Shown in pieces: positions 1 through 64,000 of a stretch of 64,000 nt of DNA. Every line of letters begins with the position of its first letter. Positions within the stretch are counted from its first letter, which is position 1. Source of the DNA: a virus; the IMG/VR virus record IMGVR_UViG_3300049427_000004, positions 96,001 through 160,000 of that record; one strand, written 5' to 3'. The position numbers and the translations under genes were made by a program. The notes below the pieces were generated by a model, which did not search any database, had not been told where the DNA came from, and saw nothing but the letters and a program-made list of their open reading frames with translations.

Positions 1-78
1 TAATCCGTTTTTTGAAAAGTTGCTGGTGATAATTAACACTGGCTGTTATATGATCTTTGCAAAAATCAAAAAGTGGAA

Positions 79-555
79 TTATAGCACCTTTTGCTTTACC
101 CCTATAATTAAGTTAAATGGTCGAGCTTCCCTATAACCGCTTTTTGTCTCTATTGTTAAGGTTTTTTTATTTACTCTTGCAACCTTTACTTCTCCATATG
201 CTGAATCGATAACTAAATCACCAACTTGAGCGGATAGAACTTGATTCTTCATGATCTCTTTTAAATTGTCTTGTCTTACTTTTTTACCTGACACAATAAA
301 TTCTATACGTTTTAATAGAAAGTCTTTTTCTTCAATCAATTTTGTATATATTTTTGCCTGTTCAATTGATTTATTTACACTTCTTTCGCGTCTTAGGTTA
401 AGCTTGTTTAGGTTCTTCCGATTGCCAGAACCGCCAACCATCCCCAAATGAAAATGTTCTTTTACTTGATCCAAATAGGGATCACTATTGTTAAGTTTAT
501 CTATTTTTTGTTGAATTTCAACTAATTTAAAATTTAATGTTTCTAATTCATCCAT
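79..555 (-). CDS. hypothetical protein, C-terminal SH3/KOW-like segment
   Basis: 158-aa ORF with SD-like GAGGTG upstream; C-terminus AQVGDLVIDSAYGEVKVARVNKKTLTIET looks like a small beta-barrel. Confidence 0.6.
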   Translation of the reverse strand: MDELETLNFKLVEIQQKIDKLNNSDPYLDQVKEHFHLGMVGGSGNRKNLNKLNLRRERSVNKSIEQAKIYTKLIEEKDFLLKRIEFIVSGKKVRQDNLKEIMKNQVLSAQVGDLVIDSAYGEVKVARVNKKTLTIETKSGYREARPFNLIIGVKQKVL

Positions 556-626
556 AATAAAACACCTCTTCTGTTATATTGAGATATCAGACCGTCACCG
601 TTACAATGTAACGGCCTGATATTGTT

Positions 627-2933
627 TTAAATAGCTTCCGCTGCCGTTTCTTCAAGTTTATCAATCACAACCATTACAGTATTTACATTCGTTCCAGACT
701 CTTTAAATGCTCCTTCTGGAAGCTTTTCATAATATCCCCTACCATCTAGCCATTCACGGAAATTAACGCTTGCTGTGTCATTTGCAAAGGTGAAATGAGG
801 TGACATAATAGCAACCAATCGACCACCATCCTTTAGACATTTATAAGCATGTTGCACATGTTGGATATCTTGGTTTTTTTCAAATGGTGGATTCATTATG
901 ATTTTATCGTAATGATTATATTTTGCATATTCCATAAAATCATTTGAAACAAGATTATAATTCTTTAGTTCTAAAATTTCACGCAAACTATAGTTCCATT
1001 CTACGGCCTCAATTGTTGCTGTTATGCCGTTCGCTTGAATGTACGCTGTTATACTATCTAATATATTTCCGTTCCCTGCTGAAGGCTCTAGGATCTTTTC
1101 ACCTTCTCGAATATCTGCATGATTCAGCATTTGTTCAATTATATTTTTAGGAGTAGGGAAATACCCTGCAATTTTACGGAATTTTACATCAGACTCTAGT
1201 TTTTTAATCTTTTGCATTATTGGATTAACTGGTTTTTTAATCTCATCTTTAATTGCTTTATATTCTTCAACTGCTGCTGTTAATTGAGTTATATTATATA
1301 GTCCAGCCTTATGCAATCGCTTCTGCTTCTTTGGTACTTCGCTGTTATACCATCCCTTTAAATCATAACGAGTGTCAATTTCGGGATAAATAAAATCGTT
1401 TCTTGAAATTGAGTAATTATGAAGTTGATCCCGAAAAGCTCCAACTAATAAAGCCTGTTCTAATTTTGTCATGCTGTTATTGAATGCTTTATCCTTTAGG
1501 TATTCAAGAAGAGTAATATCAAAACGTAGTGATTCACGTTTCATTTCTCTACTTGCTTCCTCTTGTTGTCGTTTCCAAGTATTTGTTAAATGATTGCCCG
1601 ATAAAGATTCGAGTTTATTTTGTGCTGATTCGATTTGCTTATCAATCTTATCAATGAATTGTGTTTGATCCTGTTCTTTTTCTTGCTTGCTGTTATATGA
1701 TGTTTCTGTTTCTTGTGCCTTTTCTTTTACTTTTTCTGATTCACCGTTCAACATTGCTTTAATTTCATCAATGATGTTATTACCTGCTTTTGATTTAGTG
1801 ATTAATTCCGATGCTTTTTCCTTGCTTATAACTAGGTTAGTTGTGTTTAGTTTAGTTGCACAATGTAGCGCCCATAATTGGCGTTTAGTTGCTTGATCCT
1901 CATTTGCTGTATCATTGCTTGTTGTTTCCGTTTGTACTGCTTCTGTTGCCTGTTCTGGTTGTTCTGTTACAACTTCTTTAGTTTCAAGCTGTACAGCGTC
2001 TGAAGCCTTTACAGTGCGTTTGGTTTTCTTGAAAACTGTTTTTTCTACATACTCTGTTACCTCTTGCAATGTGTATACTTTAACTTTTCCTTCTGTCATT
2101 TCTTTTTCAAGTCTAGCCAATGGTTGATAATATCTCTTTGCATTATTTTTACGTTGATATCCTCTTTTTTCACTTCCTAGAAGTTCATATGTTACGCGCA
2201 CTTGTTCGCCTACAGTGTAAACCTTAGTAACGATCCAAAAATGTCCATGATACGAGAATGAAAGCAGATCACCTTCATTAATTGTGCTATTGTCTTTTTG
2301 TACTGGCTTGATAACTTGCTTAGCAACTTTTACAACTTCTGCTTTCAATGCATCCGAATCAGTCAAAATCTTTTCAATTTTATTGATAAACTTTTTCAAT
2401 TTTTCAGCTTTTTGATCTGCTGCACTTACTTCTTCATTCTCCCAATCATACGAGTTAACCGCAAAAGCTCCGCTACCTTTTGCAACAATTTGACCATCTT
2501 TCTCAATGTGCCAATTATTATGTTTTGGGTTTCCGTGTGCGAATGTGGGGTAAACTTCTTCAATTGTGTATGTTGGTGCAATTCCTTGCTTTTCTTTTTC
2601 TTTCTCAATCAATACAGCACAAGAAGCCTTTTCATTCTCTGTTGATGCTGCATCATTCATCATTGCCTCTAGTTTAGAGATACGGTCAGATGCTTTATAT
2701 GATGTTTTGTTGTAATTGTATTTTTTTACTTCATAACCAGAATAGCGAGTATTATTATTATCAATAACGAGTACATAACCGTTTTTAGTAGCGATTCCAT
2801 CCCAAGAAGCCGGATTCCAATAATCTGTCATCATATCGGATGTATCTGCTTTATATCCGAAAATAGTCCAACCATTGTCAACGAGTGCTCCAGCGATTTG
2901 AACAAGTGCTTCACGGTTTTGGTAGTAACTCAT
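627..2933 (-). CDS. large multidomain protein with C-terminal N6-adenine DNA methyltransferase
   Basis: Motif I ILEPSAGNG and motif IV IIMNPPF, plus FKESGTNV, in the last ~200 aa; ~570-aa N-terminal region of unknown domains. Confidence 0.85.
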   Translation of the reverse strand: MSYYQNREALVQIAGALVDNGWTIFGYKADTSDMMTDYWNPASWDGIATKNGYVLVIDNNNTRYSGYEVKKYNYNKTSYKASDRISKLEAMMNDAASTENEKASCAVLIEKEKEKQGIAPTYTIEEVYPTFAHGNPKHNNWHIEKDGQIVAKGSGAFAVNSYDWENEEVSAADQKAEKLKKFINKIEKILTDSDALKAEVVKVAKQVIKPVQKDNSTINEGDLLSFSYHGHFWIVTKVYTVGEQVRVTYELLGSEKRGYQRKNNAKRYYQPLARLEKEMTEGKVKVYTLQEVTEYVEKTVFKKTKRTVKASDAVQLETKEVVTEQPEQATEAVQTETTSNDTANEDQATKRQLWALHCATKLNTTNLVISKEKASELITKSKAGNNIIDEIKAMLNGESEKVKEKAQETETSYNSKQEKEQDQTQFIDKIDKQIESAQNKLESLSGNHLTNTWKRQQEEASREMKRESLRFDITLLEYLKDKAFNNSMTKLEQALLVGAFRDQLHNYSISRNDFIYPEIDTRYDLKGWYNSEVPKKQKRLHKAGLYNITQLTAAVEEYKAIKDEIKKPVNPIMQKIKKLESDVKFRKIAGYFPTPKNIIEQMLNHADIREGEKILEPSAGNGNILDSITAYIQANGITATIEAVEWNYSLREILELKNYNLVSNDFMEYAKYNHYDKIIMNPPFEKNQDIQHVQHAYKCLKDGGRLVAIMSPHFTFANDTASVNFREWLDGRGYYEKLPEGAFKESGTNVNTVMVVIDKLEETAAEAI

Positions 2934-2992
2934 TATTGATTCGCTCCTTTGCGCTTAATGCGCTATGTATTATTGTCTTCCTCTTGTTTCTA

Positions 2993-3021
2993 ATTATAAA
3001 GGTTTATATATGTAAAGTCAA
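2993..3021 (-). promoter_or_regulatory. sigmaA promoter with operator in spacer
   Basis: Minus strand TTGACT-17-TATAAT; spacer holds GTTTA-N6-TAAAG (3002-3017). Confidence 0.7.
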
Positions 3022-3145
3022 TTAAATCATTTCCTTTTTCAATATTTTGTTTTTAATGAGTTCTGCCCAATAAAGCAGCAAATTTAATACCCATAGACAG
3101 AGAAAAAAGCGGATCGGCTCCGCTCTGGTTTGTTTATTTAGTTCT

Positions 3146-3460
3146 CTATTCAAATTTAAAGCAAACCGTAGCACCTTTTAAATAAACTTCTAATGTTGCG
3201 CCCATGTCTGGATACACTTGCATCAACTCTTGATCATCTTCAAGCGCTTCCAGCTCGTTAACTAGCAATTCAAATTGTTGTTTATTTTCTTTATTCTTGA
3301 TGTAGATGTAAAACGAATCAGCCGACACCTGCCATTCATTAAGAGTGCAGTATGTTGCAAAACCTCCTGCATGAACACCAATTGTCATCTGTTTACTTTG
3401 ATTGTTTTCCAAAGTATTTACGATTTCTTTAACCATTTGTTCATGTGTAATTGTTTGCAT
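3146..3460 (-). CDS. hypothetical protein
   Basis: 104-aa ORF, SD AAGGAGCGG upstream, own promoter at 3505-3532. Confidence 0.7.
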   Translation of the reverse strand: MQTITHEQMVKEIVNTLENNQSKQMTIGVHAGGFATYCTLNEWQVSADSFYIYIKNKENKQQFELLVNELEALEDDQELMQVYPDMGATLEVYLKGATVCFKFE

Positions 3461-3504
3461 AATAACCGCTCCTTATTGGATATGTATTTTCTTTCCTTAC
3501 CTTT

Positions 3505-3532
3505 ATTATACACTTTATACATTTAAATACAA
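3505..3532 (-). promoter_or_regulatory. sigmaA promoter with operator in spacer
   Basis: Minus strand TTGTAT-16-TG-TATAAT arrangement; CTTTA-N6-TAAAT at 3513-3528. Confidence 0.6.
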
Positions 3533-3638
3533 GTGTTATTTTTGATATTTCGCTTTTATTTTAAGGCTCATAAATGTTACATTTCATAACCTGCCACCTA
3601 GAGAAGTTTTACCCTCTCTAGGCTTCTCAGAATCATTT

Positions 3639-4724
3639 TTAAGCTGCTTTCTTTGCGTTTCTATACGGTAACACTAGATAATTATAGTCAATCATTGCAG
3701 GTGTGTATTCACCTGTCATTTTAAACACAATGTATTCATTCTTATTGTTTTTTAATCCATCAAGTAACAATTCAAGGTTGAAGCATATTGACAAGTCTTC
3801 ACCTATTTTTTTTACATCCAATTCACTTGTAAGTGTGTTTTTCGAATCTTTAGAACCAACTTTAATATATAGTTTATCATTTTTAACGTCTATGTTTATT
3901 GTCCCAGTTTTATCAGCAATTTCTTTCATGAGCTGCAATTCCTCAACCAGTTCTTTTTTATTGATTTTAACTTCACTTTTAAAGTGTTGCGGAATGATTT
4001 TCGTTGTATCTGGATACGTCCCCTCAATCAATCGTAAAAGCATAGTAACATTATCAAAAACTATTCTAACATGTCTATTGTGACTATCAACGGTGAAAGT
4101 AAACCCACCTTTGTATTGTTTATCAATGAACGAAGAAATTAGGTTTAGAGACGTTGAAGCGATGACCATATCATTGGTATTCTCATTGCTTTCAATAGTC
4201 GCTAGAGCTAATCTATGGCGGTCACACGCTGTCACAGCCTTACCTTTGAATAGTAAACCTTGCAACACTGGAGTTGATTCCGAAACAGCACAAGCATAAG
4301 TAATTGAAATTACTTCTAACATCTTTTCTTTTGAAATTGTAAACGCTGGTTGAGTGAATTCAGTTGACGGGATGTCTGGGTAGTTGACTGGATCTAGTCC
4401 TATGTATTTAATATTTCGTTTACCTGATTCGATTTTATCAGATGCGATAGTCATATATGTATCGTTTAATTTTTGGATAAGTTTCAATGTTTCTTTGGTG
4501 AGGACAATCGAACCAGATTCAATAACTTCAGCTTCTTTTAATTCAATGATAGTGGGCATTACTTCATGATTAACTGCAATCAATCTAACTGATTCTGTTG
4601 CGATAATTTTGATGCCATTTAACATTTCTAATTTTGATTTACTTGGTGTCACCTTTAAAAGATTTTTGATTGCAGTTTGGATTTCTTTAGTCATGACGTT
4701 AATTTTCATTATTACACTCTCCAT
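3639..4724 (-). CDS. dnaN: DNA polymerase III beta sliding clamp
   Basis: 361 aa; clamp motifs PVLQG, TACDRHRLA, RLIEGTYPD, ICFNLELLLDGL and C-terminal LVLPYR. Confidence 0.9.
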   Translation of the reverse strand: MESVIMKINVMTKEIQTAIKNLLKVTPSKSKLEMLNGIKIIATESVRLIAVNHEVMPTIIELKEAEVIESGSIVLTKETLKLIQKLNDTYMTIASDKIESGKRNIKYIGLDPVNYPDIPSTEFTQPAFTISKEKMLEVISITYACAVSESTPVLQGLLFKGKAVTACDRHRLALATIESNENTNDMVIASTSLNLISSFIDKQYKGGFTFTVDSHNRHVRIVFDNVTMLLRLIEGTYPDTTKIIPQHFKSEVKINKKELVEELQLMKEIADKTGTINIDVKNDKLYIKVGSKDSKNTLTSELDVKKIGEDLSICFNLELLLDGLKNNKNEYIVFKMTGEYTPAMIDYNYLVLPYRNAKKAA

Positions 4725-4773
4725 TTATATTATTTGTTTTAATACAGTTTTGATAAAATTAAAATTTCGTAGG

Positions 4774-4944
4774 CTAATTTAGCTCAACATAGTATGGTTC
4801 ATTTGGATAATTTGGATCAATATCTCCGCTCACATAATCAACATTTTTTTTATTTAACATTTCGCAAAGTGTATTATATACTTCCTTATCAAAAGTTGTT
4901 ACTGTTTCTCCTGCTAAAACTCTTTTATAAAGTTTGTTTACCAT
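4774..4944 (-). CDS. small hypothetical protein (56 aa, not in ORF track)
   Basis: MVNKLYKRVLAGETVTTFDKEVYNTLCEMLNKKNVDYVSGDIDPNYPNEPYYVELN*, SD GGAGAGTGG upstream. Confidence 0.55.
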   Translation of the reverse strand: MVNKLYKRVLAGETVTTFDKEVYNTLCEMLNKKNVDYVSGDIDPNYPNEPYYVELN

Positions 4945-4979
4945 TATATCCACTCTCCATTATCATATTTTTTATTATT

Positions 4980-5231
4980 TTAACGTCTTACATTGATTAA
5001 GCAATTTTCATGTCCAAAAGTTTGATTTATTTGTGCTAATCCTTTTGTTCCTTCTGGTCTATCGAATTCTTTACTTTTTGTTTGAATAAATACCTCAGAA
5101 ACATCTTTATTGCAAAGTTCACATTTTCCGTATTTGGCACTCGATCCACCAGTTGAACTCAATTTATATTGAAATATCATTACTATCACTCCAATTATCA
5201 TATTTAATTCATTAATTTCCCTTGAATTCAA
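4980..5231 (-). CDS. hypothetical protein with Cys/His metal-binding motif
   Basis: YGKCELCNK ... FGHENCL pattern. Confidence 0.55.
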   Translation of the reverse strand: MNSREINELNMIIGVIVMIFQYKLSSTGGSSAKYGKCELCNKDVSEVFIQTKSKEFDRPEGTKGLAQINQTFGHENCLINVRR

Positions 5232-5248
5232 TCTTTCAAGGGGAATGG

Positions 5249-5473
5249 CTAGTTCTCCTTTTGCTGCTCATCTTCAAGGAATAATTTATATGTGCGTTCA
5301 ATTGCATTTTTTGTATATTCATTTAAGTTGGAAAGTGATTCAACAAATTTTTTAGCTGTAGTCAATCGGATGTTTGCGCTTAGACATTCATCGAAGAATC
5401 TTTCTAAAGCTGTAACCGTGAAAGATTGAGGAGAATCAGCACAAACTTTGAATATCAATTCAATTTTTTTCAT
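5249..5473 (-). CDS. hypothetical protein
   Basis: 74-aa ORF directly after promoter 5521-5550, SD GGAGCG. Confidence 0.6.
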   Translation of the reverse strand: MKKIELIFKVCADSPQSFTVTALERFFDECLSANIRLTTAKKFVESLSNLNEYTKNAIERTYKLFLEDEQQKEN

Positions 5474-5520
5474 TTTAAGCGCTCCATTCGCGAATATGTA
5501 TTGTTTACTTCCTTAATTCA

Positions 5521-5550
5521 ATAATACACTTTACATATATAAACTGTCAA
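5521..5550 (-). promoter_or_regulatory. sigmaA promoter with operator in spacer
   Basis: Minus strand TTGACA-18-TATTAT; CTTTA-N6-TAAAC at 5529-5544. Confidence 0.65.
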
Positions 5551-5593
5551 TAAAAACGTCACGTTTTCTATTTTTCATTTTAAACTATCCCTT

Positions 5594-5902
5594 TCATTGT
5601 ATAACCGTCTTCACAATCTCCTCTTCTCCATCAACCAATTCATAATAAATATCAATCTTATGACCAATTAAACGCTTTTGAAGCTGTGCCAGTGTTTCCC
5701 CTTTGCTTAGTTCAACATCTAACACCCAAAATGAACCGTCTGCTGCTTTTGCCGTATAAGCATATAGTTTGCCGTCATACTTATCATAGACAACGTTAGA
5801 GACGATCTGAGACGTTTTAAGAGTAGTTGAAGCATGAGCAAATGAATTAAGAGTGAAGAAGATTGACAGAGCGATTAAAAGAGCAGATAAACGTTTTAAC
5901 AT
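5594..5902 (-). CDS. secreted hypothetical protein
   Basis: Signal peptide MLKRLSALLIALSIFFTLNSFAHA; SD GGAGG. Confidence 0.7.
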   Translation of the reverse strand: MLKRLSALLIALSIFFTLNSFAHASTTLKTSQIVSNVVYDKYDGKLYAYTAKAADGSFWVLDVELSKGETLAQLQKRLIGHKIDIYYELVDGEEEIVKTVIQ

Positions 5903-5922
5903 GGTATGGCCTCCATTTGATT

Positions 5923-6084
5923 TTAGTTTGTTTTTATAGTTACATGCGAATGCTTCATAATTGATTCACCGTATACACGTTTGAATCGTTCAACAATAGC
6001 AGTTCTACGCTCAACAGATTCTTTGCGGTCAGATCCGAATTCATATTGCATCCAATAGGATAGTTCATTGAATGCTTTAATCAT
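5923..6084 (-). CDS. small hypothetical protein (53 aa, not in ORF track)
   Basis: MIKAFNELSYWMQYEFGSDRKESVERRTAIVERFKRVYGESIMKHSHVTIKTN* fills the gap between co-oriented genes. Confidence 0.45.
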   Translation of the reverse strand: MIKAFNELSYWMQYEFGSDRKESVERRTAIVERFKRVYGESIMKHSHVTIKTN

Positions 6085-6087
6085 GAG

Positions 6088-6423
6088 TTACTTCATTTTG
6101 TTGTAGCTCCCTTCTATTTTTCTAATTGCAGATACTACGTACTTTGGAACTATTTTATCATTTTCATCATATTGAATGCCTAGCCCATTATAATTGCTTT
6201 CCAATATCCTACGATACGTTAGACGACCAGAAAGATATAATATAAATTCAAATGCTTTTCCATTCATATTTTCTACTGTTCCTTGTAAAGTATAATTTGA
6301 AGATTTTCCAGTTGAATCAAACCATACAAATATAGACCACTTTTCACCGATATATACATATGAAGGAATCCCCCATACATCAGTAGATTCCCCTTCATAC
6401 TTGAATGATTTGTCTTTACTCAT
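6088..6423 (-). CDS. hypothetical protein
   Basis: 111-aa ORF overlapping the stop of 6416-6598. Confidence 0.6.
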   Translation of the reverse strand: MSKDKSFKYEGESTDVWGIPSYVYIGEKWSIFVWFDSTGKSSNYTLQGTVENMNGKAFEFILYLSGRLTYRRILESNYNGLGIQYDENDKIVPKYVVSAIRKIEGSYNKMK

Positions 6424-6598
6424 TTACTTTCACAATCTCCAGTTCATCACTCCAATAATATTCTAAGAGGATTTTTTCATCAACTAATCTAACGTGATTG
6501 TGCCACTTCCCATTATGACATTCACTACTTAGTACATTAGCTATGTTTCCTGATGGAGTTACAACTTGAGACATCTTTTCATATTTTACATTTTTCAT
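6416..6598 (-). CDS. hypothetical protein
   Basis: 60-aa ORF, SD CGGAGAG, first gene after the minus-strand promoter at 6642-6670. Confidence 0.6.
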   Translation of the reverse strand: MKNVKYEKMSQVVTPSGNIANVLSSECHNGKWHNHVRLVDEKILLEYYWSDELEIVKVNE

Positions 6599-6641
6599 GT
6601 TTAATCTCTCCGTTTCATTGTTTGGTTTCTTTGATAAATCT

Positions 6642-6715
6642 AATATAACATGCTTTTAAATGCTTTGCAATAGGTGTTTTTGTATATTGCAAAATACTTT
6701 TAAATGCTTTAAAAT
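6642..6715. promoter_or_regulatory. divergent sigmaA promoters with 14-bp direct repeats
   Basis: Minus TTGCAA-17-TATATT (6670-6642), plus TTGCAA-17-TAAAAT (6687-6715); CTTTTAAATGCTTT at 6653-6666 and 6697-6710. Confidence 0.6.
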
Positions 6716-6749
6716 ACCTTTATAAAGTGTTCACAGGGAGATGTTAATA

Positions 6750-6914
6750 ATGGCAGGTAGACCATCTAAACTAGACAAAAAAATTCGTGAAGCTATCTAC
6801 TTCGAGCCTGATTTGTTAGATTGGATAAGGCAACAAGCAGAAGAAAAGAAAACTACAACATCAACAATTATCAATTTATTAGTTGAGAAAGAAATGAAAC
6901 AGTCATCTGTTTAA
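6750..6914 (+). CDS. ribbon-helix-helix (CopG/Arc-like) DNA-binding protein, 54 aa (not in ORF track)
   Basis: MAGRPSKLDKKIREAIYFEPDLLDWIRQQAEEKKTTTSTIINLLVEKEMKQSSV*; beta strand then two helices; SD AGGGAG; terminator-like hairpin downstream (~6950-6981). Confidence 0.7.
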   Translation: MAGRPSKLDKKIREAIYFEPDLLDWIRQQAEEKKTTTSTIINLLVEKEMKQSSV

Positions 6915-7191
6915 TTTTCAGTTGAATCTGCAAATAACCTATATCAATGTATCCTTAGTCGTAACTTTGGCTAGGGATTTTTATTGTCTAACACAAAAGG
7001 ACTGTTGCTATTGGAACAATGAGCAGACGAAATCCTGAATTCATTCGGTGGTGAAATCTTGTTATAGATGAAGGTAAAATAAATAAACAAATTATCCAAA
7101 AAGATTAATAAATAAGTTGACTTGTATAAGTGAAATATGATATATTTACATTAGGTATTTCTATGTCCATACATATGAAAGGAGTAAGAAA

Positions 7192-7398
7192 ATGAATCAA
7201 AAACATTATTTTTACTGCTATGACATGAAGCTATTTAATCATTTAAATCAAAACGGGATGAGATTCATTACTAAAGCAAGACATCATAAAACTGGAGATC
7301 TATTCAGTCTATATGAGCATACAGACGAATTATCTGCATTATTATCCGAATGGCAATCATCCAGCCTTGAAAAAGTAGTCCAAAAACAGGATGGATAA
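7192..7398 (+). CDS. small phage protein, DUF5659-like
   Basis: YFYCYDMKLFNHL..G.RFITKARHHKTGDLFSLY pattern; promoter TTGACT-18-TATATT at 7117-7146; SD AAGGAG. Confidence 0.7.
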   Translation: MNQKHYFYCYDMKLFNHLNQNGMRFITKARHHKTGDLFSLYEHTDELSALLSEWQSSSLEKVVQKQDG

Positions 7399-7532
7399 AA
7401 GTTATATGATTGTTGAGTTTTCCTCTCTTCTACTGTAATAAATGTATGTTTGCATATAGCCGATATTGACCACACCTTGCATTTTATATGTCCTGCATAC
7501 ACTTTTTTATTATCATACCTTGAACTTTTGCA

Positions 7533-7696
7533 TCAAAAACGGGATATACCAGAGATTCTATAAAGGAGGTGAAAAAGTCAATGTTTATATGTGAAATATG
7601 GCTATTGCACAAAAATTGATGCTTGCACAAATGGTATATTGCATATGCCTGTTTTTGTGAAAGCCTTGAAATTATAGTCAAAAAACGGGATATACT
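7533..7696 (+). repeat. direct repeat AAAAACGGGATATAC (2 copies, third partial AAACGGGAAAA near 7740)
   Basis: Copies at ~7535-7549 and ~7681-7695 upstream of the Rep-like gene. Confidence 0.6.
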
Positions 7697-7924
7697 TAAC
7701 TAAGATAAGTATTTGAAAGAACTAAAGTTAATATCTCATAAACGGGAAAATAAATTTCCCATTTATCTAGTAAAATATTTCACTACTTTTAAAGATTAAA
7801 ATCAAAGGAAAAAGTTAAGTTCAAAAGATAAGAACACTTGAAACATAGGATATTTTTATTCTACTTTATATTCAATATTATTTATGATTATTAATTATGA
7901 GAGTACTCAATGGAAAGCTAGGAG

Positions 7925-8755
7925 ATGGTTTATTTGTTATTTAATTATACGATGAAAAATATTAAAGTTAAGCAGAATTGGTTTGATTTAGATTCAGATA
8001 ATAAGTATAAAAAATTAGGTTATAAAGGTTTCTACATATACATATCTATGTTCAAATTTAGATTATACAGTCAGGAACAAAATTATATGTTTGTTACCTC
8101 TATTGCACTATTGAGAAAAGAAACAGGATACAAAACAGAGGAAATATTCGAATTATTGAAACTGCTTAAAACTTTAGGAATATTAACGTTTGATGGCTTA
8201 TCTAGATGGAGTTTATTGATTGATGATAATGGAAAAATAAAGGATAAAGAATTGATTGTCTGCTATGGTTCTGATGTCCCAATAGTTGATATTGTACCAG
8301 ATCCAAATAGAGAAGGTAAAACAAAAGAAATGCCCAGAACGGAAAAAGATAAATATATAAATGTTAGCTTAGACATTTTTCAATATTACAAGGATATTGG
8401 ATTGAGTGAACGCTATTACGGTTTATATTGTTTATTGCGCTTCTTTGGTGACATTAACACAGAAAATAAATCCTATATGAGTATTGAGAAAATGTCTGAT
8501 ACTCTAGGATATAATAAAGACAGTTTAAATAAGATGATCCATGAAATGAATAGAAAATATGTTTTGTATAGCAATAAGCGGAAGAATGGAAAAGGTGATT
8601 TTTACTTTGAACATCATTTGTGCAACAATGTAAAGAATTTAGCAATATTTCAACAGGATTGGATTAAGGATGGAATAGATAAGAATATAAAACAATGGGA
8701 CAAAAAGAAAGACCGAGAAAACAAGAGTAGAAAAACGAAAAAGAAAACAGAATAG
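7925..8755 (+). CDS. tandem winged-helix protein, replication-initiator-like
   Basis: Two HTH-like segments (TSIALLRKETGYKTEEIFELLKLLK; MSIEKMSDTLGYNKDSLNKMIHEM); basic C-terminus; terminator follows. Confidence 0.55.
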   Translation: MVYLLFNYTMKNIKVKQNWFDLDSDNKYKKLGYKGFYIYISMFKFRLYSQEQNYMFVTSIALLRKETGYKTEEIFELLKLLKTLGILTFDGLSRWSLLIDDNGKIKDKELIVCYGSDVPIVDIVPDPNREGKTKEMPRTEKDKYINVSLDIFQYYKDIGLSERYYGLYCLLRFFGDINTENKSYMSIEKMSDTLGYNKDSLNKMIHEMNRKYVLYSNKRKNGKGDFYFEHHLCNNVKNLAIFQQDWIKDGIDKNIKQWDKKKDRENKSRKTKKKTE

Positions 8756-8764
8756 GATTATATG

Positions 8765-8793
8765 AGGATTGGCTTAATGCTGATCCTTTTTTT
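8765..8793 (+). terminator. rho-independent terminator
   Basis: AGGATTGGC-ttaat-GCTGATCCT followed by a T run. Confidence 0.7.
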
Positions 8794-8956
8794 GTTTTGG
8801 CTGCTCAAAATGGATTGTAAGAGGTTTTAATGTGAGTTGTGGGATAATGTGAGGAATGAGGAGAAAAGGAAAAGAGAAGCCTTATGAGCTTCCCTCTGCT
8901 CTTATTATTTTGATTGCAGCTTAATATTTGTATAGATGTTTAAACGTCTTAGATCA

Positions 8957-9124
8957 TTAATGTGACCGTCTAATCATGATTGAGTAAGTAAATCCAACAA
9001 TACTAATTATACTCACTGTAATGGCTGTTATTCGCATGTATGATGGATCACTGTCGGTAATCATGAATAGATATATGATGGATAATATTAAGGTGACAAG
9101 TGAGATATATCGAAGAGCTTTCAT
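8957..9124 (-). CDS. small two-TM membrane protein, 55 aa (not in ORF track)
   Basis: MKALRYISLVTLILSIIYLFMITDSDPSYMRITAITVSIISIVGFTYSIMIRRSH*; SD AAGGGAG. Confidence 0.65.
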   Translation of the reverse strand: MKALRYISLVTLILSIIYLFMITDSDPSYMRITAITVSIISIVGFTYSIMIRRSH

Positions 9125-9182
9125 TTTTGCCAACTCCCTTCATTCCTTATGTAATAAAAATAGGAAGCTTATTAAGCTTCCC

Positions 9183-9614
9183 TTATTCATTCTCAATATA
9201 GAATTTACTATCCTTTTGAGTGATCCGATTAAATGAGAATACATTCTGTACAGGTTCATCTATAGCGTTAGCAATTTTATACATGGTTTTGACATCTAGG
9301 TTATCATCTTTAAATATTTGATTGATGCGCTGTTTAGTAACTCCAATCATATTTCCTAACTCCTCCTGAGTTATCCCTTTTGACTTTACAACCTCTTTAG
9401 ATCGATTCTCAAACCCTTCAGCTTTGAATATCGCTATTTGTTTATCAATGTATTTATCAGCTTCATTATCATAGTGTATCTCGTTACAATCGTTGCATTT
9501 TGTTGCAGGTATGTTTGGGATAACTAAAGCTTTATTATCGATGATTTTTTCTAAAGTATCTGTATATGAAATTAGATTTGAAGATCCACAGTATGAGCAG
9601 AATGGAATTTTCAT
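9183..9614 (-). CDS. antitoxin, YgiT/MqsA-type zinc finger plus XRE HTH
   Basis: CSYCGS..IPATKCNDCNEIHY zinc finger; KGITQEELGNMIGVTKQRINQI HTH. Confidence 0.8.
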   Translation of the reverse strand: MKIPFCSYCGSSNLISYTDTLEKIIDNKALVIPNIPATKCNDCNEIHYDNEADKYIDKQIAIFKAEGFENRSKEVVKSKGITQEELGNMIGVTKQRINQIFKDDNLDVKTMYKIANAIDEPVQNVFSFNRITQKDSKFYIENE

Positions 9615-9659
9615 TTGTTAACACTCCTTTAATTTTAGTTTTGCGAGAAGCTATGGACA

Positions 9660-9947
9660 TTATTCCTTGTCCATAGCTGTAATGATTGAAATCCATTTAT
9701 CGGTATGTAGTATTTTGATGGCTAATCTATGATTGTTTGAGCCTCCTTCAATTTTGTATGATGTTATTCCATCTGGATTATCATCGTTTGTTCTTAGGAT
9801 TGTATGAGCGTTAACCAGTATGTCATGAACATCTTCACCTGTCAGGTTACGGTCAATCATTTGGTCTTTAGCGTGTTTGGTACGTGAGTACTTGTTTTCA
9901 GTTGCTAATCGATGTATTAGCGAAAGTATTTCTGACTGTGTAGCCAT
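9660..9947 (-). CDS. DUF4258 (RelE-fold) putative toxin
   Basis: YSRTKHAKDQMIDRNLTGEDV pattern typical of DUF4258; upstream of the zinc-finger-HTH gene. Confidence 0.75.
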   Translation of the reverse strand: MATQSEILSLIHRLATENKYSRTKHAKDQMIDRNLTGEDVHDILVNAHTILRTNDDNPDGITSYKIEGGSNNHRLAIKILHTDKWISIITAMDKE

Positions 9948-10033
9948 TATAAATCATCTCCTCTCTATAAGTCAATTATACACTTTACTTTATGGAGATA
10001 CAAGAAAAAATTATTGATTAATATATTTTATTT

Positions 10034-11011
10034 TTAAGAGCCTATTTTGTAATAGGCTCTGTCTGTCTGTTTATTTTGGTTAGATATAATTGATTGATAC
10101 CACTCCTTGTTAATGTATTGGCTTATTGGTTTGTTGACATATGAAAATGTAAGACTAATTAATATTTGATTATCCTTTTTATATGGTGTCTCGTTTATTA
10201 CTTTAATCCAGAATGAATAATCAGAATCAATGAGTTCGCCTATTATAGTTTCGCTTATCGTGTTGCCATTCTTTAGTTTATTGTAAGCACCCATATGTTT
10301 ATTAACATCTCGTTGCCATTCGTTGTGTGACATGTCAAGATCGTAGTTTGTATTGTAGTATAGGAATGTATAACCTTCACTATTAACGCTTATTTCAGGC
10401 TGATTGGATTCTGAAGCAAATAGTTGTAAGTCTAATTGTAAGGAGTGTTGAGAAGCCTCTGAAGGCTCCTCAGTGACTATGTAAGCTAGATCTAGGTCTG
10501 ATTGTTCACAATAGTTATATGCTTCATTATAGGATAAGAATGAACGGTTATAGGCTATGTATGATTGTTCGGTTTGTACTGATTGTACTGGTTTTTCTTG
10601 AGTTTCTTGTTCATTTTCATTATTTACTTCATTGATTACTTCAACTGTTTGTGCTACTTGAATTTCTTCTACTTTAGTTTCATCAATAATATTGAAATGA
10701 GCTTTTAAACGTTGAATATAGTTCATTACTTTTTCTGCATCTTCATGAGTCTTAAGCATTCTATAAGCTACCTTCAACTGTTGTAGACCGTTTTGCTTAT
10801 TTACTTCTGATTGAACGGATTTAGTAGTGGATTCAAAAGTAATAGTGGATACAATCGTTTCACCTGCTTTGATAGCTGCTTGACGGTTATCGGCATAGAT
10901 TAGGAATTCTTCGATTTTACCGAACATGTCAACATTTAATTCATATGTGTAACCCATTTCAATAAAGTTGTAACCTTTACGTCCTTTTTTGGAAATAGTG
11001 AAGTATCTCAT
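10034..11011 (-). CDS. hypothetical multidomain early protein with internal LQLDLQLFAS motif
   Basis: 325-aa ORF with acidic Q/E-rich linkers; SD GAGG; own promoter near 11049-11078. Confidence 0.7.
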   Translation of the reverse strand: MRYFTISKKGRKGYNFIEMGYTYELNVDMFGKIEEFLIYADNRQAAIKAGETIVSTITFESTTKSVQSEVNKQNGLQQLKVAYRMLKTHEDAEKVMNYIQRLKAHFNIIDETKVEEIQVAQTVEVINEVNNENEQETQEKPVQSVQTEQSYIAYNRSFLSYNEAYNYCEQSDLDLAYIVTEEPSEASQHSLQLDLQLFASESNQPEISVNSEGYTFLYYNTNYDLDMSHNEWQRDVNKHMGAYNKLKNGNTISETIIGELIDSDYSFWIKVINETPYKKDNQILISLTFSYVNKPISQYINKEWYQSIISNQNKQTDRAYYKIGS

Positions 11012-11583
11012 AGTGAAAACCTCTTCTCAATGTTTTATTTTATAATTCATTATAGCATGGATGGATTGAGTAAGTAAAGTGATTAGTTTACTTTAATTGA
11101 ATGAAATATTGATATGGATATGTGTGATTGATATGATGCTATAGTGTTCTATTGTGATAGGATATAAGGCTATTGTATGACCGTGTAAGACGTTGTGAGA
11201 CATTATGAGATAATGAGAATAGATATAGTGTAATGTGATGTATGATTGATTAGAGTTGATTGTGGGTAGTGTGAAGCGTTATAGAGTGTATGTAGAGAGA
11301 TCGTGAAAAGATAGATAATAATATGGATGTGATAAGTTATATTAATAAGATATAGATAGTGATAGATAATAGTTATAAGTTGTGTTGAGCATTGTTAATG
11401 GGACATTATACGTCCCGATTATAGAGTTATATGGATATGATAAGTTATTCTTATTGATATGACATATTGATAGATAAAACTTATCTGTTGTCATGTAGTT
11501 GATGGTTAGATAATTATGTGATATCTATTTGATGTGGTAGTATAGGGTTAATAATACAGTATAGCAGAATGATACAGATTTTT

Positions 11584-11668
11584 GTTAACCTAATATAGAT
11601 TGTTTCAGTTAACATATATAGATGATTGTTAACTAACATTGAATATACAAGGTTAACATATATAGATA
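11584..11668. repeat. iteron-like array: four GTTAAC palindromes, GTTAACATATATAGAT twice
   Basis: GTTAAC at 11584, 11608, 11628 and 11652 (spacing 24/20/24). Confidence 0.75.
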
Positions 11669-12595
11669 TGACTAAATGACCAAATTAGAATTCTAGTCAC
11701 TTAACAATTCGGTGCTATGTTACTATAGCGATTTGGAGCTAAGAAGAAAACTTTTATTTTTTTTACTGGTCAATGCTGTTTCATCTGTCCTCCCTCTGAC
11801 CTCACTGGATCGTGGATATCAGTGGCAGACTATACCCTAATCAGTATGTCATTAATAAAGATAGGGTGATGAAATCGGAGTTTTAATTGATGAATATTAG
11901 GCTCATTTCCTCTATTCCGTACGAATGTATATTCGTTGGGAGTGAAAATGTATAGTAATGACAAGGGATGGACGGTCATGGAGTGAGTACCATGCATAGG
12001 TGGGGGGGATGGTTTACATCCAAAAATTGTAAAATATTGAGCAATGGGCGGCTATCTGTTCATCTTCCACACTCAACTTATAATCTCATTCGATATCCAT
12101 TTCATTTCTATTTTTACCTCCATCCACTCTATTCCTATCCATCTACTCAACTTTTCATCCCCACTCAAATCCCACTCAATTTCACCTCTCTCACACCCTC
12201 CTGCTATCGTATTTGCTATCGATCACCTATCGTTAAAACTCAATGTTTATCTACATTTTCACTTTCACCTTATCTCCTCTAATCATCACATTTTCACCAA
12301 TTCCTACCTACATTCACCCATTATCCACCTATCCAATCACCTCTACTCTCAATTTTCCCTTATTTTATCTACCTTTTCACGATACACTCTACTCTTCAGC
12401 AAATCACCTACCATATACAATATCTCCTAATCGCTCTCAATCCCATATAAACTCTACACTTTCCATCTATTCACAGCTCCCAATTCAAACTCTACCGATA
12501 GCACAATTTTCCCTCATCGATAACATATCCTATATATCACCTTTACAGGGGAGGGGGATACTTTAACATCAAAAAATAAAGCAGCTACCCATATA

Positions 12596-13525
12596 CTAGG
12601 TAACTGCCAATTTTTCATTTATATATTTCTCTTCGTATCTCTCAAACATCCCATCATATGTATAGCTATCCTTTTTCTTTTTTATAATAGCCTCACATTT
12701 AACAATAAACTTAGGAAACAAATAATGATCCTTGCACATTTTATAGATATTATAATCATATTGCTCAATTTCACTAAACATGTTAATTGCCTCTTCTATA
12801 TTCCCCCATGCATTACACTCAACTTTTTCTCTAATTTCTAGTACTGTAAATTCACCTTCAACTGTACTGATAACATCATTATCTCCATATACAGAAGAGT
12901 AATCATTTACCTCTTGTATATATCTGTTCAATTTATCATGATAATAAAACTTACCAGAGTCTATTTTAATTCTGCCATCAGACTCCATCCTCTTTAGCAA
13001 CTTCTCTACTCCCTGTGATTTATATCCCATTTGATTTGCCCACTCAGAAATAGATATCCTATGCTCAGAATTTTTCCATTTTGCTATATATGAGAATATA
13101 AAAAACTCCTTAGCATTAACTGATCTATCAAACATCCAATGCTCTATTACAGTAAATCGTTTAGGAGTTGTTTTCAGTAGATATATCTTCATAGGCTGCA
13201 TAAATTTATTAGTAACCTTTTCATCTAATACTTTCATATGTATAAAGCCTTTATCTTGCAAACCAATCAATGCATTATAAACACTAACAAAATTCTTGCT
13301 GGACACCTTCTGTAATTGTGCAGATATGGATAGCATATGAACATTAGTAAACACAATACTCTTATGTATATCATGATTCAATCTGCTGATACAATATAGA
13401 ACATATAACTCATCAATTTTATTCTTATCCTCTAACCAATCCTCAAAAAATGAATTATCAACTTTTATATTATACTCATATAGATTATACATACACTCCA
13501 AATCCAACTGTCGAATCAAATCCAA
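12596..13525 (-). CDS. tandem winged-helix protein, replication-initiator-like
   Basis: FFIFSYIAKWK..ISISEWANQMGYKSQGVEKLLKRMESDGRIK wHTH; preceded by a palindrome array. Confidence 0.55.
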   Translation of the reverse strand: MDLIRQLDLECMYNLYEYNIKVDNSFFEDWLEDKNKIDELYVLYCISRLNHDIHKSIVFTNVHMLSISAQLQKVSSKNFVSVYNALIGLQDKGFIHMKVLDEKVTNKFMQPMKIYLLKTTPKRFTVIEHWMFDRSVNAKEFFIFSYIAKWKNSEHRISISEWANQMGYKSQGVEKLLKRMESDGRIKIDSGKFYYHDKLNRYIQEVNDYSSVYGDNDVISTVEGEFTVLEIREKVECNAWGNIEEAINMFSEIEQYDYNIYKMCKDHYLFPKFIVKCEAIIKKKKDSYTYDGMFERYEEKYINEKLAVT

Positions 13526-13617
13526 AAAATCTCACTCCCTTCCCTTTCGTTCTTGAATTTTAAAGTTTTTTATTTTTAAGTTCTTTCTTTTAAAGACATT
13601 TATATCTCCCCACTTTT

Positions 13618-13753
13618 GGTAAAAATTTTTACCTGAAATCAGTACTTTTTATTACTTTAGGTAAGATTTTTTACCTAAAATATTTCTTTCTGGTGAATTT
13701 TCTTACCTAAAATATAATCTTTATTATTTGAGGTAAAAATTTTCACCAGAAAT
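13618..13753. repeat. array of four imperfect palindromes GGT(A/G)A..ATTTT..ACC
   Basis: GGTAAAAATTTTTACC 13618-13633; AGGTAAGATTTTTTACCT 13659-13676; TGGTGAATTTTCTTACCT ~13691-13708; AGGTAAAAATTTTCACCA ~13731-13748. Confidence 0.75.
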
Positions 13754-13758
13754 ATATC

Positions 13759-15999
13759 CTACTCATTCTTCAACATGCTCTCCAAAAATGTCTGTCTTCT
13801 CAAATTATCCACCTTACGCATAGCATAATTCAATGTCTCAGCTTGAGTTAAAATGATACAATAGTCAACAGCTCTCGTGATCGCAGTATAGATTAAGTTG
13901 CAGCTTAACTGGAATTTATGAGATCTGTCTGCAATAATCAAAACAGCCTTACTACTACTCCCTTGACTCTTGTGACAGGTTATACTCCAAGCATGGATCA
14001 ACTGGTTCATCTCATCTAATGACAATTTAACTGTATCATCATCAAATTCAATGATAGTTCCTCTAGGGTCAACCATTATCTCATCTTCATTTCCTTCTTC
14101 ATCTTGAACATACTTTATGTATTTTTCACCTTCTAGGACAATGTTCTGTATTGTTCCACTATCTCCATTTACAATCGTGACTGCTTCGCCTTCATCATTT
14201 TCAATTCCATATGTATTTTTTACATTCATAACATAATCATCTTGTCTAAAGGTCATATAGTCACCGTACTGATATTCAACCTTGGCTTCTGTTTTAGGAT
14301 TAACAAGTTCTTGAACGTACTTGTTAATTTCCACCGTACCGATTTCCCCTTTTTTCGTGGGAGTTAATACCATGATATCCATAGGGTCAAATTTATTGAG
14401 ATATTTTTTGTAATAATGTTTGTATCCATCTTGCATATGATTTTGATCAACACAATGAATGATTAGATTTTCGCCAAACTTCTTCACACCTGAGAAATTG
14501 TCGTCAATGAATTTCTGCTTCATTCGCACACGGCTTGCTATATCAAGAATGCCACCTTCACTTTGGCGAAACACAATATCCAACATAGTCGCTGGAATCA
14601 CTTTGCTTTCAATTGCATCGTGCAATATATTTCCGCCCATGACCGCAGCAAGCTGAGCAGAGTCACCGCAAAATAATATCCTTGCTTTTGGATTAGTTAT
14701 TTTAGATAATAGCATCTGCATTATGAAGATATCAGTCATCGACATCTCGTCTACCACAATTACATCAGCGTCAACTTATATCAATTGTCTTTGCTCTTTG
14801 TCTTTTCCATATCCAATAGCTCTATGTATAGTTTGTGCTTGCCTTCCTGTATAACTTGACAATAGTTTGGCAGCTTTACCTGTAGGAGATAGTAAAACAT
14901 AACTCATTCCTAACTCCTCTAATAATTCAACAAGCAATCTTTGCATCTGAGTTTTCCCTGTACCAGCATATCCTACTAATAGTGAGGCAGAATGCTTTTT
15001 AACATTATGAAAAAATTCCTTCTGTTGCTCAGACAAACCATGTTTTAAGGTATCTTTATATTTGACTTCCATGCGATGTATAAATTCATTTGGGTCAAAA
15101 TTTAATTCCATAGAATTATGAAGCATTTGTTTTAGTTTTGTTGCTATGTGTTTTTCAGCTTGATAAGTTTTCAATAAGGCAATCTTATCACCAATAACAA
15201 TAATTCCTTCTGTATTTTTAATTTGTTCGTTTATTAAATTTTCATTGATATCTAAGTTGTCGATAGCTGCTTTAACCATTTTGTCAATTATCATATATGT
15301 ATGACCTTCTTGCTGATTGTTCTCTAGTGTATATTTGATTCCAGATTGAATTCTGAATGGATGATCGAAAACAAACCCCATCTTACGTGCAATGATATCT
15401 GCTTTCTTGAATCCTATTCCACTCACTAGCTCACAAAGGCAGTAAGGATTGTCTTCAATCTTTTGAATAGCTAATTGCACACTTTCAAACTTCTCTGCAA
15501 TTTTCATAACTACATTGTATGTAATTCCATATCGACCAAGTTTAGATAGTAAGTCTCTATGTTCGATATTTTCTAAAACTTTTTTACGTATCTGTTTATA
15601 TGTCTTTTCACCTATACCCTTAACCAATTTAGAATTGAACTTGTCATCCACAATCATTTGGATAATATCCTCGTTTAGATACACTTTAAATAATTCTTCA
15701 ACCTGTTTATCTGTTAAAAGATACCTAAAGAATGATTTTTGATCCTCACCTGAAGATGGCATATCTTGATATATGGAATGACACTCATAACTTGCACCGT
15801 ATTGTGGATGAACCTCGGTTAACTCTACATTGGCAACATACTCCACTCCTAAATCTAAACGCTGCATGACTCCCTTTATTGATGCATTACTGTATTTATT
15901 AAGTTGTATCGCATGGTCTTTGGTGGTACATGAATAAATGCGAAAATCACCTTTATTGAATATCATTTTAATTGGTGTTAATTTAGTTTCAATTATCAT
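13759..15999 (-). pseudogene. recD2: RecD2-like SF1B helicase interrupted by an in-frame TAA at 14778-14776
   Basis: Walker A GYAGTGKT and LSPTGKAA in the 5' part; the frame continues QRQLI*VDADVIVVDEMSM into motif II, then GDSAQL, FRQSEG, HAWSITCHKSQGS and YTAITRA. Confidence 0.85.
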
Positions 16000-16059
16000 T
16001 TTTCATCTCCTTATTATGTTTATTAATTTTCACATAAACAAAATGTATATTTCCCTTTT

Positions 16060-16857
16060 TTATTTTTGATTTAACTTTCCTAAGTATTCATATTTGAATA
16101 TTATAGCATCTTTAACATCTTTAAATAATGCAATATCTTTTTGTTTTCCATTAATTCTAAAGCGAACAATCCATCGCTGTTCACTTTTACTCCAAATGAC
16201 ATTCTTTTCTCCAGATTGCTTTTCTGCTATTCGTTTTAATTTCGGAGCAATTATATCTTTACCTGTCACACCTTTTTTAAATCTATTAGTTATAATATGT
16301 ATTTCCACACCTGATTCATCTGACCACTGTGTTGCTGTTTTTGTAATGCCCTCAATCTCTATGTATAAATTGTTTCGTCTATTATTTTGTTGAATTTTCA
16401 TCGTTTCCCATCTGCAATTGCTTGGCTCGTAGTTACCGTTCACATCTTTTCGATCAATCGTCAGTTCATCTGTATAACCATTTTTCATCGACCACTCATA
16501 AAAATTTTGAAATCCATTTCTACCTAACCAATCGTCGCAAATCTTAATTCCTCTGCCCCCATAATTATGATAGTTTTCACAGTATTCTTTATAACACCTT
16601 TCTTTCATACCCTTCCATATCTTATACAGCCTTGTATTTTTCCTCCCATGCGTAGATACTATGTCTGCGTGTAAGCAGCCGCAACTTCTAGTGTTTCCGT
16701 TAATTAAACCACTACATCTAACGATTTTCTCATTTCCACAGTCGCAAATGCACATCCACATAATATGTGATTTTTCACTTTCGACGCGCTTAATGGCTGT
16801 TAGTCGACCGAATTTTTGTTTCGTTATATCTTTAGTTTTATTCAATATCATTACCAC
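16060..16857 (-). CDS. free-standing HNH-type homing endonuclease with C-terminal AP2-like domain
   Basis: KFGRLTAIKR..WMCICDCGN..SCGC, YGGRGIKICDDW, LTIDRKDVNGNYEPSNCRW; C-terminal NVIWSKSEQRWIVRFRINGK. Confidence 0.85.
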   Translation of the reverse strand: MVMILNKTKDITKQKFGRLTAIKRVESEKSHIMWMCICDCGNEKIVRCSGLINGNTRSCGCLHADIVSTHGRKNTRLYKIWKGMKERCYKEYCENYHNYGGRGIKICDDWLGRNGFQNFYEWSMKNGYTDELTIDRKDVNGNYEPSNCRWETMKIQQNNRRNNLYIEIEGITKTATQWSDESGVEIHIITNRFKKGVTGKDIIAPKLKRIAEKQSGEKNVIWSKSEQRWIVRFRINGKQKDIALFKDVKDAIIFKYEYLGKLNQK

Positions 16858-17029
16858 CTTTTATTTTTAAAAAATATGTCCATTTCCTGTAAATATGTTC
16901 AGGTATTCTTTGTTTTCCATTTTCCAACATAGATACATATGCCTTTGTAACATTTAAACTTTCAGATATTTCTTTCGCCATAATATCATTTTTGATTCTT
17001 TTAATTTTTAATTCTTTACCAGTTAGCAA
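16838..17029 (-). CDS. XRE-family HTH regulator
   Basis: ELKIKRIKNDIMAKEISESLNVTKAYVSMLENGK; minus-strand promoter TTGACT-18-TATATT near 17097-17126. Confidence 0.8.
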   Translation of the reverse strand: MLTGKELKIKRIKNDIMAKEISESLNVTKAYVSMLENGKQRIPEHIYRKWTYFLKIKGGNDIE

Positions 17030-17155
17030 ATTTCACACCCCCATTAAATAGTTAATAAAAACAAAGCACTGCCGACATAAGTTAATCGACAATGCTAATA
17101 TATCAAACTACATATTAATAAGTCAATACTTTTATGAATTTACATATTTTTGTTT

Positions 17156-18217
17156 TTAAGCGTCAATCATGTCTTGTATGGTTAATCCTAGTTTCCGATA
17201 AGCATTAGGATCATGTTCTTTTAATAATTTAAGCAATTCATCTTTATCGACTAGACTGAATACTGCCTCATCAAAGCTTTTCATCATTCTTATTCCTGCT
17301 AGACGACCCTGATCCACATTCTTATCAGTGTAATGATCTACGAGAACCTGAATAGACCTATGTCCCGTTTGGCGAGCAGCCATATAAACATCTCCGCTAC
17401 TTTCTAATTCATAACATGCTCCAACTTTTCTCAAACTATGGGTTGTAATTCTATCCTCTTTAGGAATACCCATCTTCTCAGCGAGACGTTTAACACAATC
17501 ATTTACACTATCAACAGTAAGATTAACAAACACTTTATCAGTGTTTACTGTATTCTCAGTCTTAAGTTGAATCAATTTCTCGTAAAGGTCTTTTTCAAAT
17601 GGAGAAACTGAATACTCATCTCCTTTGTCTAATACTTTTACATTGTAGAAGTCAGTCTTCTTATTGAATTTAATATCTGCCCATGTTGCGGATAACAAAG
17701 CATCAACACGAACACTTGTGATAGCTGCTAAAAGTATGTACAAGTGTTTTTCGAATCCATGGAATTTTTCTTCCAATGCAAGTTCTGCCATAACCTTTAC
17801 TTGCTCTACGCTTAACACACCATAGCTTTTAAAATTAACCTTAAGCGGTTTAACTGCAAAGGCAATATGCTCAACATCATATCCGTAACCTTGAAGCTTC
17901 TTATATACAGTTTTTAGTCCTGCCATTTTCTTATTCACTGTTGCTGGTGCTTCAGGATGCTTCTTTTTAAGGTGATTTCTGTATTTTGTAGTGTGCTTGA
18001 GTGTGATTTTCTCTTTAATTGTACCGTCAGTGATAAATTCCACTTCGTCTTTTGTCATTTCGTTAATTTCTTTGCCATGATAAAACTTAAAAAACTCAGT
18101 CACACACCTGTAGTATTCTTTTTTAGTTTCATCTTTGTAGTCATTCAATACAGTCATAATATCCGTGTACACATTGTTTACTCCAATATTTTGTACTTCT
18201 GCTAACATTTCAACCAT
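17156..18217 (-). CDS. tyrosine recombinase (SPbeta YopP-like)
   Basis: R-K-HxxR-H-Y set: TSVRVDA, LDKGD, THSLRKVG, TGHRS, DHYTD. Confidence 0.85.
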   Translation of the reverse strand: MVEMLAEVQNIGVNNVYTDIMTVLNDYKDETKKEYYRCVTEFFKFYHGKEINEMTKDEVEFITDGTIKEKITLKHTTKYRNHLKKKHPEAPATVNKKMAGLKTVYKKLQGYGYDVEHIAFAVKPLKVNFKSYGVLSVEQVKVMAELALEEKFHGFEKHLYILLAAITSVRVDALLSATWADIKFNKKTDFYNVKVLDKGDEYSVSPFEKDLYEKLIQLKTENTVNTDKVFVNLTVDSVNDCVKRLAEKMGIPKEDRITTHSLRKVGACYELESSGDVYMAARQTGHRSIQVLVDHYTDKNVDQGRLAGIRMMKSFDEAVFSLVDKDELLKLLKEHDPNAYRKLGLTIQDMIDA

Positions 18218-18262
18218 CTCCCATTCCCAACGTTATATTTTCCAATTTCTTCTTGTGTCTTT

Positions 18263-18291
18263 ATTATATATTCGTCGGGAATAGATGTCAA
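18263..18291 (-). promoter_or_regulatory. perfect consensus sigmaA promoter of the recombinase
   Basis: TTGACA-17-TATAAT on the minus strand. Confidence 0.85.
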
Positions 18292-18458
18292 CACATTACC
18301 ATCTATATTTAAATATTTTATTTATATACCCACTCATACAAATTCCCTTCTCCATTTTCAGCTCTCCACTAATTCAACCTTACCCTGTTCCATCTAAATT
18401 TATATATCCACTTACACAAAATCAGACTCGAAATTGAAATTAGCCTCTTACTCAATCC

Positions 18459-18665
18459 TCACCAGAAATCCCTAATCCGAACATCATACCCTTTACCGCG
18501 AAGATAACTTATTACCCTCACGATGGTTTCTTCGTATGGCTCGTAATCATTGTCGCTACATAACCTTGTCGCTGTGTTTTTATTGATGGGCAGCTCACCC
18601 TGTTTGACACCATTCGAATTGCACCACTTACCAAATTTGGTTTGTTGTTTTCCTAATCCATACAT
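18459..18665 (-). CDS. small XRE-like HTH protein of Bacillus mobile elements
   Basis: MYGLGKQQTKFGKWC...NKNTATRLCSDNDYEP...IRDFW family pattern; SD AAGGGGTGG. Confidence 0.75.
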   Translation of the reverse strand: MYGLGKQQTKFGKWCNSNGVKQGELPINKNTATRLCSDNDYEPYEETIVRVISYLRGKGYDVRIRDFW

Positions 18666-18689
18666 CTAATATCCACCCCTTCATACAAC

Positions 18690-18719
18690 TAGGATGGACA
18701 TTCTTTGAAAAATTTATAC
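18690..18719 (-). promoter_or_regulatory. sigmaG-type (forespore) promoter
   Basis: Minus strand GTATA-N18-CATCCTA, against the B. subtilis sigmaG consensus GHATA-N18-CATACTA. Confidence 0.6.
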
Positions 18720-18852
18720 GCTAATATAAAAAACCACAGGAATAATGACCAAGCATGTCGATATATGCTATATCATCAAGCGCAAACAACACGACACAAC
18801 ATCAAACAAGAGCATCCACTCAAAGAAAATATCTCAAAGGAGGATTGAATAT

Positions 18853-19137
18853 ATGCAAGACTATTTTCAACACGTTGCTAATTCATTGACTCATGACGAC
18901 ATGAAGGTTTTGGCTATTCTCATGGACAACGAAGCAAATGCTGGATTCAAAGCAATGAAGAACGCCGATGTCTTACCTGCCACGCAGTTATCGGAAGCAA
19001 CTTATCGTCGAATTATCTACCGTCTTAGTGCCAACAAATTTGTCGAAATTGTCACTCAACAAAAAATGCACATGCTTTACATTACTGAATTTGGAATGAA
19101 TGCAATTCGAACCACAGTGAATGGAGTTGGTGCTTAG
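18853..19137 (+). CDS. winged-helix protein, TubR-like adaptor candidate
   Basis: Start moved to ATG 18853 behind SD AGGAGGA; helix-turn-helix-wing QLSEATYRRIIYRLSANKFVEIVTQQKMHMLYITEFG; overlaps the tubZ start. Confidence 0.6.
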   Translation: MQDYFQHVANSLTHDDMKVLAILMDNEANAGFKAMKNADVLPATQLSEATYRRIIYRLSANKFVEIVTQQKMHMLYITEFGMNAIRTTVNGVGA

Positions 19138-20234
19138 TGCTTGCTGTAATTGGCTTAGGTCAGGCAGGATCAAACATTTCCGAAGAGGTTGGTAAATACG
19201 GAATATTGAATGGAGCAATAAATTACAGTCAGAAGGATCTCGATGCAGTTGAGGTTAAGCACAAACTCAGACTACTCGGCTCTGAGGGCGTAGGAAAACA
19301 GAGGTTTGATGCAATTAGTCTATTTCAACACCAATGGGAAACTGCAATTAACTTCATTCGTGACAACTTCAGTAATTCAAAGGTCATTGCATTCGCATTC
19401 TCTTCATCAGGAGGATCTGGTTCAGGAATTAGCCCAATACTGCTCGACATGGCTATCCAGATGTTCCCTGATAAAGTGTTCATTTCTCTAGTGGTTATCC
19501 CTGAGATAAAAGAAGCAGAGTCTAGCCAAGTAAATTGTGTTTCGACATTTGAGGAGTTATCTGCTTTAGATGTCGCGGTCTTTCCTGTCGACAACCAACA
19601 AATCCGTAATCAAAATCCTACTGTTGGAAAAAATCGACTTTATGAAATCTCAAATCAAGAAGCTGCTTCCCTCATTTGTAAATTGGCTGAATATACAAGT
19701 AAACATTCTAAAAACGGGAATTTCGATGAAAAGGATCTCTTAACTGTACTAAGAACACGAGGATTAGCAACAATTTCTGAAACACAACTATCATCATCTC
19801 TCCAAAGTATCAATCTCACATCTGAGGGTGTAGCAGATAAAGTCATCCAATCATGGGATAATTCAGTTTTTGCCCCACTTTCATCAGACAGTGTTCAAAA
19901 AGCAGCTGTCATATTTGACGGATCAGAATCTCTTATGGATTTCATTCGAGTAGAGACCTTATTTGAATCCTTTCAAAATCAACCAGTAGATATTTTCGAG
20001 GGATATTATCACGAAGGTAAAGGAAAGATACTGACGGTCTTAACAGGGCTTAAATGGTCATTTAAGAGGTTAGATGATATTGAAAAATCACTTATTAACA
20101 AGCAAAATCATGATGAAAGTGGGATTTCATCTGATATCGGTTACAAGGTTGATTCAAGCATTATTAGAGCATCTGCTAAGAAACAAGAAAAGAAAGTATC
20201 AGTAATGGATATTCTAAGCAAATACAATCGCTAA
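19137..20234 (+). CDS. tubZ: tubulin/FtsZ-family GTPase (TubZ/PhuZ-like)
   Basis: N-terminal VIGLGQAGSNI, signature loop SSGGSGSG, GVGK..DA, FPVDN, NFDEKDL. Confidence 0.85.
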   Translation: MLAVIGLGQAGSNISEEVGKYGILNGAINYSQKDLDAVEVKHKLRLLGSEGVGKQRFDAISLFQHQWETAINFIRDNFSNSKVIAFAFSSSGGSGSGISPILLDMAIQMFPDKVFISLVVIPEIKEAESSQVNCVSTFEELSALDVAVFPVDNQQIRNQNPTVGKNRLYEISNQEAASLICKLAEYTSKHSKNGNFDEKDLLTVLRTRGLATISETQLSSSLQSINLTSEGVADKVIQSWDNSVFAPLSSDSVQKAAVIFDGSESLMDFIRVETLFESFQNQPVDIFEGYYHEGKGKILTVLTGLKWSFKRLDDIEKSLINKQNHDESGISSDIGYKVDSSIIRASAKKQEKKVSVMDILSKYNR

Positions 20235-20260
20235 AACAAAATTAGAGGAGCGTGTTTATT

Positions 20261-20419
20261 ATGACAATGAAACAAACTATGAAAACTTTGATGGATCTTA
20301 AAAATAACGGAGTAGATATTTTCTTAACAGATGCTGGTTGGTCTTTATTAGTGAGGATTACTGCTGAACTGGAGAAGAACGAGGAAATTTCGGGAGAAGA
20401 TACAGATCAAGCGGTATAG
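20261..20419 (+). CDS. small acidic protein, 52 aa (not in ORF track)
   Basis: MTMKQTMKTLMDLKNNGVDIFLTDAGWSLLVRITAELEKNEEISGEDTDQAV*; SD AGAGGAG. Confidence 0.6.
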   Translation: MTMKQTMKTLMDLKNNGVDIFLTDAGWSLLVRITAELEKNEEISGEDTDQAV

Positions 20420-20431
20420 GACGGTGATAAC

Positions 20432-20602
20432 ATGAAAAAAAGAAATATATTGATCGCTGCAATCATGGTTGGTGTATATATTACTCTCCCTGCTTATCGC
20501 TATTATGCCATTGGAAGCTATATTGGTTATAAAATCTTAGCTGATAAACAAAATGGCTATAAAGTTGTTGCAAGAAAGCAAAAGAAACTCATTAAGGCTT
20601 AA
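20432..20602 (+). CDS. small membrane protein, 56 aa (not in ORF track)
   Basis: MKKRNILIAAIMVGVYITLPAYRYYAIGSYIGYKILADKQNGYKVVARKQKKLIKA*; SD GGACGGTGA. Confidence 0.6.
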   Translation: MKKRNILIAAIMVGVYITLPAYRYYAIGSYIGYKILADKQNGYKVVARKQKKLIKA

Positions 20603-20615
20603 TGATAAGTCATTT

Positions 20616-20654
20616 GAGGGTAGAAAACGACAAAAGGACATCCTTTCTACCCTC
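20616..20654. terminator. hairpin ending the tubZ operon
   Basis: GAGGGTAGAAA ... TTTCTACCCTC 11-bp stem. Confidence 0.55.
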
Positions 20655-20777
20655 TAGAACTCAAGAGTAGACTGTGGGCTATGTTATTGGGTCATCTCTT
20701 CCCCCAATATATTCGCATCCGTCAAAAAAAATGCATGTCATGCTTGTAACATTAGAAATTATATAGGAGTGATAACA

Positions 20778-21176
20778 ATGGCTAGGATTGAGTCAATGAC
20801 AATCAGCCAATTTATGAACCCTAATTACAATACTGAAAAAATATTAGATCCTCTCATCCGATTTTTAGATAAACACAAAGTAGTCTTTAGAGTTGTGGGC
20901 GTTACATTGATAATCTTTTCATCTGGTCTATTGGATACATCAGTATTTGCAGCAACAGGTATTGATGAAGGAGCAACAAAAATATATGAGAAGCTTATTA
21001 ATGTTGGAAAATGGGTCATTATCATTAAAGGTGGATGGGAGACCATCAATAACACCATCAAAGGAGATTTTGATACTGCTAAAAAATCATTTCTCCAGTA
21101 TTTAATTATATATGTAATACTTCTTGCTTTTCCTTGGGCTATGTCAGAGGTTGATGTTCTATTTCGTGATATATAG
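20778..21176 (+). CDS. membrane protein, pilin (VirB2/TrbC)-like topology
   Basis: Hydrophobic leader ending SVFAA followed by two further hydrophobic helices; SD AGGAGTGA. Confidence 0.55.
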   Translation: MARIESMTISQFMNPNYNTEKILDPLIRFLDKHKVVFRVVGVTLIIFSSGLLDTSVFAATGIDEGATKIYEKLINVGKWVIIIKGGWETINNTIKGDFDTAKKSFLQYLIIYVILLAFPWAMSEVDVLFRDI

Positions 21177-21187
21177 GGGGTATCCAA

Positions 21188-21484
21188 ATGATTATTAAAA
21201 TAAATCACATTCCCCTATCTGATATTGCAGATTCATTGTTCTTTCCTGAAGAAGCAAAAGAAACCGTTAAAGAATGGGCGAAAGAACAAGTGCAGGAAGC
21301 CATTATGGGAGCATTAGAAGCCATAAAAGAAGTTCTAGTCGATTTGAGTTTTAGCTTAGCATTAGTAGGAGGTGTATTATGTGTCCTGTTCTGGGTTGTA
21401 GGCTGGAAGGACGGTAAGAGGTGGGCAGCAATACTATTCCTTGCTAATGTGTTAATAAAATTACTTCTTGGTGGTGCTGCATAA
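21188..21484 (+). CDS. two-TM membrane protein (VirB2/VirB3-like size)
   Basis: LSFSLALVGGVLCVLFWVVGW and WAAILFLANVLIKLLLGG; stop overlaps the ATPase start. Confidence 0.65.
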   Translation: MIIKINHIPLSDIADSLFFPEEAKETVKEWAKEQVQEAIMGALEAIKEVLVDLSFSLALVGGVLCVLFWVVGWKDGKRWAAILFLANVLIKLLLGGAA

Positions 21485-23883
21485 TGAAAAAATCAATAAA
21501 ATTGAGCGATTATATTCAAATTATTAGGCCAGAATACGTCTTTCTTAAGCTTAAACCTAATAATTCCATCAGAAATAATGGAACCCATAAGGTCGCAAGA
21601 GCCATTAGTGGATTGTATAGGAATGTTTTTGAAAGCATTAAGCGTGAAGAAGAGAAACTGGTAAAGTTGTTTGGCAAAGAATTTATATTACCTACCAAGA
21701 TCAGTATCCACCCAAATATAAAAGTAGGATACTTAATATACATGGAAAAGAAAAAAGTGGATTTTTATCTAATTGTGCCAAAAACTCAATTATCATTTAT
21801 CAAAGAAAAAATTAGTGATGTCTGGACTAATATTACTATTGATCAGATTGCAGTACTCCCCTGTTTTACTGACAATTCAACTAAGCACCAAATTATATAT
21901 AAAAAAGAAGACGGATTGAGTTTAGCAGTAGATAGAAGAAATAACGAATTATTGAACAGTAATCTGAATGTTGTTGAGATGCTGGAGGAAGGTGATCGAG
22001 TTGGCGTTTTTTACAACTTCCTCCCTTCAACTCAACATGGTTGGAAGTTTAAACACAAAGCAACAATTGATAAATATAAAAGTGGTAAACCTGTGGATCG
22101 CAATAAAGCTGGTTGGTCTTATATTCTTAGGTGGGGTGCAGCTACTATCGATGGAGTCTTAGCGTCTTTCGCGGAAGCAATATCAGGCAGTGATGGTAAA
22201 TCCAAAAGTAAAGATGAAGATGACGTAGGATTGTTAACAAAATTATTTGAGGGAATGAACGGACAAAAGAAACTAAGCGATTGGTCATTAAAAAAGGGGA
22301 ACTCTTCTACCCTTCCGCTACAAATTGTGACCATGACAGATAGCACAGACAAAATTCGCGAGAGAAATATTTCAAGAAGTCTAGCTCAAAGCTTTGATAC
22401 AATCAGTGAGGATAATGAATTAATTTATAAACCCTTTAAAAAAACATTTAACTATACAGATTATTCTATTGGCGCAGAACGTAACTGCATAGGTGATGAG
22501 GAAGCTCAAAATTTCCTGTCTTTGGCAGGAAGAGATGTGCTAGAGAGATATAATTTTATTGAAAAAGTAGAAACAAATGAAACAGAAGTTCCAGAAGATC
22601 TACAACAAGGAGTGATGTGTATTGGTGAAAATATATATCGAGGCAAAAAACAACGAGCCTTTTTAAGCAATGATATTGAATTTAGAAATCTCCTACTATT
22701 ACTCATTGGCCCCACTCGCGCAGGTAAAAGTAATTTAATTAGCCATTTAAGTATAGATGCAATTGAAAATGGCGAGTGCGTGATTATTTTCGACTTTATT
22801 GAAAACTGTGAATTAAGTGATAGTGTCGCAAAGCTTTTTCCAAAAGAAAAAGTATTGGAAATAAGGTGTGATGATTTTAACGCTATGCAAGGACTCGGAT
22901 ACAATGAAGTCGGTAAAAGCAATGACACTTTCAAGCAATATGAAAACGCTAAGCGTCAAACTACAAATGTGCTCACATTAGTCAATTCAATTAATGCGGA
23001 TGAAAGTCGATTAAGTCCTAAGATGGAACGATATTTAGAAAGTGCTAGTCTAATCGTTTTTATTAGCAATGGAAGCATAAAGGATGTATTTGGTGTTCTT
23101 ACTAATTTTAAAATCAGATATCAGTATCTTAAAAAAGTTCCCATGACTCAGTTTGAAAATTTAGAAGAATACATTGATAACTTGCATGAGCTTGATGAAA
23201 CTGATAAAGAGGGATTGGTTACTGGAACAAAAACAAATCTTATCGTAGGAATTATTGACCGACTAAACACACTTAAGCGAAATACCTATATGGAACTCAT
23301 GCTTAAAAAAGATACATCGAAGAACATTGACCTTAGCGAAGAAATGCAAAAAAATCAATTAATTGTTGTTCGGATGCCTCAATCGATGTTCACTGTTGAT
23401 AGCGAACGAGATGTCTACACTCTCTTCTGGTTAAGTAAACTCTGGCTTGCAGCTCAGGTTCGAGCGGAAAGAATCAAGGATAAGACTAAGAGAACAAAAA
23501 TTAATCTTGTTATTGATGAATTGTATCAAGTGTCGAATACCGAGAAATTTCTAACAACCAAACTATCTCAAATGGCTAAATTCATTGTGAAGCCAATAGT
23601 TAGTTGTCACTATATAAACCAGTTAAAACATATGAGAGATGAATTAAGAAGTGCTAATACTTCATACATGCTCTTAGCTGGATCAGATAAGAAAAATTAT
23701 GACGAATTAAAAAACGAACTATTTCCATTTACTGATGAAGATCTTAAAGATATGAAACGATATTACTCGATGAACTATGTAAAAAACAAAGACGGATACT
23801 CTCGGTTCATTACTGCTTTACCAGATAAAGTAGAAAAAAGAATCAAAAAAGGAACGGTGAAAACAGATGATATTAAAAATTAA
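21484..23883 (+). CDS. P-loop ATPase of the FtsK/HerA/VirB4/VirD4 superfamily
   Basis: Walker A IGPTRAGKS, IIFDF, Walker B LVIDE, HYINQL; large N-terminal domain. Confidence 0.8.
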   Translation: MKKSIKLSDYIQIIRPEYVFLKLKPNNSIRNNGTHKVARAISGLYRNVFESIKREEEKLVKLFGKEFILPTKISIHPNIKVGYLIYMEKKKVDFYLIVPKTQLSFIKEKISDVWTNITIDQIAVLPCFTDNSTKHQIIYKKEDGLSLAVDRRNNELLNSNLNVVEMLEEGDRVGVFYNFLPSTQHGWKFKHKATIDKYKSGKPVDRNKAGWSYILRWGAATIDGVLASFAEAISGSDGKSKSKDEDDVGLLTKLFEGMNGQKKLSDWSLKKGNSSTLPLQIVTMTDSTDKIRERNISRSLAQSFDTISEDNELIYKPFKKTFNYTDYSIGAERNCIGDEEAQNFLSLAGRDVLERYNFIEKVETNETEVPEDLQQGVMCIGENIYRGKKQRAFLSNDIEFRNLLLLLIGPTRAGKSNLISHLSIDAIENGECVIIFDFIENCELSDSVAKLFPKEKVLEIRCDDFNAMQGLGYNEVGKSNDTFKQYENAKRQTTNVLTLVNSINADESRLSPKMERYLESASLIVFISNGSIKDVFGVLTNFKIRYQYLKKVPMTQFENLEEYIDNLHELDETDKEGLVTGTKTNLIVGIIDRLNTLKRNTYMELMLKKDTSKNIDLSEEMQKNQLIVVRMPQSMFTVDSERDVYTLFWLSKLWLAAQVRAERIKDKTKRTKINLVIDELYQVSNTEKFLTTKLSQMAKFIVKPIVSCHYINQLKHMRDELRSANTSYMLLAGSDKKNYDELKNELFPFTDEDLKDMKRYYSMNYVKNKDGYSRFITALPDKVEKRIKKGTVKTDDIKN

Positions 23884-24106
23884 CGGCTCACCAATTAGTG
23901 AATCTATCAGTGTATGTGAGGACGGTTTGAATTTCAACTTGGATCTTTGTGATTTGTATGATATTGTTCACACACCTGTTAATGTGGACATCTCTTATAA
24001 TGGTCATAATATTATCAATGGAGACATCAATACATTTAATTGGGCGCAGTCTGGAGTTGAAAAAATTGGTGACGGAATAGGATTAATAATCGATCATTTA
24101 TTCTGA
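23867..24106 (+). CDS. hypothetical protein
   Basis: 79-aa ORF overlapping the ATPase 3' end, followed by hairpin 24105-24129. Confidence 0.5.
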   Translation: MILKINGSPISESISVCEDGLNFNLDLCDLYDIVHTPVNVDISYNGHNIINGDINTFNWAQSGVEKIGDGIGLIIDHLF

Positions 24107-24158
24107 GGAGTCCCAAAAGGACTTCTCTTCCCTTTTTAAAAGCGAAAAATTAAAATCA

Positions 24159-24224
24159 TTGACAAATCTTTGGAAATGATGTTACATTGATCTTGCAAAC
24201 AAGAGATAAATATTCTTGATTTGC
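24159..24224 (+). promoter_or_regulatory. sigmaA promoter plus downstream inverted-repeat operator for the RNAP operon
   Basis: TTGACA (24159) -18- TACATT (24183); GCAAACAAGA-N9-TCTTGATTTGC at 24195-24224. Confidence 0.6.
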
Positions 24225-24280
24225 CGAATCTTATTAGAGAGGGTTGATTAAATAAAAAATATGAAAAAGGTGATTTTAAG

Positions 24281-24493
24281 ATGGGGAATCTATCAAGGTT
24301 GACGTGGCAGGACGCTTACTATGACGGTAATATTGACGAACGTTATGAAGTATTTTGCGAAGAGAATCAGAATACATATGCAAGAAAAGGGAATGACGGA
24401 TGGGACACACATACCAGCAGCGACAAGAGGTATGAAGATGATTTTTCATATGAACGAAAGTTGATGAGTGGAGAAATAAAACGGATTAGGTAG
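24281..24493 (+). CDS. hypothetical protein
   Basis: 70-aa ORF, SD AAGGTGA. Confidence 0.6.
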   Translation: MGNLSRLTWQDAYYDGNIDERYEVFCEENQNTYARKGNDGWDTHTSSDKRYEDDFSYERKLMSGEIKRIR

Positions 24494-24505
24494 GTGAAAC
24501 TATAG

Positions 24506-25795
24506 TTGGAAAGCAATTATGTTAAATTGTGGTTTGCATATGATATTAATAACCAAATAACCTACATATCAAGTATTAATGAATCTAACAAATACAATAC
24601 ATATAATTGTCCTATTTGCTCATCTACCGTCATACCAAAAGCGCTTAATTCATCAAAAGTTGCATCTCATTTCGCCCATGACGATTCGACTCAGTGTAAT
24701 TCAGAGACAATGATTCACTGGTGGTTTAAAAACAAATTTATTGAATGTGGCGATAGAATAATAATCCATGGACAAGATAAAACATACATCTGTTCTGAAG
24801 TAATTGTTGAACAATCAATACATACTTCTCATGGCATTTATCGCCCTGACATTACGATCAAAACAAAATGTAGCGAAATTATATATTTTGAAATGAATTA
24901 TCGAAATAAGAAGAAAACTGAAGATTATATAGATAAATGGTTAGAGTTAAAGAAAACAGTTGTAGAAGTAGACATTAAAGACTTGTTGTTAGGTAATGAA
25001 GCATCTAGCTTTACTCCCCTTTTCTCCAATGGAAAGATAATTAATTCTAAGAAGAATGATACATATTACAATACCATCGGTAAGTATAAAGAAATTGTTC
25101 TGTATGATTTTGTCACAGATGAGCAAAAGAAAAGAATTGAAAAATTGGATTGGTTATGGCGTGAAATAACAAATTATAAACTCGGAACCATTTCAATAGA
25201 TCGTATTTCCCTAATTATCGATTCCATTGATCAGGAAGGCAGAGGCGTTGTAGATGAGGTGCTAAAGTCAGCAAAATGCAGTAAACTTTATAAAGATTAT
25301 AAAAACTATAAAAAACAATTTGAAGAACTCCAACTAGATTTTACTCCAGAAGACCTAACTAATAAAGTATCATTTGTGAATGAAAATCAATGCATTAATC
25401 CTTACGAATTAAAATTAGTTAGTACCAAAAAATACAAATCAGAAAGTTATTATAATGGCAGCAGAAAGCATATGTATAAAACAAGACAATATTTTAGCCA
25501 CTACACTTTTTCAGTGGTACTGAAGTGTAAAGAAAAAATAATTAATCGTATTTCAGTATTAAATAAAGATTATGAGAAACTTGTTAATACAAATTTTCTC
25601 ACTGAATGGACTATTCAAATTACAAAAAACCATAAGATTGGTAACAGATGCGTAGAATGCAATAAGGTATTTAATATGGAGTTTAAAGAGTTGAAGTATT
25701 ATTCAGACAAAAATTTTAAAATTCCAAAACGTTGCCCTGTATGTAAAAGTAAAAGAAAAAACAATCAAGATCGGAGGACTTCTATTATTGAGTAA
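24506..25795 (+). CDS. CoiA-like zinc ribbon + PD-(D/E)xK nuclease-like protein with C-terminal zinc ribbon
   Basis: YNCPICSSTVIPK..HFAH; YRPDITIK..IYFEM; C-terminal CVECNKVF..PKRCPVCK. Confidence 0.65.
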   Translation: MESNYVKLWFAYDINNQITYISSINESNKYNTYNCPICSSTVIPKALNSSKVASHFAHDDSTQCNSETMIHWWFKNKFIECGDRIIIHGQDKTYICSEVIVEQSIHTSHGIYRPDITIKTKCSEIIYFEMNYRNKKKTEDYIDKWLELKKTVVEVDIKDLLLGNEASSFTPLFSNGKIINSKKNDTYYNTIGKYKEIVLYDFVTDEQKKRIEKLDWLWREITNYKLGTISIDRISLIIDSIDQEGRGVVDEVLKSAKCSKLYKDYKNYKKQFEELQLDFTPEDLTNKVSFVNENQCINPYELKLVSTKKYKSESYYNGSRKHMYKTRQYFSHYTFSVVLKCKEKIINRISVLNKDYEKLVNTNFLTEWTIQITKNHKIGNRCVECNKVFNMEFKELKYYSDKNFKIPKRCPVCKSKRKNNQDRRTSIIE

Positions 25796-28568
25796 ACAAA
25801 AATCCAGTTTAAAATACATATTTAAAATCAACTCGTCGCGAATAAGAAGTGCGAATTGGAATCTTAACCTATCCTCTTCTGAAGCATTTAAAAACGAGGA
25901 AATTGTTTCATTAGCTGATAGCACAACTCTTAGATTCATAAGGAATATCAAAGGTCTTAATGATGATGAAATTGAAAATCAAGTTAAAGTAACAAAAAAA
26001 CAAATTAAAATATTAAAATCATATCCTACAACACCTGAACATAGAAAGAATATCAGAAAACAGTACGATTTATTGTTCGATTTGACGTTTGTCAAGGATT
26101 ATATATGCATTGTTATGGACAGCAATAAAGACTTTGACAGGTTGAATAGCAAAAAAGGATTCTATATAAACGGCGTTAAATTTAAACGACTCTTGGCTAC
26201 AACAGGAGGAGCAAAAAATAGCACCGTTGTATACGTAAGTGATTTGATACATAGCGAGTTAAATATACGTCTAGAAAACGGTAGAGATGCAAGCAAACCT
26301 TTTGTTCCAGCTAAGCTTGAGGCCTACAAGTCTCTAGCATGCAGCGCAAGCGTCACAGTACCAAATCCAACAGGAATTTTAGTTGTGAATGACTGCGTAA
26401 CAAATTTCACTTCGGACATAGTCAAGATTGATGACACCTATGGTGAGTATCCTTCAATGACATATGAAAAAGACAGCATAGTAGAGTTAAATGATAGTGA
26501 TGGATATGGTTTGATCCTCCCTTCTCTCAGCAAGCATTGGGCCGAATTTTTAGGAGAAGATTACACCCCAAGTGGTTATTGTTTGAGGGGATCATTTACA
26601 AAGGGTATGGTTTTTAGTTTTGACTTTCTTGATTTTGCGAATAAAATATCTGGAACAACTAAAGTCATAGATGCTTGGGGAAATATGAAGGATTTAATTG
26701 ATGATCAGATTCAATTAATTCTAACAACTTCTATGTTAAAACTGTGGGACAGTTACAACAACATTGAACATTACCTGCGTTGTTGTGATGAAAACGGTTA
26801 TGAATGGAGTGTCACCAAGGTAATACCGAAGCAGCTTGAAAATGAAAGAAATTTAAACTACCAATTCATACAATCTTTAAATCTCAGTGACAATGATATT
26901 GATGAATTAATTGAGCCTACAATTACAGAAATCAAAGATGTTCTAAGTGAAGATTGGAGAAAAAGTCTGCTGTTCTTAAAAGGATCGCATTTACATGATA
27001 AGAGCTTTACACAATCGGATAGTGATTTCTCAAAAGCACTAATGGTAGACAAAGAAATGATAAAAGATCCATTTGTAAGAACAAGAATACATAATATGAC
27101 TAAAAAAAGAATAAACGATGCCAAAACAGGAGTTCTCAGAGTAAAAGGAAATTTTTCTATTGTTTCAGGAGACCCGTATAGCCTCTGTCAGTCGATTTTT
27201 GGTATGGAGGTTACGGGATTACTCAAGGCAGGAGAATTTTATTCGAATTACTGGAATGAAAAGAATATTGATAAGGTGGCATGCTTTAGAGCGCCAATGA
27301 CATGTCACAATAACATACGAATACTTAGATTTAAAAATACTGAAGTTATGAACTATTGGTATCAGTATATGAGCACTGTTACAATTTTTAACTCATGGGA
27401 TACGACAGCTCACGCCTTAAATGGTTTGGATAAAGATGGCGATTCAGTAATGACTACCCCATCCCCTGTCATCCTTAGGGCAATTAGAGAGTTAGAAGCA
27501 ATCTTATGTGTACAAAAAACAGCAAATAAAATCATTGCCACAGAAGATGATTTTATAAAAGCAAACAAGAACAGTTTTGGAGATGCCATAGGTTCTATAA
27601 CCAATCGAATCACATCTATGTTCGACGTTCAAGCAAAGTATGACAGAGCAAGTGAAGAGTACAAGGAATTAGAATACAGAATTATCTGTGGTCAGAATTA
27701 TCAGCAAAACGCAATAGACAAGTCTAAAGGAATCGTAAGTAAAGCGATGCCAAAAGATTGGTATGATTACAAATCAAATATGCCTTCTAATGATGAAGAA
27801 GAAGATATTAATGAGCAAAGGGATTTTAATATAAGCATCTTAGCTGATAAAAAACCGTATTTCTTCTCATACATATATCCACATTTGATGAAGCAGCATA
27901 GACTATACATAGCAAATACAACCAAGAATGCTTACAAACGATTCGATCTAAGTGTTGAAGAATTAATTGCAAAAGAAGGTAAAAATGAAGATGAAGAGAA
28001 TTTTCTAAAGTTTTATCATTATAAAACTCCTCTTTCAATGGCTGATTCAGTAATGAATAATATTTGTCGTAAAATTGAGGGTGAGTTTGATAACGTTAGA
28101 GTCACCCTCAAGAAAGTTGAATTTGATCATACAATACTTATGAGTAACGCTACTTATACTAAGGGTCGGTTTGCAGCTATAAAGGAACTTTATAAGCAAT
28201 ACCTCACTCAGGTTAGGGAATATGTAAAATCATCTAAGTCGATGAAAATTGATAAAGATGAGCGACAAAGTAAACGTGCTGAATTTGTGGAATCCTTTAA
28301 AAAAGAAGCATCAATGCTTTGTAATTGTATAGAGGAGCTAACCAATATTGTAGTTGAAGTTTGCTACAGCAACGGAAGCGATAATTCTAAGCAATTTGCT
28401 TGGGACATATGTGGAGAACAAATGATCAAAAATTTACTTAAGAGGAATAATAATACGATCCACTACCCCGTATTGGATTCACTTGGAGACATCGAATTTG
28501 GTGGAGAAAAATTTAAATTAGTTTCTAATGTATTGGAGGATTGCGATATTGAAAGTAGTTTTAAATGA
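25788..28568 (+). CDS. yonO: single-subunit phage RNA polymerase (SPbeta YonO family, RdRP-like double-psi barrel)
   Basis: 926 aa; catalytic NGLDKDGD (27429-27443), CFRAPMT, SDGYG, QNAIDKSKG motifs; position before HU as in SPbeta. Confidence 0.9.
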   Translation: MSKQKSSLKYIFKINSSRIRSANWNLNLSSSEAFKNEEIVSLADSTTLRFIRNIKGLNDDEIENQVKVTKKQIKILKSYPTTPEHRKNIRKQYDLLFDLTFVKDYICIVMDSNKDFDRLNSKKGFYINGVKFKRLLATTGGAKNSTVVYVSDLIHSELNIRLENGRDASKPFVPAKLEAYKSLACSASVTVPNPTGILVVNDCVTNFTSDIVKIDDTYGEYPSMTYEKDSIVELNDSDGYGLILPSLSKHWAEFLGEDYTPSGYCLRGSFTKGMVFSFDFLDFANKISGTTKVIDAWGNMKDLIDDQIQLILTTSMLKLWDSYNNIEHYLRCCDENGYEWSVTKVIPKQLENERNLNYQFIQSLNLSDNDIDELIEPTITEIKDVLSEDWRKSLLFLKGSHLHDKSFTQSDSDFSKALMVDKEMIKDPFVRTRIHNMTKKRINDAKTGVLRVKGNFSIVSGDPYSLCQSIFGMEVTGLLKAGEFYSNYWNEKNIDKVACFRAPMTCHNNIRILRFKNTEVMNYWYQYMSTVTIFNSWDTTAHALNGLDKDGDSVMTTPSPVILRAIRELEAILCVQKTANKIIATEDDFIKANKNSFGDAIGSITNRITSMFDVQAKYDRASEEYKELEYRIICGQNYQQNAIDKSKGIVSKAMPKDWYDYKSNMPSNDEEEDINEQRDFNISILADKKPYFFSYIYPHLMKQHRLYIANTTKNAYKRFDLSVEELIAKEGKNEDEENFLKFYHYKTPLSMADSVMNNICRKIEGEFDNVRVTLKKVEFDHTILMSNATYTKGRFAAIKELYKQYLTQVREYVKSSKSMKIDKDERQSKRAEFVESFKKEASMLCNCIEELTNIVVEVCYSNGSDNSKQFAWDICGEQMIKNLLKRNNNTIHYPVLDSLGDIEFGGEKFKLVSNVLEDCDIESSFK

Positions 28569-29322
28569 ACAAGAGTTAATTGATCAGTCTCTTCTAAATA
28601 AGACATTCGATGAAAATAATTATGGGACTATTCTTAGAGTCCTAGCCAAACATTATTTCTCAATTGGCATGGATCAACAACAGGTCAAGGATACTTTGGT
28701 TTCTCATATAAGAGTTCGAGTAAAACAATACATACATAAGGAATGGAATAATCGTATTGATTATGCAGTAAAATCCGTAAAAAAATATGGCTATGAATTG
28801 GTTGATATTCGTGAGGTCATTATTACCATGAGTGAATTAACCACTCTTAAAAGCATCAATGACAATGATCTTGAGAAAATTGCATTTGTATATCTAATTT
28901 ATGGTAAGATATTTAATCAAATAAAAAAGACAAACGACAATTGGGTAAACATTAAAATTAAAGAAGTACTGGTTGATGCAAAAATAAATAAAGGCTATAA
29001 ATCAACAAGAGAACAACAAAGAGCCTTGCGAATATTAAATGAGCTAGGAATATTGAGAAGTTCAAGGAAAGTGGATAACACCAGTGAGCGAGTGTGTTTT
29101 ATTGATGAAGCAAGTGAGCCTGTAATCAAGATCAGTGATTTCAGGGATTACGTTCTAGAATATTTAAAATGGAAAGGTGAAAATGTAGGTAGTTGTGAAT
29201 CGTGTTTCAAGCTAATTCAAGTGCAAAGTAATCGGAAAAAATACTGTAACATTTGCTGGAAAGATAAGTGGAAACAGTATAATGCAGAAAAACAGAGAGA
29301 ATATAGAAACAAAAAATTGTAA
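28549..29322 (+). CDS. conserved-looking hypothetical protein downstream of RNAP, C-terminal Cys4 finger
   Basis: TTG start behind GGAGG; CESCFKLIQVQSNRKKYCNICWK. Confidence 0.7.
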   Translation: MKVVLNEQELIDQSLLNKTFDENNYGTILRVLAKHYFSIGMDQQQVKDTLVSHIRVRVKQYIHKEWNNRIDYAVKSVKKYGYELVDIREVIITMSELTTLKSINDNDLEKIAFVYLIYGKIFNQIKKTNDNWVNIKIKEVLVDAKINKGYKSTREQQRALRILNELGILRSSRKVDNTSERVCFIDEASEPVIKISDFRDYVLEYLKWKGENVGSCESCFKLIQVQSNRKKYCNICWKDKWKQYNAEKQREYRNKKL

Positions 29323-29479
29323 TTCGTGTATTTTTAGAAATAGCTATTAAACCATTGCAAACACTAGCTTTTGAACAATGTTCGGAATTTACTAGTATGA
29401 GGAGAAAAACGTTATTATATAAGACTTTTTCAAATCAAACCACAAACCAAAAACAAAATCAAAGGGAGAAAATAAAAAA

Positions 29480-29803
29480 ATGAATAAACAAGAACTAATA
29501 AATAAGGTTGTAGAACTATCCGAACTTACAAAGAAAGATTCCACTAAAGCAGTAGATGCAGTATTTGATGCAATTACTGAGGCACTAGCATCTGGCGACA
29601 ATGTGAAAATAATCGGTTTCGGAAACTTCGAAGTTCGTGAACGTGCTGCTCGTAAAGGACAGAATCCTAAGCTGTTGAAGCAACTTAAAGAGCAAGGTGT
29701 AGATGTAGAAACTGCCAAAGCACAAGCTGCTATTGATATCGCATCGAGTAAAGCTCCTGCATTCAAACCAGCTAAAAATCTAAAATCGCAAGTTAATGGT
29801 TAA
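29480..29803 (+). CDS. hup: HU-family DNA-binding protein with arm insertion
   Basis: [44 protein letters not shown]. Confidence 0.9.
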
Positions 29804-29919
29804 TACATATAACTAAAATATAATTATCCTCATACATATATCAATAATTTTTTATAGTGGATTGAACTCTGATTAAGGGTCTCTCCACTCCCCTATTCTA
29901 CCTTAAATGAGAAAGGTAA

Positions 29920-31242
29920 TTGCCGATGAAAAAAATCTATGTGCTCGATACAAATGTCTTGCTTCACGATCCAAATGCCTTGTACTCATTCGGTGAAAAT
30001 GAAGTTATCATTCCTTCAGTAGTATTGGAGGAAATCGACTCAAAAAAGAAACTCATGGACGAACTCGGTAAGAATGCTCGATATGTGTCTCGTCAATTAG
30101 ATGGACTCAGAGAAAATGCAAAATTACATATTGGTGCTCCTCTTCAAAATGGAGGATCATTGAAAATCGTTAGACATAGCAAAGAATCAATTGTGTTTGA
30201 AGTTTTCAATGAAGTTAATAATGATAACGCAATAATTTCAGTAGCAGAAGCCTTGACAAATGAACTCCCCGAACAAAAAGTAGTACTTGTGTCCAAAGAT
30301 GTGAATGTTCGCATTAAAGCTGATACTGTCGGTGTTACTGCTGAAGATTATGAGTATGATAAATTGGTCACAACCGAAGATGATTTGTATAAAGGATATA
30401 CGGAAATTTTTGTTGAAGACAACTTAATTGATCGCTTCTATAAAGACAAGTGCATTGAAGTTGATGACAGATTTATTAACTACTACGACAATCACTTTAT
30501 TATTCTTAAATCCCATACTTTTGAAGGAAAAAGAGCTGTAACTAGGAAAGTCGGTAGTCAACTTGTTGAATTAGTATTCTATAAAAAAGATATGAAAGTG
30601 TTTGGTTTAACACATAACAATGTTGAACAACTAATGGCACTCGAATTATTGCTTGATGATAGTGTAGATTTAGTAACCTTATCAGGGAAAGCAGGTACAG
30701 GTAAAACACTGTTATCACTTGCAGCAGCGCTACATAAGAAGATGGACGAACAATTATACAATAAGGTTCTAGTAGCTCGACCAGTCGTTCCAATGGGTAA
30801 GGATATTGGTTATCTGCCTGGCGAAAAGGAAGAGAAACTCCGTCCGTGGATGCAACCAATCTATGATAATCTTGAACACTTGTTTGGATGTAAAAGTGAT
30901 ATTGAACTTAATGAAAAACTCCAAGGTTATGAGGATATTATTCAAGTTGAAGCTTTGACCTACATCCGTGGAAGATCGATTCCTAGACAATTCATGATTA
31001 TTGATGAGGCTCAAAACTTATCTCAACATGAAGTTAAAACCATTGTTACACGCATGGGGGTTGGAAGTAAGATTGTACTTGTAGGAGATCCGTATCAAAT
31101 AGACAATCCATACTTAGATATGTACTCCAATGGTCTCACTCATATCACGGAAGCTATGAAAGACCTCAAAAATGTTGGACATATTTCTCTCACGAAAAGT
31201 GAGCGTTCAAGATTGGCACAGCAAGCAGCTGACCGCCTATAA
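29920..31242 (+). CDS. phoH: PhoH-family ATPase with N-terminal PIN domain (YlaK-like)
   Basis: YVLDTNVLLHDP, GKAGTGKT, IGYLPG, YIRGRS, DEAQN. Confidence 0.9.
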   Translation: MPMKKIYVLDTNVLLHDPNALYSFGENEVIIPSVVLEEIDSKKKLMDELGKNARYVSRQLDGLRENAKLHIGAPLQNGGSLKIVRHSKESIVFEVFNEVNNDNAIISVAEALTNELPEQKVVLVSKDVNVRIKADTVGVTAEDYEYDKLVTTEDDLYKGYTEIFVEDNLIDRFYKDKCIEVDDRFINYYDNHFIILKSHTFEGKRAVTRKVGSQLVELVFYKKDMKVFGLTHNNVEQLMALELLLDDSVDLVTLSGKAGTGKTLLSLAAALHKKMDEQLYNKVLVARPVVPMGKDIGYLPGEKEEKLRPWMQPIYDNLEHLFGCKSDIELNEKLQGYEDIIQVEALTYIRGRSIPRQFMIIDEAQNLSQHEVKTIVTRMGVGSKIVLVGDPYQIDNPYLDMYSNGLTHITEAMKDLKNVGHISLTKSERSRLAQQAADRL

Positions 31243-31342
31243 TGAATTCTAAGCTCAAATACATATATCCTCTCATTGACAGGAGACCACTCCTGTCTTT
31301 TTGTTTGTCGTAATACCAAAAAATCTTAGGGAGATGTTTTAT

Positions 31343-31498
31343 ATGTCAGACAATAAGCAAAAGGAACTAAATAAAATCAAAGAGGATTTGTTTGCACTGT
31401 ATCCTAATGCAATTAGCATTTCCTTTACTGTTGAAGGTGATAAAATCACAGTCTCACCAAAAGAGAAGTATGTGGCAACACCTTCTGATGAGGAGTGA
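31343..31498 (+). CDS. small hypothetical protein
   Basis: ATG 31343 behind AGGGAG; MSDNKQKELNKIKEDLF... Confidence 0.55.
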   Translation: MSDNKQKELNKIKEDLFALYPNAISISFTVEGDKITVSPKEKYVATPSDEE

Positions 31499-31502
31499 TT
31501 AG

Positions 31503-32729
31503 ATGACTCCTTCTGATCTTAAAAAAGTCGGTTCAGAAACAATTAAGGATTTTAAAATTCGCATCTGTTCTAATAAGGACATTTATTCTCTAACTTGGGA
31601 AGAAATTAAAGATCTCATTAATAAGCAAACTGGCGACAGCTATGGTGAATCAACATATCGTAAGTGGTGGGCTGCGTTTTCCGATGGATTGGAATTAGGC
31701 AAGTCATCCACTATTAATGATGATGAAATTTTAAGCGAATATGAACTCAAAAAGATTGAAGCAGAAACTGCTGTTAAGAAAGTTCAGGCAGTTAAAGTGG
31801 AATACAATAAACTGCTCCGTGAAGATGCTAGAACTAAAGTTATGTGGGATATGGTTAAGGATAGTATAGATAAATTTCCTACTCCTGATTTCCAATCAGA
31901 CAACTTCTTCTCTGTTCAGGATGATAAGGTTGGTATCCTTACATTTGCAGACATTCACTTCGGAAAGCACTTCCAAAGTATCAATAATTCATACAACGAA
32001 GAACTTGCAAAACAAAGTATGCAAGAATTGCTTTATGAAACTCTAAACATTGTCCATCAACAAGGATTCGGTCATATTCATATCATCAATGGAGCAGATT
32101 CCATTGAAGGCATGAGCCTTCGTGTAAGCCAACTTCAATCAATTTCTATGGGTTTCATCGACCAAACAATTAAATTCAGTAAATTCATTGCTTCGTGGCT
32201 AAATGAATTAAGTAAACATGTGAAAATTACATATCACCATGTTCCAGCGAGTAATCATTCTCAAATCAGACCTTTCAATAGTAGTCGCAGTGAGTTTGTC
32301 TCAGAAGACTTGGAAAAAGTGATAATGAATTATGTCCATGATGTACTTGAATACAATCCCAATGTTAAAGTTCCACTTTATGAATCTGATATTGTTAAAA
32401 TCGATGTCCTTGGCTACAATGTTTGGGCTTTGCATGGTCATCAGTTAAAGGGTAGAAAAAATGCTATCCGTGACTTATCGCTGCTTCATCGTTCTTTCAT
32501 TGATTATCTATATGTGGCTCATTTCCATCATGCAGGTTCATTAACAGTGGGTGAAGGAGTCAATAATGATATCGAAATGATACAGATTCCTAGTGTCATG
32601 GGAGCAGATGAGTATAGTGACAGCCTTATGACTGGAGCAAAAGCTGGAGCTTTGTTTTCAGTGTTTGAAAGAGGTAAAGGAAGAACGATTGAGTATAAAA
32701 TCAAACTACGCAACAAGAGTTCGCTATGA
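31503..32729 (+). CDS. calcineurin-like metallophosphoesterase (SPbeta YonJ-like)
   Basis: FADIHFG, NGADSIEG, ASNH, LHGH, AHFHH. Confidence 0.8.
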   Translation: MTPSDLKKVGSETIKDFKIRICSNKDIYSLTWEEIKDLINKQTGDSYGESTYRKWWAAFSDGLELGKSSTINDDEILSEYELKKIEAETAVKKVQAVKVEYNKLLREDARTKVMWDMVKDSIDKFPTPDFQSDNFFSVQDDKVGILTFADIHFGKHFQSINNSYNEELAKQSMQELLYETLNIVHQQGFGHIHIINGADSIEGMSLRVSQLQSISMGFIDQTIKFSKFIASWLNELSKHVKITYHHVPASNHSQIRPFNSSRSEFVSEDLEKVIMNYVHDVLEYNPNVKVPLYESDIVKIDVLGYNVWALHGHQLKGRKNAIRDLSLLHRSFIDYLYVAHFHHAGSLTVGEGVNNDIEMIQIPSVMGADEYSDSLMTGAKAGALFSVFERGKGRTIEYKIKLRNKSSL

Positions 32730-32959
32730 ATCCCACCTCCCCTCCTGTTAATTTGATAATCCTCAATGTTAATCAACAAAAATCTAAAGAAGATATTATT
32801 GAAGATTACATAGAAATTCTTAAAAGCTGTAAGACGGGTACAGAATTTTATCAGTGTCTATCCATGTTATACGATGATGCAGTAATAAAAACAGGCGAGT
32901 TGATTCTTGAAAAACAGATTCAAAAGAACGTTGAAATTTTAGAAGAGTTGAGAAAATAA
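32726..32959 (+). CDS. hypothetical protein
   Basis: ATGA overlap with the upstream stop (translational coupling). Confidence 0.55.
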   Translation: MNPTSPPVNLIILNVNQQKSKEDIIEDYIEILKSCKTGTEFYQCLSMLYDDAVIKTGELILEKQIQKNVEILEELRK

Positions 32960-33035
32960 TACTTCTCGGTACGCCTATCCTGTCTTAAGGATATGCCAAT
33001 GCCTCCATAACACACCAACATTGGAGGAATAAATA

Positions 33036-33629
33036 ATGAAAAAATTGTTCTATGACGATATCGAAGCAAAATCACTTATGCTCTTCGATAAAATATATTT
33101 GGAAAATCTAAAAGACCGAAAAATTATCCTAAATGGAGAAATTGAAAGCTCAATTATTGATACTGCTGGAATGATGATTAAGAAATTCAATAAAGAAGAC
33201 GAAGCCAAATCACTTGAAGATCGTGTGCCTATAGAGTTGCATATTAATTCATACGGAGGATCTGTTTATGATGGGTTCTCGCTTGTATCAACTATCGTAA
33301 CCTCAAAGACTCCTGTTCATGGCTATTGTGATGGATACGCTATGAGCATGGGGCTTGCTATCTTCACAGCTTGTCACAAACGCTTCTCCTACCCTTTTAC
33401 AAGTTTCATGTATCATGAGGTTGCAACTGGTGTAATGGGGAAAAATGAAGAGATTGAACGTGTTGCTGCGGAGAATAAACGAATCCAGAAAAAGTATGAT
33501 GGTCTTATGATAAAGAACACAACTCTCACTCAAGCAAAACTTGATAAAACAAGGAAATCACTTAAGGACTGGTACTTCGATTCTACAGAAGCAAAAGAAT
33601 TTGGTTTAGTTCATGAAATTATTGAATAG
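33036..33629 (+). CDS. clpP: ClpP-family serine protease
   Basis: INSYGG, YAMSMG (catalytic Ser), FMYHE, WYFDSTEAKEFGLV. Confidence 0.85.
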   Translation: MKKLFYDDIEAKSLMLFDKIYLENLKDRKIILNGEIESSIIDTAGMMIKKFNKEDEAKSLEDRVPIELHINSYGGSVYDGFSLVSTIVTSKTPVHGYCDGYAMSMGLAIFTACHKRFSYPFTSFMYHEVATGVMGKNEEIERVAAENKRIQKKYDGLMIKNTTLTQAKLDKTRKSLKDWYFDSTEAKEFGLVHEIIE

Positions 33630-33649
33630 CATCCATTAAAAATCCAATT

Positions 33650-33846
33650 TCATTGCCTCTCAACAATGCACTTTGTCTAATGACAATTGCTGCCGCAATA
33701 CCTATTTGACCTCGATCGAGGCATCTGCCACAAGGCCATCCTTATACATCTGATCAGATGTTGTTTTGAACGATATCCACGCTAAGTGGCGCAAGATTAA
33801 GTGTCTGAATCCATCTGACTGAGACTTCTAGAATCTCAGTCTTTTT
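33650..33846 (+). ncRNA. candidate structured non-coding RNA (tandem hairpins ending in a terminator)
   Basis: At least seven consecutive short hairpins, then GACTGAGA-9-TCTCAGTC-TTTTT; no credible ORF. Confidence 0.4.
33817..33846 (+). terminator. rho-independent terminator
   Basis: GACTGAGA/TCTCAGTC stem plus T5. Confidence 0.7.
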
Positions 33847-33987
33847 GGTTTGCACATTTTCATCGTGCAAAGTTTCGTGAGTTTCATCCTGCTTCAAGGA
33901 AGTATAATCGCCTGTGTGATTCTCCCTATAATACAGGCTCCTCACGTTACCTATAGGGAAAATGTTATTTGGGAGAAGGTGTTCATC

Positions 33988-34911
33988 ATAGTTACAAAAA
34001 AAATAGAAAAAGAAAATCCTAAGAAAAAACCGTGTATAACTTGTTCAAAAGAAAAATACATAGATCGAAATTATTATGTGAGCTATTCTCAACTGAATGC
34101 CGATGGTCGAATTTCAGTCTGTAAAACTTGCTTAGGAAATATGTTCGATATAGATAATCCACATGAATCCATAAATAGTATTATGCGTCAAATAGATAAG
34201 CCCTATGTATCTCACCTAGTAGATACTTCAATTGAAGAGAGTCCTACAAACGTACTAGGTAAATATATGAAAAATATTGGTATGCGCCAATATCAAGATA
34301 TGACATGGAACGATAGTCAGGTTAAAACCGAAAAGATAAATCTAAATGAGAATACAAACACTCGTAACGCATCGGATTATCAGCTAACAGATGAGTTTGT
34401 CGATAAATGGGGATTTGGATACACTCAAGACGAATATCGTCAATTTGAACGAAAATATAACCTTCTTAAAAACAACTATCAAGAAAAAACAGCAATGCAT
34501 ACTGAAGCTCTTCTTACATATGTTCGTTATCGTGTAAAAGAAGAGCTGGCAACTGCTCAAGGAGATTCTAAAGCTGCTAAAGAATGGGGAACACTTGCAA
34601 AAGATGCTGCTACAGCTGCTAAAATAAATCCCTCTCAACTATCGAAATCTGACTTGTCAGATGGACTTGACACTTTTGGTCAATTAGTTAGAACTGTTGA
34701 GCAAGCCGTAGACATTATTCCTATCCTACCGAAATTCAAAGAGAAACCGCAGGATCGTGCAGATTTTACAATTTGGTGCTATGTGAACTATGTAAGAGAC
34801 TTGAAAGGATTACCTCCTGCTGAGTATAAAGAAATATATGAATTCTACGAAGTCAGAAAGAAAGCATATGAGGACGCTGCTAATCAAGGTGATGAAGATG
34901 GCATCTCATAA
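33988..34911 (+). CDS. putative terminase small subunit (YonG-like position), zinc finger
   Basis: CITCSKEK..ISVCKTC; directly upstream of terL; probable ATA start behind GGAGAAGGTG. Confidence 0.55.
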   Translation: MVTKKIEKENPKKKPCITCSKEKYIDRNYYVSYSQLNADGRISVCKTCLGNMFDIDNPHESINSIMRQIDKPYVSHLVDTSIEESPTNVLGKYMKNIGMRQYQDMTWNDSQVKTEKINLNENTNTRNASDYQLTDEFVDKWGFGYTQDEYRQFERKYNLLKNNYQEKTAMHTEALLTYVRYRVKEELATAQGDSKAAKEWGTLAKDAATAAKINPSQLSKSDLSDGLDTFGQLVRTVEQAVDIIPILPKFKEKPQDRADFTIWCYVNYVRDLKGLPPAEYKEIYEFYEVRKKAYEDAANQGDEDGIS

Positions 34912-36634
34912 TAATTTTCAATCTGACAATGCCAAACACACCAAAAATAGGCTCGATACTCGTAATCCTGATTTCAATCCAACAGTCTCTTCTCGTGGAG
35001 TGATGGAACTTGACAGCTTTAATAAAAATCTTGATAAATACAGTGATTTTATTGCGTGGGCAAGGTTCTATCCCGACTTGTGGTGGGATTTAATTACTCC
35101 AGCCACTGGTGGGATTAGACTCGACCTTGATCAGCGAGTATATCTTAGATGCGTAGCAAGATTTATTTCGAACTACATGGTCTTTCCTCGTGGCTACGGA
35201 AAGACGCTTCTAGAGGTCATGGCTATGGTGCATGCTTGTGTATTCCATGCCGACATAGAAATCACAATGACAGCTCAAACAAGAGAGAACGCTGCCAAAT
35301 TAGTAGATGAGAAATTTCGTGAAATTTTACGGTTCTATCCAATGATCCAGAATGAGATACAAGGGAAACCATCATTTTCGAAAGACTCAGTAGAAATTGT
35401 GTTTACATCAGGTGCTAGAATTGATGTCATGGCAAATGCACAAAGTTCTAAGGGTGCGCGACGAAAAAGACTCAATTGTGAAGAAAGTAACTTATTGAAT
35501 ACTGCTTTATTTGAGGATGTTCTAGAGCCAATTGTCAACGTACCAAGAAGAACTATTGGTAAAGAGGCATTAATAAACCCAGAAGAATTAAATGGACAAA
35601 TTAACTTTATGACTACTTCTGGATTCAGAGGTTCTTCTGAATTTGATAGAAATATTAGTATGATTGATGAAATGACAGATCTTAAAGGAAAAATCGTCAT
35701 TGGCTCCGACTGGCAATTAGCTGTTAATTTTGGTCGCGGTGAGCCTAAATCAGCTATACTCGACAAAAAATCTAAGCTCTCCCCCACTTTTTTTGCGATG
35801 AACTACGAAAGCAAATGGGTTGGAGCTTCTGATTCAGCACTAGTTAGTATAAACAAAGTTATTGATCTAAGAACATTGAAGTTACCTGAATTAAAAGGCG
35901 ACAATAAATCCACCTACATCGTTAGTGTTGACGTTGCCAGATCACTCTCTCAGAACAATAATAAAACGTCAATCTCAGTTATAAAGATAAATAAAACAAA
36001 AGATCATAAAGTAAGCAAGATCTCTTTAGTTAACCTAATTAATTTACAAAACGGATTGAACTTCACAGGTCAAGCAATTGCAGTGAAAAAAATAAAAAAT
36101 AGGTATGGAGCTAAAGCAGTGGTTGTCGATGTGAATGGTGTCGGTTCAGGTCTTCGTGATGAACTCCTTAAAGATACTATTGATCCCAATACTGGAGAAA
36201 GTCTTGGTTGCTGGGATACGATGAACACAGAAGATCAACCAGAAATCGAAAATTCAGAAAAAGTAGTCTATGCGTTAACTGCTCAAGGAATAAACCACGA
36301 GATCATTGTGAATTTCATCGATATGATTGAGAGTCATAAGTTACAGCTCTTAATTAAAAATAATGATAACAATTATGATGTAAATGATACTAACTATTTC
36401 GAAAACAATGTTATGCCACACGTTCAAACTGACTTGTTGCTGGAGGAAATTGCAAACCTCAAACTTAAACAAACACAAAATGGTAAGTATACAGTTGAGC
36501 AATTAACTAAGCGCGTTGATAAAGATAGGTACAGTGCGCTTGCAATGGGCTTATGGTACATCAAGGAGTTTGAAACCAAACAAGCAGAAGAAAATGATGA
36601 AGATTACATGTTCTTTATGCAATCAGGCTTTTAG
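34898..36634 (+). CDS. terL: terminase large subunit (YonF-like)
   Basis: PRGYGKT Walker A, RLNCEES, nuclease VSVDVAR, VVDVNGVG, KDRYSAL; start set at ATG 34898 behind AAGGTGA. Confidence 0.9.
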   Translation: MASHNNFQSDNAKHTKNRLDTRNPDFNPTVSSRGVMELDSFNKNLDKYSDFIAWARFYPDLWWDLITPATGGIRLDLDQRVYLRCVARFISNYMVFPRGYGKTLLEVMAMVHACVFHADIEITMTAQTRENAAKLVDEKFREILRFYPMIQNEIQGKPSFSKDSVEIVFTSGARIDVMANAQSSKGARRKRLNCEESNLLNTALFEDVLEPIVNVPRRTIGKEALINPEELNGQINFMTTSGFRGSSEFDRNISMIDEMTDLKGKIVIGSDWQLAVNFGRGEPKSAILDKKSKLSPTFFAMNYESKWVGASDSALVSINKVIDLRTLKLPELKGDNKSTYIVSVDVARSLSQNNNKTSISVIKINKTKDHKVSKISLVNLINLQNGLNFTGQAIAVKKIKNRYGAKAVVVDVNGVGSGLRDELLKDTIDPNTGESLGCWDTMNTEDQPEIENSEKVVYALTAQGINHEIIVNFIDMIESHKLQLLIKNNDNNYDVNDTNYFENNVMPHVQTDLLLEEIANLKLKQTQNGKYTVEQLTKRVDKDRYSALAMGLWYIKEFETKQAEENDEDYMFFMQSGF

Positions 36635-36651
36635 GAAAGGAGGTTAATTCA

Positions 36652-38217
36652 ATTACTACAACTCCAAAAAAACGTGGAAGACCACCAAAAGCACAAACTA
36701 CAGAGAAAGTGCAATCATCTGCCGAACCTTTTGACATGACCTATGAGTTATGTGCGCTAACAGATTTTATAACTCAGTATGGATCTGGTGCATCGCTTAC
36801 AGATATTAAATTGACTGATCTTTATAATTATCTTAGGAATCCATATAAGTACATAAAGCAGCTACGTCTTGCATCCAAATATTTAACCAATAAACACGGG
36901 ATAGTGAAAGATGTTTTGAAGGCTTTTAAATCTCTTCCTACGCTTAACTATCACCTCGCATGGTCTTCATTAGAAAATCCTAAACAAATAAAAAAATACG
37001 AACAAAAAATTCACGATTTTCTAGAAGAAATTAATGTGAAAAAATTTGTGCGTGATGGGTTATACGAAAGCGGAGAAGTTGGAACCGTAGTCAGTTGTCT
37101 AAGAAAAGGAAAGTATATTCAATTCTTAGATTTGGATGATATAAGAATAAATAAACAAGAAAATGGTAAATGGATTGTTGAATATGATTTATCTGTCATT
37201 AAAGGCAACTTACCCACAAATGCAAATACCTACGATCTTGCAGCGGTGATTGAAGTTCTTCCTGATGAGGTAACAACGAGTGCGTATCTACAGTTTGTTA
37301 AAAAAGGTGAATCATTTAGATATGTGCGATTAAAGAATTGTGATGTTACAGCCATTGATAACAACCGAAATACTCCATACGGCTTACCTTTAAGTTTGGG
37401 TGCATGGACTTCATTAATTCAGAAAGAAATAATCTCAAGAGTTGAACGCAGTCAAGCTGATCAACTAACTAAAAAGTTGCTAATACTTTATGCAGGGAAT
37501 ATCGGTGGAAAAGATAATGGAAAACCAGCACCAAAACCTCTGATTGAAGGATATTTTAAGGAAGTAAGCAATCTTATTGTCAAGAAAGAACAAAACCAAT
37601 CTAAAAATCCTTCAGATGCAAGTGGTACTGGTGTTATCGCACTTCCTGATTTCTTTAAGTTAGAAGGACTAGATGTAAAAGTCGAGATGTTTACTGACGA
37701 CCTATACAAAAAAATTAACGCAGATATTTTCATGAATCTTGGTGTTTCAGAGGCACTTATTTACGGCTCTGGAGCAAACTACTCGTCTGCTAGCATGAAC
37801 AGTGAAAAATTCTTTAGGTACATATATACGTCAATTGAGGAATTTGAAAGAGTAATAAACAGTTACGTTAAATCTATGCTTCCATTCGGATTGAGTTGCA
37901 AGTTCTATTTTGATAGAACAACACTTCTCGATAAAGACAAGTATATCGACAAGTGTAAGGATTTTTACATGCAAACAGGAATCTTTTCACCATGGGCTGA
38001 ATCTTTACTTGGAATTCCTTTTCAATATGCTCTTGGGTTGGCTCAATACGAGCAAGAAGTATTAAAGATATCTGAGTTAATCAAACCTCCACAAAATGCT
38101 TTTACTCAAAGCGGAAGTGAATCAGGCGGAAGACCAGAAGACACTTCAGGTAAAAGTGAAAACACAAACAAAAGCAAGAGTTCTGGTGGTAATAAATCAC
38201 CTAGCCCATCTGACTGA
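36652..38217 (+). CDS. portal protein (YonE-like)
   Basis: Follows terL; ~520 aa; YGLPLSLGAW; frame open back to ATT 36652 behind perfect AAGGAGGT. Confidence 0.75.
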   Translation: MTTTPKKRGRPPKAQTTEKVQSSAEPFDMTYELCALTDFITQYGSGASLTDIKLTDLYNYLRNPYKYIKQLRLASKYLTNKHGIVKDVLKAFKSLPTLNYHLAWSSLENPKQIKKYEQKIHDFLEEINVKKFVRDGLYESGEVGTVVSCLRKGKYIQFLDLDDIRINKQENGKWIVEYDLSVIKGNLPTNANTYDLAAVIEVLPDEVTTSAYLQFVKKGESFRYVRLKNCDVTAIDNNRNTPYGLPLSLGAWTSLIQKEIISRVERSQADQLTKKLLILYAGNIGGKDNGKPAPKPLIEGYFKEVSNLIVKKEQNQSKNPSDASGTGVIALPDFFKLEGLDVKVEMFTDDLYKKINADIFMNLGVSEALIYGSGANYSSASMNSEKFFRYIYTSIEEFERVINSYVKSMLPFGLSCKFYFDRTTLLDKDKYIDKCKDFYMQTGIFSPWAESLLGIPFQYALGLAQYEQEVLKISELIKPPQNAFTQSGSESGGRPEDTSGKSENTNKSKSSGGNKSPSPSD

Positions 38218-38373
38218 TTTAGGATGTGAATATAATTAAAACTCAAGAATGGAATGTTTTCAATCAAAATAACTTTGATAAACAACAGAAAGAGTTAAAT
38301 AGTAAAGCCACCTTTCTTGAATTTGGAGGTTCTTTAAATAAAGAAACTCTAGAAGAAGGAGGTGAAAAGGAAA

Positions 38374-39864
38374 TTGGATTCCAAACTACTTCTTGAATCA
38401 CCGATTGTGGAAATTTCTCAAAAAGATTCAACAACTAAAGAAATAACTATGCTTGTACATAAACTTGATCTAGTAAATGGTAATGGTCTTGATTTTAAAG
38501 AAGAATATGCCTCTCAATACATTGATACCATTCTCAATAAACCAGTAGTAACCAAATATCATCCTCTAAAAGATGATCTCGGAGACCATGAACCAGTATA
38601 TGATTCCAATGGAAAAATCACTGAATTACGAACAATAGCAATTGGTACAATCAAAGAAGCATGGATTGATGATTATCAGATTGATTCAAGCAATATGGTT
38701 AGAGCATTATTTGCTAAGGCTATAGTTTGGAGTTATAAATATCCTCAAATAGTTAATTGTATTGAGAATTTGTTCAATGATAATAGCAGCACATCGTCTG
38801 TTGAAGTTGAAATATACAAATATGGAGAAAACCCCTCGCAAGAATATAGATATCCTACTGAATACGCCTATTTGGGAAATTGTTTGCTAGGTTCCACTGT
38901 CACTCCTGCTGATTCAGATGCAGGGGTTATTTCTGTATTTCAAAAAGAAATTGCAATGGCTGTAAAACATGATTTGGAAATGAACGAAAATTCAGAGGGA
39001 GGTGAACAAATGGATAAAAATGCTGAATTATTCAATAAAGGATATGAAATTCGAGATTTTTTAAATATAGAAGTGTCTTCTTTGACTTTCGACCAGATTA
39101 GTTCTCAAATTTATAATTCTCTTAATCCAATTGATCCAAAATCACTAAGTCGTGATTACAACTATTATATAAATGAGATTTATAACGATCATGTAATTGT
39201 TGAAGATTGGAACGACTATAAAACACTTTATAAAATTAGTTATTCGATAGTTAATGAATCGGTAGTACTCGAAGCAAAAGATTCGTGGGTTCGAGGATAC
39301 AAAGGGTTTATCCCTGACGGAGTAGTAATTTCTTCTCTTCTGGCAGAGAATGAGACTCTTTCTGCCGAACTTAACAATAAAACAACTGAATTAAATAATC
39401 AATACAAGGAGGAAAAACTAGTGACTGAGGAACAAATTAAGGAATTGCAATCAAAAGTAGATGAATTATCTATTAAAGTTGTTGATCTTGAAGGTACTAT
39501 TGTTGCACAACAAGAAACAATTCAAGATCATGTATCTAAAGAAGCAGAACTCGCAAGTGAAATTGAAGGATTAACTCCATTTAAAGTTAAATACGAGACT
39601 GCTGAGAAAGAAAGCGAAAAAGCTAAATTGGTTGAAAAATTTAGTAAACTCCTTCCTGAAGACGTAATGAAATCTGAAGTTATTGTATCTGCTTTAGAAG
39701 AACTTAATGTATCGGCTTTAAACTCTGCTGTCGTTGAACAAGCAACAAAAGAGATCGCTACGAAACAGTCTAATACTCAAACAGATGAACCTGTAGTCGT
39801 TGTCGCAAGTAAACATGAAGATCTAATTGAAGAAAATGTTTTGCAAAAATACGGTATTAACTAA
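38374..39864 (+). CDS. prohead protease/scaffold protein (YonD-like)
   Basis: N-terminal DDLGDHE, SSVEVE, YLGNCLLG..PAD; C-terminal acidic coiled coil. Confidence 0.7.
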   Translation: MDSKLLLESPIVEISQKDSTTKEITMLVHKLDLVNGNGLDFKEEYASQYIDTILNKPVVTKYHPLKDDLGDHEPVYDSNGKITELRTIAIGTIKEAWIDDYQIDSSNMVRALFAKAIVWSYKYPQIVNCIENLFNDNSSTSSVEVEIYKYGENPSQEYRYPTEYAYLGNCLLGSTVTPADSDAGVISVFQKEIAMAVKHDLEMNENSEGGEQMDKNAELFNKGYEIRDFLNIEVSSLTFDQISSQIYNSLNPIDPKSLSRDYNYYINEIYNDHVIVEDWNDYKTLYKISYSIVNESVVLEAKDSWVRGYKGFIPDGVVISSLLAENETLSAELNNKTTELNNQYKEEKLVTEEQIKELQSKVDELSIKVVDLEGTIVAQQETIQDHVSKEAELASEIEGLTPFKVKYETAEKESEKAKLVEKFSKLLPEDVMKSEVIVSALEELNVSALNSAVVEQATKEIATKQSNTQTDEPVVVVASKHEDLIEENVLQKYGIN

Positions 39865-39896
39865 AAAATAAATTATTATATTGGAGGATTTTATAA

Positions 39897-40367
39897 ATGG
39901 GTGCATTTGGTATTGTACGTCTAGACCTAGTTAAAGGTCACGCATTGTCTCACGGTTATGATGTGGCAATTGAAAATGGTGTTTTGGCAGAAGTAAGTTA
40001 TACGACTGATAAGATTGTTGTTACTACTGACAGAACAAAAAAACAACGCTTAGTTGCTTCTGTAGCAAACCTGTATGATTCGCTTGACGAATCAGATTTC
40101 CGTAATGAAGTTGGCGCTATGAAAGCTCGTACTTTTACTCTTGAGGTTGACGATTTCTTCACAACTACTCAAATTGATTACACTGGAGATCGTGCAAACT
40201 TTGCTGCTGTAGCAGTTGGTGACTTCGCATATGCTGCAACTGGCGGTAAATTTACTGTCGCTACTACATTTCCCGGAACAACTGTTCCTGCTCAAAAATT
40301 CCGTGTGTATGAGAAAACAACTCTAAACGGAAAAGATGCTATTGCTCTTATCGTTGAAGTCGCTTAA
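39897..40367 (+). CDS. capsid decoration/cement protein (YonC-like)
   Basis: 156-aa beta-rich protein between the scaffold and capsid genes. Confidence 0.55.
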   Translation: MGAFGIVRLDLVKGHALSHGYDVAIENGVLAEVSYTTDKIVVTTDRTKKQRLVASVANLYDSLDESDFRNEVGAMKARTFTLEVDDFFTTTQIDYTGDRANFAAVAVGDFAYAATGGKFTVATTFPGTTVPAQKFRVYEKTTLNGKDAIALIVEVA

Positions 40368-40401
40368 TAAATAAATTATAAAATTTGGAGGTTTACCATA
40401 A

Positions 40402-41367
40402 ATGGATAAAGTTAAAGTATTGGAATTGTGCATGGACGTTCGCCACAATCGCTCTTCTAAAGAAGATCAAACGGCTGAACAACGTAAGGTTGAATTGGTA
40501 GAACTTTTTAGCCAATTGATGAAGAACTATGACCGCAACAAAGTAGAAATCAATGAAATTATCAAAGAGAATGTTCAAACTATTCTTAAAGAACGTGTTC
40601 AAGGCGCTCTTGATGTAATTGCTGATATTGCATACGTTCCACATGGCACTAAGAAAGAGTTTTCTGTTCGTCGTGGTACATTGAAAGTTGAATACGTTGC
40701 TCTGGGCACAGAAATTCGTCGTCAAAAAATCTACAAGGGTAAAATCACTGCTCAACCCCAAGCTATGGGCGCATCCGTGTATGCTGAATGGGATGACATT
40801 TTGGCAGGACGTGCCGAGTCCTTCACTGACATGATTGATGAAATTGCTGCTAAAGTTCTTGAGCAAGTTATGTTAAACATTCAAAGCACATTTGTTGCTG
40901 CAATGGCTTCTGCTCCTGCTGCTAACAAATACTCTGGAGCTTTTGCTCTAGCACAAGTACGCAATGTTGCTAACACTGTCTCTGCATATGGTCGTCCAGT
41001 TATCATGGGTACTGCTGTAGCTCTTTCTAACATCACTAGCGATTCGAGCTTTAAATCTGCAATGTCTGACAGCATGAAAGACGATTTCAACAAAAACGGT
41101 TTTATTGGCGTATGGGAAGGTAAAGCACTTGTTCAACTTCCAAACACGTTCACCGATGAGACAAATACCGCTTGGGTATTGAATAACAACTATATCTACG
41201 TAATTCCAGTTAATGCTGACAAGCCAGTTAAGGTTACATTTGAAGGTGGAGCAGAAATGCTTGAACAACAAAGCTTTGCAGATGGCTCGGTCACTAAAAA
41301 GACTCTTCAAAAAGTTGGCGTAAACGTTCTTCAAGTTCCTAACTTGGGTCTAGTAACAATTGTTTAA
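40402..41367 (+). CDS. major capsid protein (YonB-like)
   Basis: 321 aa, strong SD GGAGGT, highly biased codons, position in the head operon. Confidence 0.75.
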   Translation: MDKVKVLELCMDVRHNRSSKEDQTAEQRKVELVELFSQLMKNYDRNKVEINEIIKENVQTILKERVQGALDVIADIAYVPHGTKKEFSVRRGTLKVEYVALGTEIRRQKIYKGKITAQPQAMGASVYAEWDDILAGRAESFTDMIDEIAAKVLEQVMLNIQSTFVAAMASAPAANKYSGAFALAQVRNVANTVSAYGRPVIMGTAVALSNITSDSSFKSAMSDSMKDDFNKNGFIGVWEGKALVQLPNTFTDETNTAWVLNNNYIYVIPVNADKPVKVTFEGGAEMLEQQSFADGSVTKKTLQKVGVNVLQVPNLGLVTIV

Positions 41368-41383
41368 TTAATACATAACTTCG

Positions 41384-41406
41384 GAGGAGTCTTTCGAGAC
41401 TCCTCA
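41384..41406 (+). other. stable UUCG-tetraloop hairpin after the capsid gene
   Basis: GAGGAGTCT-TTCG-AGACTCCTC with no T run; likely stabiliser or attenuator. Confidence 0.6.
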
Positions 41407-41431
41407 CTATATATTAAGGGAGATAACTACA

Positions 41432-41869
41432 ATGACAAAAGTAAAAGTGGTAAATAATATTCACGGAGGTCTTGGGTTTTTTCTAAATCCTACTCCAGAA
41501 TCTTTTCGTTTGCTTCCAAAGCAAGGGGCTTTCTTAGAAATCACAGACGAGGAAGTTCAGTACATCCATATTAACCAAGAAATCATCCAAAAAGGTATGC
41601 TGTGGCTTGAAAGCAAAGAATTGCGTGTAATCTATGGCATTGAAAAAGAAGATGGTACTAAAGAAAACCTAAATGTATTGCGCCATGATGAGATTGTTGA
41701 ATTGGTTCAAGGTAACTATAAAAAACTTGAAAAGTCAATTGACGAGATTACAGAATCTACAATTCTTTCTCAGTTTGTAGAAGTTGCTCGTGAACTAAAA
41801 ATTGATAGTAAAGCCAAAATCGATATTATCGAAAAAGCAACTGGTGCAACTATTTACGAAGAAGAATAA
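41432..41869 (+). CDS. head-associated hypothetical protein (YonA-like position)
   Basis: 145-aa ORF, SD AAGGGAG. Confidence 0.6.
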   Translation: MTKVKVVNNIHGGLGFFLNPTPESFRLLPKQGAFLEITDEEVQYIHINQEIIQKGMLWLESKELRVIYGIEKEDGTKENLNVLRHDEIVELVQGNYKKLEKSIDEITESTILSQFVEVARELKIDSKAKIDIIEKATGATIYEEE

Positions 41870-41891
41870 AAATGAATTGTGGTGATTAAAA

Positions 41892-42299
41892 TTGGCTACC
41901 ACATATGACGATGTTTATGACAGATTTCTTTCTAAGATAACAGATTATGAATTAGCACAACTTGTGTCTGAAGAAGTGTCTGATAACATTGAAAAATTTT
42001 TCAAAAGCGCTATATCGGATTTCAAATACTGTGTAGCTGAGAGACTTGTACGCGATGATTTGAATAAGATATTCATCAATACTTTAACGGATCTGGAGCA
42101 AGAAATACTTGCTAAATTCATGTTAGTACATTGGGTAACACCTCATATTCTTAGATTAGAAAACATCAGACAAAGTTTGGGCAGTAAAGACTTTTCTGTA
42201 TTCAGTGGTGCTAATTTTTTAGATAAGCTGTTAAACCTTAAAAGGACACTTATTTCCGAAGCTGAATCAGATATGATTTTTTACTATTACGCCACTTAA
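41892..42299 (+). CDS. head-tail connector protein
   Basis: TYDDVYDRFLSKITDY pattern; position. Confidence 0.6.
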   Translation: MATTYDDVYDRFLSKITDYELAQLVSEEVSDNIEKFFKSAISDFKYCVAERLVRDDLNKIFINTLTDLEQEILAKFMLVHWVTPHILRLENIRQSLGSKDFSVFSGANFLDKLLNLKRTLISEAESDMIFYYYAT

Positions 42300-42311
42300 G
42301 GCGGTTATACT

Positions 42312-43283
42312 ATGAGTTCAATAAATGATTATCTTGCAAGGGTATCAGGTAAAACAATCAAGAGCACTACCACTGATAACACTAGGCATTTCTTAAGGAA
42401 TGGTATCGTTAATTCGCCCTCCTATTTTGAAGTCTCCATCAATGAATCTTCCCCTTATCTGTATGGTGTTCAAATAGTCGATGACAGCAATGTAAGAGAT
42501 CAAAAGCTAATTACATGTCTTGATCATGAACTAAAAAATGGAGACATAATTGATTGGCAGTCAAGCAAGTGGATTAACATTCTCACAGATAATATGTCTG
42601 ACATTTATTATCGAGGTTCGTTAAGACGGTGTGTTGGTCAACTCAAATGGATTGACTCAAATGGACTATTGAAAGAGAAATACTTCACATTTAAATCTGA
42701 TTCATCCACAAATTTTGGTGTTCAAGATGGTCGTGTAATGTCGCTTGGTAACGAACGACGAGTATTGATAACCCCTCTTGATGCTGATACCAAGAAAATT
42801 GTTAAGGATAAGCGATTCATTTTTGATGAAAGAGCGTGGAAAGTAAGTGCTTTAGATAGGATTTCCGTTGGTGGGCTTCTAATCCTTACTTTAGATGAAG
42901 ATGAGATTGATAAATCGAAAGACAACCTCGAATTAGGAATAGCTGATTATACCATCCCTTCTACTCCATCCCCTGAGCCAATTTTGACTGGCTATTTAGT
43001 TGAAATTAATGGTTCCGAAAGTATCAAGAAGAATATGTCTCAAACTTACATAGCAACTGTTTATGTCGATGGTGTAATTAATACGAGTTTATCTGTTTCA
43101 TGGGAACTCTTAGACGACACAGAAACAACTACTACTACACTCGCTGCGATCACTAGTCAAAATGGATATGAATGCATTGTTAAGGCTGGAGCAACAATTG
43201 GTCAGTATGTGAAGTTAAAAGTCACTGTGGGCAATTCTAGCGTTTTGAGTATTAAACGTATTCAAATTAAAGGACTATATTAA
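42312..43283 (+). CDS. head closure protein with C-terminal Ig-like domain
   Basis: LKNGDIIDWQ..FIFDERAWKV; Pro-rich linker then a beta-sandwich-like tail. Confidence 0.55.
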   Translation: MSSINDYLARVSGKTIKSTTTDNTRHFLRNGIVNSPSYFEVSINESSPYLYGVQIVDDSNVRDQKLITCLDHELKNGDIIDWQSSKWINILTDNMSDIYYRGSLRRCVGQLKWIDSNGLLKEKYFTFKSDSSTNFGVQDGRVMSLGNERRVLITPLDADTKKIVKDKRFIFDERAWKVSALDRISVGGLLILTLDEDEIDKSKDNLELGIADYTIPSTPSPEPILTGYLVEINGSESIKKNMSQTYIATVYVDGVINTSLSVSWELLDDTETTTTTLAAITSQNGYECIVKAGATIGQYVKLKVTVGNSSVLSIKRIQIKGLY

Positions 43284-43328
43284 ACATTATGAAAGAGTGC
43301 TTTCATCGCCTATTGTGAGGTGTTATAG

Positions 43329-43802
43329 ATGGCGAAACTTAAGGAAATTAGTGAATACAAAAACACAGTAATAGAGAAACTTCTCGAAACAGATGAGATT
43401 GTAAAAGCTCTGTATTACGAAAATGAAAACTATCTAGAGCAGCCAACATTGGATGATCCAAGTATCCTTGTATATGAGAATATATTTCCTTATAGATTCA
43501 TCCCTGATACCAATACAGAAAGAAAAACCTTCTTAACTGTGTCGTGCAGGAAAATCAAAAAAGTTAATAACGCTTTTAAAGCTGGTTTTTTAACTTTAGC
43601 AGTTTTCACTCATAAGGAATTGTTTAAAACTAATTATGGTGAAACAAGAGTCGATAAAGTCATGAGTCTTATCGATGAGATATTTAATTCAAGTAGAGGT
43701 ATTGGTATTGGTAAGCTTGAGTTTGTCGAGATGGATGAATTAATTGTAAATGATAAGTATATGGGTGCTTATATTTCCTACAAGCCTATTGATTTTAATT
43801 AG
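43329..43802 (+). CDS. tail terminator-like protein
   Basis: 157 aa, position before tail genes, IFNSSRGIGIGKLEF. Confidence 0.5.
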   Translation: MAKLKEISEYKNTVIEKLLETDEIVKALYYENENYLEQPTLDDPSILVYENIFPYRFIPDTNTERKTFLTVSCRKIKKVNNAFKAGFLTLAVFTHKELFKTNYGETRVDKVMSLIDEIFNSSRGIGIGKLEFVEMDELIVNDKYMGAYISYKPIDFN

Positions 43803-43811
43803 GTGATAAGT

Positions 43812-44552
43812 ATGGACATGGATGACATTGAGTTAAAGTTGTTGGTTGGCTTGCCAATAGAGGTTGAGAATGTTGGAAACATCTACAGTCCAACAGTAAA
43901 AGAAATAATTGAGTTCGGATATTCAAAATATAACGAAATACTATCGTGTTTGTTAATGGATAAGAGTAGATTGAAACTTGAATCCTTAGATGAAAAAGTA
44001 ATTACTACATTTACTCTTTTAGCCTCGCTTTGCTTCCATGAAGAAGACTTTAGAAGAAAATTCCTAAATGGCTTGAATTTCATATTTAAAGAAGAAGTTT
44101 TCTTTGGTCATAATGACGAAGAAATCTTTTTTTATTTTGGAGACTTAGGTGAGATGAGATACATATCCGAGAAGAATATTGAGTTTATTCAAGCATTAAT
44201 TAGGGTTTCTAATCAAGTGAAGATTCAGGATGAAAAAGAAGATGAATACAACCCTGCCGATGAACAAGCAAGAAAAATAATTGAAGAAATGCTTGCAAGA
44301 AGAAGGAATAAGCCTAAGCCCAAGCCGACAGTCAATCTTCATAGTATTATTTCTGGTCTTTGCACTAAATCCAATGGTGTAAATCATTTAAATGTCAAAG
44401 ATCTTTCTATTTATCAACTTTATGATTGCTTTCATAGATTGGAAGTTGTTGAAAACTATCACTACACATTAGTTGGTATTTATTCGGGCAATGTCGATGG
44501 CAAACAAATAAATTATAACAAAATTCATTGGACAAAAATTATTGAACAATGA
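43812..44552 (+). CDS. tail-region hypothetical protein (YomV-like)
   Basis: LLVGLPIEV..LSIYQLYDCFHRL. Confidence 0.55.
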   Translation: MDMDDIELKLLVGLPIEVENVGNIYSPTVKEIIEFGYSKYNEILSCLLMDKSRLKLESLDEKVITTFTLLASLCFHEEDFRRKFLNGLNFIFKEEVFFGHNDEEIFFYFGDLGEMRYISEKNIEFIQALIRVSNQVKIQDEKEDEYNPADEQARKIIEEMLARRRNKPKPKPTVNLHSIISGLCTKSNGVNHLNVKDLSIYQLYDCFHRLEVVENYHYTLVGIYSGNVDGKQINYNKIHWTKIIEQ

Positions 44553-44574
44553 CATATAAGGAGATGTTTTATTA

Positions 44575-45372
44575 ATGGCAGCACCAAATTCATGGGTAAT
44601 TCGTGACGTACCAAAAGCTACATTCGTAGATGTAGTTTCTAGAAAGCCATTGTTCTGGCTTTCTGATCTAAAAACAAGCGGTCTAGATAACACCGCTGAG
44701 ACTGTTTATGCTCGTGGCGGTACTGGTAACCCGAAAATCGTAGGCTTCTCTTCTAATCGTGAAGCGAAAGTTAATCTTGAGAATGCTGTTTTTGATAATG
44801 GCGCTCTAGCCCTTATGACAGGTAATCCACTCTGGACTGGTGCTAAATCAGTTCAACAACGCGAAGTTCTTATTGTAGCCAGCAATTCAGTTTCTCTTCA
44901 ATTTACACCTTCTAACGGCACAGGTGCAATTGTAGCTATTTATAAATCAAATCCTGATGGTTCTCATGGAACAGAGATCAACTACACTGCAACTACTGTA
45001 GCAACAGGCCAATATAGTCGTGCAGCAAAGGTAATCACATTTTTCGCTGGTGAACTTGCAAATGGAACAAAGGTTATTGCTTACTACAATGTAAATACAG
45101 ACGCAACAGCAAAAACAATTACTATTTCTTCTGATAAATTTGCTGGATCATTTGGACTGGTACTTGATGCAATTGTTAAATCTCCATTTGACCAAAAGGA
45201 TTATTTAGCTCAAATTAATATCCCTTCCGCAAAAATGGAAGACAACTGGTCTTTGACAATGGCTGCTGAAGGAGATCCTTCTGCTCATACAATGCCTATC
45301 GAGATTCTTAAACAGGCAGGTAGCACAGATTTCTACACGATCACATTGTACGACGGAACGCTATTGACATAA
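44575..45372 (+). CDS. major tail (tube) protein
   Basis: 265 aa; VYARGGTGNPKIVGF; followed by a terminator. Confidence 0.65.
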   Translation: MAAPNSWVIRDVPKATFVDVVSRKPLFWLSDLKTSGLDNTAETVYARGGTGNPKIVGFSSNREAKVNLENAVFDNGALALMTGNPLWTGAKSVQQREVLIVASNSVSLQFTPSNGTGAIVAIYKSNPDGSHGTEINYTATTVATGQYSRAAKVITFFAGELANGTKVIAYYNVNTDATAKTITISSDKFAGSFGLVLDAIVKSPFDQKDYLAQINIPSAKMEDNWSLTMAAEGDPSAHTMPIEILKQAGSTDFYTITLYDGTLLT

Positions 45373-45388
45373 AAAATAAAAATACTAA

Positions 45389-45430
45389 AGAGAGAGAATG
45401 CCCATAAAAAAGCATTGTCTCTCTTTTTTT
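45389..45430 (+). terminator. rho-independent terminator
   Basis: AGAGAGAATGC..GCATTGTCTCTCT plus T run. Confidence 0.65.
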
Positions 45431-45596
45431 ACACAATAAAACGAATCTTTTATAAGCCAATCCACACAAAAAAAGTCAATGTTTATCTATGTTTTACGAA
45501 AGCCGATTTTTCAGAGTAGTTAACATTAACTCTGCGAAAAGTTGGCTTTTTGATGCGCCAATTTTATAAAAAACAAACCCAAGGGAGAGATATTAA

Positions 45597-46091
45597 ATGA
45601 GTAAACAACCTAAAAACCTATCACTAAGCACACTAAAGAAGCAAAATGCTAAAACATACAAGGATAAAAAACAGATTCACTTTGCAAATGGCGACAAGCT
45701 TGATATTGATCTTGTTTTCCAACCTACTAAAGTTGAAAATGTGCTTCAAGAAATGCTTCAGGTGGTAGACGAAGTTTCTAAGCGCAAAAATGGTGAAGAT
45801 ATCGATATCTCAGTATGGTCAATTGTGATGATGTCATCTATTATCAAAAATTTCACAAGTATTGAAACAGATGCACTTGGATTAGATGGTTTAGTAGAGT
45901 TGAGAAAACAATTAAAAGATGCAAAATATTATGATGATATTATTGGTGCTTTTGATGAAATCGAACTCAACAATGCAGTCGCTAAAATTAACGAAATGTT
46001 ACAACTCATGACTAAACAGATAGGTTTGATGAAGGAAAAACAAGAACTAGTAGAATCTGACGAAGAAGCGGTTGAGGAAAGTGGCGAATAA
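45597..46091 (+). CDS. tail assembly chaperone-like protein
   Basis: 164-aa acidic protein after the tail tube gene. Confidence 0.5.
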   Translation: MSKQPKNLSLSTLKKQNAKTYKDKKQIHFANGDKLDIDLVFQPTKVENVLQEMLQVVDEVSKRKNGEDIDISVWSIVMMSSIIKNFTSIETDALGLDGLVELRKQLKDAKYYDDIIGAFDEIELNNAVAKINEMLQLMTKQIGLMKEKQELVESDEEAVEESGE

Positions 46092-46515
46092 AGATTTCAA
46101 TTCGATTGAAGCAGCTCTGAAATTTATTGAGCAACAAGCACAATCAGTGCTTAAACAGGAGATCGCTTCCAAGGTAGTAAAAACAATGAAAAAACACGTA
46201 CAAACCGATGTTTACGACAAATATGAGCCTGTAATGTATGAACGTCAAGGATACAACGGTGGATTGATTGATGAAGACAATATCGAAGTATCTGTTGTGG
46301 ATGACGACACAATCTCAGTTGAAAACATTCGATTTGATGGAAATCGTGAAGTCGCTCAAATTGTCGAGAGTGGTCAGGGATATACGTACGATTTTGAGTA
46401 TAATGGTATCCCTCGTCCATTTACAGAGAATACACGTAATGAATTGCGAGAAACGAATGCATTAGAAATCGAAATGCGTAAAGGTTTAACTCGCAGAGGT
46501 TTGAATGTTAAATAA
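46072..46515 (+). CDS. HK97 gp10-like tail completion protein
   Basis: KHVQTDVYDKYEP..PRPFTENT pattern. Confidence 0.55.
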   Translation: MRKVANKDFNSIEAALKFIEQQAQSVLKQEIASKVVKTMKKHVQTDVYDKYEPVMYERQGYNGGLIDEDNIEVSVVDDDTISVENIRFDGNREVAQIVESGQGYTYDFEYNGIPRPFTENTRNELRETNALEIEMRKGLTRRGLNVK

Positions 46516-46683
46516 AACATTTTGGACAGTCGTGAGACAGCCCATATTTCTCCATTAATTATGTCCTGTGAGCCATGAATGGAATAGCCAAGAATAGACG
46601 AGATGACATAAGGAAGAAGCTCCGCTTGGAAACAGGTTGAAGGGGCTTCTTTGCTTGTGCAATAAATTAACTATTCGAGGAGA

Positions 46684-47433
46684 ATGAAAATGGAGAATCA
46701 ATTAGAAGTTAAAAAACTGGTGTATGTGAACAGTGATCGCATTGTGACTGACTCATTAATGATAGCTGAATCTTTCAACAAAAGGCATGATGATGTATTA
46801 AAAGCAATCAGAAATTTAGAATGTAGTGAAGAATTCTCACTCGGAAATTTTGCGGAGTCAGATTACGTTAATGAAAGAGGTAGAAAGTACGCTAAATATT
46901 TGATCTCACAGGATGGCTTCATGTTTTTAGCGATGGGTTTTACAGGAAAAGATGCTGCATCACTTAAAGAGAAATTCATTTCAGAATTTAATCGCATGAA
47001 AAATGAAATTAATAAACATCGTCTTCCTTCAACCTATAAAGAGGCACTGTTGGCACTCGTTGCAACTGTTGAAGAAAATGAAAAATTGCAATTACAAATA
47101 GAGACAGATAGACCACTTGTAACCTTTGCAGAAACTGCTTTGAAATCTAAAGATACAATTTTAGTTCGAGAATTATCTAAAATTTCGCAAGATGAAGGCT
47201 TGAATATTGGCGAAAAGAAACTGTATACCAAATTGCGTGAATGGGGATTAATTCTTAAGAATTCCACCGAGCCATCACAATCTGCTATGAATTCAGGTTA
47301 CTTTGTAGTTGAAGAAACAAACATTAATACTCCATATGGCATAAAACTAAACAAGACAACTAAGGTGACTCCAAAGGGTCAAATATACATAATTGAAAAA
47401 CTTAAAAAAGAGAAAAATAGTAATAAGGAGTGA
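46684..47433 (+). CDS. Rha-family regulator fused to KilA-C (ANT) antirepressor domain
   Basis: VTDSLMIAESFNKRHDDVLKAIRNL..GFTGKDA; LPSTYKEALLAL; TTKVTPKGQIYI. Confidence 0.85.
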   Translation: MKMENQLEVKKLVYVNSDRIVTDSLMIAESFNKRHDDVLKAIRNLECSEEFSLGNFAESDYVNERGRKYAKYLISQDGFMFLAMGFTGKDAASLKEKFISEFNRMKNEINKHRLPSTYKEALLALVATVEENEKLQLQIETDRPLVTFAETALKSKDTILVRELSKISQDEGLNIGEKKLYTKLREWGLILKNSTEPSQSAMNSGYFVVEETNINTPYGIKLNKTTKVTPKGQIYIIEKLKKEKNSNKE

Positions 47434-47438
47434 TTGTC

Positions 47439-48500
47439 ATACCACGCAAAACGTTTCGCAATCAAATAACTAATCCAGAACTTACAGAAAAAATAAATCC
47501 AGATAACAAAAAAATGATTGCACGGTTTCTAAAGGAAAAGAATACAAGGTGTTCAGATACTACTGTTCAAGCTTATGAAAGTGATTTGAATATTTTCTTC
47601 ACTTGGAATCTTCTTGAAAATGATAACAAGTTTTTTATTAAAATCAAGAAGATAGAATTTGCCGAATTCTTCAGTTATTGTGTTGATGAATTGAAGTGGG
47701 GATCAGCAAGGTTTGGAAGAATGAAGTCATGTTTAAGCACTCTTTCAATTTTTATTGAAACGTTCTTTGATGATGATTATCCTGATTTTCGTAATATCAT
47801 TTTAAAAACAATCGCTAGTATGCCTAAGAATGCCACAAGAGAGAAAACAATTTTATCAGAGCAGCAAGTAAATGATCTTCTTAATCATCTGAAGAATGAA
47901 ATTCAACGACCTCAAGAGGCATGTTTGCTTGCTTTGGCAATCAGCAGCGGTGCAAGAGTCTCTGAGTTGCTTAGGTTTGACATAGACATCATCGATGAAA
48001 ATAATACAGCTTTCGATGGAATGTTCTTAGAAACACTCAAGAAAATTAAAACAAAAGGTAGAACAAAGACTGGAAAGATGATGGAGAAGTATATCATCAA
48101 AGATATCTTCCTTCCCTATTATAAAGATTGGCTTGTAGAGCGCGAGAAGATTATGAAAGAAAATAATCAAGAACACAACTCAATGTTCATTAGACGAGAT
48201 GGTATTCCTGCTTCAGTTGATACAATTCGTGGATGGACAGAGAAGTGGGAAAAGTTCCTTGGAGTCCCTTTCTATCCTCACTGTTTACGACATTACATTA
48301 CAACTAGTCTTTCACGTCTAGGATTGAGTTCAGACTTTATTGTTGAAGTTATGGGTTGGGCTTCAACCGACATGGTGAAAGTATACAATGATCTAACCGC
48401 TAAAGAGAAAAAATGGAAAGATCTTGATAAGTTGAAGGTTCACATTGACACTACTGCAAGTAATATTGTGACTGAATCCACTCCAGAGCAATCCTCTTAA
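47439..48500 (+). CDS. tyrosine recombinase in the tail operon (SPbeta YomM-like)
   Basis: SSGARVSE, KTKG, YPHCLRHY, MGW, VKVYND; probable ATA start behind AAGGAG. Confidence 0.85.
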   Translation: MPRKTFRNQITNPELTEKINPDNKKMIARFLKEKNTRCSDTTVQAYESDLNIFFTWNLLENDNKFFIKIKKIEFAEFFSYCVDELKWGSARFGRMKSCLSTLSIFIETFFDDDYPDFRNIILKTIASMPKNATREKTILSEQQVNDLLNHLKNEIQRPQEACLLALAISSGARVSELLRFDIDIIDENNTAFDGMFLETLKKIKTKGRTKTGKMMEKYIIKDIFLPYYKDWLVEREKIMKENNQEHNSMFIRRDGIPASVDTIRGWTEKWEKFLGVPFYPHCLRHYITTSLSRLGLSSDFIVEVMGWASTDMVKVYNDLTAKEKKWKDLDKLKVHIDTTASNIVTESTPEQSS

Positions 48501-48640
48501 AACATCCATTTCAATACCTTTCTAGTGAATATATATACAACTTTTTGAATAATTGTATCTGATATATCGAGACTGTACTTTTATATCCGCATAATTATTC
48601 ATTTAATTAATAAGACAAATATAAATAAGGAGGGAATTTC

Positions 48641-49030
48641 TTGGCAATTCAAGTTTCTAAAAATATTGGATTAACGGATATCGTATCTGAAATTAATCCC
48701 CTTTCTACAAAACATCCCACATCTGGCTCTACACTAGAGATAAGAGTGTGGATATTTAATGATGATCCAACCCGAACATATGAAGACATCACAATTGACC
48801 CGATAGATGCAACTGGCACAGATGAGTCTAATTGGATTCAACTTGCTCCCGACAATGTTTCTGTTGCAGGTTCTTACGGGGCTGGCGGCGCACCACTAGC
48901 TATGCCCAACATTACTACAGCGAACTCAGGAACTCCGTTTTGGGTTAAAACTACAACCCCTTCAGGTCAAATAGTAAAAAATAAAAACGATATTAAATTA
49001 GCTATTAGTTTTACTGAATATGCAGTCTAG
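48641..49030 (+). CDS. hypothetical beta-rich protein, first gene of the accessory spike module
   Basis: 129 aa, TTG start behind AGGAGGG. Confidence 0.65.
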   Translation: MAIQVSKNIGLTDIVSEINPLSTKHPTSGSTLEIRVWIFNDDPTRTYEDITIDPIDATGTDESNWIQLAPDNVSVAGSYGAGGAPLAMPNITTANSGTPFWVKTTTPSGQIVKNKNDIKLAISFTEYAV

Positions 49031-49041
49031 GAGGGTTTTAA

Positions 49042-49332
49042 GTGGCAGTAGGTGACACAATAAGCAACTTGTCAGTTTCAGTTGCTACTAACGCAGTGAT
49101 TAGTATACAACCACCATCAGGAAGCGAATGGATCATTCAAAACGTCTATTATGGTGGGGCTATTGAATTTTACATAGCTAACGGAGCGAACTTAGTAAAG
49201 TTCGACTCAGATTCAGGTTTCGGAGCAAGACTGATCACTGTGTTTCGTTGTACAAACACACAATATCTCCAAATTAAAAATGTATCAGGTGCTTCCATTA
49301 ATATAGCATATGATGGATTAGTATCTAAGTAG
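49042..49332 (+). CDS. hypothetical beta-rich protein
   Basis: 96 aa; IQPPSGSEWIIQNVYY. Confidence 0.65.
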   Translation: MAVGDTISNLSVSVATNAVISIQPPSGSEWIIQNVYYGGAIEFYIANGANLVKFDSDSGFGARLITVFRCTNTQYLQIKNVSGASINIAYDGLVSK

Positions 49333-49340
49333 GTGATTAT

Positions 49341-49574
49341 ATGAGATTTGAACTTGTTAATGTTGCCGAGAGTTTACAGACAAGAGGAATTGATTTATCA
49401 ACAGGCTCTGGAGTAGACACACTTTTGGCTAATCTTAGAACTGTTGCATCAATAGACTCATGGAGCTATAGCTTTGAGCAAGACAAGCTGACAATAGAAG
49501 CATATGCAGGAACATTGTTGGATGCCTTTTTAGAATTTGGGGAGGTTGTTCTAGATGACAGTTCTTTGGGGTGA
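49341..49574 (+). CDS. hypothetical protein
   Basis: 77 aa, SD AGGTGA. Confidence 0.6.
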   Translation: MRFELVNVAESLQTRGIDLSTGSGVDTLLANLRTVASIDSWSYSFEQDKLTIEAYAGTLLDAFLEFGEVVLDDSSLG

Positions 49575-50328
49575 CACAGGTAAGACCGCAATTAGTACAC
49601 TAAAGACATATAATATTTCCTTTGCCACGCCACGTGAGTCCTTACTAACAACTCCCCTTTCGCTTCCAAGCACTGAACCAACAACGCCACAAGTTTCAGT
49701 CACTATAGGAGTCGGAGATCTACCAAATATTTTACCTAGTCCACTTGGAGTAAAATACACAGCTGCATTGTATGCTGCTGGAAAAAATACTGATGCAGCA
49801 GCACAAACTGTTAGTTGGAGAGTATTAAAGAATAATATTTCAATTGCTACAGGAACATCAAGCTCGGTTCCAACAAATCAATTTTGGACACACAGTTATT
49901 TTCAATTCTATGATGTTGTGGTTGGCGATGTTCTAGAGATTAAGTTATGGTCAGCATCAGCAAATGTAAACTATGATTATTGGGGACTTTCAGTTTATCC
50001 GACAAGACTCAACGTGGGAAAAGCAGATGTAAACAAAGATGTAGTGTACGGTTCAGGAATATTTGCTGCTTTAATTTCTGGAACTGCTTCAGTTAACTTG
50101 AGCGTAAGTGCTCTATTGTACGCATCGGATTCACTTTCACTCAACTTCGGTTTTGCAGCCAACCTTACTTTTGGTGCTCTACATTGGAACAATACATATT
50201 ATGCTTTTAGAATTGATTTAGGTGATAGTCAGCAAACAACAACTACTGTAGCTCATGCAACGGCTAGACCGCATTATAGACGTAATATTATACCTAGTTC
50301 TATTTCATTTCGCGAAGTTTTGAGGTGA
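49555..50328 (+). CDS. hypothetical beta-rich putative virion protein
   Basis: 257 aa, SD GGGGAGG. Confidence 0.6.
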   Translation: MTVLWGDTGKTAISTLKTYNISFATPRESLLTTPLSLPSTEPTTPQVSVTIGVGDLPNILPSPLGVKYTAALYAAGKNTDAAAQTVSWRVLKNNISIATGTSSSVPTNQFWTHSYFQFYDVVVGDVLEIKLWSASANVNYDYWGLSVYPTRLNVGKADVNKDVVYGSGIFAALISGTASVNLSVSALLYASDSLSLNFGFAANLTFGALHWNNTYYAFRIDLGDSQQTTTTVAHATARPHYRRNIIPSSISFREVLR

Positions 50329-50332
50329 TACG

Positions 50333-50809
50333 GTGCGTTTAACTGAACGTGGACAGACTATTGTTGCTAATGCGCTGACGGAAAGAGGCCATTTTGTAAT
50401 AAAAAAAATTACAGAACGTGGTCAAATAATTTTCGGAAAAAATGTAGGGGTATCAGGATCTGTGAGCATTCCTACGAGACAAATTATCTCTGAAACATCC
50501 TCAGCATTGATTCCTACATCCCAAAGGCTATATAAAGTTTCAACCAATAATTATAAGACAGTGCAATCTATATATAAAATTGGATTAATAGCAATTCCTA
50601 TTAAACTAAAAACATATTATAAATCAAGATTTGAACTATCAATCTATATATGTGTTTTTAGCACAAACGCAATTACCATTCCGACTAGACAAATATTATT
50701 TGAAGAAGAACAGTTAATTGGAATTGTTAACCTTAGCGGTCAACAAATATTAAATGTGAGTTTGAATGGTTATTCCGAACTCAATGTCACATTGCGAGGG
50801 GAGTTATAA
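50333..50809 (+). CDS. hypothetical protein with triple TERG and double PTRQI repeats
   Basis: MRLTERG..LTERG..ITERG; PTRQI twice. Confidence 0.5.
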   Translation: MRLTERGQTIVANALTERGHFVIKKITERGQIIFGKNVGVSGSVSIPTRQIISETSSALIPTSQRLYKVSTNNYKTVQSIYKIGLIAIPIKLKTYYKSRFELSIYICVFSTNAITIPTRQILFEEEQLIGIVNLSGQQILNVSLNGYSELNVTLRGEL

Positions 50810-51241
50810 TTGACAAAACTAAACCAGAATTTCGAAATGTTTGATGGTAACACAAAAAACATAATTATCAATTCTTACAATTCAAATAATGAATTGATTG
50901 ATCTAAATGGCGCAAGAGTCAGATGGGTATTAAAAACTTCATCTAAGAAGTTAGAAAATGTTATTGAAAAAACAATGAGCAATGGTATTACTATCGAAGG
51001 CTTAGGCAAGATCAAGATTAAACTTAATTCTAGCGACACACGTGGACTTTGTGGAAATTATCATCATGCATGTGAATTGATTGATTCCTTCGATAATGTT
51101 TCAACCCTCTTAATTGGTTTGGTAACAATAAAAGATAGTGGTTTACCAGCAGAAGACGAAGGTATTCCAGATGCAGATGGTGGTACGTTTTTAATTTTTG
51201 ATGATACTGTAGTTTTTGATGGAGGTATATTTAATGTCTAA
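50810..51241 (+). CDS. BppU-N-like baseplate/adaptor domain protein
   Basis: IDLNGARVRWVLK..GKIKIKLNSSDT..GNYHHACELID. Confidence 0.6.
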   Translation: MTKLNQNFEMFDGNTKNIIINSYNSNNELIDLNGARVRWVLKTSSKKLENVIEKTMSNGITIEGLGKIKIKLNSSDTRGLCGNYHHACELIDSFDNVSTLLIGLVTIKDSGLPAEDEGIPDADGGTFLIFDDTVVFDGGIFNV

Positions 51242-54200
51242 GATTCTAGCTAAGATTCAAATAAAAAGAGGTCTTAAAATAGACTTGCCAGTTCTGGATA
51301 ATGGTGAGTTTGGTTTTTGTAATGATACTAAAGAATTATTCATTGGAACTACATCAGGAAATTTGATGATATTTCCTGTAAATAATTCAGGCGGCTCAAT
51401 TACCGTAGTCGATAGCACAATAAATGGAAATATAGTTGTTAATGGAGTTCAAATTAAGGTGTTCGATGATTCCTTAATACAAGAATCACTTTCAAACAAA
51501 GCAGATATTAATCACTCTCATCAAGAATTACATAATCATGCAAATTCACTCGTTATAAATGAGCTTTCAAATACTGATGGAAGATTGACATACAACGGTC
51601 AACAAATTCCATTTACTGATGATATTCCTGATGTACAGGTTATTGATGATAATTCAACGACTAGTACCACAAAAACATGGAGCGCTGAAAAAATAAATAC
51701 GTCAATGGCTTTGAAAGCACCTACTATTCACTATCATTCTATAGATGATATTCAAGGTGTTGATGCTTCAGCAAAAGTTAATGGCTATGTTCTTCAGTTT
51801 GACGCTTCTGTTGGCAAGTATTTGTCGAAAGCACTCCCTGCTGGTAATGGAACTGGTGCTACAAGTCTTAGTGGATTATCAGACGTAGATGATTCTGTTA
51901 CTCCACAAGAAGGTGATCGTTTAGCTTTTGAAGGTGGTCTTTGGAAACCGAAAAAAGGAAGCGATCTATTACAATTTAATAATACTTATCAAATTGAGTT
52001 AGATAGATGGCATATCAAACGAGATGGTACTGACTCCGTTGCTACAGGAAAAGGCATTAATGATGCAATACAATGGGCGAAAACCAACGGTTATAATCAC
52101 GCTGTTTTGCCAAATGGTTATTATAGAGCAACCTTAAACATTATCAAGAAAAACGGTGTTGATTACCTGAATGGTTATTTTCATAGCTTAGTTAGAATGC
52201 CAAGTGATTTTCACTTTGAGTTGAGCAGAGAAGCTATAATTGAAATTGAATCCAATTCAAGTGGTAATCATGAGGTTATTCTATTTTATAGAGCTATAAA
52301 TTCAAAAGTATCAGGTGGAAAGATAATTGGAGATCGTAAAAGACATATATCTGAACTTGGTATTAAATTTGTAAGAGGTGGAGTAAACCCTGATGGCTCT
52401 TTAAATAATGATATTAATTGGATACGCAGTGAAGTAATTGATCGATATAAAGATCCAATTTTGACAAAGCTTTTCAGAATATGGTCAAACACTTCCTTGC
52501 CAAATGTTACTGGATATAATTTTTATCAATACAAAGATACTATTTCAGCATTAACTTTGGTAGGCAGTCGAACTGATGGCCTATTTGCACCAACTGCGCC
52601 TACAGGTCGAGGATGGTTTGAAGGAGATAGACTTGATTTAAACAATAAGTTAATTATATCAATGAATATTTCAAACAACCCTTTAACTGATACACAACTT
52701 TCAAATTTAAAGGTAAAGCTAGATAATCAATATTACACCCATGAAAGTGGTCATGCTATTGCTATATTTGGTGGCTATAAGGTAGAGGTTAGCAACATGG
52801 AACTGTGTAATATGATAGGCGATGGTGTACTAACAGGTACTGCCTATGATTATAGAGCAGACGGAGTTTATGACCTAGTAGCTCTTAAAGATCAAATTGG
52901 TTCATTTATCTATCTGCATGATCTAAATATTCATCGCTGCCGCAGACAAGGAATTTCCTTATGTGGGCAAAATGATCAATTTGTTTACAATAATGAGATC
53001 CATCACATTGGTAAAGATGACGATGGAGTAACTTCAGATTTTACAGCTCCTGCTTTTGGAATTGACATAGAATCAATGGCTGGAGAAAGCAATATCCCAT
53101 ACAAACACCTTTACTTTGGAAGAGATGGATTAGAAGTGAATTATAGAATTCATATATATAATAACTATATTCATCACAATGAAAGAGGTCACCTAGTCAA
53201 TCCAGATGGTACTTATGTAACAGTGGAAAACAATGTTTTTGAAGGATACAACATTGGTGGTGTAAGTTCAGATCGTCGATTCAAGCATGTAAAATTCTTA
53301 AATAACACTCTAATCAATTGTGAGCAATGGGTAACTGGCGACAACATTGTAAACGGAACAAAAATTGAGGGTGGAAATATGAGGCTCATGGATATTGAAG
53401 GAGCCTTCATTAAAGATGTAAAAATTAAAGACGGAATGTTTTACGGTAGTGCAGTTTATGGACACTTTGGTGTTCCTCAAGTTGATGTTTCTACAAGCAC
53501 CTTTACCTTCACCAGAGAACATGGTATGGGAAATACAGCAAAGGTTTGTTTTGATAGTTGGGAAGGCAAGATTCCAAAAGGATTGAAATCAGATACCATT
53601 TATTATGTTATCAATAAGACTACTTATGGTTTTCAGGTATCTGAAACTGAAAATGGAAAGGCTGTAGTTTTCTACGATTCGGGTGAAAATGGATTTACAG
53701 TTTCCAGATACAACTACGGAAGAGTTTTCATAGATGGCGTAACAGTTGAAAGGGATTTTAAAACAGACTCCAAAGTTGCTTTTTACCCTGCTACATCAGG
53801 TGGTGTCATCAAAAACATAACAGTAAAAAACTATGATGTTACTATCGATGGCGGTTCCAAGGATTATGCAGGTAGGCCAGTTTCTGTTGACAATTTAACA
53901 GTAATTGAAGGCAAAACAACACTAAGCAACTGTCAGGTAAATGGTGGGAGGTTCATTTCAAATACTTACAATGATGTGTATTTGGGTACAGTAACTGATT
54001 ATAATAAATATCAACGTGCTGAAATAACAAACTCCACATTTATCAACCAAAAGATTTTCATGGGTGAAAGCACTATTAGTAACAGCACAATAAAAAAAAG
54101 TGTGGTTCACAAAGAAAATAATAGATTCAAATCTATTATAATTAACAGCTACTTACAGAATACAGAGGCCAATCTCAGATTCGTAGCAGCCGATAAATCT

Positions 54201-55979
54201 TTAATGATCGCTAAGAGCGTATTAGATAATTTCACTTCAGTTGTTACTTCATCAAGCGCTAGTGCACTCACGTTACTAGACAATACGAATATTACTGGAC
54301 TAACCGTTGACAACGCACCTCAAATTTTAAATGTAAGCCCTCAACCAGCAATTTTCCCATCACAGCAATCTGTAATTATTACAGCTAATCAATCAATTGT
54401 AATAAGATACACAATCGACGGTACTGATCCTACAATAAACAGTCCTCAATATTTGCAACCAATCGTAATAGCATCACCAATTATTCTTAGAGCTATCGGA
54501 CTTGATGGTAGTAATAATATAGTTGCGAGAAAATCTTGGTTCTATGATGTCGATTTAATTCCAGCTAATGATGTAACCAACCTAACTGCTAGTGAAATTA
54601 GAAATAGTCAAGTTACGCTCGTATGGAGTGCAAGTACATCAAATGATGTGGTAAATTATGAAATCTATAATGCTTCAAATAAAATCGGAGTTACTACTGA
54701 TACCACTTATATTGCTACTGCATTATTAGCTAACACATCATATGACCTTGTAGTTAAAGTGGTTGATAAAGCTGGTCATGTATCAACTGGTGCATCAATC
54801 AACGTAACTACTAGTGGCGACTTAATTCCTCCAGAAGACGTAACTGATATTCAAGCTAGTCACTTAAGCGATACTGTAATTGGTTTAACATGGATTCCAA
54901 GTGTTGCCAATGATGTTGCCTCCTATCAAGTATTCAATGGCGAGTCATTGCTTGGAGAGTCTAAGTCAGCTAACTTTAGTATTAGCAATCTTACTCCATC
55001 GACACCTTACACGTTTAAAGTAGTTGCTAAAGACGTAAATGGTAATGTTGCAGCTGGTACTACAAAACAAATTACTACTCTCGCGCAAAGCCCACTACAA
55101 TCAACAGGGTATGTGAAAAATGGCTTAGTTATGTTTAATGAGAACGTACCTAATAATTCAATTGTTACACACAAAGATAGTTATTTTGTCGGAGAAAGTG
55201 ACTTTACGTTTGTTGCATTGTTAAAAGTACCTGAAAATACAACTGGGACAATAATTGATCGAAGAGTACTAGGCAGTGATCCTAACACAACTATATCTAT
55301 TTCTTCTACAGTTGGTTCAAGTGGGGATTATTCGTATATACTTGTTCGATGGACTACTAAGAGTAAAGTTGATGGAACTTATAAAACGTATGTATTATCA
55401 TCTGATGACACTGATTTACGTAGTGAGTCGCCTTCAGGAATGCTCTATCAATTGGCTGTACGCAAAGACTCAGGTAGTTTCAAGTTATTCTTAAATGGTG
55501 TGGATCATATTATCAAAGCTCCTGTAGTAACAACATCCATTGATCCCAAGTATATAAACGGAAATGCAGGATCGACAACTCCATTAACTATTGGCAAAAG
55601 CGGTCAATCGAATGTATTTAAGATTATCGCTTACTACAATAGAGCACTTACTGCTGAAGAAATCATGCAAAATCATACGAACTTGTCAGATCTTAATCCT
55701 CCAAGTGATGTGACCAATTTAGCTGCTACTTCTACCTTAGCAGGAGAGGCTACATTAACATGGAATGATCCAGCAATTTCTGATGTACATTCTAAGAATG
55801 TTTATTACAAACTGTCTAATTCGTCAACTTGGATTAAAGCTAATACTCAAAAGATCGTAGGCCAATCTTATCAATTGACAGGTTTGGCTAGTGGACAACA
55901 ATATGACCTTGAGGTTAAAGTAGTAGACACCTCAACAAATATTAGTGCTGGCGCTAGAACAAATGTAACTCCGCTTTAA
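51234..55979 (+). CDS. tail spike/fibre with pectate-lyase-like beta helix, FN3 repeats and LamG-like domain
   Basis: N-terminal KIQIKRG..LDNGEFGFCNDTKELFIG anchor; IHRCRRQGIS, GIDIE, NNYIHHN beta-helix repeats; YTIDGTDP; three FN3-like PxDVTNL repeats. Confidence 0.8.
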   Translation: MSKILAKIQIKRGLKIDLPVLDNGEFGFCNDTKELFIGTTSGNLMIFPVNNSGGSITVVDSTINGNIVVNGVQIKVFDDSLIQESLSNKADINHSHQELHNHANSLVINELSNTDGRLTYNGQQIPFTDDIPDVQVIDDNSTTSTTKTWSAEKINTSMALKAPTIHYHSIDDIQGVDASAKVNGYVLQFDASVGKYLSKALPAGNGTGATSLSGLSDVDDSVTPQEGDRLAFEGGLWKPKKGSDLLQFNNTYQIELDRWHIKRDGTDSVATGKGINDAIQWAKTNGYNHAVLPNGYYRATLNIIKKNGVDYLNGYFHSLVRMPSDFHFELSREAIIEIESNSSGNHEVILFYRAINSKVSGGKIIGDRKRHISELGIKFVRGGVNPDGSLNNDINWIRSEVIDRYKDPILTKLFRIWSNTSLPNVTGYNFYQYKDTISALTLVGSRTDGLFAPTAPTGRGWFEGDRLDLNNKLIISMNISNNPLTDTQLSNLKVKLDNQYYTHESGHAIAIFGGYKVEVSNMELCNMIGDGVLTGTAYDYRADGVYDLVALKDQIGSFIYLHDLNIHRCRRQGISLCGQNDQFVYNNEIHHIGKDDDGVTSDFTAPAFGIDIESMAGESNIPYKHLYFGRDGLEVNYRIHIYNNYIHHNERGHLVNPDGTYVTVENNVFEGYNIGGVSSDRRFKHVKFLNNTLINCEQWVTGDNIVNGTKIEGGNMRLMDIEGAFIKDVKIKDGMFYGSAVYGHFGVPQVDVSTSTFTFTREHGMGNTAKVCFDSWEGKIPKGLKSDTIYYVINKTTYGFQVSETENGKAVVFYDSGENGFTVSRYNYGRVFIDGVTVERDFKTDSKVAFYPATSGGVIKNITVKNYDVTIDGGSKDYAGRPVSVDNLTVIEGKTTLSNCQVNGGRFISNTYNDVYLGTVTDYNKYQRAEITNSTFINQKIFMGESTISNSTIKKSVVHKENNRFKSIIINSYLQNTEANLRFVAADKSLMIAKSVLDNFTSVVTSSSASALTLLDNTNITGLTVDNAPQILNVSPQPAIFPSQQSVIITANQSIVIRYTIDGTDPTINSPQYLQPIVIASPIILRAIGLDGSNNIVARKSWFYDVDLIPANDVTNLTASEIRNSQVTLVWSASTSNDVVNYEIYNASNKIGVTTDTTYIATALLANTSYDLVVKVVDKAGHVSTGASINVTTSGDLIPPEDVTDIQASHLSDTVIGLTWIPSVANDVASYQVFNGESLLGESKSANFSISNLTPSTPYTFKVVAKDVNGNVAAGTTKQITTLAQSPLQSTGYVKNGLVMFNENVPNNSIVTHKDSYFVGESDFTFVALLKVPENTTGTIIDRRVLGSDPNTTISISSTVGSSGDYSYILVRWTTKSKVDGTYKTYVLSSDDTDLRSESPSGMLYQLAVRKDSGSFKLFLNGVDHIIKAPVVTTSIDPKYINGNAGSTTPLTIGKSGQSNVFKIIAYYNRALTAEEIMQNHTNLSDLNPPSDVTNLAATSTLAGEATLTWNDPAISDVHSKNVYYKLSNSSTWIKANTQKIVGQSYQLTGLASGQQYDLEVKVVDTSTNISAGARTNVTPL

Positions 55980-56152
55980 AATGTAGCCTCAGTTCATCTA
56001 CAGGAGAAAGTAAGCCCTCTCTTGTAGATGAATACTAATAAAACAATAAATCGAAATTATATTAAAAAAATACATATTGCCTAAGAGCCTAAAATCATGT
56101 ATTCTTTATTAAGAACAAATTGATCTTTAAAAAGAATGCATAGGAGGGGCAA

Positions 56153-57331
56153 ATGAAAACCGATCAAAGATTTACGCAATTAGATTCTTTACGAGGACTG
56201 GCTGCCCTATTTGTCGTGTTTCTACATATTTCTCTAATCTTCCCAGAAACACACCTGTCAAAGTTACTGCTTGAGTACAGCCCGTTAAGATTATTAGTTT
56301 CTGGCTCTGAAGCTGTAATATTGTTTTTCGTGCTAAGTGGATTTGTTTTATCGAGGCCGTTCTATACAAATTCTAATTCTAACTATTTCACATTCCTAAT
56401 AAAACGCATATTGAGAATATATAGCCCTTATATATTTGCAGTTATTTTATCGATCTTATGCGCGAGAATTTTTTATCAGGGGAAAATAGAGGGTTTAAGT
56501 GACTGGTTTAATGTGATATGGACTGGGAAAATCTCAGGTATAGTGGTGACAGACCATCTGCTCTTGGTAAAAACCTTTTTGAGCAATTTAAATCCAGTGA
56601 TATGGTCATTAGTTCATGAGATGAGAATTTCTATTATTTTTCCTTTAATAATGATTTTTATTGTAAAGATGAACTGGAAAAAAGGAGTGTTGTTTGGAAT
56701 TTCCTTATCGCTTCTAAGCACCATACTTTTTCTAACTTTTAAAGTGGGCAATGACGGAGTTGAAATGATTAACACTTTACATTACACTTCTATGTTTGTA
56801 TTAGGTGCAATAATATCGAAATACTTCTCATCTATAACTAATCGAGTTATCAAAATGAGTAGAATTCAGAAATTCTTATTATTCGGTTTTGGGATAATGA
56901 TGTACATCTATGCCAAACCTTCTTTCGTAATTGCGACATTCATCTATCCCGACATAGCACCTTTCTATAGAACTGTTCTAGATAGTTGGTTTGTTGCAGT
57001 TGGGTCAATGATTCTTATTGTTTTCTCTGTATCTTCTCGATTATTTTCAAAAATTTTAACTTTTAGCCCAATTAGATACTTAGGGAAAATATCGTACAGT
57101 CTTTACCTTTCCCACATTCTAGTCTTAGTGTCAATGTTCCAGCTATTACATGGGGCAGTTCCTGTTTTGTTAATATGTCTACTAAGTTTAGTGACTTCAA
57201 TTGCCATATCAAGCCTTATGTATCATTTCATTGAGTTACCATCAATAACTCTAAGTAAAAGGTTGACAAAGAAAATAGGAACGTTTCGAAACACTGGATC
57301 AGAAATTGTTCCCAAGTCAGTTGTTAAGTAA
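56153..57331 (+). CDS. acyltransferase-3 family membrane O-acetyltransferase (OafA-like)
   Basis: LDSLRGLAALFVVFLH, AVILFFVLSGFV, KRILRIY, WSLVHEM, LGKISYSLYLSH; ~10 TM helices. Confidence 0.9.
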   Translation: MKTDQRFTQLDSLRGLAALFVVFLHISLIFPETHLSKLLLEYSPLRLLVSGSEAVILFFVLSGFVLSRPFYTNSNSNYFTFLIKRILRIYSPYIFAVILSILCARIFYQGKIEGLSDWFNVIWTGKISGIVVTDHLLLVKTFLSNLNPVIWSLVHEMRISIIFPLIMIFIVKMNWKKGVLFGISLSLLSTILFLTFKVGNDGVEMINTLHYTSMFVLGAIISKYFSSITNRVIKMSRIQKFLLFGFGIMMYIYAKPSFVIATFIYPDIAPFYRTVLDSWFVAVGSMILIVFSVSSRLFSKILTFSPIRYLGKISYSLYLSHILVLVSMFQLLHGAVPVLLICLLSLVTSIAISSLMYHFIELPSITLSKRLTKKIGTFRNTGSEIVPKSVVK

Positions 57332-57361
57332 TTATCAGACTTCGACACGGAGGTAAGTAGA

Positions 57362-57541
57362 TTGAAGAACATTTTGGGGATATTGTTAGTAGCGATGTTT
57401 CTTTACTTGTTTTCCACACTTATTATGATACCACCAGATAATCATGGCGAAACCAATATTAAGTCGCACACATTAACAGCTAAAACATATTATTATGATG
57501 CTACAAAAAGAGAAAATGGTAAATGGGTTGAATTCCCGTAA
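57362..57541 (+). CDS. small exported peptide, 59 aa (not in ORF track)
   Basis: MKNILGILLVAMFLYLFSTLIMIPPDNHGETNIKSHTLTAKTYYYDATKRENGKWVEFP*; TTG start behind GGAGGT. Confidence 0.55.
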   Translation: MKNILGILLVAMFLYLFSTLIMIPPDNHGETNIKSHTLTAKTYYYDATKRENGKWVEFP

Positions 57542-57738
57542 AACACTTTGCTCATAAAACTATTCTTTCATGAGGAATATGGTTAGAAATTAGTCAATGT
57601 TTATAAGGGTTTTCAAAAAGGAGATTTCTCATCCTGAGGAGTCTTTTTTTAATTAGGAATTGAAATAAAATAAAACATCAGTTCATCAACAATTAGGTGT
57701 TAGTGAACTGATGTTTTATTTTATTCGCATGTAGTTAA

Positions 57739-57948
57739 TCATTTCTTATGAACAATAACATCTGTTATTTTACAATCAAGTATAATACATATGTCATCAA
57801 TAATTTTCATTGATATGTATTCGTTTTTCCACATCTTTGCTGCGGTAGAAGGAGAGATTTCCATCATATTAATGAACTCCATCTTGGAGATGTTTTTAGT
57901 AATCAAAAGATGCTGTAACGGCTCAAAACTTATCACAAATATTGACAT
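57739..57948 (-). CDS. Cro/C1-type HTH regulator (YozG-like)
   Basis: ISFEPLQHLL..SPSTAAKMWKNEYISMKIIDDICIILDCKITDVI; true start may be GTG 57936. Confidence 0.8.
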   Translation of the reverse strand: MSIFVISFEPLQHLLITKNISKMEFINMMEISPSTAAKMWKNEYISMKIIDDICIILDCKITDVIVHKK

Positions 57949-58145
57949 CTCCTTTCAATCTTTAAAAGCATAACACAATATTTATATGCATAAAATGGAT
58001 TTTCGACATGTTGCAACTATTTACGACATATCAAATATATTTCCAACTTCTCGTTGACGATGCTTGTCTACAATGGTAATATGTGTATACGAGATAGTGT
58101 AAATATTTACGCCTTCTTATAAATCTCCAAGGGGATGATAACAGC

Positions 58146-58376
58146 ATGAGTCCAGACATCGATCTCGCTGAGAGTGATGCAAAAGAGCTAATAAGATTGA
58201 TCAAATATTATGCATTGGAACAAACTGAGGATTATCTGTTTCCATGTGGATTAGTGGATAGTGAGTTGTGGACTGAAGAAGTTCATAAGGCATATTGGGG
58301 AAAGTATTGGGATGGGGATCTGGATAGGTTAGGTTGGACAGTTGTTGCTTGTTTTGATTATTTTTATCCTTTGTAG
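58146..58376 (+). CDS. hypothetical protein
   Basis: 76 aa, SD AAGGGGA. Confidence 0.55.
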   Translation: MSPDIDLAESDAKELIRLIKYYALEQTEDYLFPCGLVDSELWTEEVHKAYWGKYWDGDLDRLGWTVVACFDYFYPL

Positions 58377-58693
58377 TGTGGAAGAGGAATCATACATAGA
58401 TAACAGGATAGGTAAAGTTGAGGAGTCTTCTGGGAAGGAGGCTTTTTTTGTTTGTTTATTATTGAGGATAAGCAGGAAAATTCTCCCTATATGTCGAAAA
58501 AAGTAGAACTAAGGGAGAGATGAGTTTCTATCTCATTTTGTTGGTAATAGTTTACTTTTACTTGGTAAAAGTGATAGAATAGAGTCAACAGTATACATGA
58601 ACATATAAGTATACCAATGTTTATATGAATGTATACATATTTTCTGAAAGTATCTCATATCTTCTTACTAGATTAATACTCTAGGAGGTAGTT

Positions 58694-58876
58694 ATGATGA
58701 GTAAAAAGAGGAGAGTGGAGAGAATGGCTACTCAGATTGCCGCAACGCCTATTATAACAGGTAAACGAGCTAGAGAGATGATTAAAGCATCTAAAAAAAA
58801 ACCAAGTGAAAAATCTAAAGCCAATGCACAAACTTTTATTGATTTTTTCAAGAAATTCGAGTCGAAGGGGAAATAA
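58694..58876 (+). CDS. putative antitoxin of a GNAT toxin
   Basis: Small basic protein (IAATPIITGKRAREMIK) immediately upstream of the GNAT gene. Confidence 0.6.
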   Translation: MMSKKRRVERMATQIAATPIITGKRAREMIKASKKKPSEKSKANAQTFIDFFKKFESKGK

Positions 58877-58882
58877 CCATAA

Positions 58883-59458
58883 TTGGAACTACCTGACGAT
58901 TACTCAATAAAAGTTCTTTCAAAAGGTGATACCGTTAAGGATTTTGACTGTTTTAATCCTTCATCTTACATAGAAATTGAAAAAAGAAGGCTGAAGATAA
59001 TTAGGCGGCTTGATCAAGATATGACCTTGTTCTTAGCCAGAGGTGATGCATTGAAAGAACAAGAATCTTCATTGAATACAACATCTTTGCTGCTTTATAA
59101 TGATAAAGCCGTTGGATATGTTTCACTTTGTGCTGATAGTCTTCAATTAAAATCCAAATTTTCATCACAGATAACACCTGCTTTAAAAGTTGCAAGATTA
59201 GCAATTGATAAGAACTTCCAAAATAAAGGTTTAGCAAAATTACTAATTAACTATGCTGTTTATAAAGCATTGATAATGAGAATTGAATTTTGTGGAGTTA
59301 AATTTTTAACACTGGATTGTTTTAGGCATAGACTTAGTTACTACACTGACAATATTGGTTTCAAAAAGAATGATTATCAAGGAAATCAAGGTGATATGGA
59401 TCTTCCTTTTAGTTTAAGTTTAGATATTGATGAATATATTGAGTCTAGTCCAATGTAA
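58883..59458 (+). CDS. GNAT acetyltransferase, AtaT/TacT-like toxin
   Basis: VKDFDC, AVGYVSL, PALKVARLAIDKNFQNKGLA, FLTLDC..YY...GF; terminator follows. Confidence 0.8.
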   Translation: MELPDDYSIKVLSKGDTVKDFDCFNPSSYIEIEKRRLKIIRRLDQDMTLFLARGDALKEQESSLNTTSLLLYNDKAVGYVSLCADSLQLKSKFSSQITPALKVARLAIDKNFQNKGLAKLLINYAVYKALIMRIEFCGVKFLTLDCFRHRLSYYTDNIGFKKNDYQGNQGDMDLPFSLSLDIDEYIESSPM

Positions 59459-59581
59459 AGTCACTCTCCAGCAGAGTGGCTTTTTTGTTGTGTGGAGATA
59501 TTTGAATAATAATATGACAAAAGCCCCTAACTTTGAGTTGGAGGCTTTTGTTGTGATTGGTATTATTGAACGAAATTAATT

Positions 59582-60115
59582 CTATCGAGAATTCTGCTCA
59601 TCTTCATAATTTTTATCATGAGAAGCCTTCAAGGCATCATCATTAATTTCTTTAGAAGCAGTATTCTCTAATAATGTAACCGCAGTATTATTTATTGTTT
59701 TGGATGAGTTATCTATCGCATCTTCTACCACCGAACTAAATTTAATTAAGTCACTCTGCATTTTAGCGATTTGTTCTTGAATTTCACGAAATACTAAAGG
59801 TGGGGAAAAAGAACTGGCATACAGTTCCTCAGTTAACTCTATATGTCTTTCTTTTTTTACGAATTCTTTACCTTTGAGTATCCAGTCAGTAGAAACGTTG
59901 AAGAAATCTGAGAGGGCAATAATAATATCAGCACTTGGATTGTTTTTATCGTTTTCTATATTCGAGACAGTTGCTGAAGTAATTGTCTTTGTCAAATAAG
60001 CTTTTGGCGAGTTTGTGGGTACTGGTATAGGTATATGAATATTTCTAGCTAATTCATCCATAGACAAACCTTTATTATGTCTTAAGTCGCGAATTCTCTG
60101 TCCAATTGTACTCAC
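59582..60115 (-). CDS. XRE-family repressor with an insertion inside the HTH
   Basis: IGQRIRDLRHNKGLSMDELA...SATVSNIENDKNNPSADIIIALSDFFNVSTDWILKG. Confidence 0.8.
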   Translation of the reverse strand: MSTIGQRIRDLRHNKGLSMDELARNIHIPIPVPTNSPKAYLTKTITSATVSNIENDKNNPSADIIIALSDFFNVSTDWILKGKEFVKKERHIELTEELYASSFSPPLVFREIQEQIAKMQSDLIKFSSVVEDAIDNSSKTINNTAVTLLENTASKEINDDALKASHDKNYEDEQNSR

Positions 60116-60232
60116 ATTGATTCACATCCCTTTTTTATAACTAAAACAATAATATAAAATATTTAAATTCTAGTCAATAAAATCATATTAAATGACACTA
60201 AATATTTTCATTAAAAATATGTCTAGAAACTA

Positions 60233-60262
60233 TTGACATCTTGTAAGTATTTTTAGTATATT
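60233..60262 (+). promoter_or_regulatory. sigmaA promoter divergent from the XRE gene, with AAATATTT-type operator repeats
   Basis: TTGACA-18-TATATT; AAATATTT / AAGTATTT repeated between ~60155 and 60290. Confidence 0.6.
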
Positions 60263-60354
60263 GATTGCAGGAGGTTAGTAAATATTTTTAACAACACTAA
60301 CTTCTTTTATGATTATACACCATTTGCTCAATTATATAAAGGGAGATGTTCACA

Positions 60355-60780
60355 ATGTCTAACGATTACGACATCATCATCAATCTATCTGACAACATGG
60401 GGAACTCAAAAGAAGAATTGCTTTCATACATAGAGTATTTCAATGAAAATACTTCATCTGCTTACGAAGATGTAAAATTCCTTGTACAAACGCAGGAAAA
60501 TTTGAACATGTGGTTTGAGTTCTGGAATGGTAATTCAGAGGAAGTAGATGAAACAAACTGGAAGCTTAGAGAATGGAAGATTAAACAGCATTTGGGTAGC
60601 TATGAAGAGTTTAATGACTTACTGATGATTGATCAAGAGGACTTTATAGTTACATACTTCCAACAAGCAGCAAGCCAAAGAACAATGTGGGAGTTAAATC
60701 GAGTGTTGGGCGAGATGAATGTTAGGGAATTGTGGCAGATACATAGTAAGTATCCGATGAGTAGGATTGAGTATTTGTAA
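60355..60780 (+). CDS. hypothetical acidic protein
   Basis: ATG 60355 behind AAGGGAG. Confidence 0.6.
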   Translation: MSNDYDIIINLSDNMGNSKEELLSYIEYFNENTSSAYEDVKFLVQTQENLNMWFEFWNGNSEEVDETNWKLREWKIKQHLGSYEEFNDLLMIDQEDFIVTYFQQAASQRTMWELNRVLGEMNVRELWQIHSKYPMSRIEYL

Positions 60781-60922
60781 GGAAGTTGAGGATGTTATTT
60801 ATAAGTTTTCCATAGGTAGGTCGTGTCTAGCTAATAGAATTGACAAGGGCAGATACATCCCACTGCCCTTCTGTGGATTTATTATTGGGATAAATAGAGA
60901 GAAATATGGGAGCGGTTAATGG

Positions 60923-61975
60923 ATGCTATTGACGAGTATAGTGATGGTGAAATGGAATCCGAAAAATAGAATATTCTACGAAGAAAAAGGTTATGTATTT
61001 ACGAAATATCGGGATACATTTGATGTGAGAATTGACGATTTAGCTCACGGGAGTCATGAAAAAATAGAATGCCTATGTGACTATTGTGGAGAAAAAATAG
61101 TGAAATCATATAAAACGTACACATCACGCTTAAAAGAGCAGATAATAAAAAAAGACGCTTGTAATAAATGCCAAAAATACAAAGTGTCGGATTGTTTAAT
61201 TATTAGATATGGTGTTGACAATATTAGAAAAATAAACGGAGTTAATGAAAAAATAAAAATGACTACTTTCAACACATATGGTGTTGAACATAATTCGCAA
61301 TCTGAGAAAATAAAAGAAAAAAAGAAAACAACAAACTTAAAAAACTTCGGTGTCGATCATATTTTTAAAGATCCAAAAATAAGAGAAAATAGGAAAAAGA
61401 CTTTCATAGATAAATTTGGTGCAGATAATCCAATGAAAAATAAAAATGTGCAATTGAAGGCACATACCACTAATATAATTAGATATGGTTTTAAAAGTCC
61501 ATCACAAAACCCAGAAATTCAAGCGAAGCAAAGAAAGTCCCTTTATGAGAATAACACTGCACCATCGTCGAAACAACAAAGATACATTCACCATGTCATT
61601 GGCGGAGAAATCAATTATCCAGAAAAGAATATTTCATTAGATATAGCTTTTTTAGATGAAAAAATATACTTCGAATATGATGGAGGTGGACATGGATTAG
61701 CAGTCACCTTTGGGACATATACAGAAGAAGAATATCGAAAAAAAGAACAAAGAAGGTTTTACGCCTTAATGCGTTTAGGTTGGAGAGAGATTAGACTTAA
61801 AAGTAAAAAAGATAGGTTGCCATCAAAAGAAAAATTATTAGAAATTATGGTGTATGCAAAAAAATATTTGATTGATGAAAATCGTCATTATATCAGATTC
61901 GATGTGGATGAAAATATAATAAAAACCAGTCAATACGAAAAATATTTTGATTTTGGTGATATTGCAATCATTTAA
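60923..61975 (+). CDS. putative homing endonuclease: zinc finger, YGVxNxxQ repeats, C-terminal Vsr/DUF559-like nuclease
   Basis: CLCDYCG..CNKC; YGVDNI, YGVEHNSQ, FGVDHI, FGADNPM, YGFKSPSQ; LDIAF..IYFEYDGGGH. Confidence 0.7.
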   Translation: MLLTSIVMVKWNPKNRIFYEEKGYVFTKYRDTFDVRIDDLAHGSHEKIECLCDYCGEKIVKSYKTYTSRLKEQIIKKDACNKCQKYKVSDCLIIRYGVDNIRKINGVNEKIKMTTFNTYGVEHNSQSEKIKEKKKTTNLKNFGVDHIFKDPKIRENRKKTFIDKFGADNPMKNKNVQLKAHTTNIIRYGFKSPSQNPEIQAKQRKSLYENNTAPSSKQQRYIHHVIGGEINYPEKNISLDIAFLDEKIYFEYDGGGHGLAVTFGTYTEEEYRKKEQRRFYALMRLGWREIRLKSKKDRLPSKEKLLEIMVYAKKYLIDENRHYIRFDVDENIIKTSQYEKYFDFGDIAII

Positions 61976-62045
61976 ACAATTCCTCCCACTGACCCTTATT
62001 ATATTGTATAATGTTTACAATACAATTAAAGGGGCGGTGTTTATT

Positions 62046-62558
62046 ATACGTCATTCAGTTCTACTTCTACTCATGATTTTTATTCTTGTCTTCTCTGGTT
62101 GTTCCAATCTTAATCCAAATAATAAAACGACAAATACAGATAACGAGTACAGCAGCCTAATTGCACAAGCAAAAGAATTGGATAAACAAGGTAAACCAGA
62201 AGAAGCATTTGACGTAATTGCAAAATTAGTCATAAAGACAGAAGATATGGAATTCTTAACAAGTCTACTCGATCAGATTAATAAAGTTGAAGTGCCATTG
62301 GTTATCACAGGGCAATCCTCCAAACGTGATGGTGAGTATATGGTTACAAAAGGATCGCTTAAGAACGATAGCACTGATACATTCGATAATGTAAAGGTGA
62401 AAGTAATCTTTTCAGATGACGCTGGTAATGTAGTTGATACTGATTGGACTTATGCTGTTGATTCAGTAGGAATAAAACCAAATGAATCCAAACAGTTTGA
62501 GTTGATGACAAAATATGTTAAAGGTATGAGTAAGGTTAAGTTTGAAATAATTCAATAA
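62046..62558 (+). CDS. lipoprotein with FxLYD-like domain
   Basis: Lipobox LVFSGC; VTKGSLKND..VKVKVIFSDDAGNVVDTDWTY..IKPNESKQFE; probable ATA start. Confidence 0.75.
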   Translation: MRHSVLLLLMIFILVFSGCSNLNPNNKTTNTDNEYSSLIAQAKELDKQGKPEEAFDVIAKLVIKTEDMEFLTSLLDQINKVEVPLVITGQSSKRDGEYMVTKGSLKNDSTDTFDNVKVKVIFSDDAGNVVDTDWTYAVDSVGIKPNESKQFELMTKYVKGMSKVKFEIIQ

Positions 62559-62570
62559 AAACTATTAACA

Positions 62571-62598
62571 AGGGTGCTCACTATGGGCACTCTTTTTT
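62571..62598 (+). terminator. rho-independent terminator
   Basis: AGGGTGCTCA-cta-TGGGCACTCT plus T run. Confidence 0.7.
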
Positions 62599-62624
62599 GT
62601 TGTCTTGAAAAGGAGTGATATACA

Positions 62625-64000
62625 ATGAGCAATGACGTAAGGATTTTATTAAAAGCAGATTTAAACAAGGGATTGTCGATCAACGAAATCAACAAGTCAA
62701 TTAAAGAAATCCAGAAGTCGGATTCCTTACAAAAAATAAAAATAAAAGTTGATATTGATCAGAAGTTTACACAGTCAATTAATAGCTTTATTTCTGCTGT
62801 TTCTAAAATGAAGAAAATTAGTGATGAACAGTCTAAGGTTGTTAATCAGGTACAAACCGTTTACAAGGAATTAGATGGGTCAATAAAAACCACAACGCAA
62901 ACCATTCTTAAGAATGGTGAAATTCTAACAAAAACTAAAGTCGTACATGATGCCACCAGAAAAATAATTCAGGATGAATCGAATGCAGTTGCAAATTTGA
63001 CTGAAAATGTTAAAAAATTAAATTCTGCTGATTTAGACTCAATAAAGGTACTTAAGAATAAGACAGGTGCAATAACAAGCTACAATGTTAAATCTTCGCA
63101 AGGTTACACGTTGACCAATAATAGAATTGGTGCAGATGGTCAAACAATGATCAACTCATCAATTACTACCAATTATAAGAAACAACGTGAAGATCAGTTG
63201 CGTGAACAAGCAAGACTAAATAAAGCTACCGAGGCGCTGGATAGAGACCATTTTAATGCACTCAAAAGTAACCAAAAACGCAAAGAAGATATGGAAAAGT
63301 TACATTACCTTGCATTACAACAGAATAGGCAAAGAGATATTACTTTTCAGCAATCAATTGCAAGTCAACAAGCAAAAATTAATGATACAATGCGTAGGTT
63401 TGGAACTGATTCAAATGTAAAAAATCAATTACAACAACTTAATACTCAATTAAATAATGTCAAACCAATTGGTAATTACAAAAATGCATTAAAAGATTTA
63501 GATATTCAATTGAAGAATATTGTTGCTTCTGTGAAAACTTCTGGCTCGCATATTGATAAGATGGCGCAAGCCTTTTCTCAGGCTATGACAAAATTTCCGA
63601 TATGGATGTTATCAGCAACACTTTTCTATGCTCCAATTAGAGCACTTCAGGATATGACACAGACAATAATTCAAGTTGATACTCAAATGACTCAATTGAA
63701 ACGAGTAATGGATCAAGACACAAACTTTGACAATATGATGAAGAGTGCAATTGATCTTAGTACCCAATTAGGTCGCTCAATTGGAGATACGATGGAAAAC
63801 ATGATTGGCTTCGCACGCCAAGGATTTGATGAGATCGAGTCTACAAATTTAGCACAGACTTCTTTACTCCTTCAAAATATCTCGGAGTTGAAACCTCAAG
63901 AATCAATTGATGCTTTAACATCGGCAATGATAGTATTCAATATTGAATCGAGTAAGAGTATAGAAATTGCGAACAAGCTCAATGAAATTGATAACAATTA
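62625..64000 (+). CDS. tail tape measure protein (5' part, runs off the window; YomI-like)
   Basis: ATG 62625 behind AAGGAGTGA, open to the window end; KFPIWMLSAT..VDTQMTQLKRVM..FARQGF..IANKLNEIDNN, typical TP901-family tape measure core. Confidence 0.85.
   Translation, partial: MSNDVRILLKADLNKGLSINEINKSIKEIQKSDSLQKIKIKVDIDQKFTQSINSFISAVSKMKKISDEQSKVVNQVQTVYKELDGSIKTTTQTILKNGEILTKTKVVHDATRKIIQDESNAVANLTENVKKLNSADLDSIKVLKNKTGAITSYNVKSSQGYTLTNNRIGADGQTMINSSITTNYKKQREDQLREQARLNKATEALDRDHFNALKSNQKRKEDMEKLHYLALQQNRQRDITFQQSIASQQAKINDTMRRFGTDSNVKNQLQQLNTQLNNVKPIGNYKNALKDLDIQLKNIVASVKTSGSHIDKMAQAFSQAMTKFPIWMLSATLFYAPIRALQDMTQTIIQVDTQMTQLKRVMDQDTNFDNMMKSAIDLSTQLGRSIGDTMENMIGFARQGFDEIESTNLAQTSLLLQNISELKPQESIDALTSAMIVFNIESSKSIEIANKLNEIDNN

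What the first reader, a model, noticed from the sequence alone, without database searches (positions are those of the whole stretch)
10412..10441. Internal ribosomal-protein-L27-type Prp cleavage motif (LQLDLQLFA/S) in an early phage protein
Seen: the 325-aa protein contains SLQLDLQLFASE in a flexible acidic linker between two globular regions. Known: Bacillota L27 starts with an extension such as MLRLDLQFFA/SKK that is removed by the cysteine protease Prp, and staphylococcal phage 80alpha capsid and scaffold proteins use the same motif at their N-termini. Here the motif is internal and in a non-structural gene. Inference: a host-Prp-processed polyprotein releasing a C-terminal effector, or a decoy that titrates Prp and impairs ribosome maturation.
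Basis: partly seen in the sequence, partly recalled or inferred. Interest (0 to 1): 0.72.

Follow-up and report, generated by a model that had tools for sequence, protein, structure and literature searches.

The report
Ribosomal-protease cut site inside phage protein
A protein of a large SPbeta-like phage of spore-forming soil bacteria carries, in a floppy linker between folded parts, an exact copy of the tag that the host protease Prp cuts off ribosomal protein L27; 17 of its 38 other relatives found keep the tag at the same joint while the parts on either side are swapped, so it is most likely a real host-cut processing site, the first seen in a non-capsid phage protein.

Summary
ORF 10034-11011 (-) encodes 325 aa, and LQLDLQLF|AS lies at residues 191-200.

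- **Uniqueness.** This is the only such motif in the 178,866-bp phage. The phage has no Prp gene of its own.
- **Match to the host tag.** The motif matches P8-P2' of the L27 leader in a Paenibacillus that carries a homologue (MLKLNLQLF|ASKK).
- **Conservation.** A profile search found 39 family members, the window protein included. Eighteen have L-x-[LMV]-[DNE]-L-Q-x-F|[ASG] 20-33 residues after a conserved 30-aa core domain. P1 F, P3 Q and P4 L are invariant, and these are residues that contact Prp in its peptide complex.
- **Module boundary.** Three N-terminal module types and two C-terminal module types occur in every combination around the core plus motif, so the motif marks a junction.
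- **Structure.** AlphaFold2 puts the motif in a disordered linker (pLDDT <50) between confident domains.
- **Precedent.** Published work shows Prp cutting a SUMO-L27 fusion, so an internal site is feasible.

Best reading (about 0.6): host Prp splits the protein into two polypeptides. What the two parts do is unknown. Some relatives end in DarA_C, and one locus has an ART-PolyVal gene next door, which hints at a role in phage-host conflict. Cleavage itself is untested.

This is a new variant of a known kind. Earlier notes of this scan record Prp-like tags on phage head, scaffold, tail and internal virion proteins in other genomes.

The parts
10034..11011 (-). 325-aa modular protein, with no Pfam, PHROG or PADLOC family
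   Evidence: ORF. No family hits. Homologues.
10619..11011 (-). N-terminal module (aa 1-131, type 'A'): beta-strands plus a helical hairpin
   Evidence: AF2 pLDDT 73-91. Shared with P0002-P0005 and P0008 but replaced by unrelated modules in other members.
10469..10570 (-). Conserved about 30-aa core domain (aa 148-181; YxAxNRSFxxYxEAxxYCxxSDFDPxxI), the only segment shared by nearly all members aligned
   Evidence: N155, F158, A164, C168, D172 and D174 conserved in at least 90% of sequences. pLDDT 94-97.
10376..10456 (-). Disordered interdomain linker (aa 186-212) that holds the motif
   Evidence: pLDDT <50 over residues 186-212. Flanking residues vary among homologues.
10412..10441 (-). L27-type Prp motif LQLDLQLF|AS (aa 191-200), with the predicted cut between F198 and A199
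   Evidence: Conservation profile. Host L27 leaders.
10067..10375 (-). C-terminal module (aa 213-315, type 'CA'), alpha/beta, function unknown. It would be released as a fragment of about 127 aa starting ASESNQ
   Evidence: pLDDT 79-91. Shared with P0008, P0020, P0023 and P0031. No hits.
11049..11078 (-). Sigma-A-like promoter TTTACT-18-TATAAT with TG; AGAGG ribosome-binding site at 11020-11024
   Evidence: The last 90 nt before the start codon are 82% identical to the Paenibacillus locus L002.
9660..9947 (-). Downstream DUF4258 protein (putative toxin), syntenic in 3 other loci (L002, L008; 120-aa untested ORF in L005)
   Evidence: PF14076 at 27.7 bits against a cut-off of 25. Synteny.
9183..9614 (-). 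Zn-ribbon + HTH_3 protein resembling the MqsA antitoxin; terminator at 9162-9182
   Evidence: HTH_3 at 2.4e-10. MqsA_antitoxin at 21.3 bits, below its cut-off of 30. Terminator.

Best explanation
The motif is a genuine substrate site for the host's ribosomal-processing cysteine protease Prp. The phage makes a three-part protein: a swappable N module, a conserved 30-aa core domain, and a swappable C module, with a disordered linker before the C module. That linker copies the removable L27 leader. Host Prp, which is always present in Bacillota, binds P8-P1 (LQLDLQLF) and cuts before A199. This gives an N fragment of about 198 aa that ends in ...LQLF and a C fragment of about 127 aa that starts ASESNQ. 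The family thus uses a host housekeeping protease to process a small polyprotein, where classical polyvalent phage proteins are predicted to use an embedded metallopeptidase. Shown here: the motif, its conservation, its position at a module boundary, its disordered context, and Prp plus long L27 in the hosts of homologues. Inferred: the cleavage itself, its timing, and any function of the fragments. A conflict or anti-defence role is suggested only by DarA_C ends and an ART-PolyVal neighbour in relatives.
For: (1) The motif matches host L27 at P8-P2'. The Paenibacillus genome that carries homologue P0002 has L27 MLKLNLQLF|ASKK, with prp between rplU and rpmA. Brevibacillus reuszeri has ...FNLDLQFF|ASKK.
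(2) Eighteen of 39 family members, representatives at no more than 50% identity, carry the motif 20-33 aa after the core. P1 F, P3 Q and P4 L are present in 18 of 18, P6 is L/M/V, P5 is D/N/E, P2 is L/Y/H/F and P1' is A/S/G.
(3) In the SaPrp-peptide crystal structure, P1-P3 are buried and L4 and L6 sit in hydrophobic environments. These are the positions that are conserved here (PMC9261936).
(4) Flanks vary, and the segment is predicted to be disordered.
(5) N types A, B and C each occur with both C types CA and CB, so the motif marks a recombination and module boundary.
(6) An internal site is feasible. His-SUMO-L27 is cut by Prp at the expected site, and N-blocked 11-mer peptides are cut (PMC12324487; PMC9261936).
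(7) P1' Ser occurs in a natural L27, that of L. rhamnosus (PMC9405229 Table 2).
(8) There is no Prp homologue in the phage and no other motif copy in it, so the site is not part of a phage-protease capsid-maturation system.
Against: No experiment supports cleavage. Twenty-one of 39 members lack the motif: most of them carry a second core-like repeat instead, and P0032 joins a CA-like module without it. Cleavage is therefore not essential to the family. P1' Gly (3 of 18) is not documented in the L27 sequences I read. The host of this phage is not identified; it is inferred to be a Bacillales member from its homologues and from a portal 61% identical to that of Geobacillus virus E3. Co-variation with the host leader rests on two host-prophage pairs only (Paenibacillus P2 L with L; Brevibacillus P2 F with Y). 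Constitutive cleavage by an always-present protease leaves open why the two halves are fused at all.
Confidence: 0.6

Rival explanations
1. Prp decoy or competitive inhibitor. The core domain plus motif binds Prp and ties it up, as a slow substrate or through product inhibition. This would delay L27 maturation (host translation shut-off) or block Prp-dependent capsid maturation of competing phages. The variable C modules would be secondary.
For: The core plus motif is the constant unit, kept at fixed spacing while everything else is swapped. Post-cleavage products are reported to act as partial competitive inhibitors of SaPrp (PMC9261936). P1' S/G variants might be poorer substrates.
Against: The core occurs without the motif in 21 members, so it has a function independent of Prp. 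One stoichiometric substrate is a weak way to inhibit an enzyme. The small P1' and P2' residues are conserved as in true substrates.
Confidence: 0.1
2. A short linear or structural motif unrelated to Prp. It could be a hydrophobic beta-strand or docking peptide for a phage or host partner that resembles the L27 leader by convergence.
For: Conservation alone does not identify the reader of a motif. Many family members do without it. The model shows a short helical turn at 197-199.
Against: Ten consecutive positions match the L27 leader of the host genus, including the small P1' and P2' residues. The motif is found nowhere else in 179 kb of phage. It lies in a low-confidence linker, not in a folded domain.
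Confidence: 0.15
3. Guard or sensor of Prp activity. Prp normally cuts the protein and so inactivates it. When a superinfecting Prp-dependent phage saturates or inhibits Prp, the uncut precursor accumulates and triggers a response, possibly together with the adjacent DUF4258/HTH pair.
For: The gene sits in a region likely to be expressed from the prophage, behind a sigma-A-like promoter and next to a toxin-antitoxin-like pair in 4 loci. This reading would explain why the halves are fused despite constitutive cleavage.
Against: It is purely conjectural. There is no PADLOC hit. The toxin-antitoxin pair is absent from half of the loci. No toxic domain was recognised.
Confidence: 0.05
4. The site is cut by a phage-encoded maturation protease with Prp-like specificity, as part of loading the protein into the capsid.
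For: Some relatives end in DarA_C. P1 DarA is processed and packaged into heads (PMC5512222). Notes of this scan report phages with their own Prp fused to the scaffold (unchecked).
Against: No PF04327 match in the 93%-complete phage at E<=1. No other protein of the phage, head proteins included, carries the motif. The gene is far from the head module.
Confidence: 0.05

Closest known systems
Pre-L27 (bL27) N-terminal extension removed by Prp in Bacillota
   Same: The motif is the same in the same register: L-x-L-(D/N)-L-Q-(L/F)-F|A-S. Hosts of homologues have prp between rplU and rpmA together with long L27.
   Different: In L27 the motif is the first 9-12 residues, and removal unmasks a ribosomal protein. 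Here it lies 190 residues in, between folded modules of a phage protein.
Staphylococcus phage 80alpha capsid (gp47) and scaffold (gp46) pre-proteins, cut by host Prp
   Same: A phage protein copies the L27 leader so that a host protease processes it, and the phage has no protease of its own for the job. P2 His or Phe variants occur there as here (PMC9405229).
   Different: The 80alpha sites lie within the first 15 residues of head-assembly proteins. This site is internal, in a gene outside the structural module, and the phage's head proteins lack the motif.
Polyvalent proteins of phages and conjugative elements (Iyer et al. 2017, PMC5512222)
   Same: The architecture is modular and shuffled. 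Relatives carry DarA_C and Rho_N/SAP, and have ART-PolyVal and LPD29 neighbours. Processing into separate products is predicted.
   Different: These proteins are small (250-600 aa) and have no embedded zincin-like peptidase. Release would depend on a host protease site. The window protein itself has no recognised polyvalent domain.
Phage T4 capsid-targeting sequences and phiKZ internal head proteins cut by the prohead protease
   Same: A short conserved peptide marks a processing point in otherwise unrelated or shuffled proteins.
   Different: Those use a phage protease, N-terminal tags and capsid loading. None of these is seen here.

Membership tests
Prp substrates (L27-type cleavage motif) | Motif [ML]xx(D/N)LQ(F/L)F|A(S/H), as given in PMC9405229 | tested here: met
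   LQLDLQLF|AS at residues 191-200. The motif definition was read.
Prp substrates (L27-type cleavage motif) | Motif at the extreme N-terminus, within about the first 15 residues, as in L27, 80alpha gp46/gp47 and the proposed FlhB site | tested here: not met
   P1 is residue 198 of 325, and it lies between residues 149 and 260 in the 18 members. A SUMO-L27 fusion shows that an upstream domain is tolerated.
Prp substrates (L27-type cleavage motif) | Host encodes Prp (PF04327) and a long L27 | tested here: inconclusive
   This is met in the Paenibacillus and Brevibacillus genomes that carry homologues. The host of the window phage is not identified. Its relatives are Bacillales phages, and the literature states that all Firmicutes have Prp.
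Prp substrates (L27-type cleavage motif) | Demonstrated cleavage by Prp | not testable with these tools
   This needs biochemistry or N-terminomics.
Polyvalent proteins (Iyer et al. 2017) | Several domains from the polyvalent vocabulary (DarA, ART-PolyVal, LPDs, MPTase and others) in one polypeptide | tested here: not met
   The window protein has no Pfam hit at E<=0.01. DarA_C occurs only in relatives P0018, P0019, P0033, P0039 and the L015 ORF. ART-PolyVal is a separate neighbouring ORF in L002.
Polyvalent proteins (Iyer et al. 2017) | Embedded zincin-like metallopeptidase for self-processing | tested here: not met
   No peptidase family was found in any of the 37 members scanned.
Phage-encoded Prp systems (Prp gene in the head module) | A PF04327 protease gene in the phage | tested here: not met
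   The six-frame search of the 178,866-bp record found no match at E<=1.
DUF4258 / MqsA-like toxin-antitoxin pair (neighbours) | PF14076 toxin-like gene followed by a Zn-ribbon + HTH antitoxin-like gene | tested here: met
   PF14076 scores 27.7 bits against a cut-off of 25. HTH_3 scores 40.7 bits. MqsA_antitoxin scores only 21.3 bits, below its cut-off of 30.

The most novel reading that the evidence does not exclude
The protein is a sentinel of Prp activity. Constitutive Prp cleavage keeps it harmless. If an invading Prp-dependent phage floods or blocks Prp, the uncut precursor builds up and switches on a defence or maintenance response of the SPbeta-like prophage. This would be the first immune 'guard' of a ribosome-maturation protease. 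A milder novel reading is that Prp is a general polyprotein-processing protease for non-structural phage proteins in Bacillota.
Probability: 0.06. Interest if true: 0.85.

Novelty: new variant of a known kind. Interest (0 to 1): 0.6.

Why it matters
In the papers I read, Prp has only L27 and the two 80alpha head proteins as shown substrates, with FlhB proposed. All of these sites are N-terminal.

A conserved internal site in a shuffled, non-structural protein family of large temperate Bacillales phages would matter in three ways:

- It would widen Prp's substrate range.
- It would show that phages use a host housekeeping protease as a polyprotein-processing enzyme.
- It would supply a natural set of substrate variants (P2 L/Y/H/F, P1' A/S/G) for specificity studies on an enzyme that is being pursued as an antibiotic target.

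It also defines a new modular protein family, with a 30-aa core domain, that is linked to the DarA_C/polyvalent domain network.

Tried and rejected
- **Family libraries.** Pfam, PHROGs and PADLOC gave no family for the window protein.
- **Known phages.** Megablast and tblastn against 50,697 phage records gave no match.
- **First structure model.** The AF2 model from 4 sequences was unusable (pLDDT 39.6).
- **Fold searches.** Searches with the better model gave nothing specific. Foldseek against PDB and BFVD had no hit at E<=0.001. VIA-wide matched only a generic helical hairpin at residues 64-108 with Z<=6.5. The core and C domains therefore remain effectively untested for fold.
- **ESM Atlas.** The C part gave no usable hit.
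- **Word-based searches.** Searches with the C part, for both near-length and shorter proteins, found nothing, so no free-standing C module was found.
- **Co-variation test.** A systematic comparison of the motif with host L27 failed for lack of data. The family was found in 1 of 401 Paenibacillaceae genomes and 1 of 61 Brevibacillales genomes sampled. Three other host assemblies are not held.
- **Viral contig scans.** The first scan found nothing. A core-based scan with A4 found 5 loci.
- **Rejected: chance.** argue against it.
- **Rejected: capsid-maturation tag.** There are no other copies in the phage, no phage Prp, and the gene is outside the head module.

Full report
**Observation.** The ORF at window 10034..11011 (minus strand) encodes 325 aa and contains ...SQHSLQLDLQLFASESNQPE.... 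The finding's coordinates 10412-10441 encode L191-S200. The window is bases 96001-160000 of a 178,866-bp IMG/VR phage record with 34% G+C, estimated 93% complete. A six-frame scan of the whole record finds the motif, even in the loose form [DN][LIMV]Q.F[ASG], in a real ORF only here. The phage has no Prp (PF04327) homologue at E<=1. The gene has an AGAGG ribosome-binding site and a TTTACT-18-(TG)TATAAT promoter.

**What the phage is.**
- The portal is 61% identical to that of Geobacillus virus E3 and 24% identical to SPbeta-group portals.
- Neighbours of the gene include a tyrosine integrase, a RecD2-type helicase, a DnaD_N protein, a sliding clamp and a methyltransferase domain.
- The head and tail genes start about 25 kb downstream.
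- The gene therefore lies in the replication/maintenance block of a large SPbeta/E3-like temperate phage, not in the structural module.
- Directly downstream, ending at a terminator, are a DUF4258 gene and a Zn-ribbon + HTH_3 gene resembling MqsA.

**Homologues and motif conservation.**
- A word-based search found three homologues: P0002 in Paenibacillus sp., plus P0003 and P0004. All keep L[QR]LDLQLF[AS], although sequence after the motif diverges at once.
- A profile of the N-terminal 200 residues, searched against 1.84 billion representatives, listed 39 proteins at E<=0.001, the window protein among them.
- What nearly all of the 37 members aligned share is a core of about 30 aa, YxAxNRSFxxYxEAxxYCxxSDFDPxxI.
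- Eighteen members, counting one extra cluster member, carry the motif 20-33 residues after the core. The profile is P8 L/I, P6 L/M/V, P5 D/N/E, P4 L (18/18), P3 Q (18/18), P2 L/Y/H/F, P1 F (18/18), P1' A/S/G and P2' mostly S.
- Most of the other members have a second core-like repeat where the motif would be.
- In 125 kb of fetched loci the pattern occurs only in family genes and in a host L27 gene (L003).

**Module shuffling.** I split the 18 proteins at the motif and compared the halves.
- The pre-core N parts fall into types A, B and C, plus two singleton types.
- The C parts fall into types CA and CB, plus one singleton.
- A, B and C each occur with both CA and CB.
- The core plus motif is therefore a constant joint between exchangeable modules.
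- The window protein is A + CA. Its closest relative P0002 is 67% identical over the pre-core N part but is A + CB.

**Structure.** With the 37-sequence alignment, AlphaFold2 gives mean pLDDT 76.
- Residues 1-131 form an N domain.
- Residues 148-181 form the core, with pLDDT 94-97.
- Residues 213-315 form the C domain, with pLDDT 79-91.
- Residues 186-212, which include the motif, have pLDDT <50.
- Fold searches were uninformative.

**Hosts.**
- Named members come from Paenibacillus (P0002, P0009, P0011) and Brevibacillus reuszeri (P0023).
- The Paenibacillus genome with P0002 encodes L27 MLKLNLQLF|ASKK, with a 115-aa Prp-sized ORF between rplU and rpmA.
- B. reuszeri has ...FNLDLQFF|ASKK in the same gene arrangement. 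Its prophage protein has IPVDLQYF|SS.
- The aliphatic versus aromatic P2 residue follows the host in these two pairs. Two pairs are too few to count as a test.

**Feasibility, from the literature.**
- Prp cuts His-SUMO-L27 at the expected site, so a folded domain upstream is tolerated (PMC12324487).
- Prp cuts N-blocked KLNLQFF|ASKK peptides. In PDB entry 7KLD, P1-P3 are buried and L4 and L6 lie in hydrophobic environments (PMC9261936). These are the positions conserved here.
- P1' Ser occurs in the L27 of L. rhamnosus (PMC9405229 Table 2).
- The known or proposed substrates named in these papers are L27, 80alpha gp46/gp47 and FlhB, all with N-terminal sites.

**Links to known domain families.**
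- DarA_C (PF18789) ends P0018, P0019, P0033, P0039 and the L015 ORF.
- P0039 has the architecture Rho_N + core + DarA_C.
- In locus L002 an ART-PolyVal ORF follows the homologue. In L006 an LPD29 protein lies nearby.
- These belong to the 'polyvalent protein' vocabulary of Iyer et al. 2017, who predicted processing by embedded metallopeptidases (PMC5512222). No such peptidase is present in this family.
- All loci with enough flanking sequence share the order integrase, RecD2, an unknown protein of about 620 aa, an ORF-poor gap, then the family gene. IMG/VR relatives sit in phages of 64-183 kb.

**Interpretation.** The most economical reading is that host Prp cuts the linker after F198 and separates the N-plus-core part from the C module (confidence about 0.6). 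The motif, its conservation, its context and the host equipment are shown. The cleavage, its timing and the roles of the fragments are inferred. The rival readings are:
- a Prp decoy (0.1);
- a motif unrelated to Prp (0.15);
- a Prp-activity guard (0.05);
- a phage-protease site (0.05).

Members without the motif show that cleavage is optional for the family.

**Relation to earlier notes of this scan (unchecked).** Prp-like tags were noted on head, scaffold, tail and internal virion proteins in other genomes, and this same stretch was noted in another window. Other notes call this phage SPbeta-like and describe the skewed non-coding locus upstream of the gene.

Noticed in passing
window 11012-12595: A 1.5-kb ORF-poor gap lies directly upstream of the gene. 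It has mirrored extreme GC skew (+0.65 at 11000-11600 and -0.65 at 12000-12600) and long-range inverted repeats about 1 kb apart. Several related loci show skewed stretches of +0.64 to +0.84 upstream of the homologue (L002, L009, L013, L018), and short conserved patches link the window with L002, L006, L009 and L013. It may be an origin, an attP site or a non-coding RNA.
   Followed up: partly
window 13759-15999 (-): The RecD2-type helicase is interrupted by a single in-frame TAA at 14776-14778, just before the Walker B segment (VIVVDEMS). The gene is intact in L008, L009 and L013, and is split at a different point in Brevibacillus L006. It could be a pseudogene, a sequencing error or read-through.
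   Followed up: partly
window 9183-9947 (-); L002 9865-10651; L008 9983-10719; L005 1194-2026: A DUF4258 gene plus a Zn-ribbon/HTH_3 (MqsA-like) gene follows the family gene in L002 and L008; L005 has an untested 120-aa ORF plus an HTH_3 gene in the same position. This is probably a toxin-antitoxin or addiction module of the plasmid-like prophage.
   Followed up: partly
L002 9197-9754: In the Paenibacillus prophage, a free-standing ART-PolyVal ADP-ribosyltransferase ORF (PF18760, E=3.5e-10) is inserted between the homologue and the DUF4258 gene.
   Followed up: no
P0007, P0013, P0016, P0017, P0021, P0022, P0024, P0027, P0028, P0033, P0037, P0040; L017, L018: Family members without the Prp motif carry a second, diverged copy of the core domain (FYLYxxTFxTYxEAYNYAIxN), followed by a conserved 'MTNERLQELE' module. 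This is a separate architecture class of the same family.
   Followed up: partly
L013 2126-3229: A related 140-kb element encodes a tubulin-family (TubZ/PhuZ-like) protein near the same RecD2, gap and family-gene block. Another reader noted tubRZ at 18459 onward in this window, which fits plasmid-prophage maintenance.
   Followed up: no

Follow-up and report, generated by a model that had tools for sequence, protein, structure and literature searches.

A probable packaging element between two base-excluding arms in a large phage related to SPbeta and c-st

Background

The closest described systems allow the likely function of a locus without genes to be approached by comparison. The opening point of SPbeta-group virion DNA has been mapped between the genes yonR and yonP, and a precise block of about 250 bp and packaging toward yonP/yonO have been described (10.1101/2021.11.22.469490; PMC8270828); the pac site, or opening point, of this group goes back to Fink & Zahler 1982, as cited. 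Kohm et al. interpret the data as pac/headful packaging, not as a terminal repeat (10.1101/2021.11.22.469490). Although SPbeta has been a model temperate phage for 50 years, its packaging machinery and pac signal are still undefined (PMC8270828; Kohm et al.), and a review states that the pac sites of SPbeta and SPP1 have no sequence similarity (PMC8270828).

In six SPbeta-group phages, we find a three-part element at this place, namely, a G-rich arm of 184-315 nt with 2-9% C and a GC skew of +0.41 to +0.85 (58% pairwise identity, 23% gaps), a core of 250-252 bp with a skew near 0, and a C-rich arm of 275 nt with 5-7% G and a skew of about -0.63. The skewed arms are not described in the papers searched, and Kohm et al. 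do not use the term 'GC skew' once. The linear record of phage BUCT082 begins at the junction of the G-arm and the core (ATGT followed by CTTCGATT), and the record boundary of BUCT083 lies 252 bp further, at the junction of the core and the C-arm; BUCT083 was deposited as circular, so that its start may be partly conventional.

The other relevant system is Clostridium phage c-st, the ends of which are experimentally defined and the record of which (AP008983.1) carries annotated 404-bp terminal direct repeats. On one side of these repeats lies a tract with more G than C, in which CGATAC words occur, and on the other a tract poor in G, with 2-4 G in every 100 nt, that contains the words TTTCAC, TTTACATC and TTATCT.

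Here we analyze a 64-kb stretch of DNA (hereafter, the window) from a 178,866-bp contig of a freshwater-metagenome phage. A 1.5-kb locus in this window is probably the packaging and genome-end element of a large SPbeta/c-st-like phage and corresponds, as a diverged homolog, to the 'genome opening point' between yonR and yonP in Bacillus SPbeta-group phages. The locus is present in one public sequencing run only, a DNA run that may be the source sample, as a single assembled contig that spans it; no RNA run with the locus was listed.

Layout and composition of the locus

The locus is a gene-free stretch of ~1.5 kb with two flanks, each nearly devoid of one base on one strand. The features that matter for the comparison are listed below by window position; L002, L003 and L006 denote related loci.

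11060-11580, + strand: variable arm, C-poor and G-rich (4.8% C, 24% G), on the far side from the late genes
11581-12059: unskewed core between the arms (C 14%, G 21%)
11584-11667: four GTTAAC-containing repeats with ~22-bp phasing, at the edge between the variable arm and the core
~11745-11766: A/T tract, the sole candidate for an unwinding element
11803-11824: hairpin CACTG/CAGTG
11921-11936: palindrome or hairpin ACGAAT-GTAT-ATTCGT, the two stem halves of which change in a compensatory way among relatives
11977-11994: hairpin CATGG/CCATG
12002-12020, + strand: box 2, GGGGGGGATGGTTTACATC, kept in L002 and L003
12007-12021: hairpin GGATG/CATCC
12041-12062, + strand: GCAATGGGCGGCTATCTG, kept in all three loci, after which the G-free tract begins
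12060-12545, + strand: conserved arm, G-poor and C-rich (34% C, 3.4% G)
12203-12232, + strand: three direct (G)CTATCG words with 11-12-nt spacing, kept in L002 and L003
12548-12570, + strand: box 1, GGGGAGGGGGATACTTTAACATC, a second box in direct orientation, located where the conserved arm ends on its outer side
12580-12608, - strand: intrinsic terminator of the rep-like gene, a hairpin with a T-run on either side, kept in L002 and L003
12596-13525, - strand: rep-like gene (309 aa, tandem winged-helix fold) that adjoins the element in this lineage only
13618-13747: four palindromes GGT(G/A)AAAA-TTTT(T/C)ACC upstream of rep, presumed Rep operators

In 200-nt windows, the GC skew is +0.76 to +0.86 at 11100-11400 and -0.78 to -0.87 at 12100-12500, and base counts on the + strand give 25 C against 127 G in the left arm (11060-11580) and 17 G against 168 C in the right arm (12050-12545). 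The initial annotation had described ~11100-11580 as almost C-free and ~12050-12545 as almost G-free on this strand, and its counts are exact: there are 2 C in 11281-11400 (at 11302 and 11390) and 1 G in 12061-12202 (at 12092). All four hairpins that it had placed in the core were located, as was the run of seven G (12002-12008, reported at ~12002); it had also noted no exact inverted repeat, and indeed no long one was found, the best being 28 nt at 82%. Elsewhere in the window, the skew over 300 nt has a mean of 0.04 and a standard deviation of 0.18 and always stays within |0.65|. Besides the locus, the whole contig contains only three short stretches above |0.7| in 200-nt windows, all unpaired and all shorter than the locus, which is the most skewed tract of its length in the 179-kb contig. 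The two arms differ in makeup, one being G+T-rich and the other G+A-rich, and they begin and end abruptly instead of fading out. Little of the genome has as weak a tendency to fold on itself as the arms (-0.01 to -0.05 vs -0.071 +/- 0.027 kcal/mol/nt), which follows from their base composition and is not independent evidence, and the core folds more strongly than the genome average (-0.094 vs -0.071 kcal/mol/nt; DNA parameters).

The layout is kept in two relatives and, in a miniature version, in a third, with the C-poor arm, the unskewed core and the G-poor arm found in this order in L002, L003 and L006. The skew pair that the initial annotation proposed to look for in related phages is present in these relatives as well as in the SPbeta group. 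The variable arm is 56% identical to that of L003 and 39% identical to that of L002, and its skew is nonetheless kept; the positions of its rare base are conserved in 4 of 25 cases, compared with 282 of 496 (57%) for the other bases. The conserved arm is 76% identical to that of L003, and the excluded base appears in only 3 of 100 substitutions; indels of 10, 11, 1, 12 and 21 nt separate the relatives in this arm. Because the arm sequences diverge, with indels that are not confined to multiples of three, it is the composition that is constrained and not the sequence. The same indels rule out a coding role of the G-poor arm and bear out the claim that the open reading frames predicted here are compositional artefacts. 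Whether rare bases reside inside conserved motifs gives a mixed picture, with 11 of 14 in the conserved arms here and 8 of 17 in those of SPbeta. A DNA similarity search with the locus in a phage collection gave no match, probably because of low complexity and divergence, and a scan of viral contigs for the box pattern gave only two chance matches, in high-GC contigs without skew.

Several short motifs stand out against this drift. The 11921-11936 stem reads ACTAAT/ATTAGT in L003 and ACTATT/AATAGT in L002, and SPbeta-group cores carry a comparable AATGAAT-GGTT-ATTCATT. The GTTAAC repeats include a 16-nt exact repeat, GTTAACATATATAGAT, at a spacing of 44 nt; GTTAAC/GTCAAC copies are retained in L003, and L006 contains ~12 copies of AGTTCACTA at the same relative place. 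These arrays are candidates for lineage-specific recognition repeats of the terminase or of Rep; a tandem-repeat search found a single trivial 10-nt array. In the conserved arm, the series of motifs consists of TTCCACAC, TTT(T)YACC and TATCG/CGATA. CTATCG occurs 7 times against 0.6 expected, and the (G)CTATCG cluster at 12203-12232, the main G-containing island of the G-poor arm, is a candidate binding site for a packaging protein. Box 1, which belongs to the direct-repeat family D4, is kept in L002 and L003.

Homology to the SPbeta element

A profile built from the SPbeta core and C-arm was run with nhmmer against the whole contig and six other loci, and the best two matches were window positions 11976-12311 (+ strand; E 0.0044) and the corresponding site of L002, with E 0.006. 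Each of the two is collinear with SPbeta in the motifs G5..TTTACATC, GTAAAAT, TTCCACAC, TTTTCAC and ATCGTAnnnGCTATCG, and the landmark ATCGTA..GCTATCG is likewise collinear between the window and the SPbeta element. The reciprocal profile matched five SPbeta loci only at the box and C-arm, on the + strand (E 0.008-0.13). These E-values (0.004-0.13) are weak and reflect short motifs in low-complexity DNA, yet the matches are location-specific.

In the nhmmer alignment, the SPbeta-group counterpart of box 2 is GGGGGTATATTTACATC, 53 nt before the core/C-arm junction, and the (G)CTATCG words at 12203-12232 align with SPbeta ATCGTAATCGCTATCGTAAAA. The SPbeta junction itself, CCCATAGC followed by ACTTCCATTTCCACAC, compares with CTATCTG followed by TTCATCTTCCACAC in the window, where the last G before the G-free tract is at 12058. 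Positions 12041-12062 are therefore predicted to be the counterpart, within about 10 nt, of the SPbeta core/C-arm end ('End B'); for the left core edge ('End A'), homology gave no placement in the window. SPbeta profiles gave no significant match in c-st (E at least 0.9). From the layout and these alignments, we infer that the core, 11581-12059, corresponds to the 252-bp block of the SPbeta group and to the 404-bp terminal repeat of c-st.

Gene order fits this correspondence in part. A YonO-type RNA polymerase, 45% identical to that of c-st and 26% to that of phi3T, is encoded at 25788-28568, and the portal gene (36709-38217) has a probable large terminase gene upstream of it; both are downstream of the element, on the same strand. 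To the left of the element are leftward genes, including one for a helix-turn-helix protein, as on the yonR side. On the right, however, the element does not adjoin the yonP/yonO genes: a gap of ~12 kb holds rep and genes for a RecD2-like helicase, a recombinase and tubulin, and in three related loci the element abuts a RepE/pi-like initiator gene, an arrangement that would suit an origin as well. The record ends of other YonO phages are uninformative, with low-complexity A/T and poly-T sequence in Enterocloster phage CB457P1 and a prophage-derived record from Thomasclavelia.

The initial annotation had offered a packaging terminus, with G-rich 3' strands at both ends, as one of two readings. 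This reading appears essentially right because of the SPbeta homology, the record starts at arm/core junctions and the c-st repeats, that is, by way of homology to the SPbeta element rather than by direct mapping.

The rep-like gene and other explanations of the locus

The protein encoded next to the element matches phrog_270 (E 1.2e-5) and no Pfam family. Its AlphaFold model has a pLDDT of 85, and the best consistent Foldseek matches of the model are RepE54, pi and the Rep-DUE complex (probability about 1, E 2e-3 to 7e-3, TM 0.32-0.45). A tblastn search in phages and plasmids gave no match, there is no homolog in SPbeta-group phages, and a search of viral, genome and metagenome contigs for related loci by Rep or the left-flank protein found none. 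Palindromes of the same type as the presumed operators lie upstream of rep in L002, L003 and L006.

The presence of a RepE/pi-like initiator gene that abuts the element means that a co-resident plasmid-type origin could exist in the enlarged core, and the main alternative, which we consider unlikely, is that the locus is, instead of or besides a packaging site, an iteron-type oriV. Rep monomers would bind GGTGAAA-type half-sites, the 22-bp GTTAAC repeats, or both, the A/T tract in the core would open, and a helicase, perhaps the neighbouring RecD2-like one, would be loaded. This agrees with the fold of the initiator, with the operator palindromes GGTRAAAA-TTTTYACC upstream of rep in four lineages, with the five or six co-oriented half-sites in the rep-side arm, and with the abundance of TTTTCAC (10 observed vs 0.8 expected over six arms). 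The phasing of the repeats at 11584-11667, typical of iterons, and the 12 AGTTCACTA repeats of L006 point the same way, as do the contiguity of rep and the element in the window, L002, L003 and L006 and the tubulin partition genes, recombinase and toxin-antitoxin-like pair nearby. However, SPbeta-group phages carry the same element without any homolog of Rep, TTTTCAC is present in their C-arm too, and in L007, where the recombinase-helicase-rep synteny is retained, rep is not followed by an element of this kind. The core repeats are unlike the operator half-site, and the GGTGAAA half-sites, which do match the operator, are irregularly spaced (7-82 nt). The enrichment of DnaA boxes is marginal (when up to 1 mismatch is allowed, 2 in the right arm vs 0.3 expected, and 0 in the left arm); arrays of such boxes were rejected, with at most 2 vs 0.3 expected in some arms, and so were the enriched YTATCNAY words as DnaA boxes, from which they differ at 3 positions. 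An origin would also leave two 500-nt base-exclusion arms unexplained. The other reading in the initial annotation, a bidirectional origin with CTA-dense priming strands, is not supported in that form: the count of CTA on the C-rich strands, 199 against 193 +/- 13 expected, does not exceed what composition predicts.

The remaining alternatives concern the arms themselves. They could be a mutational by-product, produced by deamination of cytosines in 3'-ending strands that are single-stranded near the ends, with no selection involved. At each end of the virion DNA, the strand with the 3' terminus would be precisely the one that excludes C, and the rare bases of the variable arm are not conserved; yet G reaches 24-34%, overall G+C is maintained or increased (28-38% vs 33%), the arms differ in makeup, and their edges are sharp around a core that, although expected to be the most exposed, is unskewed. 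Simple C-to-T decay is at odds with the G-rich strand of the conserved arm, where G has doubled to 34% while T, at 27%, is not enriched and A is not depleted, and we regard the mutational explanation as quite improbable. Very improbable is a non-coding RNA locus, acting as a regulator, primer or Rho-loading insulator, either through a ~560-nt G-free RNA transcribed rightwards from near box 2 to the bidirectional terminator or through C-free RNAs directed inward. In all three loci, box 2 does contain a -35-like hexamer, TTTACA, with a weak -10 located 16-18 nt downstream; T-runs flank the terminator at 12580-12608, and a G-free RNA would lack AUG, GUG and UUG starts and a Shine-Dalgarno sequence and could be rut-like. 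Against this, the -10 is poor and its sequence not conserved, promoter-like sites number 13 vs 12.3 in shuffles, and the consensus fold of the core in three sequences, from a partly misaligned alignment, has weak energies (-5.9 and -14.7) and one covarying hairpin only. A search of Rfam 15 over 10500-13000 on both strands gave no match at E <= 1, and no tRNA was found. A YonO promoter in the element was rejected on the basis of its mapping in SPbeta, upstream of yonK (PMC5467207). A site for dimer resolution or translocase guidance, in which polar G-rich motifs of the KOPS/SRS type lead to a recombinase site in the core, is hardly credible. The polarity of the G-rich strands has the geometry of KOPS/SRS, a tyrosine recombinase gene lies 5 kb away, and the boxes faintly resemble XerD half-sites, but neither L002 nor L003 has kept the palindromic partner of the box, and SRS (10 vs 9.4 expected) and the KOPS-like word (5 vs 7.6 expected) follow composition. 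In the motif counts of the arms, the B. subtilis Chi is at 0, and the SpoIIIE SRS, the KOPS-like word and CTA are not above composition.

A proposed packaging mechanism

Under the packaging interpretation, which we prefer, the order on the + strand is the C-poor arm (11060-11580), the core (~11581-12059) with the box at 12002-12020, and the G-poor arm (12060-12545). By analogy with SPbeta and c-st, a terminase complex would recognise the core and the box together with the TATCG/TTTYACC words in the conserved arm, and would cut at or near both arm/core junctions. Packaging would then proceed rightwards, toward the genes for the YonO polymerase, the terminase and the portal, and each end of the virion DNA would carry a copy of the core as a short terminal repeat; its length would be 252 bp in SPbeta and perhaps about 480 bp in this phage, compared with 404 bp in c-st. 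At both virion ends, the 3'-ending strand would be G-rich and nearly C-free just inside the repeat.

The arms are best read, in our view, as the product of selection for base exclusion, a preferred but unproven interpretation. With one base excluded, the sub-terminal single strands exposed upon end resection or incomplete replication could form no G-C pairs, whether within one strand or between two, so that only the terminal repeats would anneal and the genome would circularise or concatenate; the conserved arm would, in addition, hold protein-binding words. The composition, its conservation, the homology to the SPbeta element and the coincidence of SPbeta record ends with the arm edges are observed, whereas where this phage is cut, whether the core forms a terminal repeat and what the arms do are proposals. 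A more speculative version, to which we assign a low probability, is that the arms are a selected device (no G-C pairing, perhaps poor templates for primase) and that the element has been co-opted in this lineage as a plasmid-type origin, given that the Rep half-sites sit inside the packaging arm. If so, replication initiation and packaging would compete for one site.

The layout common to the window and SPbeta, which is not described in the papers searched, has several implications. In Bacillus SPbeta, in this phage and, more weakly, in c-st, a block that is or would be cut lies between two base-excluding tracts, and such arms offer a concrete, testable sequence definition of the packaging site as well as a simple rule for locating, by sequence and nothing else, the genome ends of uncultured phage-plasmids and SPbeta-like phages. 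It is unusual for selection to act on composition only, with the sequence drifting, and this points to a strand-specific end-processing step. With the element in contact with a plasmid-type initiator gene, one may also ask what coordinates packaging with plasmid replication.

Comparison with known systems

The SPbeta element and the locus in the window belong to the same supergroup of YonO-encoding phages and share the three-part layout in which an unskewed core separates a C-poor from a G-poor arm. They also have in common the G-run/TTTACATC box close to the late-gene side of the core, the collinear motif series in the conserved arm, with the sequence likeness at the level of motifs only, and the orientation toward YonO and the late genes. 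The arms are longer and more extreme in the window (about 500 nt, compared with about 180-315 nt in SPbeta), and the core is larger by about 230 bp (about 480 bp vs 252 bp), with the extra 22-bp repeats. Unlike SPbeta, the window has a second copy of the box that closes the conserved arm and a plasmid-like module of ~12 kb, including the Rep-like gene, between the element and the yonO cluster.

Phage c-st is the closest relative by YonO, and both phages have tubulin-type partition. Its short terminal repeat also lies between a tract with more G than C and a G-poor tract, with words common to both phages, and a G5 run is found about 30 nt from the late-gene-side end of the repeat. The skew of c-st is milder and shorter than in the window, the likeness is architectural only, and the ends of c-st are known from experiment whereas this phage is known from sequence alone.

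The iteron origins of the RepE (mini-F), pi (R6K) and TrfA types employ initiators with a similar tandem winged-helix fold and, like the window, combine palindromic operators with co-oriented half-sites. In the window, however, the spacing of the half-sites is irregular, the core repeats that are phased differ from the operator, there is no clear arrangement of DnaA boxes and an unwinding element, and the element exists also in phages without the initiator.

Among better-known packaging sites, the pac site of SPP1 consists of pacL, pacC and pacR, that of P1 has hexamer arrays on both sides of the cut, and T7 has a terminal repeat with sub-terminal arrays of short repeats. Sequence similarity of these sites to the window is absent, and we know of none among them with hundreds of mirror-image bases that exclude one nucleotide per strand. 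What SPP1, P1 and T7 share with the window is the plan: a central cut region or terminal repeat set between recognition or repeat regions.

Composition of the locus and its conservation

A 1.5-kb gene-free stretch of the window consists of two arms, each of which nearly excludes one base, and an approximately unskewed core between them (200-nt windows). The parts of this element and the adjoining gene are as follows.

11060-11580: variable, C-poor arm
~11581-12059: core
12002-12020: inner copy of the box (box 2)
near 12058-12062: predicted counterpart of the genome end at the core/C-arm junction, at the onset of the G-free tract
12060-12545: conserved, G-poor arm
12548-12570: outer copy of the box (box 1)
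12596-13525, - strand: Rep-like gene

The GC skew of the + strand is +0.76 to +0.86 at 11100-11400 and -0.78 to -0.87 at 12100-12500 (200-nt windows), with base counts of C = 25 and G = 127 in the variable arm (11060-11580) and G = 17 and C = 168 in the conserved arm (12050-12545). The remaining window has a 300-nt skew of 0.04 +/- 0.18, and no tract equally skewed over such a length, or paired, occurs elsewhere in the whole 179-kb source contig (178,866 bp, ~33% G+C). The spot counts in the initial annotation (2 C in 11281-11400 and 1 G in 12061-12202) are exact, the four core hairpins and the G7 run that it listed are present, and its statement that there is no exact inverted repeat holds, the best one being 28 nt long at 82%. 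Simple C-to-T decay does not account for the skew because the enriched G is approximately doubled in the arms (24-34% vs 17.6%) and the conserved arm shows no rise in T. The window spans bases 96001-160000 of this viral contig from IMG/VR. The cumulative GC skew minimum of the contig lies at the tubR/tubZ divergence (genome 115,085, ~window 19085), at a distance of ~7 kb from the element, and is due mostly to a switch in gene orientation.

The locus is real and conserved. A set of 5.8 billion proteins contains just two close homologs of the Rep-like gene product, and one of 1.8 billion contains 37 representatives. In line with the suggestion that relatives be searched for the same skew pair, both close homologs, in L002 (a 169-kb contig) and L003 (a 3.8-kb contig), adjoin a stretch free of genes in which the mirrored skew recurs, and a miniature version of the layout accompanies a homolog at 42% identity (L006); it is absent in the loci of the more distant homologs L007-L009. 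In a three-way alignment, the window is 76% identical to L003 in the conserved arm and 56% in the variable arm, and 48% and 39% identical to L002 in the two arms. The arm indels among the three (10, 11, 1, 12 and 21 nt) are incompatible with a coding function, so that the ORFs predicted here are indeed compositional artefacts. The excluded base is involved in 3 of 100 substitutions of the better-conserved arm, and the rare base of the variable arm is conserved at 4 of 25 positions vs 282 of 496 for the other bases, indicating that composition is maintained rather than sequence. L003 also contains a second strong C>G-skewed tract at 3400-3700 (skew ~-0.56 to -0.59), ~700 nt past the element.

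The Rep-like gene and the origin reading

One reading is that the element is possibly a plasmid-type replicon origin served by its Rep-like neighbour. The protein has a weak match to phrog_270, 'replication initiation', and its AlphaFold model (pLDDT 85) retrieves with Foldseek the iteron-binding initiators RepE54 and pi and a Rep-DUE complex (probability ~1, E 2e-3 to 7e-3). Upstream of the gene lie four palindromes of the type GGT(G/A)AAAA-TTTT(T/C)ACC, shared with L002, L003 and L006, and their half-site recurs 5 or 6 times, co-oriented, in the adjoining arm. The far edge of the core carries four GTTAAC repeats with ~22-bp phasing; at the same edge, the 2.2-kb metagenomic contig L006 has an iteron-like array (1830-2010) of ~12 (T)AGTTCACTA copies in both orientations. 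Genes for a RecD2-like helicase, a tyrosine recombinase, a toxin-antitoxin-like pair and tubulin lie nearby. This reading, however, leaves the two 500-nt base-exclusion arms unaccounted for, and the CTA priming templates proposed with a bidirectional origin are not supported, primase CTA being no more frequent in the arms than composition predicts.

Several details of this neighbourhood can be recorded. Upstream of its rep gene, L006 has GGTNAAAAAATNACC operators and TTGGATAGGGTATCCAA palindromes. The RecD2-like helicase, encoded by one gene in L002 and L007 (746 and 748 aa, respectively), is represented in the window by two ORFs 18 nt apart (13759-14757 and 14776-15999, - strand; 332 and 407 aa), a split that could stem from a frameshift or nonsense mutation, from recoding or from an error in sequencing. 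Between the recombinase and helicase genes lies an HNH endonuclease gene (16060-16857, - strand) that has no counterpart at that place in L002 and L007 and is therefore probably a mobile element inserted there. The gene pair at 9183-9947 (- strand), which encodes a DUF4258 protein of 95 aa and, after it, an HTH_3/MqsA-like protein of 143 aa, resembles a toxin-antitoxin system; it is on the early-gene side of the element, roughly where SPbeta has yonR.

A homologous element in SPbeta-group phages

The window encodes a YonO-type RNA polymerase (25788-28568) with 45% identity to that of c-st and 26% to that of phi3T. In the SPbeta group, genome opening and the start of packaging map between yonR and yonP, with a precise ~250-bp block behind the opening point, and packaging runs toward yonP/yonO (Kohm et al., 10.1101/2021.11.22.469490). 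According to a review (PMC8270828), this site is still undissected and bears no resemblance to SPP1 pac. Near yonO, phi3T has a ~900-bp gene-free element composed of a C-free arm (skew up to +1.0), an A+T-rich core, the box GGGGGTATATTAACATC, a G-poor arm and a terminator. The skewed arms of the SPbeta site are undescribed in the literature searched, and the term 'GC skew' is never used by Kohm et al.

Parts of the SPbeta-group element in six phages (length; composition; pairwise identity)
G-arm (C-poor): 184-315 nt, 23% gaps; 2-9% C; 58%
Core: 250-252 bp; skew near 0; 82%
C-arm (G-poor): 275 nt; 5-7% G; 86%

The G-arms of five loci (L010, L011, L014-L016; 184-315 nt) are barely alignable although core and C-arm are 82-99% identical; in this alignment, the G-arm is a replacement hot spot.

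Both strands of the entire 179-kb contig and of six further loci were searched with an nhmmer profile of the SPbeta core and C-arm, which gave only two matches below E 0.01, namely, window 11976-12311 on the + strand (E 0.0044) and its equivalent in L002 (E 0.006). The alignments share, in the same order, the landmarks G-run..TTTACATC, GTAAAAT, TTCCACAC, TTTTCAC and ATCGTAnnnGCTATCG. The reciprocal profile, built from the window, L002 and L003, matches all 5 SPbeta loci on the + strand, at the box/C-arm only (E 0.008-0.13), and in phi3T the match begins exactly at the box. The E-values are weak, yet the locations are specific in both directions.

Genome ends in deposited records

The linear BUCT082 record starts at the G-arm/core junction (...ATGT/CTTCGATT...), and the BUCT083 record boundary lies 252 bp beyond that start, exactly at the core/C-arm junction (...CCCATAGC/ACTTCCATTTCCACAC...), a spacing that agrees with the published ~250-bp block. 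The c-st record has annotated 404-bp terminal direct repeats. In the yonO orientation, a G5 run lies ~30 nt before the repeat end, and a tract with CACGATAA and GTATCG words follows the repeat; the tract before the repeat has a G-poor complement (2-4 G per 100 nt) with TTTCAC, TTTACATC and TTATCT words. The skew is milder than in the window, and the profiles gave no significant match to c-st. In AP008983.1 (182600-185683), the annotated right repeat, 185280-185683, is one base off the left copy; its real start is 185279.

By analogy, the simplest reading of the record ends and the c-st repeats would be the one already offered as an alternative to the origin, a packaging terminus with G-rich 3' strands. 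The core would then be the block delimited by the two terminal cuts and would probably form a short terminal repeat, and the 3'-ending strand at each virion end, just inside the core, would be G-rich and nearly C-free. For the opposite, variable-arm edge of the core, homology placed no position in the window; by analogy, it would lie at ~11580, where the C-poor arm stops.

Why the arms exclude one base

Like primase CTA, neither SRS/KOPS-like polar motifs nor B. subtilis Chi are enriched in the arms beyond composition. DnaA boxes are enriched only marginally; YTATC words are enriched ~twofold but make poor DnaA boxes. No Rfam family matched at the locus, promoter-like sites occur at chance level, and the YonO promoter of SPbeta maps elsewhere. 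Folding energies computed with DNA parameters are -0.01 to -0.05 kcal/mol/nt for the arms and -0.094 kcal/mol/nt for the core, vs -0.071 +/- 0.027 for random 200-mers of the contig; weak folding of the arms follows from their composition and hence is no independent evidence.

Given the motifs that it carries, the conserved arm is probably a protein-binding region; in the variable arm, composition alone is kept, such that composition seems to have a role shared by both genome ends. The explanation we favour, tentatively and with considerable doubt, is strand-specific end processing, in which sub-terminal single strands would be devoid of G-C pairing and only the terminal repeats would anneal. 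Lags of ~11 nt, seen in some arms, speak for a role of the arms in terminase wrapping, and a mutational origin of the skew is possible.

Comparison with the SPbeta site

We consider it likely, with some reserve, that the locus serves this phage as its SPbeta-type packaging and genome-end element; possibly, it doubles as, or adjoins, a plasmid-type origin. As in SPbeta, the packaging genes (portal and probable large terminase, + strand) are downstream. The G-run/T(T)TAACATC box is present in two direct copies (12002-12020 and 12548-12570), 546 nt apart, which bracket the conserved arm, as they do in L002 and L003. SPbeta-group phages carry the inner copy only; the outer copy may serve as a second site of cutting or recognition. 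This copy, which ends the conserved arm, is one of the features specific to the lineage, along with arms longer and more extreme than those of SPbeta, a core that is ~230 bp longer and carries the GTTAAC repeats, and the Rep-like gene that adjoins the element.

Follow-up and report, generated by a model that had tools for sequence, protein, structure and literature searches.

What is a tubulin-based DNA segregation pair doing directly ahead of an operon for a conjugation-type ATPase in a tailed phage, and do the two act together? The locus that raises this question belongs to what is probably a large, SPbeta/Tyrovirus-like phage of a spore-forming Paenibacillus, whose genome carries a complete tailed-virion set (large terminase, tape measure and the rest of the tailed virion). 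The window analyzed here, a stretch of 64,000 nucleotides, is part of a record of 178,866 bp (a 179-kb genome), all of which was searched. Region 18459-24127 of the window holds a TubR-TubZ pair followed by a separate operon of four genes, coding in this order for a 132-aa signal-peptide/2-TM protein (p135), a 98-aa 2-TM protein (p98), a 799-aa ATPase and a 79-aa product (Table 1); ORF calls bore out the gene positions named in a preliminary description of this DNA. Our preferred reading, to which we give a probability of roughly 0.45, is that these are two adjacent units, a TubR-TubZ segregation pair and an autonomous operon for a minimal T4SS inner-membrane core that handles DNA. We are confident of the identity of the parts, while the DNA-handling function of the cassette is put forward tentatively.

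TABLE 1 Features of the tubulin-cassette region (window coordinates)
Feature	Position	Strand	Basis
68-aa divergent small gene	18459..18665	-	ORF
tubC centromere iterons (candidate), 2.7 copies of 10-bp unit CAAACAACAC	18783..18809	+	
tubR, winged-helix centromere binder	18854..19137	+	phmmer to structure 4ASN
tubZ, tubulin/FtsZ-family GTPase	19137..20234	+	Pfam, PHROG, structure matches
Two micro-genes closing the tubZ operon	20252..20602	+	ORFs
Hairpin, 11-bp stem (GAGGGTAGAAA...TTTCTACCCTC), between tubZ operon and cassette	20616..20654	+	Read from sequence
Conserved ~70-nt cis element	20673..20742	+	Covariance model
p135, small membrane protein	20778..21176	+	Hydropathy; family conservation
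p98, 2-TM protein in VirB3 position	21188..21484	+	Alignment with M23 fusions
799-aa VirB4-type ATPase	21484..23883	+	AlphaFold, Foldseek, VIA, phrog_5156
79-aa gene	23867..24106	+	ORF; outside conserved core
Terminator-like hairpin with T-run, end of cassette operon	24105..24127	+	

The TubR-TubZ pair

The tubulin pair is genuine, as both proteins match solved structures: TubZ those of phage c-st (3V3T/4XCQ, E 2.8e-18) and TubR that of 4ASN (phmmer, E 1e-16, residues 37 to 125). TubZ also matches the Pfam Tubulin family (1.9e-12) and phrog_17961 (7e-19). The true start of tubR is probably the ATG at 18854, placed behind the SD AAAGGAGG, rather than the ORF limit at 18745; in the relative L003, this position is taken by a 94-aa gene. 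The gene order and the short repeats upstream are shared with the type III TubZRC systems of Clostridium phage c-st, pBtoxis and pBM400, although the repeat is weak here (Tandem Repeats Finder score of 33) and no TubY-like gene was recognized in our phage. The pair may serve something other than classic plasmid partition, since close relatives are found in chromosomally integrated prophages. Of the two micro-genes, the first (55 aa, acidic) belongs to a family confined to TubZ loci (6 loci), and the second (56 aa) combines a hydrophobic N-terminal stretch with a Lys-rich tail.

The divergent 68-aa gene, earlier called a regulator, had no significant match in Pfam and PHROG searches, and no family was assigned to it. 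A sigmaG-type promoter had been proposed to head the block from this gene. The motif (GTATA-N18-CATCCTA) does begin at 18719 on the minus strand, upstream of the 68-aa gene, but its frequency is at chance level (one occurrence in the window versus 3.1 ± 1.3 in shuffles) and it was not found in the corresponding region when four relatives that carry TubZ were examined.

A VirB4-type ATPase with two small membrane proteins

The ATPase, whose start overlaps the p98 stop (TAATG, 21482 to 21486), consists of a VirB4-like N-domain (residues 13 to 357) and a P-loop C-domain (368 to 787), with Walker A GPTRAGKS and Walker B VIDELY; the catalytic residues G414, K415, D678 and E679 do not vary among 80 homologues of 21 to 72% identity. 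Searches with its AlphaFold model (pLDDT 89.9) gave TrwK/VirB4 as all top 11 full-length Foldseek matches (E 2.6e-13). Taken separately, the N-domain resembles R388 TrwK (Z 15.0 over 232 residues, the next match being 8.3) and the C-domain Thermoanaerobacter VirB4 (Z 27.5, VIA), so that the broad FtsK/HerA/VirB4/VirD4 label first applied to this protein can be narrowed to VirB4 in both domains. It also matches phrog_5156 (1.2e-84). None of the cassette proteins showed Pfam-level membership of the VirB4, VirB3 or VirB2 families.

Hydropathy gives p98 two TM segments, and in alignments it is homologous (32 to 47% identity) to the C-terminal anchor of M23-peptidase fusions of 211 to 216 aa in which the HxxxD and HxH motifs are intact. 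The p98-family protein is the membrane anchor of such an active-looking M23 wall hydrolase in roughly half of the loci. A stand-alone M23 peptidase of 153 aa, which shares 33 to 40% identity with the M23 domains that occur elsewhere in fusion with the p98 family, lies outside the window (genome positions 84,976 to 85,437), so the reported lack of a cell-wall hydrolase is true beside the cassette but not for the genome. For the 135-aa ORF, ATG 20778 is the likelier start, giving 132 aa with a hydrophobic, cleavable-looking leader ending VFA/A and a C-terminal TM segment. This protein occupies the pilin (VirB2) position and is VirB2/TrbC-like in layout only: its pairwise hhalign comparison with TrbC was not significant (P 0.005, probability 7%), and Pfam TrbC matches one of 57 family members.

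Ahead of the cassette there is a conserved element, new here, composed of a GGCTAGG-like box, a covarying hairpin, TATGC, about 17 nt and AATGCAnGT. The covariance model matched the window at 49.8 bits (E 1.2e-10) and found the hairpin-bearing element as a single copy per locus in 48 of the 52 sources searched (E <= 0.001); Rfam had no match for it. It lies directly against the ribosome-binding site in most loci, as a leader would, and is probably the leader RNA or a regulatory site of the cassette. This element, together with the position behind the hairpin at 20616-20654 (which has no T-run), indicates that the cassette is more than a continuation of the tubZ operon.

Conservation of the cassette and its neighborhood

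The trio of p135, p98 and ATPase is conserved across a set of 93 distinct phage or prophage loci with its gene order and overlaps (p135 family directly upstream of the ATPase in 92/93, p98 family in 84/93), which upholds, together with the VirB4 folds, the proposal of a real T4SS-derived unit. The coupling to tubZ put forward in the preliminary description proved not to be obligatory in the neighborhood survey. In 40 loci (43%) the cassette is closely preceded by a filament gene, which is actin-like in 35 and TubZ in 5, and the remaining 53 (57%) have neither, making the tubulin link optional. Where present, the filament genes of these two unrelated families occupy one slot, 1.6 to 3.5 kb upstream and mostly on the same strand, and adjoin the cassette far above chance as we would expect it, a comparison made with our own expectation and not with a background rate. 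Filament-bearing loci include prophages inside chromosomal contigs of 1.0 to 6.4 Mb, which, being integrated, do not need plasmid partition.

These neighborhoods bear most on the strongest alternative, that TubRZ and the cassette are functionally independent neighbors. TubRZ would then serve only to segregate or position the phage's DNA while it replicates or is carried like a plasmid, and the cassette would be an accessory envelope set (superinfection exclusion, defense or wall remodeling) with no part in handling that DNA. The filament-less majority fits it well, as there the cassette follows the lysis genes and sits in a classic accessory or defense hot spot, flanked by the lysis cassette and the integrase and near, e.g., a SIR2-domain gene or a DNA ligase; the cassette's own upstream element is also in its favor, as is the similarity of the C-domain to HerA and the defense ATPases DndH/DptH (Z 20 to 25.6) and to PADLOC mad8 (7e-8). 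However, the PADLOC match is P-loop-level only, the cassette has no known defense system membership, and the N-domain matches VirB4 specifically, not HerA. Neither the recurrence of two unrelated filament families in one slot, even in integrated prophages, nor the relaxase-like gene of distant homologous strings agrees with independence, which we regard as unlikely, if still a serious competitor.

Relationship to known systems

Presented at first as a candidate new system, the locus has distant homologues that were already described informatically in 2012 and 2022 (PMC3357382, PMC9703825), and we consider the cassette a distant, relaxase-less and tubulin-linked variant of the "plasmid-like region" and "DNA translocation operon" of Bacillus phages. 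The former, gp11-gp18 of the Tyrovirus phages Thrax1-5, Tsamsa and others, was read by its authors as plasmid-derived, with the ATPase not classed as VirB4 (PMC9703825). It has the same string of filament gene, small genes, a membrane protein of about 160 aa, an M23-anchor protein and a large ATPase, with a RecD-like helicase and a tyrosine recombinase nearby; HU and a YlaK/PhoH-type gene lie downstream both in Thrax1 and in L003. The ATPases are homologous over their whole length (E 7e-14) at only 19% identity, and the M23-anchor protein aligns with the p98 family at an hhalign probability of 99.9%. Tyrovirus phages carry ParM and an RHH protein in place of TubR-TubZ, whereas in our phage the M23 domain is neither fused nor adjacent and the gene for the Replic_Relax nicking protein, next in the string in CP-51 and Thrax1, was not found.

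The "DNA translocation operon" (0305phi8-36 orf200-207, SPO1 gp27.3-27.9; Pathria et al. 2012, PMC3357382) likewise combines membrane proteins and a conjugation-type ATPase that lacks TM segments with a filament protein, actin-like where our phage has a tubulin; its carriers are lytic myoviruses. The defining members of that operon are a MobC/Replic_Relax relaxase and a VirB6-like protein, and we found neither in our phage. The ATPases of SP8 (SPO1 group, E 5e-6 over 88%) and CP-51 (9e-12) match that of the window, and an Alp gene lies 1 to 3 kb from the SPO1-group and CP-51 genes.

With the T4SS core VirB2-VirB3-VirB4 (R388 TrwL-TrwM-TrwK; Agrobacterium VirB) the cassette shares the order of a small exported 2-TM protein, a small TM protein overlapping the ATPase and an ATPase of about 800 aa, the fold of both ATPase domains and, in relatives, an accompanying wall hydrolase, a part played in T4SSs by Agrobacterium VirB1 and the LytM-containing PrgK of pCF10. 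Unlike that core, it is found in tailed phages only, and VirB6, VirB8, VirB9-11, VirD4 and a relaxase are missing. A six-frame search of the whole record had no match for MobA_MobL, Relaxase, Rep_trans, T4SS-DNA_transf (VirD4) or TrbL (VirB6), nor for Replic_Relax, a search that is weak because its control matched nowhere; VirB8 was not found in the genome either. In these searches, the relaxase and VirB6-like channel noted as lacking from the window were not found in the rest of the record either. This is indeed not a conventional conjugation locus. With no relaxase, coupling protein, VirB6 or VirB8 found, the usual T4SS DNA route is missing. The crenarchaeal Ced importer (with the VirB4/HerA-like CedB) and Streptomyces TraB/Spd move DNA without a full T4SS or a relaxase, by a hexameric ATPase and a few small membrane proteins; TraB is FtsK-like, with TM and DNA-recognition domains of its own, and both systems are named here as analogies to the cassette.

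A possible mechanism and its alternatives

DNA positioning plus translocation or anchoring is our leading idea, held with modest confidence. TubR would bind the upstream repeats and TubZ filaments would move the bound phage DNA (type III segregation). The ATPase would dock on the membrane via the 2-TM protein and spend ATP on assembling or driving a small conduit of the pilin-like protein, crossing the membrane and, with an M23 hydrolase, the wall. Phage DNA, carried to the conduit site by the filament system, might then be anchored at a septum or moved through it, be it the sporulation septum or one between sister cells. An envelope-spanning role is suggested by the homology of p98 to M23 anchors, the presence of M23 in 50/93 loci and the stand-alone M23 in this genome, and a link to DNA by the filament genes and by Replic_Relax in the CP-51 and Thrax1 strings. 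Against it count the missing T4SS components, the accessory-type location of filament-less cassettes, the non-significant pilin likeness of p135, the chance-level sigmaG motif and the fact that VirB4 in canonical systems is an assembly ATPase, not a DNA pump. The analogous 0305phi8-36 operon can moreover be deleted without a growth defect, being non-essential for plaque growth (PMC3357382), which also suits an independent accessory cassette.

An alternative in which the phage genome reaches other cells through contact, in plasmid form or as an excised circle, would make the cassette a minimal conjugation system and seems improbable. The T4SS-derived parts with a wall hydrolase, the Replic_Relax gene of distant relatives, the many ATPase homologues on Clostridium phage-plasmids of about 55 kb and the single-copy hairpin-plus-box element, which broadly resembles a transfer origin, would all be compatible with it. 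Such transfer would use an unrecognized or host-supplied nicking enzyme or move double-stranded DNA. Against it, the searches turned up no relaxase, VirD4, VirB6 or VirB8; of the 35 plasmid records that match the ATPase, 34 are non-mobilizable by PLSDB typing, phage-plasmid-sized ones included; and the element, leader-like in its position, was not found in the relaxase-bearing CP-51 and Thrax1.

Just as improbable is a cassette that builds a short pilus-like fiber or secretes protein (adhesion, biofilm or effector delivery), its cargo not being DNA. In T4SSs, VirB4 and VirB3 together power the extraction of pilin and the building of the pilus, and the pilin-like layout of p135, whose nearest named ESM-Atlas clusters are TrbC (score 0.88) and Maff2 (0.87), would suit such a device; however, that pilin likeness is not significant, no effector or adhesin candidate is conserved with the cassette, and the recurrent filament genes would be left unexplained. 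Inovirus-style extrusion of the phage genome, also raised earlier, has nothing for it except that a membrane ATPase occurs together with small membrane proteins, and is hardly conceivable for a phage with a full tailed virion, a terminase and an ATPase of VirB4 fold, not of Zot/pI type.

Hosts and the end of the operon

The sporulation link, for which host distribution is the only basis, agrees with the expected restriction to endospore-forming Firmicutes: each of the 34 phage records in which the ATPase occurs is from a spore former, and 43 of 44 genome loci are titled as endospore-forming genera or Bacillota/Clostridia MAGs, the genera in these titles being spore formers. The 79-aa gene, which overlaps the end of the ATPase gene by 17 nt, has its relatives in two loci only, the window and L003.

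Genome context of the tubRZ pair

The IMG/VR virus record (178,866 bp, 34% G+C, one tRNA), of which the window spans bases 96,001 to 160,000, is estimated to be 93% complete and codes for a large terminase of the SPbeta/YonF-like type. The host is probably Paenibacillus, since the nearest homologues of the ATPase described below (71 to 72% identity) are found in genomes of this genus. Nucleotide searches with the 5.8-kb block against phage and plasmid collections gave no match. All the genes that the preliminary description had listed for this block are there (see table): the tubR-tubZ pair and, adjoining it on the 3' side, an operon (here, the cassette) coding for the small membrane protein p135, the protein p98 with two transmembrane (TM) segments, a 799-aa ATPase, and a 79-aa product. 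TubZ belongs to the TubZ clade of the tubulin/FtsZ-fold GTPases, and the winged-helix adaptor TubR is encoded immediately upstream, as expected of a type III partition system. Judging by its sequence, a short repeat array ahead of tubR is a weak candidate for the tubC iterons.

Features of the tubRZ-cassette region (window positions unless stated otherwise)
Feature	Position	Strand	Remarks
M23 peptidase	genome 84,976-85,437	-	stand-alone, 153 aa; HxxxD and HxH intact
RecD2-like helicase	13759-15999	-	two ORFs, 332 and 407 aa, 18 nt between them
Tyrosine recombinase	17156-18291	-	XerA/XerD-like, E 2e-21; adjoins the partition genes
Promoter	18291-18263		perfect TTGACA-17-TATAAT, ahead of the recombinase
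Divergent 68-aa gene	18459-18665	-	
Repeat array	18783-18809		2.7 copies of a 10-bp unit, score 33
tubR	likeliest start 18854		strong ribosome-binding site ahead; solved TubR 4ASN, E 1e-16
tubZ	19137-20234		Pfam Tubulin; solved TubZ of Clostridium phage c-st, E 2.8e-18
Hairpin	20616-20654		11-bp stem; after two micro-genes, before the cassette
Conserved element	20673-20742		about 70 nt
p135	20778-21176		best start 20778; first cassette gene
p98	21188-21484		
ATPase	21484-23883		799 aa
Terminator-like hairpin	24105-24127		follows the cassette
CoiA-type protein	24506-25795		429 aa; directly after the cassette
926-aa and 264-aa proteins	25788-29322		

A VirB4-type ATPase with two small membrane proteins

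The cassette genes have overlapping start and stop codons, and their order (pilin-like protein, small TM protein, VirB4) is the same as that of virB2-virB3-virB4. Hydropathy and family motifs indicate that the leader of p135 closes with a conserved FA|A and that a TM segment lies at its C-terminal end; a GKW motif is conserved as well. In layout only, it fits VirB2/TrbC proteins (long leader, AxA-type cleavage site, then two hydrophobic segments). Pfam TrbC (PF04956) was matched by 1 of 57 members of the p135 family (E 0.016), hhalign of the family against 12 Bacillota TrbC proteins gave a pairwise P of 0.005 and a probability of 7%, with controls at P 0.03, and a score of 0.88 to a TrbC cluster of the ESM-Atlas serves as a lead only. 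At the level of sequence, the likeness to TrbC pilins is not significant. p98 fits the VirB3 position, with its two TM segments and a TAATG overlap with the downstream ATPase gene, and found nothing in Pfam. The C-terminal 95 residues of prophage proteins of 211 to 216 aa align with p98 at 32 to 47% identity, and these proteins carry at their N terminus an M23 peptidase domain in which HxxxD and HxH are intact.

Sequence profiles say little about the ATPase. Pfam and NCBIfam returned only subthreshold matches (nSTAND3, TrwB_AAD_bind, SXT_TraD), with no profile-level membership in Pfam CagE_TrbE_VirB/AAA_10 or in NCBIfam; a PDB profile search gave only weak P-loop matches, a PDB search with the single sequence was uninformative, and PADLOC matched at the P-loop level only. 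The protein falls in an unnamed PHROGs family (phrog_5156, 1.2e-84), and its sequence is too diverged for membership in a VirB4 family. Across 80 homologues, on which we built an AlphaFold model (pLDDT 89.9), the Gly-Lys of Walker A and the Asp-Glu of Walker B are invariant. The 11 best Foldseek matches of this model were full-length TrwK/VirB4 of plasmid R388 (E down to 2.6e-13). The C-domain (368-787) aligned best with Thermoanaerobacter VirB4 (4AG5, Z 27.5), with TrwB (25.6), DndH-C (25.6) and HerA (24.4) close behind. The N-domain, folded alone (pLDDT 90.5), matched TrwK/VirB4 with a Z of 15.0 (rmsd 3.6 over 232 aligned residues), the next fold being at Z 8.3, and TrwK was its sole Foldseek match at an E of 0.001 or less (3.5e-4). 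From the fold matches of both domains, the modeled ATPase is therefore of the VirB4 type and not a VirD4, FtsK or HerA protein. The N-domain is the VirB4-specific part. When p98 and the N-domain of the ATPase were modeled as a complex, the score was 0.00, which bears neither way.

Missing transfer genes and a stand-alone M23 peptidase

Six-frame HMM searches of the 178,866-bp genome found no VirD4 (PF02534; the control was positive in five genomes), no VirB6/TrbL (PF04610), and none of the relaxase families MobA/MobL (PF03389), Relaxase (PF03432), Rep_trans (PF02486) and Replic_Relax (PF13814), although with the record at 93% a missing end is possible. An HMM built from the Replic_Relax proteins of CP-51 and Thrax1 had no match in the genome or in 132 surveyed loci of the close family, and no large polytopic ORF adjoins the cassette. 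The stated absence of a relaxase and a VirB6-like channel holds for the whole genome searched, and that of a wall hydrolase holds next to the cassette; the stand-alone M23 peptidase lies about 11 kb before the window start and about 31 kb upstream of the cassette. It shares 33 to 40% identity with the M23 domains to which p98-family proteins of other phages are fused. It could be the cassette's hydrolase in detached form.

Distribution of the cassette

We surveyed 80 viral loci, 44 genomic loci, and annotated phage and plasmid regions, with ORFs labeled by purpose-built family HMMs. Viral loci were retrieved with a 12-sequence ATPase alignment; the 80-sequence alignment had no usable conserved stretch. 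For 93 distinct loci the upstream sequence reached 3.5 kb or more; among these, a p135 family gene stands directly upstream of the ATPase in 92, and the p98 anchor keeps its position relative to the ATPase in 84. An M23 domain is found in 50 loci, fused or adjacent in 43 and just downstream in 7. An actin-like gene (Alp) lies upstream in 35 loci and TubZ in 5, the filament gene starting 1.6 to 3.5 kb ahead of the ATPase and nearly always on the same strand. The other 53 have no filament gene, and there the cassette usually follows an endolysin and a holin, with ParA in a few. Four relatives, two with TubZ (L089, L090) and two with Alp (L004, L132), lie inside chromosomal contigs of 1.0 to 6.4 Mb, so filament genes are kept in integrated prophages, which do not need plasmid partition.

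All 34 ATPase-bearing phage records were from Bacillus, Geobacillus-type, Brevibacillus, Alicyclobacillus, Clostridium or Terrisporobacter, and the plasmid matches were Clostridium phage-plasmids typed as nonmobilizable. The 44 genomic loci were likewise in spore-forming genera, with the exception of one contig (JAUZPB010000037.1, locus L124), binned as a Bacteroidota MAG, that carries Alp and the full cassette (ATPase identity of 42%) and is probably a mis-binned Firmicute phage contig. In a sample of 400 Bacillota genomes, the ATPase was found in three besides the centre genome. Phage actin-like genes are themselves almost confined to the Bacillus group (204 of 211 records are named Bacillus phages).

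Published relatives

A comparable string is found in Thrax1 (gp11 to gp18): ParM, small genes, a 160-aa membrane protein, an M23-anchor protein, a 50-aa gene, a 935-aa "type IV secretory" ATPase, and a replication-relaxation protein. Its ATPase aligns with that of the window from residue 2 to 683 (E 7e-14), its M23 protein matches the p98 family with a probability of 99.9%, and its 160-aa protein matches the p135 family at 49%. CP-51 has the same gene string, with Replic_Relax. The Thrax1 string has been named a plasmid-like region, probably derived from a conjugative plasmid (PMC9703825), and the order of RecD-like helicase, tyrosine recombinase, filament gene, small genes and ATPase in tyroviruses such as Thrax1 is mirrored in the window. 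In phage 0305phi8-36, a "DNA translocation operon" with a relaxase, a TM-less coupling-type ATPase, a VirB6-like protein and an actin-like protein has been described, with partial versions in SPO1 and others; its deletion caused no growth defect (Pathria et al., PMC3357382). These regions share with the window a homologous ATPase of the TM-less conjugation type, with a filament gene beside it, but have a Replic_Relax/MobC-type relaxase by the ATPase, which neither the window nor the 132 close-family loci have. The version studied here is a relaxase-less, tubulin-linked, M23-unlinked variant of a previously described phage string. A literature search on the function of phage VirB4 or on a forespore translocase retrieved nothing specific.

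A conserved element upstream of p135

The conserved element is composed of a GGCTAGG-like box, a hairpin, an invariant TAT(G/T)C and, about 17 nt later, an invariant TGCnnGT. A sequence-only model found one copy per locus, almost always immediately ahead of p135 and in the same orientation: in the window, at L003:7193-7263, L004:6684-6752 and L025:6853-6921, and in 44 further loci. CP-51 and Thrax1 lack it. Five Alp-bearing loci have an inverted copy (- strand; L011:4877-4947, L092:311-381, L101:4516-4586, L104:5228-5297 and L120:4232-4302) upstream of the Alp gene, flanked by small genes that converge or diverge, and the element is therefore not a 5' leader of p135 in every locus.

With the raw MAFFT alignment as input, RNAalifold found no pairs, the register of the hairpin shifting between groups. 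Covariation was measured on a model-guided realignment of 48 copies, which is fitted to the structure and so biased toward pairing, but the margin is wide: pairing is seen in 78.6% of stem cells, versus 58.5% in shuffles and 27 to 44% when slid. Double changes were seen in seven of the eight pairs (84 cells versus 28 expected). Rfam had no match over 18000-24600. Our best guess is a 5' leader RNA, since the 3' box abuts the ribosome-binding site in many loci, the alternative being an operator or other DNA site. We assigned no promoter, as the spacing fits none of the consensus sequences compared by eye (sigmaA, E, F/G, K, H, B, D, 54 and ECF). With an element of its own upstream of p135, the cassette is shown to be regulated as a separate unit and not as the tail of the tubZ operon. 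A sigmaG promoter had also been claimed upstream of the divergent 68-aa gene. The motif is there, but it occurs once in the window versus 3.1 expected and is not conserved in four relatives, and we give it no weight as a sign of sporulation control.

Possible function

We give a probability of roughly 0.35 to 0.45 to a role of tubRZ and the cassette in handling phage DNA. The ATPase would sit on the membrane via p98 and, together with p135 and an M23 hydrolase, would form an envelope conduit to which the filament system would feed phage DNA, for tethering or passage across a septum. The replacement of actin-like genes by tubulin in the same slot, the occurrence of these two unrelated families even in integrated prophages, and the restriction of the cassette to spore formers argue that filament and membrane ATPase work together and favor DNA handling, as does the relaxase-like gene of the distant homologous strings. 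Against it stand the searches, which found neither relaxase nor coupling protein, and the usual role of VirB4, which is assembly rather than pumping.

A further point against DNA handling is that most loci have no filament gene and hold the cassette in an accessory-gene position. This would suit an independent accessory or exclusion role, a reading that we find possible if rather doubtful, given the filament genes that fill one slot elsewhere. Conjugation-like transfer between cells would agree with the relaxase-bearing relatives but is improbable in a genome where neither relaxase nor coupling protein was found, and a pilus or secretion role, to which the pilin-like layout of p135 and the assembly function of VirB4 would point, is equally improbable next to the nonsignificant likeness of p135 to pilins. 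Inovirus-like extrusion of the phage genome was rejected as next to impossible.

In its full form, the DNA-handling proposal would mean that phages of Firmicutes that form endospores carry a dedicated, virion-independent machine in which a tubulin or actin filament delivers the genome to a minimal VirB4-driven envelope conduit that passes or tethers double-stranded DNA across the sporulation septum or between sister cells, the cassette being under a previously undescribed leader element of conserved structure. As a whole this is unlikely, but such a machine would account for the spore "carrier state" classically seen in CP-51, SP-10 and similar phages. How phage genomes enter spores and persist in them is a long-standing question, which the module makes testable, and cooperation between filament and ATPase, if true, would amount to phage cell biology of a new kind. 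The three-gene cassette is also the smallest natural VirB4-based assembly seen so far and could be useful for studying the role of VirB4 on its own, and the conserved hairpin element gives a handle on the timing of its switch-on. Weighing against this, distant relatives are already in print and we only infer the function; what is demonstrated is what the parts are, that they are conserved and linked, and in which hosts they occur.

Genes flanking the cassette

The RecD2-like helicase, split in the window, has as its counterpart in L003, the 72% relative, a single 746-aa gene; a sequencing error, a frameshift or a stop codon may lie behind the split. The Thrax1 cassette is likewise adjoined by a tyrosine recombinase. 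The 429-aa protein combines a CoiA-type N-terminal domain (competence protein family) with a C-terminal treble-clef zinc motif and is missing from L003. The 926-aa and 264-aa proteins, for which Pfam, NCBIfam and PADLOC had no family match, are kept in L003 (917 and 253 aa) and are elsewhere not conserved with the cassette. Some loci carry a gene for a SIR2-domain protein or an ATP-dependent DNA ligase right ahead of the cassette (L069:4362-6005 and L020:4778-5668), which suggests that the site is also a hot spot for accessory or defence genes.
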